64,000 nucleotides of DNA, from positions 1 through 64,000 of the forward strand of contig JABVCE010000016.1 in NCBI GenBank assembly GCA_014905635.1, in the 5' to 3' direction. Positions 1 through 64,000 of this stretch are shown one piece after another. Source of the stretch: Scenedesmus sp. PABB004. Taxonomy: Eukaryota. The translations under genes were made by a program, and so were the position numbers. Every line of letters begins with the position of its first letter. Position 1 is the stretch's first letter. Below the pieces are notes generated by a model. It saw only the letters and a list, made by a program, of their open reading frames with translations, did no database searches and was not told the DNA's origin.

Positions 1-3000
1 CACACACGCGCGCGCGCGCCCACATGCGCGCGACCGCGCCGCGCGTCGCGTCGCCGCGCCGCCGCACCCCGCGGCAGCTCCCTGAACTTGAGGTGCTCCA
101 TGCTGCGCGTCGTCACGAGCGGCTTCTGGGGGTAGTACAGCACAAAACCCTGGCCCAGGGGGGGCGGCAGTTCAGGGCGCGGCGGACGCGGCGGCGGCGG
201 GTCAGGGCGCGCGGCGGCGGCGGTTCAGGGTTCAGGGCGCCGGCGGGGCGGGCGCGGCGGGGCACCCACCCACCCGCCCCACACGCCTTCCCGCCCAGAC
301 CCGCCCGCCCAGACCCACCCGCCCGCCCCGCCCACCCACCCGCCCACCCGCCCACGCACGCCCCGCGCCCACCTGCGTGTCCATGCGCGTCTGGTAGTTG
401 GTCGCGTACATCCCCATTGCTGCTTGCCCATGGCGCTCTGGTAGGTGTTGCGCGGCGACTGGTTGTGGTTCTGGCGGCGGGCGCGCGGGTGTAGGGTTTG
501 TGGGGTTTGTGGGCGGGAGGGAGGGAGGGCAGGGGAGGAGGGGAGCGCGTGAGGGAGGGCGGGAGGGCGGGGACGGGGGCCGGCTGCGTGCAGGGCGGGC
601 GAGGCGCTGCGCGGCGCGGGCGGCGTGGCGCGGCCGCGGCCGCGCGGGTCGGCCGGCTCGCTGCCCCGCAGCGTGCGTACAGCAGCTGACCCGCGCGGCC
701 GCGCCCGTGCAGCCCCCCCGCCGCGCCGCCGCCGCCGCGCCGGCCGCGGGCGCCCCCATCGGCCTTGGCCGGCCCAGGGCCTAGCAGGGTGTGTCTGTGG
801 TCCCCAGGGGGGTTTAGGGCCCCCCAGGGTCCCTGGGTTTAGGGTTTAGGGTTTAGGGCTTGTGGCGCACCCGGGAAGGGTATGATGCTCGCGCAGACGC
901 CGAGTATCATGGCGGGGTGGATCTCGCAGTGCGTGTAGGCCATGCGGTTGGCCTTCTGCGGGGGTTCAGGGGGCAGGGTCCAGGGTTCAGGGCGCGTGTG
1001 GCGGGGCAGGGCGAGCGCGGCGGGGCGGGGGTGAGCGGGGCGCCGGCGGCAGGGCAGGGACGAATGGCGGCGCGCGCGCGCGCAGGTGGAGGGCGGCTGG
1101 CGCGGGCGCGGCGGCACACGCACACGCGCACGCACACGCACACGCACACGCACACGCACACACAGCCACGCCCAAGCAACACGCCAACAACGCATGGCCC
1201 GTCACAGCCCCCCGTCGCGCTCCGCACCGCGTCGCGCTGGAGTGCGAGGTCCTTCATCGTCATCGCGATGAGCGCCGTCTCCTCCTCCTCCGTGTCCACG
1301 TACTCCACAAACCCCCGCGCCACGAGGTGCGCCCAGCCCCACGCCTCGCCGCTGTCCTCGCCCGTGTCGGGGTCGACGATGCGCTCCCTGCGTGCCCCGG
1401 ACGGCGGGACGGCGGGACGCGGCGCGGCGCGGCGCGGCGCGGCGCGGGTCAGAGTAGGGGGTCAGAGGAGGGGGAGACGGCCGGCCTGCGCGCGCGAGCC
1501 CCCCGCCCCACAGGCCAGCGGCCCCAAAACCCCGCCGGCCCTGCGCCCCATCCCTGCCAGGTTGAGCAGCAAGGCGGCGCGGCGTCCCCTCTGCTCGACC
1601 CAGCAGGGAGGTGGCGCAGGGCCGACCCTCAACCCCGCGCAGCACACACGCCCCCCGCTAAACCCTGCCCGCCCCAAGCCCCGCTAAACCCTGCCCATTC
1701 CCCCAAAACCCTGCTCGGCCTCCCGCGCCCCGCCGCGCTAAACCTGTTGATGAGCGCCTCGAGGTGTGGCCGCCTGAACGCGAGCGCGTTGCCCTCCTCC
1801 ACGATGAAGAGCGGGCGCGAGGTGCGGCCGTAGTCGGTGTACAGGCGCAGCTCGCGCAGCGCGTAGTCGTGGATGACGCCGACCTCGGTGTTGACGTCAA
1901 CCTGGGCGCGGGGTGTAGGCGGGGTGTAGGCGGGGGTGAAGGGGGGGGAGGGGGGGTGAAGGGGGGCGCGGGGTGCAGGGGGCGGGCGGGTTTGAGAGGG
2001 GTGACGCGCGCGCGGCGGCCAGAGGGGCAGGAGGGGGCGGCCAGAGGAGGGGAGAGGGGGGAGGGGAGTGCGGTGCGGAGAGCAGGCCATGGCGTGCGCG
2101 CGCGCGTGGGGCGCGCACCTGGCGGCGCAGCGAGCGCAGCGTGCGCACGAGCTCAATCGGGTTGCGGTGGATGCCGACCCACACGCCGTTGAGGAAGACC
2201 TGCGGGCGCAGGGTTCAGGGTTCAGGGCTCAGTTTGGCTCTCAAATAGAAGAGCTGAGGGCGCCCGCGGCGCGCGGCGCGGCGCGGGCGCCAGCCCCGTC
2301 GGCCGCGCCGCGCCGCGCCGCGCGGGGCGGGCTCGGGGGCGCGTGCCTTGGTTGAGGAGGGGATGATGCTGCAGGTGACCTCCTCCAGCGCCTCCGTCGA
2401 CCACTCCTCCAGGAACTCGGCCACCGGCGCGCTCGGCGACCCGATCTGCGCGCCCAGGTGGGTGCAGCGCGGGAGGGGGTGAGGGGAGGGGGGGGGGGGC
2501 AGGGGTCGGTCGGGCGGCGGCCAGGCGCGTGGCGCGGCTCGGCGGCGGCGTGGGCTGGCTCAGTCAAAGGCCTCAGTCCCAAAAGCCCCAAAGGCCCAAT
2601 CAGTCCCACAGGCCCCAATCAGTCTCAAAGGCCCAATCAGTCCCAAAGGCCTCAAAGGCTTAATCCCAAAGGCCTCAAAGGCTTAATCCCTTCCCAGCCT
2701 GCTCTCACCGTGATGTAGGTCATGAGCGCGAGGTTCTTCACCAGCCCCACCGCCTGGCCCTCGGGCGTCTCCGCGGGGCACATCATGCCCCACAGGCTGT
2801 TGTGCAGCTGCCGCGGCTTCGCGAGCTTGCCCTCGCGCCCGATCGGGGAGTTGATGCGCCGCAGGTGGCTCAGCGTCGACGCAAAGGCCAGCCGGTTCAG
2901 CACCTGTGGGCGTGTGTGTTTGTGCGTGCGTGCGTGCGTGTGTGGTTGTGTGTGGGTGCGGGTGTGGGTGGGTGGGGCGTGAGCGTGAGCGTGGGTGTGC

Positions 3001-6000
3001 GGGGAGGGCGGCGCGGCGGCGGCGGCCAGCGCGCGGCGCGGCGGCGCGCCTGGCTGACGCCGGCCTTCATGCCCTGCGTGCCCTGCTGGCCCCAGTTGCC
3101 GGTCGCGAGGCTGTACTTGAGGCCCTTGGTGATGGTGCCTTTGCGCGCGCGTGTGTGTGTGGGGGGGGGGGGGGGGGATGTGTGGGCGGTGTGGGCGCGC
3201 GCGGGCTCACACGCGCGGCGCGGCGCGAGGTGGGGCGGGGCGGCCGGGGTTCGGGGCCGCTGCTCCAAAACCCCAAGAGCCCCGCGCACCCGTCTTGACG
3301 GCGAAGGGGAGGTTGATCTCCTTGCCGCTGTCGACCTGGCGCTGCACGTAGTTCTTGACGTCCTTGCACAGCTTGCTGCGCGCGCGTGGGGCGCGTGGCG
3401 GTGCGGGGGCGGGCGCGCGGGCGTGTGGGCGTCTGTGAATGCAGGGGCGAGTCGCGCGGGCGCGCCGGCAGCGCAGCGCCGCGCCGCGCCCGCCGCCGCC
3501 GCGTGGCGCGCCGCCCGCGGCGGCCCGAGGGCGCGTGGGGCGCCGCGACGGGGCGGCCGCCGGGGGGCCGCGGCGCGCGCCGCGCCCTGCCCCACACAAA
3601 ACCGCCGCCCCGCGCGAAACCGCCCCGCAGAACCCCGCCGCGGCGGTGCGGTGTGGCTCGCCGCCGCACCGGAAGAGCATACGGAAGAGGCCCGCCAGCA
3701 GGGGGCCGCCCAGGTCGAGGCGCTTGTTGCTGTAGTGGTCACGGTCGTCCTCGTGGCGGCGCCCCAGCGCGACGAGCATCAGCCTGGCGCGCGGCGCGAG
3801 TGCGTGATCGCGACAGCGATTGTGTGACGGCGGCGCGCTGCCGGGCACGGGCACCGCGGGAAGCGCGGCCGCCGGCGCGGGCGCGGGCAAGCCAGCCGGG
3901 CCCGCGCCGCCGCTCCTCGCCCGCGCCGCCGGGCCCGCCGCCGCTCCTCTGCTCGCTCCAGCCCCGCCCTCAGCCCTGAGCCCTGAGCCCTCGACCCCGC
4001 GCCGCGCGACCGCCGCCACCCGGCCACGCGCGCCTCCCCGATCGCGCGGCGCCGCCACCGCACAACACCACACCGCCGCGCGCGCGATCACCACCACCAT
4101 CACAGCCCACCTGTGCACCATGTACCCCAGGAAGAAGGCCTTTTTGTTCTCGCAGTACGCCTCGATGCCGATGTGGGGCAGCAGCTCCTTCTGCAGCAGC
4201 TCGCGCGCGTACTCGATGCGCTTCGCGCGCGACACGCCCACCTGGGGGAGTGGAGGTGGAGGTGCGGGTGGAGGGGTGGGCGGGCGTGGGTGGGCGTGTG
4301 AGGGTGTGGTGGGTGTCGTGCGAGCGCCGAGGCGCGCGCGCGGCGCGCCGCGACGCGGCCACGCAGCGCCCCCCCCCCCCCCCCGCCCACACACACACAC
4401 TCGCACACGCACACAGCCCGCGGCCCCGCGCCCGCCGTCGCCCCGCTCTGTAACCTCCCGCCCGCGCGCCCCGCACCTGGCTCGCGCGCTTGCCGATGTA
4501 GTCGAGCGCGAGCGCCTGGCTGTTGATGGGCTGCGCCTCCTCGATGCTCGGCCGCAGCGCCTCCATCATCTCGTGGTCCCCAAAGTCGTACACGATGTGC
4601 TCCAGGATGTCGCGGTCGCTCTGGCGGCGGCGCGGTTTAGGGCGGGCGGGGCGGGGTTTAGGTTCTTGGGGTTTGCGGTTCAGGGCTCAGGGCCTGGGGC
4701 TGAGGTTGGAGCGAGGCGCGGCGCGGCGGGCGCGGGCACGGGCGCCCGCGCGCGGGCGCCCCCAGCGCAGCCCAAGCGCCCTCCCTCCCCGCGCCGCCGC
4801 GGCGCGCGCGGCGCACACCGCCGTGGGCGCGCGGCGCGGCGCGCACCACGGTGCCGAGCGCACGGAAGAGCACCAGCACCGGCACGTCGGCCTTGACGTA
4901 GGGGATGCTCGCGCGGATGACGCTGCCGCCGCCGCCGCCCTTTGGCCCGCCGCCGCCGCCGCCGCCCTTGGCCCCGCCGCCGGCCTTGGGCGCCTTGGCC
5001 GCGAGCTGCTTGACCGCCATGCCGCTGCTCGTGCGCGTGCTGCCCTCGACCATCGACCTGCGGCCCGCCGCGGGCGCGGCGCGGTGCGCGCGGCGGCGCG
5101 TTGTGGGCGTGCGCGCCGCGGCCGGCGGCTGGGGCCTCACCTCTTCCCGCGCCCGCGCGCCCCCCTCATCGTTCCCTCCGGCGCCCTCCCTCCCGCCTGC
5201 ACCCCGGCGGCCAGCCAGGGCCACCACGCCGGCAGCCGCGACGCCCCCCCCCCCCCCCCCACACACGACATCCCACACCTGCACTCAGCGACGTAGAGGT
5301 ACTTTGATGGCTGGCTCTTGCGGAAGACGTACACGTGGTTGGCCGCCATGCGCTCCTGCGCGATGAGGACCTTCTCGCTGCCGTTGATCACAAAGTAGCC
5401 GCCCTGGGCGGTTTAGCGGGGCGGCGGGGCGGCGGGGTTTAGGGGCGAACCCTGAGCCTCAGGGTTCAGGGTTTTGGGGCTCAGGGCGCGAGGAGGTGTG
5501 ACAGAGTGTCGGCGCAGGGGGCGCGCGCGCGGCGTGTGCTCGAGCGTCGGTGGTGGCGCGCTGGCGCGCTGGGAGGGGCGCGGGCTGCGCGGCGCGCGGG
5601 CGCGGCGCGGCGTGGGCGGCGCGCGGGCCGCAGCGGCCAGGCGTCGGGTCGCACCTGGTCGTAGGGGCACTCGCCGAGTGACATGAGGTCGCCGACGGAC
5701 AGGTCCCGCAGCGAGCAGAGCAGGCTCTTGAGCATGATCGGCACCTGTGTGTGTGTGTGGGGGGGGGGGGGGGTTGGCCATGAGGGCGCGCGGCGACGGC
5801 CGCGCGCCGCGCCCCGCCCCCGCGCGCCCCTCCCGCCCACACCCACACACCCACACACCACACCCACCCACCCACCCACCTACCCACACTCCCACACACA
5901 ACCACAGCACACAACCACGACACACGCGCGTGCCCACCTTTGCGAGGAAGACCTTTTCAAACACCTCGCGCGGGTTGGCGACCTCGGGGTCTGGCTGCAT

Positions 6001-7075
6001 CACGCCCTCCTCGTCGGCGCGGTAGTAGGTGACGCTGATGTTGCAGTACATCGGCGCGGAGTAGCTGTGCGAGGCGTGTGTGCGTGTGTGGGGGGGCACG
6101 GGAGGCGCGCGGGGCGCAGCGCGGCGGCAGGGGGCGGCGGCGTGAGGCGGGGCGCAGCAGGGGGCGGCGGCGGCGGCGTGGGGCGGGGTCGGGGGCGGGG
6201 TCGGGGCGCGGCGCGCGCGCGGGGCGCGCGGCCGCGGCGCTGCTGGCGCTGCCGCCGCTGCCAGCCCCGGCTGCTGCTGCCCCCGCCGCTGCCGCTGCGC
6301 GGCGCCTGTGCTGCGCCTGCGCCTGCGCCTGCGCCTGCGCTGCACAGCAGGGAGATGTGCCTGGGGTCACGACACGCGCGGCGCGGCGGGGCATGCGCCG
6401 CGCGCCTGTAACCCCAGGACTGCTGTCGCCTGGCTAGCATAGCGATACATGGCACGGTGGGTGGCCATGCAGCTGCCAATGCAGGCACGGACTTTGCGCT
6501 CGCCGCTGCCGCCGCTGCCGCCGCTGCTGCCGCCGCTGCCGCTGCCGCCGCTGCCGCCCTGCCGCCGCTGCCGCTGCCGCCGCTGCCGCCGCCGCCGCTG
6601 CCGCCGCTGCCGCCACCGCCGCTGCCGCCCCTGCTGCCCCTGCTGCTGCCGGCCCGCCGCCCCGCGGCAGCGGCAGCAGCGGCAGCAGCGCCGGCGGCAG
6701 CGGGCGCGGGCGCGCTCACGTGAGGTTGCGCAGGCGCGCCTCCTTTGGGAAGAGCGCGGCGGTGTCGCCGTCGGGCTCGGTCATGAGGGGCTTTGACATG
6801 AAGATCTGCTCAAACTTGATGCGCACCTCGCGCTCCGCGAGCTCCTCGTCCATGTCCTCGCCCGGGCGGTGCTGCGCCTCGGGCTTGACCACGATCTCGG
6901 GCGTCTCGTCCACGATCTCCTGCATCGTGTTGCTGGTGAACTCGTTGTAGCTGTCCAGCTGCTGCCGCACGAGGCCCTTGTCCTCAAAGTAGGACGAGAT
7001 GACCGCCCACGCGTCCTCCTGCGAGATGGGCGCCTCCTCCTCCGCCTCCAGCTCCTCCTCCGCGCCCCCGAACAT
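1..7075 (-). CDS. RPB2: RNA polymerase II second-largest subunit; multi-exon, 3' part lies beyond the window start
   Basis: Exons encode RPB2 hallmarks: [141 protein letters not shown] at 7075. Confidence 0.98.
835..858 (+). repeat. Interstitial plant-type telomeric repeat (TTTAGGG)3 in an RPB2 intron
   Basis: gggtttagggtttagggtttaggg; another copy near 812 and TTCAGGG variants at ~223, ~965-991, ~2211-2227. Confidence 0.85.
2563..2690 (+). repeat. Degenerate A-rich minisatellite in an RPB2 intron
   Basis: Repeated units such as cagtcccaaaggcccaat and cccaaaggcctcaaaggcttaat. Confidence 0.8.
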
Positions 7076-7496
7076 GCTGCTCGCCGCTCCGGGGCGCGCT
7101 CAGGCGGTCAGGCCCCCGCTCCGCGGCCCGGCGGGCCGCGCGGGCGCGGCGCCGCGCCGCAGGGGCGCTGTGATGGCAGGGGCCTCAGCTGCTGCTGCTG
7201 CCCCCGGCCATGGAGCGCCGCGGGGCCCGGCGCGCGGTGGACAGCGCCTACGCCGTGCCCTCGGGCGCGGGAGACCGGCAGCAGGACGGCGCAGGACGCT
7301 CTCGCGGGCAGCTGCGAGCGGGCGACGCCCCGGGGTGCGTTGCGGGGGCCGTGCGGAGAGCGAGGGCGGCGGCTCACGAGCGGGACAGTGCCCGGGCGAT
7401 CGGGGGAGCGCGGGGGTCGGGGGCCGGGCGGCCGGGGCGGCCGGGGCACAAGGGCTCGGCGCCGCCGTTGCACCGCCGCCGCGCCGCTGCCGCCGC

Positions 7497-9395
7497 TCAA
7501 GCGGCCGCGGCGAGCGCGCCGGGCACCATGGACTGCATGTGGCGCATGAACTTGAACATGCCCACCGCCAGCTCGCGCGGCCCCGCCGGCGGCCGCACCT
7601 CGGCGGGGAACGCGATGCCCGCCCTGCGGGCGCGCGGCGTTCGTTCAGGCGCGGCGCGCGGCGGCGGGGCGCGGCGCGCAGCGGCGGGGCGCGGCGCGCG
7701 GCGCGCGGCGGCGACCGCGCGCGCGCGCACCCGAACAGCCCCGGCAGCGGCGCGCCCGACGCGGCGTCGAGCAGCTGCCCGCTCGCCGCGTCGTACGCCA
7801 CGCCGGGCAGCGCGTTGCCGCCCACGACGACCTCGGGCAGCGGCGCGCGCTTGAAGCCGACCGCGTGGACGACCTTGGTCGCGCCCCACAGCGCGCCGTC
7901 GACCGCCGCGCGCTCGCGCGCCGCGCTGCGGCTCGCGGTGCAGACGCGCGTGAGCCCCGGCGGCGCGCGCGCGGGCGACTCGAGCCGCTCCCGCGCCCAC
8001 TCCGCGGCAATGCCCTTGAGGCCGGTGTTGTCCCGGAAGATCCACGGCGCCCCGCGCTCGTCGGTCCTGCGGCCAGAGGCGTGCACACGCGCGTCGGCGC
8101 GGCGGTCATCGCAGAGCGCGGCGGCCCGCGCCGCCGCGCCACCGCGCCACCGGCTCCCAGCGCCGCCGCGCCACCGGCTCCCAGCGCCGCTGCGCCGCCG
8201 CCCGCCCGCCGCCCGCGCAGTGCGCTGCACGTCCACCCGCCAGCCCGCGCAGTGCAGCGCAGCGCCAGCCCCACCTGTACTCTGCATATAGCAGGGGGTC
8301 GCGGTAGAGATTGACGACACGCGCTGGGCGGCGCTCCGGCGGCAGCTCACACAGCGCCTTCAGCACCAGCACCGCTGAGTGGCTTGACCCCACGACTGCG
8401 ACGACGTCGTCGGGCCCCACCGCGCCGCCCGCGAGCGCGGCCGGGTTGAGCGCGACGTCGAGCGGCAGCTCAGTGGGTGGAGCGGCGCCCGTGCGCGCCG
8501 CGCTCGCGAGGTGCGGGGCGCCGAGGTCGGCGCCCTCGCGCGGCAGCGAGCCTGCGGCGCGCGCGCGGCTGGTCAGGGGGCGGCGGCGCGGCGCCGCACG
8601 CGCTGGCGCTGGCGCTGGCGCTGCGGCGGGGAGGAGGGGGGAGGGCAGGGCAGGGCAGGCGCGCGCCGGCACACCTGTTGCCAGGACGACCGCCTCTGCC
8701 AGGATCGAGGGGCCCCAGCTGCCGCCGCCGCCGCTGTCGCCGCTGCCGCTTGGCGCGTCGTCGTCGTCGCTGCTGCTGCTGCCACCGCCGAGCGCGCCGG
8801 CGGGCGCCGGCTCGACCGTGAGCCGCCACAGCTTGCGCTCGCGCCCGACCTGCGCGGCGCGGCGCGTGAGGCCGGCAGCGGCTCGCCGCCGCCCGCCCGT
8901 GCGCGCACTTCTCCCGTCCGAGGCTGCTGCGAGGCTGCCCCACTGCCCGCCGCGCCCAGGCGCGCGCACCAGCTCGACGCGCGACACCGTGCCCGCCACG
9001 CCGTGCACGCCCGGCGCGCCGAGCAGGCGGCGGCTCAGCGCGCGCACGAGGTCGTGCGCGTGCCCCAGCTCGCAGCCGCGGTCTGGGTCCAGCGCCGCGA
9101 GCGCGGCGACCGACGCGTTGCCCGCGCCGCCAAAGGCATCGCACGCTTCACCGAAGGCGACGAAAAGGTTGGCCTTTGTGTTGCTCGGCACGTGCCGGTA
9201 GCGCGCCAGGCGGCCGCCGTCGAAGCTGGGATCGACCCACGCCAGCCCCGCCGCGCTCGGCGACCCCGCGACGCTGCCGCCCCGCTCTGCGAGCCAGTCG
9301 GCGGCGACGCCGGCCGCGGCGAGGCCCGCGGGCCCGGCTCCCACCACCGCGCAGCGCCGCACGGCGGAGCGCACGGGCGGCAGGTAGGGCAGCAT
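7497..9395 (-). CDS. FAD/NAD(P)-dependent oxidoreductase (pyridine nucleotide-disulfide oxidoreductase-like), multi-exon
   Basis: N-terminal CAVVGAGPAG Rossmann motif, EAVVLATG, second dinucleotide motif VAVVGSSHSA, WIFRDNTGLKG, VVHAVGF, LFG-GIAFP. Exons joined through GT-AG introns. Confidence 0.8.
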
Positions 9396-9739
9396 CCTGC
9401 GTGCCGCTGCTGCTGCTGCCGCTGCGCTCCTGCGGGGCGCTGCTGCTGCCGCTGCGCGCCGCTGCTGCTGCCGCCGCCGGCGCGCGCCTGACGCTTGCAG
9501 GACGGAGCGGTAGAGTTCGGCAGTGCGGCGGGGGGCGCGCAGGAGGGGAGCTGACGAGCCGGGGGCGGCGGTTCGAGCGAGAGCGCAACCGCCGCGGTTG
9601 CTCTTGCGCTGCGCGTGAAAGGCACAGTCACTCAGGCTGCGTTGAGCAGGCAGATGAAATTGCTCAGAGAAGCAGTCTCTTGGCAGAGCAGAGCTCGCTG
9701 ACCAGCAACACCGACCGCGCCAGCTCGCGCAAGCTGCTC

Positions 9740-11183
9740 TCACCGCGCCTCGCCGCCGCCGGTGGCCGGGCAGGCGCCGCAGCAGCAGCCGCCGGCGGCG
9801 CGCGCGCGGCGCATGAGCAGCGCCGCCTGCACGATGAGGTGCTGCGCGCCCGCCGCGGCGGCGTCGGCCTCGGTGCGGCGGCGCTTGACGTCGGCGCGCG
9901 CCGCGTCGACCTCCGCCGACTCGTCGAGGCAGTGCGCCACGACCGCCGCCAGCGCGGCGCCGGGGGCGGGCGCGTCAGACCCGGCCAGCAGCAGCTCCAC
10001 GACCGCGCCGGGGCGGCGCCGGCCGAGCTCCTTGGCGATCAGGGCGAAGCAGCGCCCGTGCCCCGCGGCCGCGGCCGTCTTGGCGGCGCGCGCGAGCACG
10101 GCCTCGTGGTCCGCGCCGGGCGGCGCGCGCTCGAGCAGCAGCGCCACGACCGCCGCGTGCCCGCGCCGCGCCGCGAGGTACAGTGGCGTCCAGCCCTGGC
10201 CGTCGGCCGCGAGCGCCGCGGGCGGGCCCGCGGCGTCGAGCAGCACCTCCGCCACGGCCGCATGCCCGCTCCAGGCAGCGAGGTGCATCGGCGTCGAGCC
10301 GTGCGTCGTCGTCGCGGCGGCGCGCCGCGCGGGGGCGCCGGCGAGCAGCAGCCGCACGACGGCCGCGTGGCCCTGCTCCGCGGCGGCGTGCACGGCGGTG
10401 AAGCCCGCGCCGACGGCGCGGCCGACGTCGGCGCCCGCGGCGAGCAGGGCCGTCACGATGCCCGCGTGCCCGCGCCGCGCGGCCATGTACAGGGCGGTGA
10501 AGCCGTCCGCGTCGGCGCCCGCGCAGGCGACCGCGCCCGCGGCCAGCAGCGCCGCGACGACGCCGCCGCGCCCCGACTGCGCCGCGAGGTGCAGCGGGCG
10601 CACCGCGTGCTGCGCGCGCCGCGGCGGCGGCGGCGGCGGCGGCGGCGGTCGCGCGTGAGCTGCGCATGCGCAGCTCGCGCCCTGCGCAGCGCGCGGGGCG
10701 GCAGGGGGCTGGCACGGCCGCGGCGCTGCAGGCAGTGCACACTGCAGCCACGCACGTTGTCCTGCGCCTCCACGCACGCGCCCGCGCCGAGCAGGAGCGC
10801 CACGACGCCCTCGTGCCCGTTCTGGCTGCTCCAGTGCAGCGGCGTCCAGGACTCGTCGTCGCGCGCGTGCACGCTCGCGCCCGCGGCCAGCAACTCGGCG
10901 GCGACCTGGCGCGGGGCGCGGGGCGCGGCGGCGCGCGTGCACCGGCTCGCGCGCGAGCCGGTCGCGGCGTGCGGCGGCGGCTGCGCGCTTGGGGCGTCGC
11001 TCGTACCTCCGCGTGGCCCTGCTGAGCTGCCCACAGCAGCGGCGTCGCGCCGCGCGCGTCGGCGAGCTCCAGGTGCGCGGCGGCGCCGTCCGCGAGCAGC
11101 GCCCGCACGTCGGCCACCACGCCCTTGCGTGCGGCGCGGTGGAGTCTCATGTGCTCGGTGGTTGGGAGCGACATTGCGGACAT
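9740..11183 (-). CDS. Ankyrin-repeat protein, multi-exon
   Basis: Repeated ankyrin consensus: GATPLLWAAQQGH, WTPLHWSSQNGH, GFTALYMAARRGH, GSTPMHLAAWSGH, GWTPLYLAARRGH. Confidence 0.92.
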
Positions 11184-12459
11184 TGAGGGCTGCGGCGCCG
11201 GCGCGGGGCGTCGGCAGCGGCGGCCGCGCTGCCAGCGGCCGCGCCGCGCAATGGCGCGCGCTGGCTGCCACGCCGCCTGGCGCAAAGGGCAGAGAGATCT
11301 GCGTCACACCTCTGGGCCGCCTGCCGTGGCCGGTCGGAGCACGGCCGCGCCACGGCGCCGCCCGCTGGCGCCACCGCGCGCCGGGGCCGATGGCCGCTGT
11401 TTCAAGCTCAGCCCGCACTCTCCGAGTCGCTTCAAGCTTCTTGGGGGGCGTGCCGCGTGATTGCGACATCCGCGCGTGAGGGAGCGCGCGGTGCGGCCCT
11501 GGCGAGCCGGGGCTCGAGCCCCGCCCGCCAGCCCTGTCCCGCGCCGGGCGTCGCCAAGGCCGGCGCAGGTGGCAGAATCGCAAGCCACTGCAACTCCGAG
11601 TTCAGAGCGCGCCCCCGCGCTCGTGTGCAAAAGTTGACTTTGACGGGGGCGGCGCTGCGTCGCGCCGCCCCTGCCCCGCTTGCAGCCCCCGCGCCGCCCA
11701 CGCCTCGCCAGTGCGCTTGAACTCACCTCCGGCGCAGCCCCCGCCAGCTTGACCACGCGCAGCGGGCGCCGCCACCTGCCGCGCTGCGCGCGAGGGAGAG
11801 GCGATCGGCCGGGCCGCGCCGGGCAGCGCGCAGCCGTCCCCGAGCGGTGCGGCACGTCGCAGGCCGCGGGCGGGGCAGCCCAGCGCGGCCCCTGCGCGCT
11901 GGCGCCGGCGCCGAGCAGCTGCGCCCGCCGCCGTGCCGCGCGCCAGGTCTTCTCTGTCTCTCGGCGCGCCGCCCACGAGGAACAGCGCCACACGCCCGGC
12001 CGGCATGCCAGGTGAGGTCCCGCCCGGCAAGGGCGGCGCACGGGTCGCGGCCCGCCGCGCGCCGCGCGGCGCGTGCCACCGCACGCGGCGCAGGGCCCAG
12101 CGCGCGGCGCCGCCGGCCCGGCGGCGACCGTGTCAGGCTCCGCCGCGCGGCCCCACAACCCAGCCCTCCCTACAGCCCGCCCCAGCGCCGCCGCGGCCCG
12201 CGCGACGCCGCCAGCGCGCGCCGCGCTGAGGATGCAGCGCCGGCACGGCGCCGCCGGGCGGCCCGCCGCTCGCCTCGCCCCGGCTGCCGTGGCATCATGA
12301 GCGCCAATGGGCGACGATTCGCGCACGCCGCTCCCGCGAACGGCCGCAGGGCGCCGCGCCTGAGCGGCCCGCAGGATGCACAGGCCCCTCCCCGGCTGCC
12401 CCGCACCCCTTGGATCGCGCGGTGGGCGCCAGGCGGCGCTCTGTGACGCCGGGAGGCCG

Positions 12460-15400
12460 ATGCTGGGCGCCGCGGCCGGCCTGCACGGCCCAGGTGCGCG
12501 GCGGCCGGCCGCAACCGCCGGCGGCAGCAGCGGCGGCAGCGGCGCCAACAATGCGCGCGTCCCGGTTGGCCTGCGCGCTGCCGCGCCGCCCGCGGCGAGC
12601 AGGAGCCTGGCGGAACCGCTGCGGGGCGGCCAGCCGCGCTCCGGCGCGCGCGCACGCACACATCGCTGCCGCTGCTGCCGCGCGCCGCAGGCCTGGCGGC
12701 GGTCGCCGGGCCGCTGTCGCGCGCGCTGGCGCACGCGGCCAGCAGCTTCGGCTGCATGACGCAGCCCAGCACGGCCGGCGCGCGGCGCCTGCTGGGCGCG
12801 CTGGGCGCCGGCGCCGGCCAGCCGGCGCCCAGGCCCCAGGCGCAGCGCCCCAGCCGCGCGGCGCTGCTGCCGCGGGCGGCGCTGCCGCTGGTCGTGGCGG
12901 CTGCCGGCGGCGCGGAGCCCGCAGCGCCTGCCGCGGGCAGGAAGCGGCGGACGGGCAGGGCCGCGGCCCCCGCCCCGCCCGCGCCCGCGCCGCCGCCCGC
13001 AACGCAGCCGGCCGCCGCGCCGGCGCCCGCGCCCGCCAGGGGCGGCCGCGCCGCCACCGCGGGCGCGCCGCGGACGCGTAGGACCGCCCCGCCCGCCCCG
13101 CCCGCGGAGGGGCCGGCCGCGCCGCCGGCGCCCGCGGCCGCGAGGACCGCCAGGGGCCGCCGTGCCGCGGCCGCGGCCGCGCCGCCGCCGGCCGACGCCG
13201 GCGACGCCGGCGCGCTGGCGGCGCGCGCGCGCGCGCTGGCGGCGCGCCTGGAGCGCTACTGGTCGTCATATGACGCCGGCGCACCTGAGGTGGACGACGC
13301 CGTGTACGACTCGGAGGCCGCCGCGCTGCGGCGCCTGCTCGCGGAGCTGCGCCGCGCCGGCGGCGCCGCCGAGGCGGACCGGCTTGAGGCGGCGAGCCCG
13401 CTCGCGCGCGTGGTGCGCGGCGCGGCGCGCGCGTGCCCGCCCCCGCCGCCCCCGCCGTCTGTTCCCCCGCCCCAGGCCCCCGCCCTCCCTCCCTCCTCCC
13501 CCAACCTCCGACCGCCAGGGCTCACCCGCCAACGTCGCGGCGTCGGGCCTGCGGCGGTCGACGCACCCCAGCCCCATGACGAGCCTCGCCGCGGTGCGCG
13601 ACAAGGCCGAGCTGCTGGCCTGGGGCGCCCGCCTCGCGCGCGCGGGCGGGGTCGACGCCGAGGCTGACGCCTGGGTGGTGGAGCCCAAGGTGGACGGCCT
13701 CGCCGTGCGCGCGGTCTACCGGTGAGCCCCGCCCCGCGCCGCGCTGCGCCGCGTGCCGCCGCGCCATGGCTGCGCCGCGACACCGCCCGCGCCGCCAGCG
13801 CCGACGTGCTGCGCGCCCGCGCCGCCCGCGCCGCCCCGCCCGCGCCAGCTGGGGCGTCTTTGCCAGCGCGGCCACGCGCGGCGACGGCGCGGTGGGCGAG
13901 GACGTGAGCCACAACGCCGACCACGACGGCATCGCGGGCCTGCCACGCGTGCTGAAGCTGTCCCGCCTCGGCGGCGCCGACGCCCTGCCCCTGGTCGAGG
14001 TGCGGGGCGAGGTGTTCATCACCGCAGACGACTTTGAAAAGGTGGGCGGGCAGGAGAGAGGGGCCTGGGCGGCGCAGCGCGCGCCGACCTCAGCTCGCGC
14101 TCGAGCGCAAGCGCGGGCCCCAGCAGCGCAGCTGGCTGGGTGCGGCGGCGGCGGCAGCGGACAGGCCGACACGCGCCGCGCGCCGCCGCGCCGGGCGCAG
14201 GTCAACGCCGCGCAGGTCGCGGCGGGCGCGCCGCCGTTTGCGTCGCCGCGCAACGCCGCGGCGGGCAGCCTGCGCCTGCTCGACCCGGACGAGGCCGCGG
14301 CGCGGCGGCTGAGCTTCAAGGCCTATCAGCTCATCCTGCCGGAGGTGCGTGCGCCAGAGCAGGCAGGGGGCAGCCGGGCGGTCGTGCGCACGCGTGCGAT
14401 TGCGGGCTGCGCGGCCGCGCGATGCCGAGCGCCGCCGCCGCCGCCGCGCCGCGCCGCGCGCGCGCAGGGCGCGCCCCGCGCGCCGGCGACCCAGGCAGCG
14501 GCGCTCGCGTGGATGAAGCGCGCGGGCATCGCGACGACCGCGCCGCCGGACGGCGTGGGGCCGTGGCGGGGCTTCTCCGCGGCGGTGGAGGCGGCGGAGC
14601 GCTGGATGGAGGCGCGCGACAGTCTGGGTGCGCGAGGCGCGGGCGCTCAACTGCCGCGCCGCCCCCCGCGCGAGCCAGCGGCCGCCGCCTGGGCGCTGCC
14701 CGCCGCCTGGGCGCTGCCCGCCGCCTGGGCGCTGCCCGCCCGCCCTGCCCCTGCCCCGACCACCCAACGCCGCGGCCGCCCCACCCACACCCCACAGGCT
14801 ACGAGGTGGACGGCGCGGTGCTGAAGCTCGACTCGCTCGCGCAGCAGGCGGCGCTGGGCGTGGACGGCGGGCGCGACCCGCGCTGGGCGGTCGCCTGGAA
14901 GTTCCCCGCCAAGCTCGCGACGACGCGCCTGCTGGGCATTGACTGGAGCGTCGGGCGCAGCGGCGCGGTGCGGCTGCGCCGCACGCGCGCGCGTTGGGCG
15001 GGCGCGCTGCGCGCCGCGCCGTGCCGTGCGCCCTGCTGTGCAGCGGCGCTGCCTGACCGCCGCCGCCGCCACCGCGCGCGCGTTGTCCGCCGCGGCGCAG
15101 CTCACGCCCGTGGCGCACCTCGAGCCGGTCGTGATCGGCGGCGTGACGGTGCAGCACGCGTCGCTGCACAACGTGGGCCAGCTGCGCACGCTGCGCCTGC
15201 GCGGGGGCGACGTCGTCACGGTCAAGCGCGCGGGTGACGTCATCCCCCAGGTGGGCAGGCTGCCCCGCCGGCACACACGCAGCCCAGCGCCGCGTGCACG
15301 CATCGCCCGGCGGCCTGCCCGCGCGCGCCGTGGGCCCACGCGCGCCGCGCCGCGCCGCGCCGCGCCCCGCGCCGCGCGCCGCGCGCAGGTCGTGGGCGTC

Positions 15401-16719
15401 CTGGCCGACGCGCGCCCCGCCGCCGGCGGCGGCGCGCCGTTTGAGGAGCCGTCGCACTGCCCGAGCTGCACGCAGCCGCTGGCCTTCGTCGCGCCCAAAT
15501 CGGCCGGCGCGGGCGGGCACCTGTGGTGCGCCAACCCGGCCTGCCCCGCGCAGCAGCTTGCCCGCGTGCAGCACTTTGTCGCCGTCTGCGTCGAGGGCAT
15601 CGGCGACGCGACGGCGCAGGAGCTCTGGGCGCGCGGCTGGCTGCACACGCCGGCGGGGCTCTACCGCCTCACCGCGGTGCGCCGCCCGCGCCCGCGGCGC
15701 TGCGCATGCCGGCGCCGCGCCCGCCGGCCGCGCGCGCCGCCGCCGCGCCGCCCAGCCGAGCCGAGCGCGAACCCGCGCCCACGCCGCGCCGCGCCGCCGC
15801 GCAGGCCGACCTGCTGACGCTGCCGGGCGTGCGCGAGCGCAAGGCCGCCAAGATGCTGGCCGCCATCGACGCCAGCCGCCGCATGAGCCTCGCCACGCTG
15901 CTGGCCGGCCTCGGCATCCCGTGAGCGCGCGCGCCACGCCGCGCCGCGCTGCGCCGCGCCGTGCGCCCGCGCCGCACCGTGAGCCGACCGCGCCGCCGCT
16001 GGTCGGCCGGCCGCAGGGTCGTGGGCGCCCGGCAGGCGGCCAACCTGGCGGCGCGCTACAAAAGCATGAAGGCCCTGGAGCTGGCGGTCAACAGCGCCGC
16101 GACGAGCGCCGGCGCGGGCACGGCCGCCGCGGCCGCCGCGGCCGCGGCCGGCGCGGGTGCGGCCACGGCCGCGGGCGGCGCGCCGCCGCCGCCGATCGGC
16201 GGCGTGCTGGGCGCGAGCCTCGCCGCCTGGTTCAGCCACGCCGACAGCAAGCTGCTGCTCAACGGGCTGCGCCAGGGCGGCGTCGCGTGCTGCCAGGAGG
16301 ACCCCGCCGCGGCCGAGGCCGGCGGCGCGGCCGCGCTCGAGGCCGCCGGCGCGGCGCCCGTGCCCGGCGGCATCCCGGGCCTGACCGGGCCCGGCTTCCG
16401 CGACGTCGCGCCGCTCGAGGGCATCTCCATCTGCGTGACGGGCAGCCTCGGCGCCGCGCGGCTCTCGCGCCGCGAGCTCGCAGCGTCGTTCATCGAGGAC
16501 AAGGGCGGCGAGGTGCACGGCAGCGTCAAGCGCACCACGCGCTGGCTCGTCACGGGGCTGCGCCCGGGCGCGGCCAAGCTCGCGGCCGCGGCCAAGTGGG
16601 GCACGCGCGTGCTCGACGAGGCGGGGTTCATGGAGGAGGTCGAGCGCCTCACGCTCGCCAAGCAGGGCTACGTCGCCGACGGCGAGCGCGGCGCGACGTC
16701 GGGCGCGTTCCGCGTCTGA
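12460..16719 (+). CDS. ligA: NAD+-dependent DNA ligase (LigA family), multi-exon, with a long transit-peptide-like N-terminus
   Basis: Domain Ia [12 protein letters not shown]; motif [63 protein letters not shown]-fold [31 protein letters not shown]4 zinc finger CPSC..CANPAC; HhH motifs; BRCT ([21 protein letters not shown]). Start inferred (ATG 12460 or 12376, spliced 12493/12691); TGA at 16719. Confidence 0.95.
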
Positions 16720-17012
16720 GGGCCGGCGGCGCGGGCGCGTGCGCGCCTCGCGCCGGCGCTTGGGCGCGGCGCGGGGCGCGCGGTTCAGTTCGGCGCGGCC
16801 GGCGGCCCGCAATAACGAGCATCGCGGCGAGGTCGGGGCCAGGGGCACGCGGGCGGGCATTTGCCATTGTTTGCATTGCGGCGGCTGCGGGCGCGGCCAC
16901 GAATAAGCGGCGCTGAAACACGCGCCGCCGGGGGCGGGGGCGGGGGCGCGGGTTGCAACGCTGGCCTGCACTCCCCTGCGAGCAGCCCCGCCCCGCCCAG
17001 CCAGCGGCCAGT

Positions 17013-19070
17013 TCAGCGCGCGCCCGTCGCCCCGGTGCTGCCACGACCACCGCCGCCGCCGCTGGCCAGCGCCGCCAGCTGCGCACGCGCCGCGCCGAGC
17101 AGGCGCGCGTTGACCGCCCGCTCACGCGCGTCCATGAGTGCGTCGTCGTCCAGCGCCTGTGTAGCGAGTGGGGCAGGGCAGGGGCGCTCAGCGCTCAGCG
17201 CTGGTGGCTCAGCGCTGGCGGCTCCGCAGACGGCTCGGGCGGCGCTGCGGCGCGAGCGCGCACCTGGCGCGCCTCTGCGTCGGCGATCTGCGCCGCCAGC
17301 GCGGCTGCGTACGCGGCGTTGCGCGCCGCGCGCTGCGCGGCGCCGAGCGCCTCGCTGGCGGCGACCGCCTCCAGCTCCGCCTGCATCTCCACGCGCGCGC
17401 GCGCCTGCTCCGCGCGCGCCGCCTCCTGCGCCGCGTTCCTCGCAGCGGCCGCGGCCGCCGCGCACGCCCGGCGGTCGGCCGCCGCCGCCGCGCGCTTCTC
17501 CAGCTTGGCGGCGTGCTTCGCCTGCGTGCGTTGGCGGCGGCGGCGTCAGCACGCGCGGCGCGCCCTCCGCCGCCGCCGGCTCTCTCGCAGTCGGCTCTCG
17601 TCGCACCTCCGCCTCCGCCGCCGCGCGCGCCTCGCTCGCTGCAATGAGCCGCTCCTCGCGCTCCGCGCGGCTGCGGCTCTCCGCCACCGCCGCGGCGCCC
17701 GCCTGCGCGCACGCCGCGCGGCGCGGCCGGGCAGGAGCGCGGCGGTTGTGCGCCGTGCCGCCGGCGCTGGGCCCTGCAAGGGGGCCCACGGTGCGTGTGC
17801 ACAGGCCGCCCCGCCCTCACCGCACCTGCTCCGTGCGCGCCGCAATGTTGGCGCGGAAGGCGTCCAGCGCCGCCTCGCGCGCGGCCTCCTGGCGCGCCAG
17901 CGTGCTGCGCGGCGGCGTCGGCGGCGGTGGCGGCGGCGGCGGCGGCAGCGGGCAGCAGGGTGCGCGTCAGGCGCTGTGGAGCTCAGCACGCAGGCCTGCG
18001 CACGCCCGGCGGGCCAGGGCTGACCCCTTCCGGGCGCCGGTCAGGGCCGCGCCTGATGGTCTCCCGCATCAGCTCCTCGTCGCGCCGCTGCTGCTCCGCG
18101 GCCGCGGCGCGCCTGGCCTCCAGCGCCGCCGCGTTTGCGGCGCGCGCCACGCCCGCGTCGGCGCGCGCGCCCGCGGCCTTGGCCGCGGCCGCGGCCCGCG
18201 CCGCGGCGGCCTGCTGGTCGAGCGCGGCCAGCAGCCGTGCGCCCTCGCGCGCCTTCTTGCCCGCCGCGCGCGCGCGGGCGGCCTCGGCGGCCGCACACTG
18301 CGGCGGCGGCAGCGGGGGCGCGCGGGGCGCTGAGCTGCGCTGCAGCGCCGCCAGCCAGCATTGCTTGCGCCCACACTCGACACCGTCAGCCGCGCGCGTC
18401 GGCAGGCTTGACTTCGGCGCACCTGCTTCTCCTGCTCAGCTTTGAGCCGCCGCCCAGCCTCGGCCGCTGCCGCGGCTCGGCCCGCCTCCTCGGCGGCGTG
18501 CGCGGCCACGTCGGCGAGCGTAGCCGCGAGCTCGGCGGCGCGCGCCTCGGCCTCAGCGCGCCGGGCGGCCTCGTGCTCGCCCAGCTGCGCGTCGAGCGCC
18601 GCGCGCTGCCGCGCCTGGGCCTCGGTCTTGGCCGCGCCGCGGGCCGCGGCCTCCGCGCCCGCGAGCGACGCCTCAAGCTGGTCCAGCACGGCCCACTCGC
18701 TGCCAGCCTTCACCTTGACACGCGCAGCGTGGTGGTGCACCGCGCCGCCGCCCGCGGCGCCGCCGCCAAACTCGGTGGCGTACAGGGACGCCGGCGGCGC
18801 CTCCAGCAGCTCTGGCGGCGGCACGGCCGCCGCGCCGCCGCGCGGGGGCGGGCGGCGCGCGGCTGCGCGCAGGTCGGCGTGGCGCCGCTGCGGCGATGCG
18901 TGCTGCTTTGCGCGGCTGGGCAGGTCGGAGGTGCCAGGCTGGGCGCGTTGCACGTCGATGAGGGTCGTTCGGTGCTTGGCAGGGCCGAGCGAGACGCGAG
19001 TCAGCGCGCCGGACGCCAGCGCCGCGGCGAGCCGCTCCTGCTTGCCCTCCAGCTCCCCCGGGCGCCCCAT
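17013..19070 (-). CDS. Ala/Glu/Arg-rich coiled-coil protein of unknown function, multi-exon
   Basis: ATG 19070 (MGRPGELEGKQERL), SEWAVLDQLE followed by long helical heptad-like exons with GT-AG boundaries. Confidence 0.6.
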
Positions 19071-19228
19071 GGCGCGTGCGCGTGTTGGAGAGCGGCAGCG
19101 AGCTAGCGGCACCGCTGTCCGCCGGGCGTGCTGCTCGCTGCTGCTGTCGCGCGCCGCCGCGGTCCTCAGGCGGCGCTGCCGGGGCGCGGGAACGTGGCGG
19201 GCGGGGCTCACGGGGCGTGTGGCTTCGG

Positions 19229-19233
19229 TTACA
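19229..19233 (-). promoter_or_regulatory. Putative TGTAA polyadenylation signal of the SDR gene
   Basis: TTACA on the plus strand about 120 bp downstream of the SDR stop; TGTAA is the chlorophyte poly(A) signal. Confidence 0.5.
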
Positions 19234-19352
19234 CGCGCCTGACCGGGGCGCCGGGCGCGCGCGGGGGAGCCTGAACCCGCCGTTGACTGGCCGGCCGCCC
19301 GTTTCGCTCGGCCATCGGCACGCGTGCCTGGGCCGCCCAGGCCATCATCGCG

Positions 19353-20934
19353 CTACTTGGCCATCGCGCGCGCGGTGCCGCCGCCGTCAACGGTGAGTGT
19401 GGCGCCCGTGCAGTAGTCGCTGCCGGCGGACGCGAAGAAGAGGATGGGTCCGACCAGGTCCTCCGGCTCTGCGAGGCGCCCCAGGGGGATGCGGCTCTTG
19501 ATATACGCCACCTTCTCCGGCGTGTCCAGGACCTTCTGCGCGCGGCCGCGGCGGCGTGGTGCGGGTGCGCGTGCTGGGCGGCAGCGCCGCCGGCCCGCCC
19601 GCCCGGGCGGCGCGCGTTCAGCGCGGCGCGGCGCGGCGCCCGCCCGCCCGCCGCGGCGCGCACGGTCGTGAACGGGGTGTTGGTCGCGCCGGGCAGCACA
19701 ACGTTCACGTTGATGCCGTCCCCCGCCCACGCGAGGGCGAGGCTCTTGGCCAGCGGCACCAGCGCGCCCTTTGACGCGCAGTAGGCAGCTTGCGACGCGT
19801 AGCCATAATTGGCTGGCGTCGCGGCGGCGCGGCAGGACCGCGCATGGGCGTCGCCGCCGGCACGCCCCGCTGCGGCCCCGCCGCGGCTCTGCGCGCGCAC
19901 CTGCGATGCTGCTGGTGATGACCACCTTGCCGCCCCGCACGCGCAGCAGCGGGTACGCCGCGCGCACGGTGTGGAAGGTGCCGTCCACGTTGGTGGCAAA
20001 GATGTTCCTCCAGTTCTCCTCGTCCGTGTCCTGCGGCAGCTGCGGGCGCGCGCGCGCAGCGGCGGGCGGGCGGCGGCGCGGCGCTCTGCGTGCGGCTCGT
20101 GCGGCTCGCGCGGCGGCTCGCGCGGCGTGCAGCGTGTCGCCAGGGCCGGCGGCTGGCCAGTCCACCTGCATCTCGCCGAGGATGCCCGCGTTGGCGACGA
20201 GCACCTCCAGCCGCCCAAAGCTCCTGCGCGGCGCGGCGCGGCGCGGCGGGTGGGCCGCGCAGTCGCGCGAGCGGCCGCCCAGCACTGGGCCAGCGCGGCG
20301 CCGCGCCGCGCGCGCCTCTCGACGGCGCCCATCGCGGCGTCGACGCTCGCCGGGTCGCGGACGTCGCACGCGACCGCCTCGGCGCGCACGCCCAGGCCGC
20401 GCAGCTCGCTCACGAGCGCGTCGCACGCGCCGGGCCGCAGGTCCGCCGCCACCACGTCCGCGCCGCACCTGCGCCGCGCCGCGCGCGCGCGTGAGGGCGC
20501 GAGGGCGCGCCGCAGGCGGCCGCGCGTGCTGGCGAGTGACCCACGCTGCGCGGCTGCGCGCACTTGGCAAGGCCGAGGCAGGTCGCGGCGCCCACGCCGC
20601 CGCCGGCGCCGGTCACCAGCGCGACCTTGCCCTCCAGCCGGAAGATGCTGCGCGGCAAGCGCCGGGCGGCGGGCGGCGTCGGCGAGCAGCGCCGCCGGCG
20701 GTGTCGCCGCCCGCCGGCGGGGCGCTATTCTGAGAGAGCGACCGCTGACCTGTCCAGGTAGGCGTGCACGTCGTCGGGGCTCCTGTGCTTGGCGTCCACG
20801 GCAAGGCAGCGGGAGTCGGCCTGCTGCCCTCCCCGTGCCCGGCCAATGATCGCGGCGCGCGCGCCGACCGCGATCGGAGCTGCTGCCGAGCCAGCCAGGC
20901 CGAGCAGGCCGGCGCGCGCGAGTGCGGGAAGCAT
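19353..20934 (-). CDS. Classical short-chain dehydrogenase/reductase, probable organelle presequence
   Basis: LEGKVALVTGAGGGVG, LVANAGI, catalytic S and YCASK, NVVLPG, IPLGRLAEPED, TGATLTVDGG. Confidence 0.93.
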
Positions 20935-21244
20935 GCCTGCGCTCGAGATTGACGACGTGCCTGGTCCGGTCCCGGGCTGCGCGCGTGTGCGGTCGCGCTG
21001 CGCTGCGGGGCAGCGGAGCTGCTCTGGAGGACCTGCCGCAGCTCCGGGACGGCCTGTAGCCTGAACCTGACGGCAGCACGCTGCGCCGGCCGCCGCGCCC
21101 GCTGAGTTCACAGTGTGTCGGCGCACTCAGTTCCCAAGTGCTGCCTACCCCGCTCGTTGGTACATGCGCCGCCCAAATCACAGGGCGGCGCGCCGCTGCT
21201 GTCACCGCTCCTGCTGCCGCCGCCGCCGCCGCGGGCGCCGCGGC

Positions 21245-23757
21245 TCAGTGCCTGCCCGCCGCGCGCGTGGCCTTGGTGTCCAGCTCCCTGGTCTCCAGGT
21301 CCACCACGACGCCCTGCTCCTCGAAAAACGCCAGCGCCTGCGGCCGCACCCCGGGGGCGTCGCGCGTGCGCCGGGCGGCGCGCGCAGCGCCCGGCAGCGC
21401 ACGCGCGCCGCCCGCCCAGGCCCCGCGCGCCCCCCGGCGCCGCACCTCGTCCTCCTGGTCGTCGCCCCAGCCGAGCTGCGCCGCGGCCCAGCCGAGCGGC
21501 AGGCGCAGCGGGTGGTACGCCGCGAGCAGCGCGCCCAGCGCGCCGCGCCGCACGCGCGGCAGCAGCTGGTCCAGCAGGTACGGCGCCATGCGCGGCGCCG
21601 AGGCGTAGGCGGACATAAACCCCACGTAGTGACCAGACCTGCGCGCGAAGCAGCAGCACCGCCTCAGCGCCCCGCCTCAGCGCCCGCAGCGCCCCGCAGG
21701 GGCTCGGCACGCGCACGGCGCAGGCGCGCCGCCGTCGAGGCACGCGCCGCCGCCGCCGGCGCGCTGCTGCGCGCGTCCGCGCACCTGTACGCCGAGACGG
21801 CCGCGAGCGCGTGCACGATCGCGGGGTCGCCGAGCAGGCGGCGCGGCACGCCGCACAGCTCCTGGCTCAGCGGCAGCGGGCCGAGCGCCGCGGCGTGCAG
21901 CAGCGCGTACGCGTAAAACTCGGCCGCGCTGCCGGGCACCTGCGCCGGCCGCGGTGGCGGCGGCTGCGGTGAGGCGGGGCGCGCGGCCGCGGCGCGGCCG
22001 CGCACTCCCCCCCCCCCCCCCGCCCGGCCGCCCCGGCTCGCGCGCCGCCGCGCGGCGCCGCCGCCGCCGCACCCCTGAGCCGTAGAGCTGCTTCAGCCGC
22101 GTGAGGCACTGCCGGAACTCCGGCAGGTCCCCCGCCTCCAGCGCGACGCGGCCGTGCGTCTCGTACGCGTCGCGCGCGAGCTCGTCCGCGACGCCCTGCG
22201 GCGGCCCGCGCGGGGAGGTGGGGCGCGCCGCGCTGCGCCCCGCCGTGCTCGGGGGCCGCCGCGCCGCGCCGCGCCGTGCTCGGGCCCGCCGTGCTGCGCC
22301 GCGCCGCGCAGTGCTCACGCCGCGCCGCGCCGCGCCGCGCGCCGCACCTGCACGGTGAGGTCCTGGCGGATCGACTTGAGCTGGCTGCAGGCGTGCGCGT
22401 AGGTGCAGCCGTCGCGCCAGCGCTGCTTGACGAGCGCGAGCGACTTGGCCAGCACGTCGGGCGGGCGCACGTCCTCCGCCTTGGGCAGCGCCGTCAAGCG
22501 CAGGTACTCCTTCTCGAGCGCGGTGCTGCGCCCGTAGCCGCCCGCCAGGCTCAGCCACGCGCCCGCCTCGCCGATGCCGGTGTCGCCCCAGCTCGCGCTG
22601 CCGGCCGCGGCGCGCAGGGACCCACCGCCGCCCGGCGACGCCGCCGTGGCGCCGGCGCCGGTGCCGGCGGTCGAGGCCTTGAGCGCCGCCAGCTCGGCGG
22701 CAAAGCGCTGCTGCCGCTCCGCGCGGCGCGCGCGCTGCTCCGGCGTGTTGGCCAGCACGGCCGCCATGCCCGCCAGCGGCTCGAAGGGGCGGCGGTGGTA
22801 CTGCTGCTGCGGCTGCTGCCAGCCGCTGCCGCGGCCGGCGCCGCGGCCAGCGCCCCTGCCGCCGCCGAACGCGGGCGCCCCGGCGCCGCCAAACGGCTTG
22901 CCCGCCGGCTTGACCGGCGCGCCTGCGCCGGGCCGGGCCGGCGCCGCTGCCGCGGCCGCGTCCGCCGCTGCCACCGCCGCCGCCGCCCACGCCGACGATG
23001 ACGCCGCGCCGCCGGGGCCGTCGGCCGCCTTGGGCGCGCGCACGGCCGCGAGCCGCTTTTCGATCTTGGCTTGAAGCTTGGCGCGCCGCTGCGGGTCGTC
23101 CGTGGCCTTGTGCTGCTTGAGCAGCGCCAGCACCTTCTCACCCACGGCCGCGTGCTGCGGCGGCAGCTCCTTGACGGCGCGCTTTGCCGCCTTGCGCGCA
23201 GCCTTGGCCGCCGCGGCCTCCTCCGCGGCCTGCTGCTCGGCCGCGCGCTTTGCCGCCTTGCGCGCCTTGGCAGCCGCCTCGGCCTCCTCCGCGGCCTGTC
23301 GCTCGGCCGCGCGCTTCGCCTTGCGCGCGGACCTGGCCGCCGCCTCGGCCTCCGCGGCCTGCCGCGCGGCCGCCTTGCGCGCGGCCTCCGCCGCCGCCGC
23401 CTCGGCTGCTGCCCGCTGCTTTGCGGCCTTGGCCGCCGCGGCCTCCGCCGCCGCCTGCTCCTTGGCGGCCTTGCGTGCGGCCCTGGCCGCAGCCTCTTCG
23501 GCCGCCGCCGCCTCCTTTGCCGCCTGCTTCGCTGCTCTGCGGGCCGCCGTTGCCTCCGCGGCGTCCGGTGCTGCGGCCGGCGCCGCCGCCGCTGCGGCGG
23601 CCGCCGGCGGCGGCTCTGGGCTGGCGTGGCGCTGCTTGCGCTTCTTGCCCGCCTGCGGGCTGGCCTGCTGATGCGCGCTGGCGGCACCGGCGGCCGCCTG
23701 CTCGCCGCCGCCGCTCGTGGCGCCGGCGGCGTCCGACTTTCGTTTCTTGGCGCTCAT
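21245..23757 (-). CDS. SAC3/GANP-domain protein of the LENG8/THP3 type with a Lys/Ala-rich N-terminus
   Basis: GRSTALEKEYLRLTALPKAEDVRP..LKSIRQDLTVQ, AYETHGRVALEAGDLPEFRQC, AEFYAY, APRMAPYLLD. Confidence 0.9.
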
Positions 23758-24108
23758 TTTATTTGGTGGCCGCTGCCGCCGCCGCTGCTGCACTGCACTC
23801 CTAGGCGTCGCCGCTGCCGCTGCAGAAAAAGGCGGGCGAACAAACTCGGCGCCGCTCCACGCCGCTGCCGCTGCAGCTGCGCGTCGGGCCCCGGCTTCCC
23901 TGCAGGCAGGCGGCGCGCGCAGTGAGCCGTGCTGCGGCCGCCTGCCCCAGGGCGCGGCACTTCCGGGAGGGCGGCTGCTGCCTCCGGCCACGCGGCGCGG
24001 GCGCCAGCGGTGCGCCGCGCCGCCGCTGCTGCTGCCTGCGCCACTGCGCCGCCGGCCGCCCGCACGCCCCGCCTGCCCCGCCCACGGCTCGGCGCACCTG
24101 CAGCCGCC

Positions 24109-24420
24109 TCAGAAGAGCGTGAACGGCGGCCGCAGCAGCACGCTCGGGCGCAGGAGGCCGCTGCCCAGGTCGGAGAAGGCTGGATGCTTGGAGTCCTCCA
24201 GAATCAGCGGTCCCGCCGCTGCCGCGCGCCGGCGGGCTAGAATCCCCGCACCGCGCTGTGGGGCCGCCTTGCGCGGCGAGGCGGGCTTCCTGGGCGCCGC
24301 GGCCGGCGGGCGGGGCGGCGCCTGCTGCCGCGCGCTGGGAGTGTCGTGCGGGCTGAGCTTGGGGCTGAGAACGCCGAGCTCAACCTCCTCCGGCAGGTTG
24401 GCGGTCTGCAGCGCGCTCAT
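24109..24420 (-). CDS. Small hypothetical protein (103 aa)
   Basis: ATG-initiated ORF MSALQTANLPEEVELGVLSP...PPFTLF with non-repetitive composition; no family recognised. Confidence 0.35.
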   Translation of the reverse strand: MSALQTANLPEEVELGVLSPKLSPHDTPSARQQAPPRPPAAAPRKPASPRKAAPQRGAGILARRRAAAAGPLILEDSKHPAFSDLGSGLLRPSVLLRPPFTLF

Positions 24421-25622
24421 TGCTCGCGAGCGCGCATGCGTTCGCTCCGAGCCTGGAACAGCGCGCACGGGCTGCCGGCCTGCCTCCGGAGGGGAACCTG
24501 CGCCCGTGGTGTCGTCGTCTGGCGGCGGTGGCGGCAGCGCCTGCGCGCGGCGGCGCCGGCGGCTTCGCAAAAAACCGCCCGCAGCCGCGCGAGCGCCGGC
24601 GGCCGGCAGCGCGATCGCACGCTGGGAGGCAGGGCTGTGTGCGAGACATGCTCTGCCTTCAGCACACAGACTCCCTGTTTGTTGTGTTGCCACATCACGC
24701 GCGCGGACACGCGCCAGACCGCGCGGGTCAAACGCCCTCGGCCTCGCTCACGCTGTGTGCACTGCCGGCTCACCCAGTCCGCGGCAGCCGTCTCTCTCGC
24801 CCCACACCCGTTGGGTGGACAATGGGCAGCCAGAAGCTGGGGTGCCAGCGCCTGGCACGAGCGACCCCGCGCGCGCGCCACGGCGCGCGCAGGGTGGCAA
24901 TACGACGGCCCGGTTCCGCCCACGCGACCGATCGGCAGCAGCGTTGTCAGCCGCCCTGGCGCGCGCATCCCTGACCCTGGCGCGCGCACATCCCTGACCC
25001 AGCTCGCGAGGCGTGCCAGGCGGCAAGCCTCGCGGCGCTCGCCAGCCCCTGGTGCGGCTGGGCGGCGAGCGCACAAAACGGCCGCGCGCGCGAGCTGTTG
25101 TGAGGCTGCACGCGCGGCAAAGCTGGCCGTGCAATCAGGCTAATCAAGAAGACACAAGCAGACAACTGGTCAACCAAGGCCGAGCGACCAACCTAGGCGC
25201 AACAACATCCCTGCCCACTGCCCGCCAGACCCAGGGTGCGCGCGCAAGAAAGGCAACGCGGCAGCGCGGCAGCGCGCCATGCGCCCGGCCGGGCCGGGCG
25301 CGGGGCCGCTGCCGACTGGCTGCCAGCAGCGTGCTGGCACGCAAGGAGGAGGCGCCGCCGGCGCGCCAGCTTGTTCGGAAACCCACAACCCACGACGACA
25401 GCCCGATCCTTTCGGCTCGGGCGCGCGCTGCGACAGCAAACTGCATCGCTGCAGCCCAGCACACCCGTTGCAGGGCAGGGGGGGGACAGTTGCAAAGGTG
25501 CAGTGCAGGGAGGGGGGTGAGCGCGCGGCCAGCTGCGCGGCCCGCGCTGCTCAGTTGGGTGTGGGCAAGGGGGTTGATGCGTGGGTGCAGCAGGCGTCAC
25601 GCCTACGGTCGGCCAAGAATGC

Positions 25623-26312
25623 CTCCCGCTGCGCGCTGCCCACAGCCACGCGCGCCGGGGGGAGTCGATCGCGCAGCAGGCGGAGCGAGAGCGCTGCCCC
25701 TGCTGCGCTGCGCGCGCGCCCGAATCGGCCGCGCACTTTCTCTTTGAGTGCGGCGCGCCCGGCCGCCCTGCACGCCTCGTTGCGCTGCTTGCGGACCTCC
25801 GTGCCAGCGGCGGGGGCGCGCATGCTGGCGCGCTGGCTGCGCACCTGCGTGCGGCTGGTGTTGAGATGGCGGCTAGCGGCAGCCAGGAGCTGGAGGCTGG
25901 AGCTGGCGGCGGCGGCAGCGGCAGCGTCAGCGACCCCGGCGTCGTGGCTAGCGCGGCGGCCCCTCGGGCTGCTGACGCAGGCGCGGCGGTCAGCATCAGC
26001 GATAGCGGATAGCGGCGTCACGGCTGATACGGCGGCCCCTCGGGCTGATGATGTCAGCGCGGCGGTCAGCGTCAGCAGCGTCTCTGCTGGTGCGGCGGCC
26101 CCTCGGGCTGCCGTTACCGGCGCGGCGAGTCGGTGTGCAGCACTGGAGCAGGCTCGGCGTTATGTGCTTGGTGACCTGCTGCAGGATCAGCTTGCTGTTC
26201 ACTCTGTGGCAGATTATGTGATGGACATCTGGAAGATGCGGGACACCGTCCTTAAGGGGCGCGGGACCAATGGGCGCGAGCCTGTGGTGTAACTATCTTT
26301 ATCTTTATCTTT
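25623..26312 (+). mobile_element. 5'-truncated non-LTR retrotransposon (LINE): ORF2 C-terminus plus tandem-repeat tail
   Basis: Encodes the CCHC knuckle CPCC-x7-HFLFEC and ends ..YVMDIWKMR..VV-stop directly followed by CT(ATCTTT)3. Flanked by AAGAATGC at 25615-25622 and 26313-26320 (TSD). Confidence 0.85.
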
Positions 26313-26734
26313 AAGAATGCAACAGCGTTGCTCCTACGTCGCCAGGCTCGGCGACATGCGTTGGTCAGTGCACTGACACCGCACGTGCGGTGTACATGTG
26401 GTTCAATAGAGAGAGGGCCAAAACGGATTGTGGTTGCGAGAGAGGGAGTGTGGCAGGGGGAGGGAGTGCGGGGAGGCGTGCGGTGCGCGCGTGCGCATAC
26501 GAGGGAGCATAACATTGCTGGGGAAAAACGGGGGCTGCCACGCAACAAGGAAGCTGCGCTCAAGCACACACAACGCATATGCACTCGCCAGCGGTGGCGG
26601 CGGTGCGGGGCGCGCAGCGCCGTGCGCCGGCCGCAGCGGCGGGGGTTTGATTGGGGGGTTGGGTCTGGTGGTCGGACGTTGATGACGCAAGCAGTGCTCC
26701 CGCAGCACGCAGAGGTCGACCCGAGCAATGCGCC

Positions 26735-29700
26735 TCACCACGCAAGGCTCTCCAGGGTGGCAAAGGTGGTGGAGTCGGGCGCGGAGAGGAAGGTGCGCAC
26801 GTTGCGCGCGTCGTTGCCGCCGCGCAGCAGGCACTGGGTGCTGTCTGTCGCAACCTTGGCGATGAAGCCCCAGCAGGTGGAGAGGTTGTCGCACGCGCGC
26901 TTGCATGCCGTCGGCGAGAGCGTCTGCCAGTCCGCGTTGGGCGCGGGCAGGGCGGCGCCGATGGCCGGGGCACCGGTCACGGCGGCGGCGGCGTTCCAGG
27001 CCGCCTGTAGCGCCGTGCCGGCCCACGCGCGCGCGTAGAGGCCGCTCGACATGACCTTGGCGCTTACGCTGCCCTCGGCGGCGGCGGCGCCGCCGCCGCC
27101 GACGCTGAACGCGGAGACCGCGTCGCTGGGCAGGAGCTTGTAGTAGAGCTGGTACGTGCCGAGCGTGCTGCACGCGGCGACAGGGTCGAGCTCCAGCTTT
27201 CTGCAGTCGCCCGTGCCGGTGGAGTTGTCATAGTAGGTCAGCTCGGCGAAGCAGACCTTGTCGGTCGGGCAGAACGCGAGGCACTGTGCCATCGTCTGAC
27301 CCGTGCCTGCCGTCGCCCAACCGAGCGAGGCGGCGATGCCGAGGCTCTGCCCCACGTCGGCCGGCAGCTGCGCCTGGCGCGCGACGCACGCCTGCGACGC
27401 GGCCGCGCCGGTGCGCAGCGTTATGCCGGTGCTGTTGATCGTCTCGTTCACGCCGTGCGTGGTCTTGAACACGAACATCGTGCCGCCGCACGTGGTGCAG
27501 CCGCCCGCGTGCGGCTCGAGCGGCTGGTAGGTGTTGTAGGCGCACTTGGTGCAGCCGGTTGAGTCCCACCCAAAGCCCGCCACGCACGCTGCAGCGGCGC
27601 GGCAGCGGCGGCGCGGGACGGGGCAGGTCAGTGTGGCGGCGCAAGCGCGCGCGGCCGCCGGGCGGCGGCGCGGGCGCGGTGCGGGCGCGGCGCGCGCGCC
27701 GCGCACGGGGCCCCGCGACTCACCGCTACAGTCGGTCCCCACGACGCTGCGCGTGTTGAGCGTCGTGAGCCCTCCGCCGCAAGCGGTGCAGAGCGCGTCA
27801 CCGTTGCTGGCGCCGCGGCTGCCGCCGGCCGACCACCGCCCGGCCGGGCACTCCACGGCGCTGAGGTTCTTGGAGTCGGGGATGGCGACATCATCCCAGG
27901 GCTTGCTGAGAGATGGGTCGTAAAGCCCGTAGCCAGGCATGACGTAGCAGTCGGACAGTGCGGCCTGGAGCTCTGGGCGCGCAGGGTTGTAGTCCGTTGT
28001 GCGCCCGGGCGGGCAGGGCCTGCAGGCGCTCTGGTCGCCGCCGGGGGAGTACCAGCCCTGCGCGCACTGCGCGCCGCCCTCGGCGGTGTAGCCAAAGCCG
28101 GCCGGCGTGACGCACTGCTCGATGGCAGACGAGTTGGCCGCGGCCGTGATCAGGCCGCGCGCGCAGGGCTTGCAGGGCACGCTGAAGAGGCCGTACGTCC
28201 GGTCGCCCGTGACGTTGGGCGCGCCATACCTAGGTGCAGTGCGCGCGGCGGCGGCGGCGGCGCGCGCGTGAGGCCGGGGCGCGGGGCGCGCCGCAGGCCG
28301 GCAGCCGGGGCCTGCGAGCGCGCGCGCGTGACGCCCTCTGGCGGCACGCACGTGTCTTTGGGGCAGCTCACTGCCTTGAGGAAGACGCGGGCCACGCCTG
28401 ACACGTCCGCGCAGCCAGGGTACTGGGCGCCAACGCTGTCCGTCGGGCAGGTGCGCTCGGGGTCCACCACGACGCCCATGCCCTTTGTCACGTCTGCGCG
28501 CGGGCAGGGGGCGTGAGAGCGCGCGGGTGAGCTGGTGCAGCGGCCGGCCGCGCGCAGCGCAGCGTGGGCGCGCGCGCGGCGTGCGCCGGGGCGCGCGCGC
28601 GCGCCGCAACGGTGTGAGCACTCACAGCATGACGCGGACGACGCGGCGACGACCTTGGTGGTGTCGTTTGCATCCTCGCGCTCGTCAATGTCCGTCCATT
28701 CGCTTAAAATGCCGTCGCCGCACGGCGTGCACGCCGCCGCGCCATCGGCGCTGACCGCGTCGCGCGCGGCGGGGTCCTTGTAGTGCAGCCAGCCCTCGCG
28801 GTAGAAGCCCTCGGTAATGGACGGCGAGCCGTGGGTGAGGATGGTGCGACACTTCTGCATTGATGGCGAGGAGGGGTTGCTCGCGTCGATGTAGTAGCCG
28901 GGCGGGACCATGCAGTCGGCCGTGCTCAGCGCGCCGGGCGCCAGCGTCGTCGCGCCGTCGGGGCACTGCGTGCAGGTCATGGTGATAAATGTTGAGTCGG
29001 TGGCAATCTCAGTGCCCCCGGCGTAGAAGGTGCCGGGCGGGCAGAGGTCGGGGTCGAAGAGGTCGGACATCGCGATCGCTTGGCTGAAGATTTGGCCCGA
29101 CAGCTGGTAGCCGCCCACGCCGTCTGCGGCGCGGCGGTGCGCGGCGGCGGTCAGCGGCCGGCGGCGGCCGCCGAGCCCGCCGGCGGGCCATCGTGCCAGC
29201 GGGCGGCGCGAGCCAGCGGCGCCAGCTCACAATTGCAGGCGGTGACATTAGTGCTGCTCGGCCCGGCGGTGGTCAGGCCCTTTGGGCAGTGGAGGCACGA
29301 GCGGCCCATCGGCTCGTCCGTGCCGGCCTGGCCTGTGCGGAAGGTGCCCTGGGGGCACGGACGCACCACGTTCTGGGCGAGATACTTGCCCGCCGGGATG
29401 CCTGATGCGGCGGGGGCGGCGGGGGAGCCGGGTGGGTGCCCGCCATGCCGCCGGGGTGCGCGCGTGCCGCCATGCGCGCCCGCCGCCGTGCGCGCCCGCC
29501 GCCGTGCGCGCCCGCCGCCGTGCGCGCCCGCCGCCGTGCGCGCCCGCCGCCGTGCGCGCCCGCCGCCGTGCGCGCCGCGCGCGGGCGCCCGTCACGCACT
29601 GCAGACTGCGGTGCGGTTGACCTTGGGCACGCTGTTGTTGTAGCCGGTGGGCAGCACCAGCCCAGCCATGCAGGGCAGGCAGACGCGGATGCGCGCGTAC

Positions 29701-30714
29701 CCTGGGCTGTACGATGCTCCCAGGCACAGCTCTGCCTCCTGCAGCGTGCGCGTCGCGACCTTGAGGCGCCAGCCGGGCAGCGGGTCTGGCGGCGGCGGCG
29801 GCAGGCGGGCGGGCAGGCGGCGCGGAGTGCGCGGCGTGGGCGCGGGCGGGAGGGGCCTGCGCGGCGCGGCCGCCCCGCTGTCGCCGCCCCCGCGCTGTCG
29901 TCGACCCGCGGCGCGCGGCGCGCGGGGCGCTCACAGCAGTCGGTGTGGAGCTTGGCGCGCGTGGCCTTGGTCATGAGGCCCTTGGCAGCGACGGATGCCT
30001 CGGTGTCGGACGCGCTGCTGACGGTGGACTGGAAGCAGCTGAGGCGCTGGCCGCGGTCCTTCGCCTCGCCGTTGGCGGCCGCCATGCTGCCGCCGGGGCA
30101 GTAGAAGCCCTTGCCGCAGTCGACGCACTTGAAGCCGCCAGCGGAGGTCTCAAACGTCCCCGGCGGGCAGACTGCGCGGCGGTGCCGGGGCGGCGTGAGC
30201 AGCTGGCGCCCGGCCCGGCCGCGCGCGCCGCGCGCGGCGAGAGGCGCACCGCAGTTGAGACCGTATCTGGTCGGCACGAAGGTCGCCAGGCACTGCTGGC
30301 AGACCGAGGAGAGCACGCCGCCGACGGTGTGCAGCTCGCAGCGACCGGTCGCGCACCTGCGCGGCGCGGCAGCGGCGGCGGCGGCGCGTGAGGCTGATCC
30401 CGTGCCGGGAGCCCGCGGCGTAGTGGCTGTCGGCTGCGTAAGCTTAGAGCTCATCGTCAACGGCGCGGGCGGGCCGGAGGCGCGCGCCCTGGCGGCGGAC
30501 CACGTCGCCGTTCGATGGCGGGTGGGCCTTCTCGCTCCCCGGCCATCGCAGCGGCGCGCCGGTCCGCCCCGCGCCACATCAAGCCACCCAAAACTCACCG
30601 CGGGATGTCGCGCGGGCAGTCGCTCGCCGCCAGCAGCGCCCGAGCCGGCGCCGCGGCGCGGCAGCCCGAAACTGCCAGGAGCAGGCCCCACAGGAGCAGC
30701 GAGGTCGCCGACAT
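26735..30714 (-). CDS. Secreted cysteine-rich protein with GCC2/GCC3 (ephrin-receptor-like) repeats, multi-exon
   Basis: Signal peptide MSATSLLLWGLLLAVSGC; repeated CPxGxY/F..C..CP.G.TT...S...C units (CVDCGKGFYCPGG, PCPQGTF, CAQGWYSPGG, CPAGRWS); two C-terminal PAN/apple-like Cys patterns. Confidence 0.85.
29472..29575 (+). repeat. Intronic tandem repeat (tgcgcgcccgccgccg units)
   Basis: Consecutive near-identical GC-rich units visible in the sequence. Confidence 0.8.
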
Positions 30715-30819
30715 GGCTTGACGACGGCCAGCCCCGGCAACGGCGGCCGAGTGCGAGACGCCGGCGCGGCGGTGACGGCGGCGGTCAACCCAGACATGCG
30801 CAAAGCAGAGAACCAACGC

Positions 30820-30851
30820 TAGCGGCTATCTTTATCTTTATCTTTTAGCGG
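30820..30851 (+). mobile_element. Tail-only LINE insertion (20 bp) with 6-bp target-site duplication
   Basis: TAGCGG-CTATCTTTATCTTTATCTTT-TAGCGG; the insert is identical to 26293-26312. Confidence 0.7.
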
Positions 30852-31564
30852 TAGGTGGGTTGAGAGTGTGGTGTGTGTGTGGGGGGGGGGATGGGGGGGG
30901 GGGAGACTGCGCATCACACGGCGGGCTGAGAGCGCCCGCGGTGCATCCTCATGAACGTGCACAGATGGGGGGGGGGGGGGGGGGCAAGCCCCGTGAGCTC
31001 GGCGCGCGGCCGCCACGCGCAGCACTGGCGCAAATCTTGAGCTGGAGGTCGCGCTTTGATTGGTTGGTTCCATTGCGTGCGGCAGAGCTATTCGCCCCAC
31101 CAACGCACGTCTCCGCCGACCAGGACGCCACAGCCTGGCACGCGCCCCCGCCGCACCGCGGCACACCATCGCGTCCTCGTGCGCTGAACATTTGCTCAGG
31201 ACTTTGCTACTGCTTTTTTTGATTGGTCGGTCTCGCGCGCGAACGTCGTCCAGCCCGGCCGTTTCGCCACGGTCGTCGTAACGCCGCCGCCGGCTCTCAG
31301 GCCCCCCAACAACGCGACGTCACTCCCGTGGCCTCACAGTCCGCGACTGGCAGCTGCGCCTTTCAGCTAGCAGCGCTGTGCGGCGAGGCAGCGCAGCAGC
31401 GCCACCGGCCGCCCCGGCCTGCGGCGCCCGCCCCAGCCTGCATCGTGCGGCCCTTGCGCGCTCCCAAAGGACCTCTGAAGCTGTGGCTGCGCCGAGCCGC
31501 CGGCGCTGCCCCTCCAGCGGCGGCGGCGGCAGCAGCAGCGGCGCCGCGGCGCCGGGCAGCCCTG

Positions 31565-32699
31565 ATGGCGGCGCCGCGGCGCCTGCTGCTCCTCCTCGGC
31601 GTCGCCGGCGGCGTCCTGGCGCTCAAGGCTCTGCGCCTGGCGCAGCTGCTGGGCGTGCTGCCGAGCACGGCGCAGCCGGCGCGCTGTCAGCAGCCCTTGG
31701 CGCCGGCGGCGCCGTTCGCCTGGCCGTCCGGGGGCGCCAAAGGCGACGCGGCGGTGCAGGAGCTGGCGGCCTGGCTCTCTGCGCGCGGCGCGCAGGTGGA
31801 CGGCGTGCGTGTGGCGCAGTTTGGCGGCCTCCGAGGGCTGCAGGTGCGTGGCGGCGGCCGGCGGCGCGGCACACCACCGCCGCCGCCTCACGCAGCACGC
31901 TTCCGCGTGCCGCCCGGGCACCCGTCGCAGGCCACGCGCGACTTTGCAAGGCACGAGGTGGTGCTGTCGATCCCCGCCAACGCCACGCTCAGCGGCGCGA
32001 GCCTGGCCGCCGCGTTGCGCAGCCACGGCGCCGTGCGCAGGCTGCTGGCGCTGCCCGACGGCGACACCCTGCTGGAGGCGGCGGCGCTGCTGCACGCGGC
32101 GCTGCTGCACGGCTGGCGCCAGGTGCGCGGCGGCGCGGGGACGCGTGCAGACGACGAGCGGGCGGCGGGCACGGGGCTGTGGCTGGCCACGCTGCCGCGG
32201 AGCGTGCCGCTGCCGGTGCTCAGCGAGGGCAGGTGCGGCGCGGGGCTCCGGCCCCTGCGCGGCAACCCCCCGTGCGCGCGCGCGCTGCGGGCGGCCCCGA
32301 CACCGGCTGCCCGCGCCGCTTCCCGCGCAGCGGCTCGCCGTGCGACGCGCTCGCGGCGGCGCTGCCCGCGCTGCGGCGCCTCTCGTTGTCGCGCGCGGCC
32401 GGCCTGCGCCGCGCCTGGCCGACGGTGTCGGCGCTGCTGCGCGCGCTGCCCCGCCCGGCGGCGGCCACGCTCGACCGGCTGGGCGCGTGCGAGGCCCGGC
32501 GGGCCTTTGCCTGGGCCTATTCGATGGCCAAGACGCGCGCCGTGGCCCTGGAGGTGGGAGAGGTGCCCGATGAAGGCGCTGGGCGGGCGCTGGCGGCGCT
32601 GGGCGTCGAGGAGCTGGGCGTCCTGGTGCCGCTCCTGGACCTGGCCAACCACGCCAGCGGCGACCACGTGCGCGCTGCGGCCGCCGCCGCGCCGGCTGA

Positions 32700-32756
<57 letters not shown>

Positions 32757-33505
32757 GGCGCCGGCTGACGCGCCGCCGCCGCCGCCGACGCACTGCCGCC
32801 GCCGACGCACCGCTGCCGCTGCTGCCACCACGGCGCACGCAGGCCAACGCGCGCGTCGCGGGCGACCGCGCCGGGTTCCAGCTCGTCGCGGCGGCGCCCA
32901 TCCCAGCCGGTGCCGAGGTGACCATGAGCTACGCGCCCGACGGCGACGACGCGCCGCAGTGCTCCTGGCGGTGGCTGCTGGAGTACGGCTTTGTGCCGCG
33001 CGCGCCCGGCGAGCCCGGCCAGACAGCGCCCCGCGATCCGCGGCGGCGGTGCTACGCGTTCAACCTCACCGCCGGGGAGCTCGCGGCGGCGTGCGAGCCG
33101 AGCACGGCGGCGCCGGCGGCGCCGGCGCGGCGCGGCGCGGAGCCCGCGGTGTGGGCGGAGCTCGACGCCGCGCGCGGGCTGCCGCCGGCCGTGCTCGACT
33201 GGGCGCGGGAGGCGCTCGGGGGCGCGGGCTGCGGCTGCGGCTGCGCCGCAGGCGGCGCGGGCGGGGGCGGCGAGGACGAGCAGCCTCGCGGCTGCGTCGC
33301 GGCCTGCGTGGTGCGGCGCGCGCTGTCGGCGCGGGGAGCGGCGCTGGACGTGGCGCGCGCGGCGGCGCGCACGTGCCCCGCGGGCGGCGGCGCCGACTGT
33401 GGGAGCGACGGACTGTGCGACCTGGACGCGCTGGACGACGTCGCGGCTGATGGCGCCGCGGCGCTCGCGGCGGCGACCGCCCGTCTCCCCGCCGCGGGCG
33501 AGTGA
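31565..33505 (+). CDS. SET-domain methyltransferase (Rubisco LSMT/SETD3-like class) with a hydrophobic N-terminus
   Basis: GGLRGL-ATRDFARHEVVLSIP, FAWAYSMAKTRA, LVPLLDLANH, GAEVTMSY, WLLEYGF. Confidence 0.85.
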
Positions 33506-33747
33506 CGGGTGACGACGGCGATGTGTGGCACATCCCCCCCCCCCCCCTGTCAGGCCCGCCATCGTCCTGACGGCACAGCAGACTCGGCGGTGCTCTCTCT
33601 CTGCGGGGGCACCACGCGCGCCTGCTGCCGCGCGTGCCGCTGCTGCAGCCGCCCCGCTGCCGCCGCTGCAGCACGGCCGATCGAGCAGCCTGCTGCGCCA
33701 TCAGCGTCGGCCGAACTCACCGCAGCGCCGGCGCCTGGCGGCAAGCC

Positions 33748-34424
33748 ATGGCCCAGCCGGCGGCGCCGCTGCCGGAGGCGAGCATGTCAAAGGTCGCTCG
33801 CAGCGGCGAGGTCTACGAGCCGTCGGACGTGAGCGCGCGCCGGGGCGTGGCCATCGCGCCGTGTCACGCCGTCGCGCGCCGCCGGGGCGGCGGCGGCCGC
33901 CAGCACCGCGCAGCGGCGCCGACGCCGCGCGCTGCTGCCGCCCGCAGGACAGCTTTGCGCTGGTGGACGCGGTCAATGCCTGGCTGCAGGGCGTGCAGGA
34001 CGCCAGCCAGCTGCCCGGCCTGTGAGCGCGCCGCGACCGCTCTGCGGCCGGCCGCCAGCGCTGCGGGGGCGCCCACCGCGTCCGCCGCGGCGCGCGCCCG
34101 CAGGTGCCTGGAGGTCGGCTGCGGCAGCGGCTACGTCATCTGCTCGGCGGCGCTCGCGCTGCGCGCGCTGGCGGTGCGGTTGGGCGCGCACGACGCGCGG
34201 CTGGTCGCGACCGACGTCAACTCCGCGGCGATGGAGGCCACGGCGCAGACGCTCGCGGCGCACGGCGTGGGCGGCGTGGAGCTGGTGCAGACGGACCTGG
34301 TCGCCGCGCTGCTGCCGCGCCTCGAGCGCGCGGTCGACCTGCTGGTGCGCCGCAGCGCCGCAGCGCCGCAGCGCCGCAGCGCCGCAGCGCCGCAGCGCCG
34401 CGCCCGGCGGCGCGCGCAGACCCG

Positions 34425-34456
<32 letters not shown>

Positions 34457-35006
34457 CGCCGCCGGGGGTGGCAGCTGTTCAACCCGCCCTATGTTCCCAC
34501 GCCGGACGAGGAGCTGGCCCGCGACGGCATCGCGCGCGCGTGGGCGGGCGGCCACCTCGGCCGGCGCGTGACCGACCGCCTGCTCGCGCAGCTGCCGGGC
34601 CTGCTCTCGCCGCGGGGGCACGCGTTTGTGGTGACGGTCGCCGACAACCGCCCCGCGGGTGCGTGCCGCACGCGGGCATGGGGCCGCGTTGGGGCGGCGC
34701 CGGCGGCGGCCCGCGCGCCCGGCCGGCCCGTGCGCGCGCGCCGCGCCCGACACCGCGCCCGATGCCGCCGTCACCGCCGTGGCGCGCAGAGATCATCGCG
34801 GCGCTGGAGGCGGCAGGCTTTGGAGGTGGGGCGTGCGCGCGCGCGGGGCGGGCAGGCGGCGAGGCCCGCGCCCGCCGGCGCGCGCGCCGCCCGCCGCCCA
34901 CGCGCCGCCGCCCCCCGCCGTGCCGAGCGCAGCGCGGGTCGCGCTCACGCGCGGCGCCGACGAGGAGTGCCTGCAGATCCTGCACGTGCGGCGGCCCGCG
35001 GGCTGA
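33748..35006 (+). CDS. N6AMT1: HemK2/N6AMT1/Mtq2 (eRF1 glutamine methyltransferase), multi-exon
   Basis: VYEPSD-DSFALVDA, CLEVGCGSGYV, ATDVN, VDLL-LFNPPYVPT, AWAGG..GRRV. Confidence 0.93.
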
Positions 35007-35290
35007 CGGCGCCTGGCGCGTGGGGCCCTCCCTGCTCTCTCCTCGCTGGCGTCGCGCCAGCCTCAGCCGCGCGCCTGGCGCCCGCCGCGGTCTCGTGGCG
35101 CCCAGCCACAGGCGCCGGGCAGCCGCCCCGCTCCTCGGACCGCCGGCGTCTCCACGCTCCACACGCGGCCGCCCGCCCCCTCCCTCGGGTGGGGCCAACG
35201 CGGCGGCGCGCCTGCCCCGTCGCAGTGATCGGTCGTGCTGCGCGCGTGGGCGGCACGGCGGTGGCCGCCGGGACGCGGCGCCAGCCAAAG

Positions 35291-35915
35291 AAATGTAACA
35301 GTCCTGGCCCGCTGCTGGCGCGGCAAGTTTGGGCGACCTGCCCAAAGTGCAGGCGCCGCTAGTTCCAAACCCCCTGACCTGAGTTGGCCGAGTCCCCGCC
35401 GCGTGGCGCCACGCCCCCGCGCGCTCCTGGCCCGTTTGCGCTGGTCGCCGCTTGTTCGCCGCCCGTCGCGCCTGGCCAGCCGCGGAGGGGGGCTGCCGGC
35501 GCTCGGCGCGTGCAGGACAGCGCTGATGGCCGACGACCTGGACGCCGATCTGCTGGCGCTCGAAGCAGAGCTGGAGCGCGCTGAGCAGCTTGACGACGAG
35601 CTCGTGCTGCAGACGTTTGAAGCAGAGCTGAGCCGGGAACTCGCGCCCGCCGCACCGGCCAGCAACGTGCGGCGGTGGCGGCGGCGGGCGGCTGCACCGG
35701 CGACCAACCCGCGGCGGCGGCAGCGCGTGCGCAGCGTGACCGGTGAGGCAGTTCCGGGCACGGCCCCCGGCGCAGCCAGCCAGCCAGCCAGCCCCGCGGC
35801 AGTGCTGACTGAGCTGCCCAGCGCCCACGAGCTGGGCGCCCACCTGCGCGCCGAGATTGCACCAGCGGCAGGGACGCAGGCGGCGCGCGCTCAAAAAATG
35901 TAACAGTCCTGGCCC
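35291..35915 (+). repeat. Perfect 20-bp direct repeat AAATGTAACAGTCCTGGCCC (35291-35310 and 35896-35915)
   Basis: Both copies read directly from the sequence; each contains the TGTAA poly(A) signal. Confidence 0.9.
35526..35903 (+). CDS. Small acidic hypothetical protein
   Basis: MADDLDADLLALEAELERAEQLDDELVLQTFEAELSREL looks protein-like. The 3' part is uncertain (possible intron from 35667). Confidence 0.45.
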   Translation: MADDLDADLLALEAELERAEQLDDELVLQTFEAELSRELAPAAPASNVRRWRRRAAAPATNPRRRQRVRSVTGEAVPGTAPGAASQPASPAAVLTELPSAHELGAHLRAEIAPAAGTQAARAQKM

Positions 35916-36041
35916 CCTCGCATGCGCACGGCCCGCGGCCCGCCGAGCGCCCGCCGAGCTCACAGGCACGCATCTTGTCCACGTCACCGCCAGCCAGCGC
36001 GCCGGTGTGCGACAGCAGCTTCCCTGGCCCGACCCGTCGCC

Positions 36042-37578
36042 ATGGAGCCCGTGGCGATGGATGTGGGAGCCGAGGAGGTCGACACGCACCACCGCGCGTT
36101 CTTCAGCTTCAACCCCGCGCTCTTCCTGGCCGACCTCAGCAACATTGTGAGCGCGATGCCACGCGAGCGCGCCCGGCCGCCCGGGGGCCCCCCGAGGCCC
36201 CCCTCCGGCCGGCACCGCGTGCTCGTGCCGCCTCACGCCCGTCGCCGTCCGCCCGTAGGCCCTGGACGTCGCCGCGGACGGCCTGGAGGCGCTGGAGGGG
36301 TGCGGCGCTGCTGCCGCTCCGCCCTGCCGCGCCGCCGCCGGCCCCTCACGCCGCCCGCCGCGCCGGCGCGCCCCCGCAGCCGGCTGCACGCGGCTCAGGT
36401 CCTGGACCCCAGCACAAAGGCCGCGGTGTCGCAGGTGCGGCGGCCGGCGCGCGCGCGGCGAGCCGGCCGGGAAACGGCCGCAACCGCCGCCGGCGACGAC
36501 GCGGCGGCCCCGCTGCGCGCCGCGCGCGCCGGACACGCAGATACTGGCGCAGACGTGCGCCACGACGCTGGACAGCACGGCTCGCGCGGCCGCCGCGTTT
36601 GAGCAGTACGAGCAGCTCACGTCGCTGGCGGTGCCGGCGGAGCTGTTTGTGGAGCAGGCGAGCACGGGCCGGGCGCGCCGCGCGGCGGCGCAGTGCGGGC
36701 GGCCAGGGCGCGGCGCGGCCCGCGCCGCCGGCCCAGCGCCGCGCCGGCCGACGCCCGCCGCCGCGCCCCGCGCCGCCGCCGCGCGCAGCCGCTGCCGGTG
36801 CTGCCGGAGCCGGTCGACCCGCAGGCAGAGGAGGCGCTGGACGCGGAGCTGGGGCAGCTGCGGGAGCAGGTCAGCCAGGTGAGCGGCCCGCCGCGCCGCG
36901 CGGCCAGGCAAGTCAGCCGGCCGGCCGGGGCCGTGGCGGGGCCGGCGTCGCCGCCTGCTGCAGCCGCGCCCGACGACTGCTGCCGCCGCCACGCCCTGTG
37001 CGCAGGCGCGCGCCGGCTACCGGGCGCTGAAGCAGCAGCTGGCGGCGCTCGACAAGGACGCCGGCACAACCGGTGCGTGGCCGACGCGAGCGCGGCCCGC
37101 CCAGCTCGGCGCCACGGCCGCGCGCCGCGCTGCGCGCGGCTGGCCAGGGCCGCCCGCCCACGCTCGGCCGCCCCGCCGCCGCCGCCGTGCGTCGTCGCCG
37201 CCGCCGCCGCTGCGCGTCGCAGCGCGACGCTTTGCCGCGTACAAGCCCCTCGCAGACACGCTCGCCGCGGTGGGGCAGCCGCTGCTGCAGGAGGCGGCCG
37301 CCATCGGCCGGCTCGCTGCGAAGCTGGAGCCGATGCTCTCGGCCGCGGCGCAGCTCGCGGCGCAGCGGCGGCCGGCCGACCCGCTCGCCGCGGCGCTGGC
37401 GGCGGCGGGCGCCGCCGGCGCGGGCGCGGCGCGCGGCGGCGAGGACGGCGACGACGACTGCGCCGACGGCTGCGCCGACGACGCGGACGTGGACCGGCGC
37501 GTGCAGCAGCTGATGGGCGACACCGCGGCCAGCATGGACGCGCTGATCGCCGCCAACGCGGCGCTGCAGGCGGCGTGA
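36042..37578 (+). CDS. MIS12: Kinetochore protein MIS12-like, multi-exon
   Basis: FFSFNPALFLADLSNI N-terminal motif, FEQY..LAVPAEL, then EEALDAELGQLREQV coiled coil, matching the Mis12 layout. Confidence 0.7.
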
Positions 37579-38042
37579 CGGCGACGGCGGGCGGGCGCGG
37601 GCGGCTGGCGGGCGGGTGTGAGACGGGGCCTGGGGCGCTGGGGAGCTGGGCATGGGGCCCTGGGAGTCAGGGTGCACACACAACAAGCATGGCAGGTTGG
37701 GGAGGCTCACGCCGGCGACGTTGCCAGCAACAGGCTGCGCCGCCCGGCCGTGCCGCGCCCCACGCGCGCCGGCGCTGCCGGCGCCGCGCGCGCCCGCGAG
37801 CTCCCCGCGCCCGCCCGTGTCTCCCGTCACAAATCGGTGCGACCAGCTTCGAGCAGCCCGCACACCGCCACCTGCCAGCTCGAACAGACTGCAGTTGCCG
37901 CCGCCGCGGCGCGCTGCCACCGCCGGGCGCGCCACGCGGCTTGACGTCGCCGCCCCCGCTGCCGCCCGAGGGCGCGCCGCCCTCGGCCGGCGGCGCGCGC
38001 GCCTGTCTGAGGCCCCCTGCCCCCCACACCACACCACGCACA

Positions 38043-39678
38043 CTAGGGCGCGGCGTCGCCCTTGGCCGGGGGCGCGCGGCCGTTGTTGATCCAGAACATC
38101 GCGTTGTAGCCGCGGTCGCTCAGCTTGCAGCGCGGCCGCGCCAGGCGGCGGCCAGGCGTGTACGCGCGCGACACGTGCGCGCGCTTGTACTCGGAGCAGT
38201 TGTGCGTGCCGTCGCCTGGCGGACAGGCGGCGAGCGCGGCGGCAGGGTGAGCACGCGGCCGCGGCGGCGACGCCGCGCGCGGCTCGTTTCAACGTGCCGC
38301 GCCCGCGCGCCGCCCGGCGCGCTGCCCCGGCCCTCATCACCGTCGGCGTCCATGTGGTCGAGGAAGCTGCCCACAAATGAAAAGCCAACGAATCCCCCTG
38401 GCTGGCAGAACGTCTTGCTGAGGCGGCGCGCCATCTCGCCGACCGGCAGCGCCAGCGCGACGTGCATGTCAGGGCACTCGGCGCCGCCGAGCCCGAGCGG
38501 GGGAGGCGAGGCGCCGGGCGCGGCAGGGGGCGCGCCGCCGCTGGCGCGGCCTTGGAAGCCGTTGCCGCACCGGGTGCAGCCATTGTTGTCAAAGTAGCTG
38601 CGCGAGTGGTGGGCGCCGGTCAGGGGTGCAGCGTGCGGGGCGTAGGGCGTGGTGTCACCGGTGCGCTGCGGCTGCTGGTGCTGCCTGCCGGGCAGGCGCG
38701 CGCCCGCCGCACTCACGTGTTGGGCCCGCAGAAGACGGCGCAGGCGCCCCAGTCGCTGCGGGGCAGGCGGCGGCGCAACGCGGCTGTGAGCGCTCGCACC
38801 CGGCGGCGCGCGCTCTGGCGCGGCGCGCAGCATGCGCAGCGAGCGGCTCACATGCTGCATTCCGTTCCAGACGGGCCATCGAAGCACGAGGGCTGGCCCT
38901 GCGTGCGCGCGGTGAGCGCACGGGCGGGCGGGGGGCGTGACCAGGTGCGCCGACGCCCAGAAGTGGGGGCAGGCGGGCGTCGGCGCAGCGCGCGCGCGCG
39001 TCCCTCGCAGCGCTTGCGCGCAGGGCCCAGACAGCGCACCCCGGGCCCTGTCACGTATTTCTTCAGCACAGTGTCATACACGTTGTACGCGTGCCCGCAG
39101 CTGCCGCACCTGCGGCCACGGGGCGGGGCGGGATTGGGTATGAGCCGGGGACGAGGGGGGCGCTGTGGCGTGGCTGCAGCTGCGCAGTGGTCGTTGCCCC
39201 GCGGGCCCAGCGGCGTGCGGCGCTCACGGGCTGCAGTCAACGCCTGGCAGGCGCAAGGGCATCATCACAGGGCGGCGGGGCAGGGCGGCGCGACGGCGTG
39301 AGGTGGCGGCAGGCCTGGCGACTGCCAGGCGCGCGCGCGGTGAGGGGTTAGCTCAAACTCGCCATAGACGTTGCACTGGGCTATGTTGAGATTCGAATGC
39401 TTGCCCTTCAGGCGTCCGTCATCCCAGAGCAGGCCATCGCCGGCAAAAGTGCTCACTTTGACCACGCACTCGCTGTCGTACATCGCGAAGCGGTGGCCCA
39501 GCTCGCCGATCTCCTCAGGGTCCGGCCAGTACTCGTGCGCGATCGCGACGGCACCGGGGCAGACCTCCTCAGGGGTCAGCGCCTCGTCCAGCGCGGCGGC
39601 GCAGCAGGCAGCGAGCAGCACCGCCGCGGCCAGCAGTGCCGGGCCGCAGCGACAGCTTGCAGCGGCGGTCGTGGCCAT
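38043..39678 (-). CDS. Secreted Cys-rich protein of unknown function, multi-exon
   Basis: Signal peptide (ALLAAAVLLAACCAAA); complex exons CGSCGHAYNVYD, WGACAVFCGP, YFDNNGCTRCGNG, AECPDMHVAL; last exon ends ..MFWINNGRAPPAKGDAAP-stop. Confidence 0.65.
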
Positions 39679-40092
39679 GGAAACGACCCCTGCGTGCCGT
39701 GTGCGAGCTGCGGGCTGGGTGAGAGGCCTGGGCGCGGCGCGGCACCGCTGGGCAGCAGCGATGCCGGGACGTCCCGGGTGCTGCCGCGCAGAGCGTCCCA
39801 GGCCCCGCGCGGCTCACGGCGCGTTACCACCAAGCTTGAGACAGCTCGAACTGAGTCCAGAGCGCGTCGCGGAGCGCGGCACGACGCGGGGGGAGGCCGG
39901 GCCAAGCCGATTATGCTCGGCACCGAGCTGCGGGGGCTGCGGGGGCGTGCCTGGCGAGTACCGCGTGCGCTGGAGCTGCCTGAGACGTCTGGGCACACGA
40001 CGGCGCGGCCGAACAGGCAGTCAACGACACCATTTCACATGCTTATCAAATCGGAGCGTCCGCGACGGCCGCGTGCCGAGCCCGCCGTCGCA

Positions 40093-42955
40093 TCAGCGAA
40101 GCTTGGGCCCCTTGCGCAGGAGCGGCAAGCCCTCCTCCTCGTCCCCCGCCGGCGCCGGCGCGCCGTCGCTGCCGTCCGGGTCGGCCGCCGCCCCGCGCCC
40201 GGCGGCCCCCTCGCCGGCCTCGGCGTGCGCCGCCGCCGCGCCGCCGCCGCCGCCGCCGGCGTCCTCGCCCGGCGCCTCGGCGTCGAGCGACGCGGGCAGC
40301 AGGCCGAGGAAGGGCGCGGGGAGCAGGGTGGTGAGGTTGCAGATGAGCACGAGCGCGAAGAGGTGGCTGAAGTCGGTCGACGTCACGCCGAGCGCGCCGG
40401 TGAGGCCCGCGCCGAGCGCCGAGCCGAAGAACGCGCCGCCGTTGAGGATGGACATGAGCGTCGCAAAGAGCGTCGCCTCCACGCCCGCGGGGCACAGCCG
40501 CGCGGCGAGCACGAGGATCGGCATGAAGCTCACCTGGTGTGCACAAGGGGGCGGCGGCGCGCGGGCGTGTGAGCGTGTGTGGCATTTCAGCGCATGAGTG
40601 CGAGTGAGTGCGGGTGAGTGCGCGTGAGTGCGAGCGAGTGCGGGTGGGTACGGGTGAGTGCGAGGGAGTGCCAGTGAGTGCGAGTGCGAGTGCGAGTGCG
40701 AGTGCGAGTGCGGGTGAGTGCGAGTGAGTGCGAGCGCGTGGGTGGGTGAGAGGCACGCGGGCGCCCGCACCTGGCCGAGCACGGTGAGGATGACGCTGTC
40801 ACCCAGCACAAAGAGCTCGTCGCTCAGCCCGAGGGCGCGGTTCGCGCCCGACACGAGCAGCAGCTGCGTGCTGCCGAGGCCGACGCCGAGCAGCATCGCC
40901 CACAGCAGCATGCGCTTCAGCGGCACCGCCTTGAACACGCCGTTGTACAGCGCCACGCCTGGCCGGCCACGGCCGCGGCGCAGCGGGAGGGTTCGCGGGC
41001 GGGCCTCGGGCGGGTCAAGGGCGTGGCCTCGACCGGGCGGCAGCGCGGCGCGCGGCGCTGCCCCGTATGCCGGCGCGCGCACCCGCCAGGCTGGCGACCG
41101 AGCCCGCGAGGCGCACGCGGCCGAGGAACTCTGGCGTGAAGTGGAGCTCGTTGGTGTAAAAGTAAAACATGGCGCTGTCGGCGCTCGGCGTGGCCTGAGA
41201 CCGCGCGCACGCGGCGGCGGCGGCGCGGCGCGTTACGGGCCGCGGCGCGTTGCGGGGGCCGTGCACGCGCGCGTGCGCGGCCGCGCGACGGTCCGGTCGC
41301 CGCTGCGAGCACCGGCGGCGGGCGGCGCGGCAGGCGGGTGGCGCCCACCTGCCAGAGGAAGACGAAGACCGTCGGCAGCAGGATGCGCCGCTGCCGCACC
41401 GCGCCCCACAGCGCCGCGCCCTGCGCGACCACGCGCGGCCCGAGCGCGCGCGCCGCGCTCGCCGCGAGCCCGCGCGCGCCGCCGCCGGCGCCGGCGGCGC
41501 TGGCTGTGGCGGGGCTGCCGGGCGGGCTCGGGGGCGGGCTGGGGTCGGCGGTCACGCGCTGCTCGTCGATCAGCAGCGCTGCGGCGCTGACAATGAGCGG
41601 AAACACCGCGGTCAGCCCAAACACCGCCTGGCTGCCGTACGCCTGGACGAGGCTGCCGCTGAAGTAGGCGCTCGCGATGCCCCCGACCGCGCTGCTCGCC
41701 CAGCACAGGCTCTGCAGCGACCCCGCGGTCGCCTGCGCAACGCGGCGGCGGCGGCGGCGGCGGCGATGTGGCGGCCGCGGGCGCGTCGGCCGCGGGGCGC
41801 GTGGGCGCGGGCGCGCGTGGGCGCGGGCGCCGCGGCGGGCGCGGCGCGCACCGCGGGCTCGCCGCGCGCGCGCTCCACGACGAGCGAGTCGACCACGACG
41901 TCGCTTGCGGCGGTGGAGAGGCTGCCCAGCAGCATCGCGCCGACCGCGCCGGCGGGCGAGTGCACGACGGTCGCGAGCGCGAGCCACGACGCGCTGCCTG
42001 CGCGGGCGCGGGCGCGGGCGCGGGTGGGCGTCACGGCGGTGCGCCGCGCGCGCCCGTCCGCCGCGCGCAGTGCTGGTGCTGCGTGCCGCCTGCGCCGCCG
42101 CGCGCTGCGCCGCCGTTTGCGCGCCCCGCGCACCCGCAAGGCCGCAGAGCACCAGGTAGCTGCGCCGCCGGTAACCGAAGAGCGGCACCGCGTCGCTGAT
42201 GAAGCCATACAGCGGCTTCACCACCCACGGCAGCCCCGCGAGCCCGACCAGCACCGCCACCTGCGCGCGCCGCCGCGGCGGCGGCGGCAGCGGCGGCGGC
42301 GTCGCGCCCGCCGCGCGCCGCGGGGCCGCACGCGCCGCCGCTGGTCGCTCCGCCCAGCGCGGCCGCCGGCGCCCGCCCCACCTGCGCCGGCTCGACGGCG
42401 AGGTCGTCCTTGAAAAAGAACGACAGCGCCAGGCGCGACAGCCCCAGAATGCCCTGCACAAAGTACACTGACACCGGCGGCGGCGGCGGCGGCCGCCGCG
42501 CAGGCGGCGGGTGCGGGCGGGGTGCGGGTGTGAGTGCGCGAGCGCGCGCCGGGAGGGGCGAGCGAGGAGGTGCGCGGGCGGCGCCAGCGGCTGGCGGCCG
42601 GTGCACGCGGCGCACCCATGGAGATGGCCACGAGCTCGGGCGTGACGGGCAGGCCCAGGTACGGCACCGTCGCGCCGCGGCGCTGCTGCTGCGGCGCGGC
42701 GCTCGGCGGCGCCTCCGCGCCCGCGCCCGCCTTGCCGCGCTCGGCCGCGAGCTCGAGCCAGGCCTCCGGCGTCTCGCGCGGCTCGTGGTGCCCGTCCTCG
42801 GGCAACGCTGCGCCGCGCAGGGCGCCGCCCAGCAGCGGCGGCGCGTCCTTGCGCCGCATCTGGCTCCCGGCGGCGGCGCTGCTAGCGCGGCGGCATCGCG
42901 GCGGCGCGCCGCGCGCGGCGGCGGCGCTGCTGCTGCGTGCGCCGGCGGCGCGCAT
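40093..42955 (-). CDS. Folate/biopterin transporter (BT1/FBT family), probably plastidic
   Basis: [99 protein letters not shown]. Start could be further upstream (ATG 43126). Confidence 0.96.
40596..40735 (+). repeat. (GAGTGC)n/(GAGT)n compound microsatellite in an FBT intron
   Basis: gagtgcgagtgagtgcgggtgagtgc... tandem array. Confidence 0.9.
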
Positions 42956-43371
42956 GCGCCCGGCGGCACGCGCGGGGCCTTCTGCCAGCAGGCCGGCTGC
43001 GGGCGCGACAGCAGCGGCGGCAGCGGCGGCAGCGGCGGCGGTTGGGTCGCGGTCGATCGCGGGGAGGGCGCGGGGAGGGCACGGGCGGACTGTGGAGACG
43101 CGGGAGGAGACCGGCTGCGGAGGCATGAAGCCGCGCCGTGCACGCAGAGCCCCTGCACCGCTCGCCGCCGCTGCCAACGCGTCGCGCCGTCCACGCGCGC
43201 AGGCGTGAGGCGGCCCACTGCGGTGCCCTGCGCCACCCTCGCGCAGCTCCCGAGACCGCGCCGCCACGCGCCCTGCTCGCGCCGCGCTGCCCGGGCGGCG
43301 CGTCGCGGCCACCCGCCGCTGCGGCAGCTCGGGGAGCCGCCGGCGCAGCGCAGCGAGAGGCAGTGGCCGCG

Positions 43372-44664
43372 ATGGGTGGTATGGCGGTCACGCAGTCGCC
43401 AGGCGGCTGCCGGCGCTGCGCCGGCGGCAGGCAGCACCCGCAGCAGCGGCGGCGCGGCGCGGCCCTGCTGTGCCGCGCCGTGCGGCCGTCGCGGCAGCTG
43501 GCAGAGCTGCTGCAGCAGCAGCCGATGCAGCAGCAGACGCAGACGCAGCAGGACAAGCAGCAGCAGCCGCATCAGCCGACGCCGCAGCTGGGCCGGCGCG
43601 CCGTGGCCGTGCTCGGCCCGGCGGCGGGCGCGCTCGCGGCAGCGCTGGCGCTGGCGCGCCCGGCGGCGGCGTCCAAGCTCGGGGGCCTCGTCGACGACCT
43701 GTGGCAGACGGCGGGCGGCGGCCCAGCCGACCTGACATTCCCCGAGGCCTGGAGCGGCGTCTGGGACGTCACCTCGACGCTCGTGAGCGTGTCGCTGCCG
43801 CTGGGCGAGGAGCTGGTGCCGAACTTGCAGGCGGTGCGGCGCGCGCAGGCGGAGGACCTGGACCGCCCCCTCACCTACCAGGTCGCGTTTGTGCGCGGCC
43901 CGGGCGGGCGCGTGATCTTTGACCGCCGCTTCAACACCGCCGCGCTGCTCAAGGCATACTACGGCAGCAGCGTGGACTTTGCAGGACGCATACGCTGGGA
44001 CCCGTCGGTGCGTGCTGCGCGGCGCGGCGGCGACGGGGGCGGGCACGGCGCCGCGCGCTCCCTTCCAGCGCGCTGCCTGCGGCGGCCGGCCCACGCGCCG
44101 CGCGCCGCGCCGCGGTGCCTGCGCCGCCGGCCCACGCGCGCCGCGCCGCAGGACCCCAACGAGCTGAGCCTGTCGATGCCGGGCGACCTGTCGGTGCGGA
44201 CGCGCGTCATGCGGCGCAGCGAGGAGGAGGTCGGGCCGGGGCGGTTTGAGACGAGCGAGTTCAGCCAGCAGGTGTTTGAGAGCGCGGCTGACACATCCGG
44301 GGTCGACCCCGGTGCCCGCCCGCGCGTCAAGGCATCGCAGTGCTTCACCAAGTTTTTGTGGCGCGACGACGACGCCGCCGCGGCCGCGGGCGGGCCGCCG
44401 ATCGTCGCGACGCAGGGTGCGCCGCGCGCGCCGCGCGCGGCGCGAACGCCCGGCGCGTCCCGCGCGCGCCCACGCAGCCTGGCCGCCGCCGCCGCCGCGC
44501 CGCCGTGCACGTGCGCAGTGGTGTCCGACTACTTGACGCCCTTTGACGGCTCGGAGGCGCAGTTCCTGGCAGCCCGCAACCGCCCGGTGAGCGTCTACAC
44601 GTACAAGCTGGCCTTCACGCGCCACCACGACGCGGCGCCTGCGGCCGACATCGCGTGCTCGTAG
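43372..44664 (+). CDS. Conserved plastid/cyanobacterial-type protein (DUF6816-like), predicted thylakoid lumen
   Basis: Transit peptide, then LGRRAVAVLG..ALARPAAA (Tat-type signal); DLTFPEAWSGVWDVTSTL, VIFDRRFN, WDPS-DPNEL, FETSEFSQQ. Confidence 0.75.
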   Translation: MGGMAVTQSPGGCRRCAGGRQHPQQRRRGAALLCRAVRPSRQLAELLQQQPMQQQTQTQQDKQQQPHQPTPQLGRRAVAVLGPAAGALAAALALARPAAASKLGGLVDDLWQTAGGGPADLTFPEAWSGVWDVTSTLVSVSLPLGEELVPNLQAVRRAQAEDLDRPLTYQVAFVRGPGGRVIFDRRFNTAALLKAYYGSSVDFAGRIRWDPSVRAARRGGDGGGHGAARSLPARCLRRPAHAPRAAPRCLRRRPTRAAPQDPNELSLSMPGDLSVRTRVMRRSEEEVGPGRFETSEFSQQVFESAADTSGVDPGARPRVKASQCFTKFLWRDDDAAAAAGGPPIVATQGAPRAPRAARTPGASRARPRSLAAAAAAPPCTCAVVSDYLTPFDGSEAQFLAARNRPVSVYTYKLAFTRHHDAAPAADIACS

Positions 44665-45680
44665 CCGCGCGGGCGGGGCGCGGGCTGGCGCCGCAGCTGC
44701 AGCTGCAGCTGCAAGGGGCAAAGCTCGGGATGTTACGTGCGACCGCGCGCCCGCCACTCTTGCAGTCCCTGAATTGCTGTGCCGCCACCACACGGCCGCT
44801 GCGTCGGGGCTGGGACCCCCCCGTGCGGCGGCCACGCTGCCGCCGCCGACACACCAGCCTGCGTCGCGCCACCCCGATGCGGAGCGCTGCTGCCGAACCC
44901 GATCACAGCGGCCGCCGGCAGCAGCCGGGCGAGCGCGTGCCGCACCTTGTGCAGGTGGGAGCCGCATGCGCCAGGCCTCTCTCAGCCTCCGCCGCGGCGC
45001 GGCCCGCCCGGCTGCGCCAGCCCTGCCGCCCCGCCACGCGCGCCGTCGCCGCCGCCTGCGCAGCCGCGCCCTTGCGGCCGGGTGCTTGCAGAGTGCAAGC
45101 ACACAATCACGCACAAACAACGCTGCAGGCTGCTGCTGCTGCTGCTGTATCGTACAGACGCTGGACCACGACACCACGGGACCTCGACACCACGGGACCT
45201 CGACACCAGCCACACCCAACCACAGCTGACCGCGCCCTGACCCCCCCCCCCCTCGCCCGCCACCGCCACCCGGCGCCGTCATGGTGTGATGATCCGCACC
45301 TCGCCATGTGCGCCCCGCTCACCGCTGGCCGTTGGGGTGTGACCTGTGTGTGCTGCGCACCCCCGCGCCGAGCGCGTGACGTTCGATGTACACCGCCGCC
45401 GCGCTGCGCGGCCCTCGCCGCTTGCTTTGTACTACGCCTCTGGCGCCGCCCGCGCTCCTTCGTACGCCTGGGGCCCGCGGGCGCATGCGCTGCCGCCGCC
45501 CCCCCGCACCCCCTCACCCTCCGCGCCCCGCCCAGCCCAGCCTCGCGCGCGGGTCTGTGGATGCACAGCTCCCGCCCCCTCCCCCCCCCCCCACACACCA
45601 CCACCACCACCCCGCGCGGGTCTGTGGATGCACAGCCCCGCCCGCCCCGCCTGCCCCGCCCCGCCCCGCCCAGCCGCCGC

Positions 45681-45940
45681 TCAGCCCATGCTGGCGAGCG
45701 TCGCCGCGGGCGAGCCCTCGCGCGAGGCCGCGGGCGAGGCGGTGGGCGAGGCATAGTCCCACATCGCGGTCGGCGGGCCGTCGCTGCCGGGCGGCAGGCG
45801 GGCGCGCAGCTCGTACTCCAGCCGCCCGCGGCACGCGCCGGCAAAGTGGCAGACGAGCTCGCCGCCGCGGAAGAGGAAGGACGCCGGACTGGAGCGCACC
45901 TGGCGGCGTGGAGGAGGGGTGCGTGCGGGTGCGCGCGTAC

Positions 45941-46026
<86 letters not shown>

Positions 46027-46107
46027 TTGTGGTGGTGGTGGGGGGGGGGGTCGGGGGGGCAGGCGGGGAAGCGCGCGTGGCCAAGCCCCGTGGAGCGGCG
46101 GCCCTGC

Positions 46108-46199
<92 letters not shown>

Positions 46200-47601
46200 C
46201 CGCGCACCCGGAGCACGTCCCGGAAGAGCTCCCGCGCGGGCGCGCTGGCGTTGCCCCACAGCATCAGCACGCGAACGTCGGGGTACGCCGCCGCCAGGGC
46301 CTGCCGGCGGCGGCCGCGCGGCGGGGCTCTCGCACGCGCACGCGCGCGCGCAGCTCCCACACACACGCGCGCGCGCGCGTGCCCAGCTCCCACACGCGCG
46401 CGAGCATGTCCCCGCAGACCCCCCGCGCGCGCGCGGCCGCACCTTGACGTCGTCCGCCATCGCGCGGCTGGCGGCGCACCAGGTCGTGCCGGCCATGAGC
46501 AGCACCAGGCGGTCCTCCGCGCGCAGCAGCGCGGCGTCGAGGTCGTCCGCGCTGCCCACGAGCGTGAAGGCGGGGTGGGCCACCGACTGGGCGGCATGGG
46601 AGGGGAGGGGGAGGCGCGCGCGCGCGTGAGGGGGAGGGGCAGGCGCAGCGGCGGGCCAGCGCGCGGCGGGCAGCAGGCGCGCCGCGCGCACGTGGATGAC
46701 GGCGCGCGCGGTGGAGGGGCCGTCAGGGCGGGCGCCGAGGTAGGCCAGCACCTGCGCGCGGCGGCGGCGGCGGCGGCGCCACGTCGGGGCGTTGCCCGCG
46801 CGCGCCGGCGCGGCGCGCTGCTGGCCGCCGGCGCGCCAGCACGGCGCGGCAGCGCGGCGCGCAGCAGTGCGCGCACCTCTGCCACGTCCAGCATGTTGTC
46901 GCGCACCAGCGCCATGAAGGCGCTAAACTCCAGGCGCCCCGCGCCGTTCACGCCGTACTTGGCCATGAGCGCGTCGACCTCGGCCGCGCCCGTGCTGTCG
47001 GGCCAGCCCAGCCGCACGAGCGCGGCGCGCAGCTCGTCGGCGCTGATGTCGCCGCTGCCATCCGCGTCGGCGGCGGCAAAGGCGTCGCGGTAGCGGCAGA
47101 GCGCGCCGTCGAGCAGCAGGCCGTCGTTGACCATGACCGCAAACTCCGCCTCGCTGAGGTCGCCCGAGCCGTCAGTGTCGTAGCGCGCGATCAGGCGCGA
47201 GACCTCGACCTCGCTGAGCCAGTGCTGCGCCAGGTGCGCGCCCGCGCCGCCGGCGCCGCGCTCCAGCAGCGCGCGGAGCTCGGCGACGTCGATGCGGCCG
47301 TTCCTGCGCGCGCGCGGCAGCGGCGGTTTGCGCGCGCGGCGGCGGCGGCTGCGGCTGCAAGGCAGGCCAGTCGTCTCGCTGAGCTGTCGGAAGGCCCTCA
47401 CCCGTCGCGGTCGACCTCCTCGAAGCGCTGCTGGAGCTGCACGCGCTTGGCGCGGCACGACGGCTCAACCGTCTCTTCGCGGGGCATCCAGGGCGTGATC
47501 CTGAAGCGTGCAGCGACGGACCGCGGCTGCCGACCGGCCTCCCTGGCCACGGGAACGTGCCGGGCGGCCCGCTGCGAGGCGGCGCGACGGAGAACGTGCA
47601 T
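45681..47601 (-). CDS. Calredoxin-like protein (four EF-hand positions plus thioredoxin domain), atypical WCAAS site
   Basis: EF loops DRDGNGRIDVAE, DTDGSGDLSEAE, DADGSGDISADE; TRX fold LVLLMAGTTWCAASRAM..LWGNAS..VRSSP. Confidence 0.85.
45957..46199 (+). repeat. (GT)n and (GGGCGC)n microsatellites in one intron
   Basis: Pure tandem arrays at ~45957-46025 and ~46109-46199. Confidence 0.95.
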
Positions 47602-47802
47602 GATGCCGGCTCGGCGGCCAACCGCCGGCTGGCGGGCACAGCAGCTGCGGCGGCGGAGCGCGAGCGCGGCGGCGCCCGATCGATCTGTGGCGGGGGGACG
47701 TCTGAGCGCGCGCGGGAGACCGGGGGGAGCGAGTGGGGTTGTCGCGGACGCGGGGTTGACCGGAGGGCGGGCGCAGGCAGCGCAAAAAAACGCCCGCCCC
47801 CA

Positions 47803-49802
47803 TCACGGCGCGATCACGACGCTGCCCCCCGCATCGCCCTCGCCACCCGGAGCGGCGGTGTCGACGAGCAGCGGCGCGCCCGCGCCGCCGGGCGCGCGCA
47901 GCACCAGGCGCGGCGCCGGCAGCCGCCCCGCGCGCTGCGGCACGACCACCACCTCCACCGTGGCCAGCGAGCCGGGAGAGGTCCCCAGGCGCACCACCCC
48001 GCCCGGGGCCCAGCCGCCGCCGCCGCCACCACCGCCGCCAGGCTGCGGCGCGGCGCCGCCGCCCGGCGCGCCGCCGCCGCCCGGCGCGCCGCCGCTGCAG
48101 CTCGCGGCGCTCGGCTCCCACCACGCGCCGCCGCCGGCCGCCGCCGCCGCCGACGCGAGGCCGCCCGGGCCGAGCGAGCTGCGCAGCAGGTCGCCGCTGC
48201 TGCTCGCGGGCGTGGCGCCGGCGGCGCCGGGCGCCAGTTCGTAGCACAGCAGCTCGGTGTACTCGCCCCCGCCGCCGCTGCCGCCGCCGCCGGCATCGCC
48301 GGCGCTGCCGCCGCTGACGCGCCGGCGCCCCTCGCCGCTGGCGTCGTCGTCCAGGCTCACGTCGGCCCAGCCCGGCGCCCGCGGCGCCCCGCCGCCGCCC
48401 GTGCGCGCGAGCTGCCAGCTGAGCGTGAGCGGCTCGCCGACGCGGCCGGCAAAGGGCCCCAGCAGCGTGGCGCGCAGGCAGGGCTCGACCGCCGGCGCGC
48501 GCGAAGGAAACTCGAGCCAGAACGGCAGCCGCAGCGACATGACGCCCCCAGCAGCGGCCGCCGCCGCCGCCGCTGCGCCCGGCGGCAGCCAGGGGCAGCT
48601 CGCGCCGCCGCCGCCGCCGCCGCTGCCCTCGGCCGCGGGCGGCGCGCCGGCCAGCGGCGGCCCCACCGCCAGCGGCGGCGGCGGCGGCGGCAGGGGCTGA
48701 CCACTGAGCGGGTCGCGCGGGCCCTCGCACGCCGACGCGGCGTCCGCCGGCTGCAGCGCGTAGCTCAGCAGCAGCAGGCTGCAGCCGTCCGCCTCAAAGC
48801 TGCCGGTGCCCTGGTCGCCTGCCGGCGGCGGCGGCGGCGGCGAGGCGCGCGCGTGAGCCGCCGCAGCGGCCCCAGCCGCCGTGCGGGCCCGGCCGGGCTC
48901 GCCCCCGCACGTGGCGCGCAGCCGCCGCCCTGGGCCGCCAGCGGCACGCACCTGGGTCCGGTGACAGGAGGAAGCAGAGACCGGCGCTCGCGCCGGGCGC
49001 CAGCCGCAGCGGCAGCACCTCCGCCAGGCCCGGCCCCGCGGGCCCCTGCCAGCCCGCGCTGCGCCCGGGCGCCTGGCCCAGCACGAGGCCGTACTGCGGC
49101 CGCAGCGCCGCCTCGAGCAGCAGCACGCTGCGCCCCGCGCCCGGGTCGAGCGAGACGGTGAGGCTCAGCGCCACCTGGCCCGTGGGCAGCTGCAGCGCGG
49201 TCGCGCACACCGCCGCCGGCTGCTGCAGCGGCAGCTGCAGCCCGCAGGCGTGCGAGCGCCACACGCCTGTGGTCGAGCGAGGGAGTAGTGGGCGTCGCGG
49301 GGCGGGCGGCCGCGCCTGAGCTCGAGTGGCGCCGCGCTGCGGCGCGGCGCGGCGCGGCCGGTGCCCGCCCACTCACCTGCCGTGTACTCGAGCTGCAGCG
49401 CCAGCTCCGCCGCCACGTCCTGCGGCCTGCTGGCCAGCAGCTCGCAGGGCTCCGGGGTGACCTTGGCCGCTGCGACCGCCGCCACGGCGGCGGCCGCCGC
49501 GGCCGCCGCTGTGGCGCTGCCGGGCGCCGGTGGCGACTCTGGCCGTGCGCCGCCGCCCGCCACAGAGAGCCGGCTCGCGCCGGGAGGGTGCTGCTGCGCC
49601 GGCAGCGGCGCAATCGCCGCCGCCGGCAGCGGCGGCGGCGTGGCGACCTTGACACTGGCGGGCGGCGTGGGCGGGGTGCCGACGAGCACCTGCATCCACA
49701 CCAGCAGCGGCCCTGACAGCCCGCCGTCCGGGCCTAGCACCTCGCCCAAGTCCACGCAGCCGCGGCTGACCGGCAGCCAGCGCCCCGCCGGCTCGCCGCC
49801 GC

Positions 49803-49849
<47 letters not shown>

Positions 49850-52800
49850 AACTGCTCCGGCTGCGCCTGCAGCTGCTGCACGAACACCCAGCTGCCGCCT
49901 GCTGCAGCGCCGCTGAGGCCCACGCTGCCGCCGCTGCTGCCGCCGGCCAGGAGGGACAGCTCGCTCCCGCCCAGCTGCTGCTGCTGCAGCGCCGCGAGCG
50001 CCCCCGGCGCCGCCGCCGGCGCCAGGCTGAGGAGGCGGCTCGCCTGCAGGTGCAGGCGCGGCCGCTGCAGGCGGCAGTCGTGCAGGGGGCTCACGAGCAC
50101 GCCCAGCCAGGCGGCGCAGCCAACGGGCAGGCAGCCGCCGGGCAGCACGGGGGACAGCCGCAGCCGCGGCGAGGGCCCCACCACGCGCGCGACGACCACC
50201 TCGCTCACCACCGTGCCGGCAGCGGTCACGCCGCCCACCTGCACCGCTTCGCCCCCGCCGCCGGGGCCGTGCGCCGCCGGCAGCAGGTCCAGCGCGCCCG
50301 GCTCGCCCTTGCCGCCGGCGCTGGCGCAGCCGCCGCCGCCGGCCGCCGCCGCGAGCAGCGACAGCGCGCCGGGCGGCGGCAGCCCGATGACCAGCTCGCC
50401 GGAGCTGCCCAGCAGCGCGCGCAGCTGTTTGATGCAGTACAGCCCCTCGCGCACTGGTGAGAGCTGGAACACAAGCCGGTTCACGCCCGGCGCCAGCAGC
50501 ACGGCGCCGTCGGGCAGCAGCGCGGGCGCCGCGCCGCCGCGGCCGGCCGCCGCCGCGGACGCGGCCGCTGCCACGCCGCGCCCGCCCGTGAAGGGGCTGG
50601 CGCGCGCCCCGGCGGCGGCGGGGTTGCCGGGCCCGCCCGGCGCGAACGCCGCCCGCAGGCGCGTGCTGACCAGCTCCTCGCCCTCCTGCCAGCGCTGCAC
50701 CGCGACGCGCGGCGAGTCGCCCGAGCCGCCGGCGGCCTTGGAGCCCGGCGGCCCGCCCAGCTGCTGCTGCAGCAGGGCGCTCATGCTGCCGGCGCCGTCA
50801 GCCGTGGCGCTGCCCGGGCCGATGCCCTGCGCGCCGCCGGCGCCGCCAAAGAGGCTGCTGCTGCCGCTGCTTAGCCACGTGGCCTTGTGCAGCTGCACCA
50901 GCGACAGCGCGAGCCCACGCAACAGCACGGGCCCCGGCAGCCGGCTCACCACGTCGACGGCGAGCGAGAGGCTGTCCCCGACCACCAGCAGCGCCGCCCC
51001 GCCGCCGCCGCCGCTTCCGTTCGCGCCGGACGCCGCAGCGGGTGGCGGCCGCGCCGGCGGCGACAGCACGGGCACGAGCGGCCGCGCCTCGGGCGTGCCG
51101 CGCCAGGCGCCACCATCCTCGAGCGCCTCGCTGCCGAAAAAGTGGCTGTAGCTCCCGGGCGCCGGGCGCAGCTGGATGGCCGCCAGTGTCGACAGCTGCA
51201 CCACCTGCTGCTGCTGCTGCTGCTGCTGCGCCACGGGCTGGCCGCCCAGGCCGGCGTCGCCGGCGGCGGCGGCCTGCCCGTCCGCGCATGCGCCCACCGC
51301 CGCCAGCAGCTCCTCGAACGCTGCCTGCCGGTCCGCCGCCGCGGCGGCGCCCGGCGGCACCGCGAGCAGCGCGAGGGCGGTGAACGGCAGCAGCGGCTGC
51401 GCGGCGAGGCGCTGGCAGGCGAGCAGCTTGGGCAGCAGCGTGCCCAGCAGCAGCTGCCAGCCCTCGCAGCTGAAGATCTTTTGCATGCGGTCCAGCAGCC
51501 TGCGCAGCGACGCAGCCGTAGCAACGCGGCGGCGGCGGCACAGGGCGGCGGCGCGCATCAGCGCGTCCACTGCCACGGCCTGGCGAGCGCCTCGCCCGCA
51601 CGGCACGCGCGCTCGCTCGCTGCGAGCGCACCGCGCCGCAACGTCGAGCTGCCCGCGCTGCAGCGCCATGACGGCGACGTCGGCGTAGATGAGCGCGCTG
51701 CTGCGCAGCCGGCCCGACTTGGCGTAGCACCACGCGGCGCGGCGGCTCAGCGCCAGCAGCAGCTCCTGGCGTCGCGCGGCGCGGCGCGGCGCGAGCGGTC
51801 AGCGGCGGTGCCGGCGAGGGGCGGGGGGCCGCACTGGGGCGGCGCTGGGGCGCGCGTGCCGTCTGGCGTCGCACCTGGAAGCATGCGGGGCTCCGCAGGG
51901 CCAGCTGCAGCCGCCACTCGCCGACCCAGCCCGGCACGGCCGCAGCCGCCGCGGCCGCGGCGGCGGGGTGGACGAGCGGGAGCGCTCCCGCCCCGCGCGC
52001 GGGCCGGCCCGCGGCCACGCCCGGCGCCTGCGGCCGGCGGCGCGAGCGGGTGGGCACGCACGCATGGGCGGGACGCGGCGCAGCGGCGCCCGCCGGCGCG
52101 GCCGGTCCCAGGCGCGGCGCTCACCCCGGGCGTGCCCGGCGCTGCGCTGGCGCTCGCGCTGCGCGCGTGCGTGGCGAGCTTGGGCAGGTGCAAGTCCCTG
52201 AGGCCGAGGCCGGCAGACGCGGTCATGCTCGCCGTGCTGGCGGCGACCGAGCCGGGCGCGAGGCCCTGCGCGTGGCGGCGGCGCGCGCGCGCGTGGGGGC
52301 ACCGGGCCGAATGCCGGCGCGCCTCATGCGCGCGCGCGCGCACCCACCTCGTGCCCCACCACCGCCATGCTGCTCGCACTGTCCAGCACACTGCTGGCAT
52401 CGCTGCCGCCGGCGCCGAGCGGCGCCGCGCGTGGCGCGACGCCGCCGGCGTCGTCGCCCGCGCTGCTCGCCGCCTCGCCCGCGCTGCTGATGTTGACGGT
52501 GGCGAGGCTCGTGCACGACTCCAGGCGCGGCAGTTCGCTGCCCGCGCCGACGGGCGCCGCGCCGTTGGCCAGGCCCGCGCCGCCGTCGTCCACGGGCGGC
52601 TGCTGCTCTCCGGCCGCCTCGCCGCTCGCCTTGCTGAGGCGGCTGCCGTGGCCCGGCGCCGCCTGCCCCGGCGTGGCGGGCGCCGCCGAGCCGCCGCGCC
52701 GCAGCCGGTCAAACATGCTGCCCCCGCTGCCGGCGCTGCCGCCGGCGGCGCTGCCCCCGCTGCCGGCGCTGCCGCCGGTCGCGCCCGCGGCCGCGCCGCT

Positions 52801-55800
52801 GCCGGGCGCGGCGCCGGCGCTGCTGCCGGTGGGGCTGGCGCCGCCGCCGCTGGCCGTGCTGTTGGCGATGCTGGTGAAGGTGGCCAGGTACGGCGTGCTC
52901 TGCGAGTCGGCGCGCGCCAGTGCCGCTGCGAGCGGGTCCTGCGCGGCGGAGGTCGGGCGGGCGGCGCGGGCGGCGCGGTGCGTGCCCGGCGCGGGCGCGG
53001 CGCCGCGCCTCGCGCCCCCCGCGCCGCCCCTGGCCGCTGGACGCCGCCGCTCCCCCGCCCCTCATCGCCGCGCACCTCGTCGGGGCCGAGGCGCGGCGTG
53101 TGGACCTCGTAAGTGAGCGGCCCGCCGCTGCCGTCGGCGTACTTGTTGATGATTTGGCTGAACCCACACAGCGGCGTGAGCAGCAACTCTTGCAGCTGCG
53201 CGACCATGCGCGGGCTGAGCGTGCCCGCCGCCGCGGCCGCCGCGAGCAGGTCCACGCCGGCGGTGAGGCCGCCGCCGCCGCTCCCAGCGCTCGCCGGCGG
53301 CGGCGGCGGCGGCGGCGCGGCGCCGCGCGGGCCCGCCGCGGCGCCGCCGGCGCGCGGCGCCGCGCCCGCGGGCGCAAACGCCGCCCTGCCGAGCTGCAGG
53401 ATGCCCGCGCCGCCCGCGCCCGCGGCGGCGGCCTCGGTGAGCCGCAGCGCGCCGCCCAGGCGCAGCAGCTCGCCGCGCGCGAGGTGGTAGAGGTGGCCCA
53501 GCAGGCAGCAGTGCAGGCGGTCCATCAGCTCCCTGGGCACGCGCACGCGCACGCGCACGCGCGCACGCACGAGGCGCGGCGGCCAGGCGTGTGAGCGGCC
53601 GGCGGCGGCGCCGCCGCGCGTGCGCGCCTGCCCCGGCCCGCACCTGCGCTGCTCGCCCGCCTGCAGCAGCAGGCCGATGTTGCCCGGCGTGATCGCCTGG
53701 CCGCACAGCACGCCGAGGTCGAGCGGCGGCTCGTCGCCGTCGTCGCCGGCGTCGCCCGCGCCCGCCGCGTGCCCGTCGCCGCCGCCCGGGCCCCCCTTGG
53801 CGCCGTGGCTCGCGCTGTAGTCCAGCTCCCAGCCAGAGGCCGGCAGCACGGGCATCGCCGGCGCCCCCGCCGCGCCGCCGGCGGGCGGGCTGCCGCCCGC
53901 AAGGCGCCCCGGCCGCCTGCGCGCGGGGGGCGGGCGCGGCAGCGGCAGCGCAGCGTGAGGGCCGACGCGGCGCCGGCAGAGGCGGCCCGCGCGGCGAGCG
54001 CGCGGTGCCCCCGGCAGGCCCCACCTCTCGCTCTCGGTGCTGCGCCGGCTCGCGGCGCCCGGGCCGGTGCCGTCGGCGGCGCCCGCGGCGCCGGCGCGCT
54101 CGGCCGCCGTCGCGGCGGCGAGCGCGCGCACCGCGGCCTGCGCCGCCGGCGTGGCGGGCGCGTTGGCGCCGCACAGCAGGTCGGCCGCGTCCCAGTCCGG
54201 CGGCAGCGCGTGGCGCTGCGCTGTGTACGACGTGACCGCGGTGATCAGCGCCATGCACGCGCTGAACGCCCAGCACTGCGTGGCGCGGCGGGCGCCGCCG
54301 CGGCGGCGCACGTGAGCCCCCGGGCGGTCCCGTCACGCGCGCCCCGCCGCCGCGCGCTGCGCGCCGCCGCGACGCGCTGCGGCCACTGCATCGCAGCCGC
54401 CGCGCCGCACCTCCTTGAACCAGGGCTTGACCTGCCCCGCCGCCTCGCGCGCCGCGAGCAGCGCCAGAAAGTTCTGCACGAACACGAGGCCGCGCTCCGC
54501 CACGTCAATGGGCCGCCCCAGCCGCAGCAGCACGCGCGCCTGCGGCGGCCCGGCGGCGGGCGCGGCGGCGGCGGCGGTCGGGCGCCGCGAGCGCGCGCCC
54601 CGCGCGCCCCTGCAGCGCCCCCAAAGCCCTCCGCCCCAGCCCCGCCGCGGGGGTCCCCAGGCGCGCCTGCGCGGCAAAGAGGTACTGTCGGAAGTGAAAC
54701 TCGCCCACGCTCTTCTTCCACAGCACCAGGCGCCGCATCGTGCGCCAGCTACTGCTCAGCAGGCTCGCCACGTCCTCCGCGTCCCCGCCGGCGAGGCCTG
54801 CGGCGGCGGCCGGCCGCGTCGCCGCGTCGGCGCCCGCACGCGGCGAGCGCCCTGCCGCGCGCCGGGCGCTGCGCACCAAAGTCGGCCGCGCTGCTCAGCG
54901 CGCCGCCGCCGCCGCCGCCCGCGGCGGCCGCCGTGGCGTCCAGGCAGTCGAGGTAGACCGTTTCGAGCTCCACGTACTCCTGGAACGCGTCCTCCCTGCG
55001 CGCCACGCCGTGCTCAGGCGCCGCGCTCGAGGCTCGGGCGCCACCGCCGCGCCCGCGCGCCGGCCACCCGCCCGCGTCGCCCCGCAGCGGCGCCCCGCGG
55101 CGGCGCCCCGCGGCGGCGCCCCGCACCAAAGGCCCGCGCCCTCGAGCATGAGCGCGAAGGAGTCTTTGACCAAGTAGAGCGTGGTGAAGCTCCACTTGGG
55201 GTCGCGCCGCTCGTTGAGCAGCCGCCGCACCTGCGCGCGGCGCGTGGGCGGGTGGGCGCGCGTCGCGCCGGCGCTGCCCGCGCGCTTGCTGCCGCCGCGC
55301 TGCCGCACCTCTGCGTCGTACGCCGCCTGGCGCGCCTCGAACGCGGCGCGGATGCTGTCGCGCAGCCCGGCCGCGAGGTCGTCCAGGCCCGCGGCGCCCG
55401 CGCCCCAGCCGCCGGCGGCGGCGGTGTGCGACGCGCCGCCCGGGCCAAAGCCAGCGATGCGGCCGCCGCCGGCGACGCCGCCCGCGCCGCGGGAGCCGGA
55501 GCCGGCGGAGGGGGCGTCGAACGCGCGGAGCGGCACGTCCAGCCGCACGACGCGCTCGCGGCGCTTGCTGCCAAAGTCGTCGCAGAGCTTCTCAAACACT
55601 CGCCTGCGCGCGCAGCGCAGCAGCCGCGGTCAGCGCGGACCGCGGTCAGCGCTCGCCGTGTCGACTGGGGCCGCTGCCGCCGCCGCGCTGCGGTGCGCTG
55701 CGCTCCGCAGCGCTGCGCGGCGCGGCGCGGCGCGGGCGACCACGCACCGCGCGCCCCTGTCGCCCGGCTCGAGCTCAAACGGGCGCACGTACAGCACCAG

Positions 55801-56674
55801 CCACTCGCTGCCGACGGCCGCGCCGCCCCAGTCCTTTTCGATGTCGGCCGTCACGCGCCGCAGCTGCGCCCGCACGGTGCTCTTGTACTCATGAACGTCG
55901 GCGGTCGACACCTGCGGGGGGGGGGGGGGGGGGGGACGCGTGTGGCGTGCGTCGTCTCGCCGCCGCCGCTGTAGCCGCTCCGCAGCATGCTGCCGGGCGG
56001 GCGCTGCGTGCCGCTGCGACGCGCTGTGCGGTCACTGCATCGCAGCCGCCGCTGCAGGCTGCGTGCCGCACCAGCACGAGGTGCGTGTGCGGCGTGCGGA
56101 ACCAGGTGACCGGGCTGTGGCTGTACTGCTTGAGGTGCAGCAGCCGCTTGTCCGTTGCCAGCACAAACCTGGCGGCGCGGGCGCGGGCACGGCGGCGCGC
56201 GGCTGAGGCGGCGAGCAGGGCGAGCAGCCGCCGCGTGCCGCCAGCCGCTGCGCCCGCCCTGCCGGCGGCACCCACATGAGCGGCAGGCGCGGCACCGCGA
56301 CGGGCTTGCCGACCTTGTTGGGCAGCGTGATGCCGCAGAGCGGCATGCGGCTCTCCACCAGCTGCGCGCGCCGGCCGGGCGGCGGCGGCGCGGCGCAGCG
56401 TGGAGCGCTGCTGCCGCGCCCACTGTCCGGCGCGCGGCGCCGCTGCCGGCACCCGGGAGCGGAGGTCCTGCCGGACGCGGCACCCGGCGCCGGGCCCGCG
56501 GGCGCACGCAGCCCACGCGCCAACCGCCGGTGCTCGCTGCTCGCTGCTCGCCGCCCGCGCGGCGCCGCCCGGCCGCCGCCGGGCGCCACGCACCTCCTTG
56601 ATCGTGCTCCACAGTCCGTGCACGCCCAGCTCGTCCACGGAGACCACAAAGGTGCCTCCCAGCTCCTCCTCCAT
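47803..56674 (-). CDS. TRAPPC10: TRAPP II complex subunit TRAPPC10/Trs130, multi-exon with low-complexity insertions
   Basis: WFRTPHTHLVL, EYKSTVR, RRDPKWSFTTLYLVKDSFALML, EDAFQEYVELE, EFHFRQYLFAAQ, EGWQLL, and a C-terminal GRVGEPLTLSWQL..VPQRAGRLPAPRL Ig-like domain. Confidence 0.88.
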
Positions 56675-56955
56675 GCTGGCGCGCCCGGCGCGCAGCGCCC
56701 CAGGGCCGCCAGCAGGCTCAGCCCCTCCCTGGCGGTGCGTGCGGGGCGCCCCTCCCTTGTGGTCGCTGCCGGCGGGCGTTGCAGGCCCCCGCCGGCGCGC
56801 GTTTTTGCGGCGCGCGCCCGTCCGCCGCCGCTGCCGCGCTTGCTGCCGCCCGATCGCCGGCGCGCATCACACCCGCGCTCGGCTGCGCCCAAAGGCTTGC
56901 CAGGGCGCCGTCAGCTCAGCCGCCGCGCGCCGCTGCCGCCGCTGCGCCGGGCGCG

Positions 56956-58300
56956 ATGCCCGGGCGCTCGGAGCCTCCGACTGCGCAGCTCGGGTCGCTG
57001 CTGCTGCGCGGCTGGACGATGCTGGCAGAGGCGTGCGGGGACTGCCAGGTGCGTGACTGTGCCGTGCTGGCACGCCCTCTCTGAGGCAAACAGCGGGGGC
57101 GCAGGCGCACCGCCGCCGCGACCGCTGGCATCGTCGACGCCGCGCCATCACCCCGCTCCTGCCCACGCCGCCAGATACCGCTCATGCGCGACCCGGAGAC
57201 CATGCTGGGGCACTGTGTGGGCTGCAAGAAGACGTTTGACGCGGAGGGCAACGCGGCGCCGACGGCGGCAGCGCCGCTCGCGCCAGCGCCCGCGGCAGCG
57301 CCGGCGGCAGCAGCCAACGGGCCGCTGCGCAGGCCCGGCATGAACGGTCCGCTGCCGGCGGGCGCGGGCGCGGCGGCGGCCCCAGCCTCGGAGCCGCGCG
57401 CGGGGGCGGGGCGCAGGCGGGGCAGCCGCAGCGGCAGCGACAGCGACGGCGACGCCGCGGAGGGCGAGCGGCTGCTGCAGCAGCTGCGCGCCGCGCGCGA
57501 GCGCCGCGAGCGCGCCGCGGCGGCGGGCGACGCCGCGTCCGACCCCTGCCAGCTGCTGGCGGACCGCCTGCTCGAAGGATGGGCCATGCTGGCGGAGCAC
57601 TGCCCCCTGTGAGCGGCCGCGGCAGCCGCCCGCGTGCAACCGCCGCCGCCGCCGCCCTGTTCCTCTGCGCTCGCGCACTCACCCCTGCACCCGCCCTCGT
57701 CACTGCTGCTGCGCAGGTGCAACACGCCCCTGATGCGCAGCAGGGCGCGCGAGGTGCGCTGCATCGCCTGCGACCTCCCGGTGCAGATCGGCGGCGACGC
57801 CAGCAGCAGCAGCGCCGCCGCCCCAGCCGACACGCAGCCGCCGGGCGCGGCGGCGCACGCGGACGGCGCACCCGCGCCCGGCGCGGCGCAGCCCGCCGAC
57901 GGGCCCGCTGCCGCGCCGGGCGCTGCGGCGCCGCGGGGCAGCGGCGCCGCGGCGCCCCCGCGCGCGGATGCCGGCGCGCTGCGGCTGTCCGACCCCCGCG
58001 CGCCTGGCGGCCACGCGGAGCGCCAGACGCGGGTGAGCGGGAGGGGCAGGGGCGTTGCACGTCGGCTGCGCGCCGCAGCCGCACCCACTGCTGTGTGCGC
58101 GAGCGCACGTGACGCTGCCGCCGCCCGCCGCTGCGGCCCAGGTCGTGGCGGAGCTGCGGGGCACGCTGCTGGACAAGCTCGAGGAGTGCCACGCCCTCAT
58201 GCAGCGCACGAGCGCGGCGCAGGGCGACGCGCTGCAGCAGCACGCTGCGCTGGCGGCGCAGCTGCTCGCGGCACTGCGCGCCGCGGGCGACGCGGTGTAA
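56956..58300 (+). CDS. SSSCA1/ZNRD2-like protein with two Auto_anti-p27 zinc ribbons
   Basis: LLLRGWTMLAEACGDC-IPLMRD..CVGC and RLLEGWAMLAEHCPL-CNTPLMRS..CIAC. Confidence 0.85.
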
Positions 58301-58389
58301 CCCGCCGCCGCCAGAGCTTGGCTCCCCGCGTGCCGCATGTTGCAGCGACAGACCCGGGGCCCCTGCCGGCACCCCTCTCGGGGCGCCGC

Positions 58390-58456
58390 TCACTCCTGAT
58401 GATGTCCCTGCGCCTGCTCGTGCTGCTGCGCCTGCTCGTGCTGCTGCTGCTGGTCT

Positions 58457-58504
<48 letters not shown>

Positions 58505-61441
58505 GGCCGCGGCTGCGCGTGCTCTGCCGCAGTGGCCGCCGCCGTGCCGCCGCCCCCGCTCCCGCTCCCGCTCCCGCCGCCGCCGGCTGCAATGATGGGG
58601 AAGAGCTCCGCCGCGTGCGCCCGCAGCCACGCGTGTGCAGCGTGGGCGCCCGCCAGCGCGGCGGTCACGTCCGTGGCCACCACCGGCGCGGTCAGGTCGC
58701 CGTCGGGCGCCCACGCCGGCACGGGCGTCGCGTCGGGCGCCTCCTCCGGCGGCACGAGCGTGTTGGGGTCGCGGCGCAGCAGCACGAGCGCGTCAAAGTC
58801 GACGCCCGCGAGCGCGAGCAGCTGCGGCTCCGCCGCGAGGCCGGCGGCCTCGTACGCGTCGGCGGCCGCGCCGCCGCCGAGCAGCGTGCGCAGCAGCGGC
58901 GCGCAGGCGGCGTCGAGGCGCGGGCTCGCGCCCACGGGCAGGCCGTGCTCGCGCGCGCGCCAGTAGCTGGTGAACGTCGCGGCGGGGCACGCCTGCGCCG
59001 GCGGCGGTGGCCGCCGCAGTGAGGCAACAACTGGCGCGCCGCACTCCCCCGGCCCTCCCTCACTCCCAAGCCGCCCAGGCAGCGCCGCGAGCGCCCGCGC
59101 CCGCACCTCCTCGGGCGCCGCCGCCCAGCCGCGCTCGCGCGGCGCCGACGCGGCGAGCGGGCGCGGGATGGTCCAGGGCACAAACGCGGCCGGCGGGGCG
59201 ACGTAGTCGTACGGCACGCCCACGGTGGGGCCCTGCGCCTCCTGGGAGAGGTAGTAGTGGATCCAGCTGCGCGGGGCGTGTGTTATTTCACATGTTATAA
59301 CGAGCGTCACAAGCAGCGCTCAAACGCGCAGCGCGGCGGGCGCGGGGTGCGGGCGTGCGTGGCGGCGGCGCGCACGCGCGGCGCGGCGCGGCCGCACCGC
59401 AGCGGCAGCGGCCCCGTGAGCAGGCCGAGCGGCCAGGCCTCGCCCGCGGCGCCGAGCTTGTTCATGGTGCGGTGCAGGAACGCGGGGCGGCCGAGGCCGT
59501 CGTGCTGCACCATGCCGGCCAGCTGCCACCCCCCGACGCGCTCGCCGGTCGCCTTGACGAGCAGCCGCCCGGGGCGCCAAGAGAGCGCGGCGCCTGGCGG
59601 CACCTGCGCGGCGCGCGTGCCGCGCGTGAGCGCCCGGCCGCGCCGCGCGCGCGACCCGCCCCGCCGCGCCGCGCCCGCCGCCCGCCGCCTGCGCACCCGG
59701 AGCTGGTTGAAGGCCGTCGCCTTGCCCGCGACGGCAAAGGCGAGGGCGTATGTGTCCTTGTCCCCCCAGAGGGCGTGGTAGACCTGGTCACCATACGTGT
59801 TGAGCCAGAGCGCCCACTCCGCGACGTCGGCGTGGCGCGCCAGGTCGAGCAGCAGCTGCCCGCTCTCCGTCTCGCGCGCGAGGCCGCCGCGCCCCGCCGC
59901 GAGCAGCTCCTGCGCGCGGCGCCGCGCGGCGTGGGCGGGCGCGCCGCGGCCGCGCCGCGCCGCGCGCGGGGCGCGCGCGCCGGCCGCGCACCTGCGCCTG
60001 CGGATGCTTCAGGCCCACCATGTCGTCCACCACCTCCTGCTGCTCCCGGCGCGCGCCGCCGCCGCTGCCGGGCGCCCAGAAGTCGGGCCAGAAGAGCGCG
60101 CCGGTCGCCTGGAACGACGCGTCCGCCCACAGGCCTGCGCGCGCGGGCAGCGGCGCGGGCGACGGGGCGGCAAATCTCGTCGCGTGCGGCGGGGCGCTGC
60201 CGCGCGACTGCCGCCTCGCAGCTGCATGTTCCGGCGCCGCGCCGCGCACCCTCTGGGTTGGCGAGCGGCAGGCTGTCGGCATCCAGCAGCAGCGCGCTCG
60301 CGAACGCGCTCGTGGTGAGGCTGCGCACCTTGCCCAGGAAGCGCGACACGTTCCACGCGCCCGGGCGCCGGGCCTGCGCGCGCGACACGGCGCGCCGTGG
60401 GCGGCGGCGAGGGCGCAGCGCGCGCGGCGGCCGCGCGGCGGGGCCACGGGCGCACCCTGCCAGCGCGCGGTGGTGCGCCGGCCACGGCAGCGCGCTGAGG
60501 TTGACGCCGCGCAGCGGGCCCCAGCGCGCCGTGAGCGCGGCGAGCGTGGCGTTATCCATCTCGCCGCCCGCGTGCCACACGAGCTCCACCGGCAGCGAGC
60601 AGTTGTGCACCTCGCGCAGCACCTGCGGGGCCGGCAGGGGGGAGGGGTGCACCGCCGACGGTCGGCGCGCGCGTGCGCGAGCGCGGCGGCTCGCGGCGCC
60701 GCGCGCGCGGCAAGGCCGTCCACCGCCGGCGCGCCTGGAGGCTGACGGCCGCGCTCGCCAGCAGGTCGGGGCCGCCAGCGTTGATGATGATGCCGCGCTG
60801 CCCGCCCGCCGCGCGCGCCGCGGCCTGCGCCTTGAACGCGGGCGACCCCAGGTGCGCCGCGACCTGCGCGGCGCGCGCGGCCGGCGCCGGCGCGCGTTTC
60901 GGCTGATCGGCTGGCCGGCCGCGCCGCGCCGTGCGCGTGCGCACGCCCGCACCAGCTTGTGCTGCGCGCGCATATCGTGCGGCTCGGGCGGCAGCTGGTA
61001 CGTCGACGGCGCCGGCGCGGCGCGGCGCGGCGGCGACAGCACGACGTCCCGCAGGTACGCCGCCGCCGCCGCGACGCGCTCGGGCGCGACCCACGCGTAG
61101 TCGGCCGCCGGCTCCGCCGCGCCGCCCGGGCCGCCGCCGCCGCCGGCTCCCGCGCCCGCGGCGGCCGCGCCTGGCGCGCCGCGTGCCGCCGCGCCTGCGA
61201 GCCCCTGCTGCTGCAGGCGCTCCAGCAGGCTGCCCGGCGGCGCGCCCCGGCCGGCGCCGCCGCCTCCGCGCCGCGCCTCCGCTGCCGCCGCGCGCCGCCG
61301 CTGCGGCTGCGCCGGGCCCATCGTCACCCAGACCAGCGCCGGCGTCGCCAGCAGGAACGCGAGCAGCAACGGCAGCGGCACGCGCGCGGAGCGGTGCGCC
61401 GCCGACGCGCGCATCAGCGGCGCGCGCGTACGCGGCAGCAT
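58390..61441 (-). CDS. GT71 (Mnn2/Mnn5-like) alpha-mannosyltransferase, type II membrane protein
   Basis: N-terminal TM helix; RGIIINAGG, CSLPVEL, LLLDADS (DxD), TGALFWPDFW, ETESGQLLLD, WGDKDTYALAF, MVQHD. Confidence 0.9.
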
Positions 61442-62032
61442 CGCGCCGGCGCTCGTCCGTCAGCAGCGCGCGCGGCGGCGCGCCGCGCCGCGCCCGCCGC
61501 CCAGCGCCCGCCCCTCCGCGGGCGAGCTCACGCCAGCCGCGCGATCATGCGAGCCCGCGGGAGGGCCGGGCGCGAAGCGGGGCGAGCGTGCGGGCGGCGG
61601 CGGCGAGCTGTCCGCTGCTGCGTTCGCGCGCGGCAGCTCAGCCGGGGCGATCGTCCGCTGCCCGCACGGCCAGACGAGCAGATTCACGGCTGCTGTGAGG
61701 AGGACGCCGGGCTGGCGGTCGGTCGCCACCGCGCGGTTTGGGGCGCGGCCGCGGCGTGCAGCGTGCGGCGTTCGACGCAGGCGTGCCGGCTTACCCGGCC
61801 GGCAGGGAGCGGCGGGCGGCGCGCGGCGGCCCACCCGCCGTTGCTTGTCCAGCAACGGCGCGCGCGCCGCGCGCGCCGGGCCGGCCCGCCGCCCGCCCGC
61901 ACTCCCGCGCGGTCATCCTGCGTGCCCCGGCCCGCGCGCCGCGCCGGCGCCCCACGCGCCCACACACGCCCAGACGGCCCGCTACGCTGCTGCGCCCGCC
62001 GCCCGCCCGCCCGCCGCGGCCGCCGCGGCCGC

Positions 62033-64000
<1,968 letters not shown>

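Follow-up and report, generated by a model that had tools for sequence, protein, structure and literature searches.

The window analysed here comprises 64,000 nt of the green alga Scenedesmus sp. PABB004 (contig JABVCE010000016.1, positions 1–64,000) and contains a gene, ligA, at 12460–16719 of the forward strand, with 11 exons and 10 introns. The coding sequence predicted by this model is 2883 nt long and encodes 960 amino acids with no internal stops, and its translation is letter-for-letter identical to a database protein, P0001, already named ligA. All 10 introns have GT-AG borders, with GTGHG donors and CAG acceptors, and range from 96 to 197 nt, in agreement with the roughly ten host-style introns described in the initial annotation. 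The GC content at codon positions 1, 2 and 3 is 0.80, 0.64 and 0.97, respectively, while the introns are flat at 0.86–0.87, and because of this contrast the exon model stands above chance. Eight of the nine exon joins in the conserved part of the protein lie in colinear alignment with both E. coli LigA and P0014, a Tetradesmus protein, and the remaining join (residue 433) falls inside a loop of variable length. Frame-breaking joins, which had been named as a sign of a pseudogene, were looked for and none was found in the 960-aa frame; a pseudogene is ruled out, as the spliced frame has neither a stop nor a frameshift. The neighbouring genes are of eukaryotic type (ankyrin and SDR genes), and ligA was the sole PF01653 locus found in the host genome by an exon-wise search, which gives a lower bound. 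These two observations strengthen the earlier argument that the introns speak against contamination, and we reject a bacterial contaminant because of the introns, the neighbouring genes and membership in the green clade described below. The intact frame and host-type introns support the proposal that ligA is an intact, domesticated nuclear gene.

The exons, all on the forward strand, follow the domain order of a bacterial ligase. Exon 1 (12460–12493) carries the annotated start, 11 codons and one further base, and ends at a donor at 12494 that scored 11.4 with a matrix made from ligA's own splice sites. The start codon is ambiguous: two possible alternative 5′ ends within 12005–12459 join exon 2 in frame, one beginning at an in-frame ATG at 12376 that would add 28 aa and the other using a micro-exon at 12005–12011 with a strong donor at 12012. 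Exon 2 (12691–13412) completes the N-terminal extension, which runs to about 13199 and has an internal Met34 at 12756, and then encodes domain Ia (about 13200–13412), where Y205, D214, Y217 and D218 correspond to E. coli Y22, D32, Y35 and D36, a pair of tyrosines and a pair of aspartates by which LigA holds the NMN half of NAD+. The adenylation domain occupies exon 3 (13519–13721; motif I, EPKVDG, with the catalytic Lys309 codon at 13687–13689), exon 4 (13849–14041; R330 and motif III E374, equivalent to E. coli R136 and E173), exon 5 (14201–14344; the RNAAAG region with R401, R409 and Y426), exon 6 (14468–14627; a variable part that was aligned to the E. coli LigA of 2OWO) and part of exon 7 (14798–14967), which holds motifs IV and V (D490, K495 and K520) and the beginning of the OB fold (R539). 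The OB fold continues in exon 8 (15101–15250; R585 and a V-I pair; PF03120, E 1.6e-18). Exon 9 (15389–15676) encodes the C4 zinc finger (C616, C619, C639 and C644; 15458–15544) and the first HhH, ahead of which three residues are deleted relative to bacterial LigA. Exon 10 (15805–15920) contains the second HhH, and exon 11 (16017–16719) the third HhH, an Ala-rich insert (about 16084–16191), the fourth HhH, a linker, the BRCT domain (16411–16632) and the stop codon.

The product passed the NCBIfam cut-offs for LigA (504.5 against 369 bits for NF005932 and 480.9 against 444.45 for TIGR00575) and fell below that of the LigB model (148 against 498). Pfam placed the adenylation domain at residues 263–524, the OB fold at 527–603, an HhH at 720–750 and the BRCT domain at 859–932, with a further HhH at 660–709 below the cut-off. 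Domain Ia and the C4 finger had no Pfam match, and their assignment is supported by residue conservation and predicted helices (in domain Ia, 182–206, 214–233 and 237–246). Pfam and residue conservation thus agree with the initial claim that every LigA module is present in order. Motifs I, III, IV and V include E307 and D311 in addition to the residues listed above, all four zinc-finger cysteines are in place, and three of the four HhH glycines are kept (G664, G730 and G788, the last in the fourth HhH). In the green clade described below, excluding the partial P0015, an alignment of 21 rows showed that E113, K115, D117, R136, E173, R200, R208, D285, R333, the four cysteines and R614 (E. coli numbering) are kept in every row and K290, K314 and R379 in 20; Ia Y22, D32 and D36 are kept in 19, the remaining two being models without an N-terminus. 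A role for domain Ia in LigA has been described (PMC7470946). The AF2 model, built from 6 sequences, was middling (pLDDT 63.8, pTM 0.40); a Foldseek comparison of the predicted structure with the E. coli LigA-DNA complex 2OWO gave an E-value of 1.6e-47 and a TM score of 0.74 by target. The algal protein therefore shares with bacterial LigA (E. coli, PDB 2OWO/5TT5) the Ia-adenylation-OB-C4-HhH-BRCT order, the catalytic and NAD+-binding residues and the fold. The ESM Atlas yielded the same LigA assignment, and Chlorophyta was the commonest known phylum of one 53-member cluster.

Compared with the bacterial enzyme, the algal gene is nuclear, intron-bearing and accompanied by three ATP-ligase loci, and its protein shows a disordered extension, the deletion before the first HhH (with loss of R446), the Ala-rich insert and two conspicuous substitutions. 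The first is Asp206 at Ia position 23, which is Tyr, His, Phe or Trp in 509 of 512 non-green rows; Asp occurs there in none of those 512 and, among the 21 green rows, in this copy only. Position 23 is secondary rather than defining for LigA. The second is Arg698 at the position of E. coli G489, which is Gly in 341 of the 512 non-green rows; positions 487 and 489 vary among non-green rows too. The R446 region is deleted or replaced throughout the green clade, while non-green rows have 425 Arg and 52 Lys of 512, and the bacterial 13-residue His-to-Gly spacing is lost in 22/22 green rows. In E. coli LigA, R446, R487 and G489 have been called essential. The unique Asp206, Arg698 and the Ala-rich insert before the fourth HhH might indicate that the family is functional but the host copy weakened or a poor user of NAD+. 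We regard this as very unlikely, given that the Ia tyrosines and aspartates, the catalytic motifs and the four cysteines are all intact, that GC3 is 0.97 throughout the gene, and that a comparable HhH change and insert are present in the Tetradesmus protein (63–64% identical).

The ligase belongs to one clade of 22 green proteins with 14 named members, drawn from Chlorophyceae, one trebouxiophyte, Chara and Marchantia, several of which are annotated "DNA ligase (NAD+)". Support for this clade was 1.0 in a FastTree of 530 rows, from which isoforms and cluster-mates had been removed, 0.999 in another FastTree, and SH-aLRT 100, 100 and 99 in quick IQ-TREE searches, the first with 18 green rows. 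A further row (L140, from G037) was included in the 530-row FastTree only and bears no claim. The clade sits on a long stem, and within it streptophytes and chlorophytes are largely sorted according to the species tree. Marchantia BBN00442.1, Chara GBG77019.1, Chlamydomonas schloesseri KAG2450037.1 and Tetradesmus P0014 share the clade and motifs of the ligA product; annotated green LigA proteins with complete models carry an N-terminal extension, and extension length and inserts vary, while the Asp206 change is in the host copy. By this clade membership, ligA is not a private acquisition of the host lineage. Bacterial contamination, or a recent gene transfer confined to this lineage with a bacterial or giant-virus donor, would fit the observation that the best non-green matches are bacterial (Chloroflexota and Thermoleophilia, 39–45% identity) and that long phage branches adjoin the clade at 93 (unstarred) in one tree, the latter probably being branch attraction. 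Such an origin appears extremely improbable, as both "recent" and "contaminant" are contradicted by the ten spliceosomal introns, by the 21 relatives in a single long-stemmed clade reaching Chara and Marchantia, and by the spacing loss common to all green rows. Moreover, none of the full-frame viral-contig ligases (from 44 loci) fell inside the green clade, in trees sampled without any named giant-virus LigA.

The phylogeny called for in the initial annotation thus gave a single green clade and did not separate an endosymbiotic from a horizontal origin. The best trees place the green clade outside the cyanobacterial and alphaproteobacterial clades, and in AU tests neither a cyanobacterial (p = 0.246) nor an alphaproteobacterial placement (p = 0.107) was rejected. 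These tests used a 36-row set without the long rows P0237, P0276 and P0293 and other green rows; only four rows were of cyanobacterial type, identified via a neighbour gene and a Microcystis phage. Chloroflexota and Thermoleophilia were nearest to the green clade in two IQ-TREE trees (94 and 89, unstarred), and P0372 was its sister in FastTree (0.90 and 0.88) yet not in IQ-TREE. A distribution across glaucophytes, red algae and green algae is the range typical of plastid functions. Going by tip-label order in a published supplement, the LigA of glaucophytes, red algae and the green lineage is listed together, with NCLDV labels as a separate block (PMC9450145), and the green-lineage LigA is probably Archaeplastida-wide. 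By the same label order, Paulinella LigA tips are placed either with the Mamiellophyceae, stramenopiles and alveolates or alongside Amoebozoa, outside the block of Physcomitrella, red algae and glaucophytes (PMC9450145). Ostreococcus and Dictyostelium LigA were already in a 2009 tree (PMC2806865); these and Micromonas LigA are nuclear eukaryotic LigA too, apparently of other lineages as judged from tip-label order, and there are no mamiellophyceans among the 14 named members of the green clade. Annotation of ligA in the database and eukaryotic LigA in earlier trees are thus already known, and the surprise initially attached to a LigA in a green alga does not hold, given orthologues from chlorophytes to Chara and Marchantia, the 2009 tree and the precedent of Paulinella (PMC9450145, PMC7826189). 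The initial annotation held that well-characterised orthologues would remove the novelty: orthologues do exist across chlorophytes, but in the literature searched, which covered few subscription papers, we found no experimental study of a green-lineage LigA.

The N-terminal extension bears on where the enzyme may work. As initially described, it is long and rich in Ala, Pro and Arg; we found that it spans roughly 180 aa, is in frame with a GC3 of 0.96, and is predicted to be disordered. The Ia DxxYD motif begins at residue 214, compared with a median of 34 in 261 motif-bearing non-green rows, and the first acidic residue is residue 87. Excluding P0014, P0230 and P0231, which lack the N-terminus, at most one acidic residue occurs in the first 40 positions of 12/19 green proteins versus 1/339 non-green LigA. 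Arg/Leu-rich, acid-poor starts thus recur among the green orthologues, and the other 7 of the 19 N-termini are not acid-poor. This composition suggests that green LigA N-termini are presequence-like, and it does not tell plastid from mitochondrion. Alternatively, the basic Ala/Pro/Arg tail could serve localisation or DNA binding of a nuclear or cytosolic LigA, for example in repair: Arg/Lys clusters lie past residue 90, and the first 40 residues contain a single Arg/Lys when counted from the annotated Met (six from Met34). We consider this quite unlikely in view of the recurrent acid-poor starts and of the three ATP-ligase loci available for nuclear work. In addition, Paulinella has nuclear ligA copies, one with a chromatophore and one with a mitochondrial transit peptide, which have been proposed to act in organelle DNA replication (PMC9450145, PMC7826189).

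The genome's ATP-dependent ligases (LIG1, LIG4 and a LIG6-like ligase) lie at three loci (G000:C46, which is LIG1, C1 and C76), separate from ligA. LIG1 begins with a PIP-box-like motif, and neither an in-frame upstream ATG nor a spliced presequence was found at its locus. For the LIG6-like gene, it is possible to model N-terminal extensions joined by splicing. They require introns of 499–719 nt, longer than those of ligA, and the GC3 of the upstream frame is 0.70–0.95, mostly ≤0.85, lower than that of the ligA coding sequence. A review of organellar replication gives organellar predictions for LIG6 of plants and for an ATP ligase of Chlamydomonas (PMC4166229), and for Arabidopsis and Cyanidioschyzon ATP ligases alone are described (PMC4166229, PMC6728418). 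One could therefore envisage that an organellar LigA is a dispensable back-up or repair enzyme while an ATP ligase, LIG6-like or a LIG1 isoform, performs replicative ligation; the descriptions just cited, the three ATP-ligase loci, the possible LIG6-like extensions and the drifted HhH region of the ligA product would all fit. The demands that the LIG6-like extensions make on intron length and GC3, the lack of a presequence found for LIG1 and the fact that lineages from Chlorophyceae to Marchantia have retained ligA and its catalytic residues argue against it, and we judge it unlikely.

We consider it likely, from the sequence evidence above, that ligA is an intact, vertically inherited green-lineage gene for a LigA-type NAD+ ligase working in an organelle. 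Given such a location, dual targeting is a realistic possibility and a plastid-only enzyme a somewhat weaker one, while a mitochondrion-only enzyme is rather doubtful; green-plant organelle replication enzymes are mostly listed as dual-targeted (PMC4166229). The spliced mRNA would be translated in the cytosol, and the acid-poor, disordered extension, starting at Met1 or Met34, may direct the protein to plastid, mitochondrion or both. The conserved residues and the chemistry of LigA suggest that domain Ia would bind the nicotinamide half of NAD+, that Lys309 would be adenylated with release of NMN, that the adenylation, OB and HhH domains with the zinc-finger brace would clamp the nicked duplex, and that AMP would be passed to the 5′ phosphate and the nick sealed. 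The product is thus a plausible and good candidate for sealing chloroplast or mitochondrial DNA nicks, presumably joining lagging-strand fragments and repair patches, with LIG1, LIG4 and the LIG6-like ligase left to nuclear work.

For green algae and mosses, the organellar replication review lists only LIG1-type ligases, several of which it scores as untargeted or as nuclear, and it describes the plastid ligase as unclear (PMC4166229); according to a plant repair review, NAD+ ligases occur in eubacteria only (PMC6728418). The conserved green LigA, with its transit-like extension, is a candidate to fill this gap and, if it is the plastid ligase, would give the organelle replisome a further component and tie that replisome to NAD+. 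More tentatively, this could be an overlooked LigA lineage that Archaeplastida acquired, at about the time the plastid arose, from a phage or from a prokaryote other than a cyanobacterium, as the ancestral replicative plastid-DNA ligase, often shared with mitochondria, surviving in glaucophytes, red and green algae and bryophytes, with ATP ligases taking over in Cyanidioschyzon and flowering plants. This scenario is speculative and less probable than the organellar role itself; if true, that replacement would account for the plastid ligase having so far escaped identification, and plastid DNA ligation would depend on the stromal NAD+ pool. Plant and algal LIG1 and LIG6, to which an organelle ligation role has been assigned or predicted (PMC4166229), differ from LigA in cofactor and domain set. 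The ligA ORFs of Ulva and Bryopsidales plastid genomes (PMC4388391, PMC5888179) are likewise LigA-type and associated with green-algal chloroplasts; they are free-standing, patchy and located in plastid DNA, with Rickettsia-like best matches in Ulva, whereas the host gene is nuclear and intron-bearing.

The gene at 12460-16719 (+), in a window of about 70-84% G+C over its whole length, is a complete, intron-rich nuclear LigA gene, as the initial annotation had proposed. It comprises 11 exons and 10 introns, all GT-AG and 96-197 nt long, and the spliced frame runs through 960 codons with no internal stop. The exons show G+C of 0.80/0.64/0.97 at codon positions 1/2/3, and the introns are flat at 0.86-0.87. 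Eight of the nine exon joins in the conserved part fall in stretches colinear with E. coli LigA and the ninth (residue 433) sits within a variable loop; the frame-breaking joins considered at the outset were not seen. The database protein named 'ligA [Scenedesmus sp. PABB004]' at NCBI (P0001) equals our model letter for letter, and ligA was therefore already annotated. An exon-wise PF01653 search of the host genome found no second locus, ligA being the sole match. The start is ambiguous, as exon 2 can be entered in frame from an ATG at 12460, an ATG at 12376 or a micro-exon at 12005. Signals at 12005-12175 (+) point to possible additional 5′ exons or a 5′-UTR intron: an ATG there is joined by a strong donor (12012), and two acceptor-like sites follow, at 12093 and about 12175. 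In intron 6 an 18-nt unit occurs three times in head-to-tail array (14685-14740, +).

ligA lies head-to-head with an intron-containing ankyrin-repeat gene (9740-11180, -; Pfam Ank_2, E 2e-27), with no sign at the locus of a functional link between the two. Downstream, a convergent gene (16900-19350, -) has Ala/Glu/Arg-rich, coiled-coil-like exons, with no Pfam match for its frame at 18069-19349 (-), and an open frame at 19229-21241 (-) matches short-chain dehydrogenases (adh_short, E 1e-15).

The product clears the NCBIfam thresholds for LigA but not the one for LigB. Its modules stand in the order originally described: the adenylation domain, OB fold, HhH and BRCT follow one another in the Pfam matches, and residue mapping supplies the Ia residues and the four cysteines. 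The mechanism of LigA, with its three-step chemistry, and its domain order are given in PMC7470946. Y205, D214, Y217 and D218 correspond to Ia residues Y22, D32, Y35 and D36 of E. coli LigA, K309 corresponds to K115, and R330, E374, D490, K495, K520, R539, R585 and the four cysteines are all present. E. coli LigA (2OWO) is the closest solved structure by sequence (E 1.2e-96) and by fold (E 1.6e-47); the AlphaFold model, of middling confidence (pLDDT 63.8, pTM 0.40), leaves residues 1-180 disordered and shows a helical hairpin at the expected site of domain Ia. At Ia position 23 the protein has Asp206, where 509 of 512 non-green rows carry His or an aromatic residue; R446 is missing through a short deletion, and the HhH glycine 489 is replaced by Arg. 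R446, R487 and G489 are reportedly essential in the E. coli enzyme. Judged from sequence, the three departures, at Ia position 23, R446 and G489, count against a fully standard enzyme; weighing them together with the residues retained, we consider it very improbable that the alga's LigA is a weakened copy.

Relatives were gathered by a single-protein search, a six-sequence profile search and name look-ups. Among 530 rows, 22 green proteins group in a single clade (FastTree support 1.0, stem 0.23), recovered in IQ-TREE quick searches with SH-aLRT of 100, 100 and 99 using 18, 11 and 12 green rows. Fourteen members are species-named (one of the other eight is a Trinity transcript model): Scenedesmus sp. 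PABB004, Tetradesmus obliquus, Hariotina reticulata, Monoraphidium minutum, Chlamydomonas eustigma, C. schloesseri, C. sp. UWO 241, Edaphochlamys debaryana, Volvox africanus, V. reticuliferus, Pleodorina starrii, [Myrmecia] bisecta, Chara braunii and Marchantia polymorpha; none of these 14 is a seed plant or fern. Between His442 and Gly455, 490 of 512 non-green rows have a spacing of 13 residues. None of the 22 green rows does: they have 10 (11 rows), 12 (8 rows), 11 (1 row) or long inserts (2 rows). Since one supported clade spans chlorophytes and streptophytes, ligA is at least as old as the split between them, and that it is a recent transfer or a contaminant is scarcely credible. ligA thus belongs, as a gene already annotated, to a green clade that is both old and widespread. 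Nuclear, organelle-targeted LigA has a precedent in Paulinella, whose nuclear ligA genes carry organelle transit peptides (PMC9450145 and PMC7826189). PMC6728418 restricts NAD+ ligases to eubacteria, and PMC2806865 describes them as sporadic among eukaryotes, with a tree including Ostreococcus lucimarinus and Dictyostelium.

Of 19 green proteins, 12 have no more than one acidic residue among their first 40, as against 1 of 339 non-green LigA proteins. In the ligA product the first acidic residue is number 87, and 40 residues contain one Arg/Lys when counted from the annotated Met and six, with no acidic residue, from the internal Met34 (encoded at 12756). The N-terminus thus appears presequence-like, although its composition does not tell which organelle. 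The host genome has three ATP-ligase loci, C46, C1 and C76, which from their motifs we take to be LIG1-like, LIG6-like (with a nuclease-type N-terminal part) and LIG4-like, respectively. The LIG1-like product opens with a PIP-box-like motif; its gene has 35 open codons upstream that lack an ATG, and no spliced in-frame N-terminal extension was obtained at the locus. Arabidopsis LIG1, in contrast, has an in-frame presequence. N-terminal extensions of the LIG6-like gene are possible only with introns of 499-719 nt. With the ATP ligases of this genome so constituted, it is unlikely that LigA is a dispensable back-up next to an organellar ATP ligase, and, given the N-terminal composition, a nuclear or cytosolic role seems more improbable still. 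We infer transcription, import and activity, and consider it probable that the precursor would enter the plastid and/or mitochondrion, where Lys309 would take adenylate from NAD+, domain Ia assisting, and nicks in organelle DNA would be closed via the three-step LigA reaction. The organellar ligases listed in PMC4166229 and PMC3914683 are LIG1-type only, the plastid ligase being termed unclear, and PMC4388391 and PMC5888179 report ligA ORFs within some ulvophyte plastid genomes. The openly available literature searched contained no experimental study of a green-lineage LigA; subscription papers and bioRxiv supplements (e.g., organelle proteome tables) may carry localization data. The family is a concrete candidate for the plastid DNA ligase that the literature leaves unnamed.

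Further features of these loci were observed. In the LIG1-like gene (C46, about 265620-265850, -) the stop codon of a four-codon upstream ORF overlaps the main ATG, and a 187-nt intron probably lies in the 5′ UTR. The LIG6-like gene (C1:1911500-1921400) encodes the nuclease-type part and an ATP ligase, and its linker includes a long Ala-Gln-Gln repeat.

The phylogeny called for by the initial annotation gave a single green clade of 22. In the best trees the clade fell outside cyanobacterial-type (n = 4) and alphaproteobacterial (n = 5-10) rows, loosely near Chloroflexota and Thermoleophilia on an unstarred branch; when jumbo-phage ligases were added, their long branches joined it at 93. AU tests rejected neither grouping with alphaproteobacteria (p = 0.107) nor that with cyanobacteria (p = 0.246), the latter represented by only four rows whose label rests on an L165 neighbor gene named from Synechococcaceae and a Microcystis phage copy. 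On page 1 of supplementary file 5 of PMC9450145, where tip-label order but not branching is visible, an unbroken run of labels comprises two glaucophytes, five red algae, Picocystis, Prasinococcus, Tetraselmis and Physcomitrella; a chlorarachniophyte, a dinoflagellate and a diatom contribute one label each at its margins. The labels of Cyanobacteria, NCLDV, Amoebozoa and Mamiellophyceae are placed elsewhere. Judged by label order, eukaryotic LigA would fall into three lineages or more: one of Archaeplastida; one of Mamiellophyceae and SAR groups, following alphaproteobacteria; and one of Amoebozoa with the Paulinella mitochondrial copy. From this order we infer that our clade may represent the green members of a lineage spanning Archaeplastida, probably distinct from the Ostreococcus-type LigA. 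That such a LigA, of non-cyanobacterial origin, was the ancestral plastid replicative ligase is a bold reading that we consider less likely than not. FastTree made P0372, a 702-aa prokaryote-like LigA, the sister of the green clade, a position that was not stable in IQ-TREE. Gene 81L of Microcystis phage MaMV-CH02 (L174:822-2831), annotated as hypothetical, encodes a full-length cyanobacterial-type LigA.
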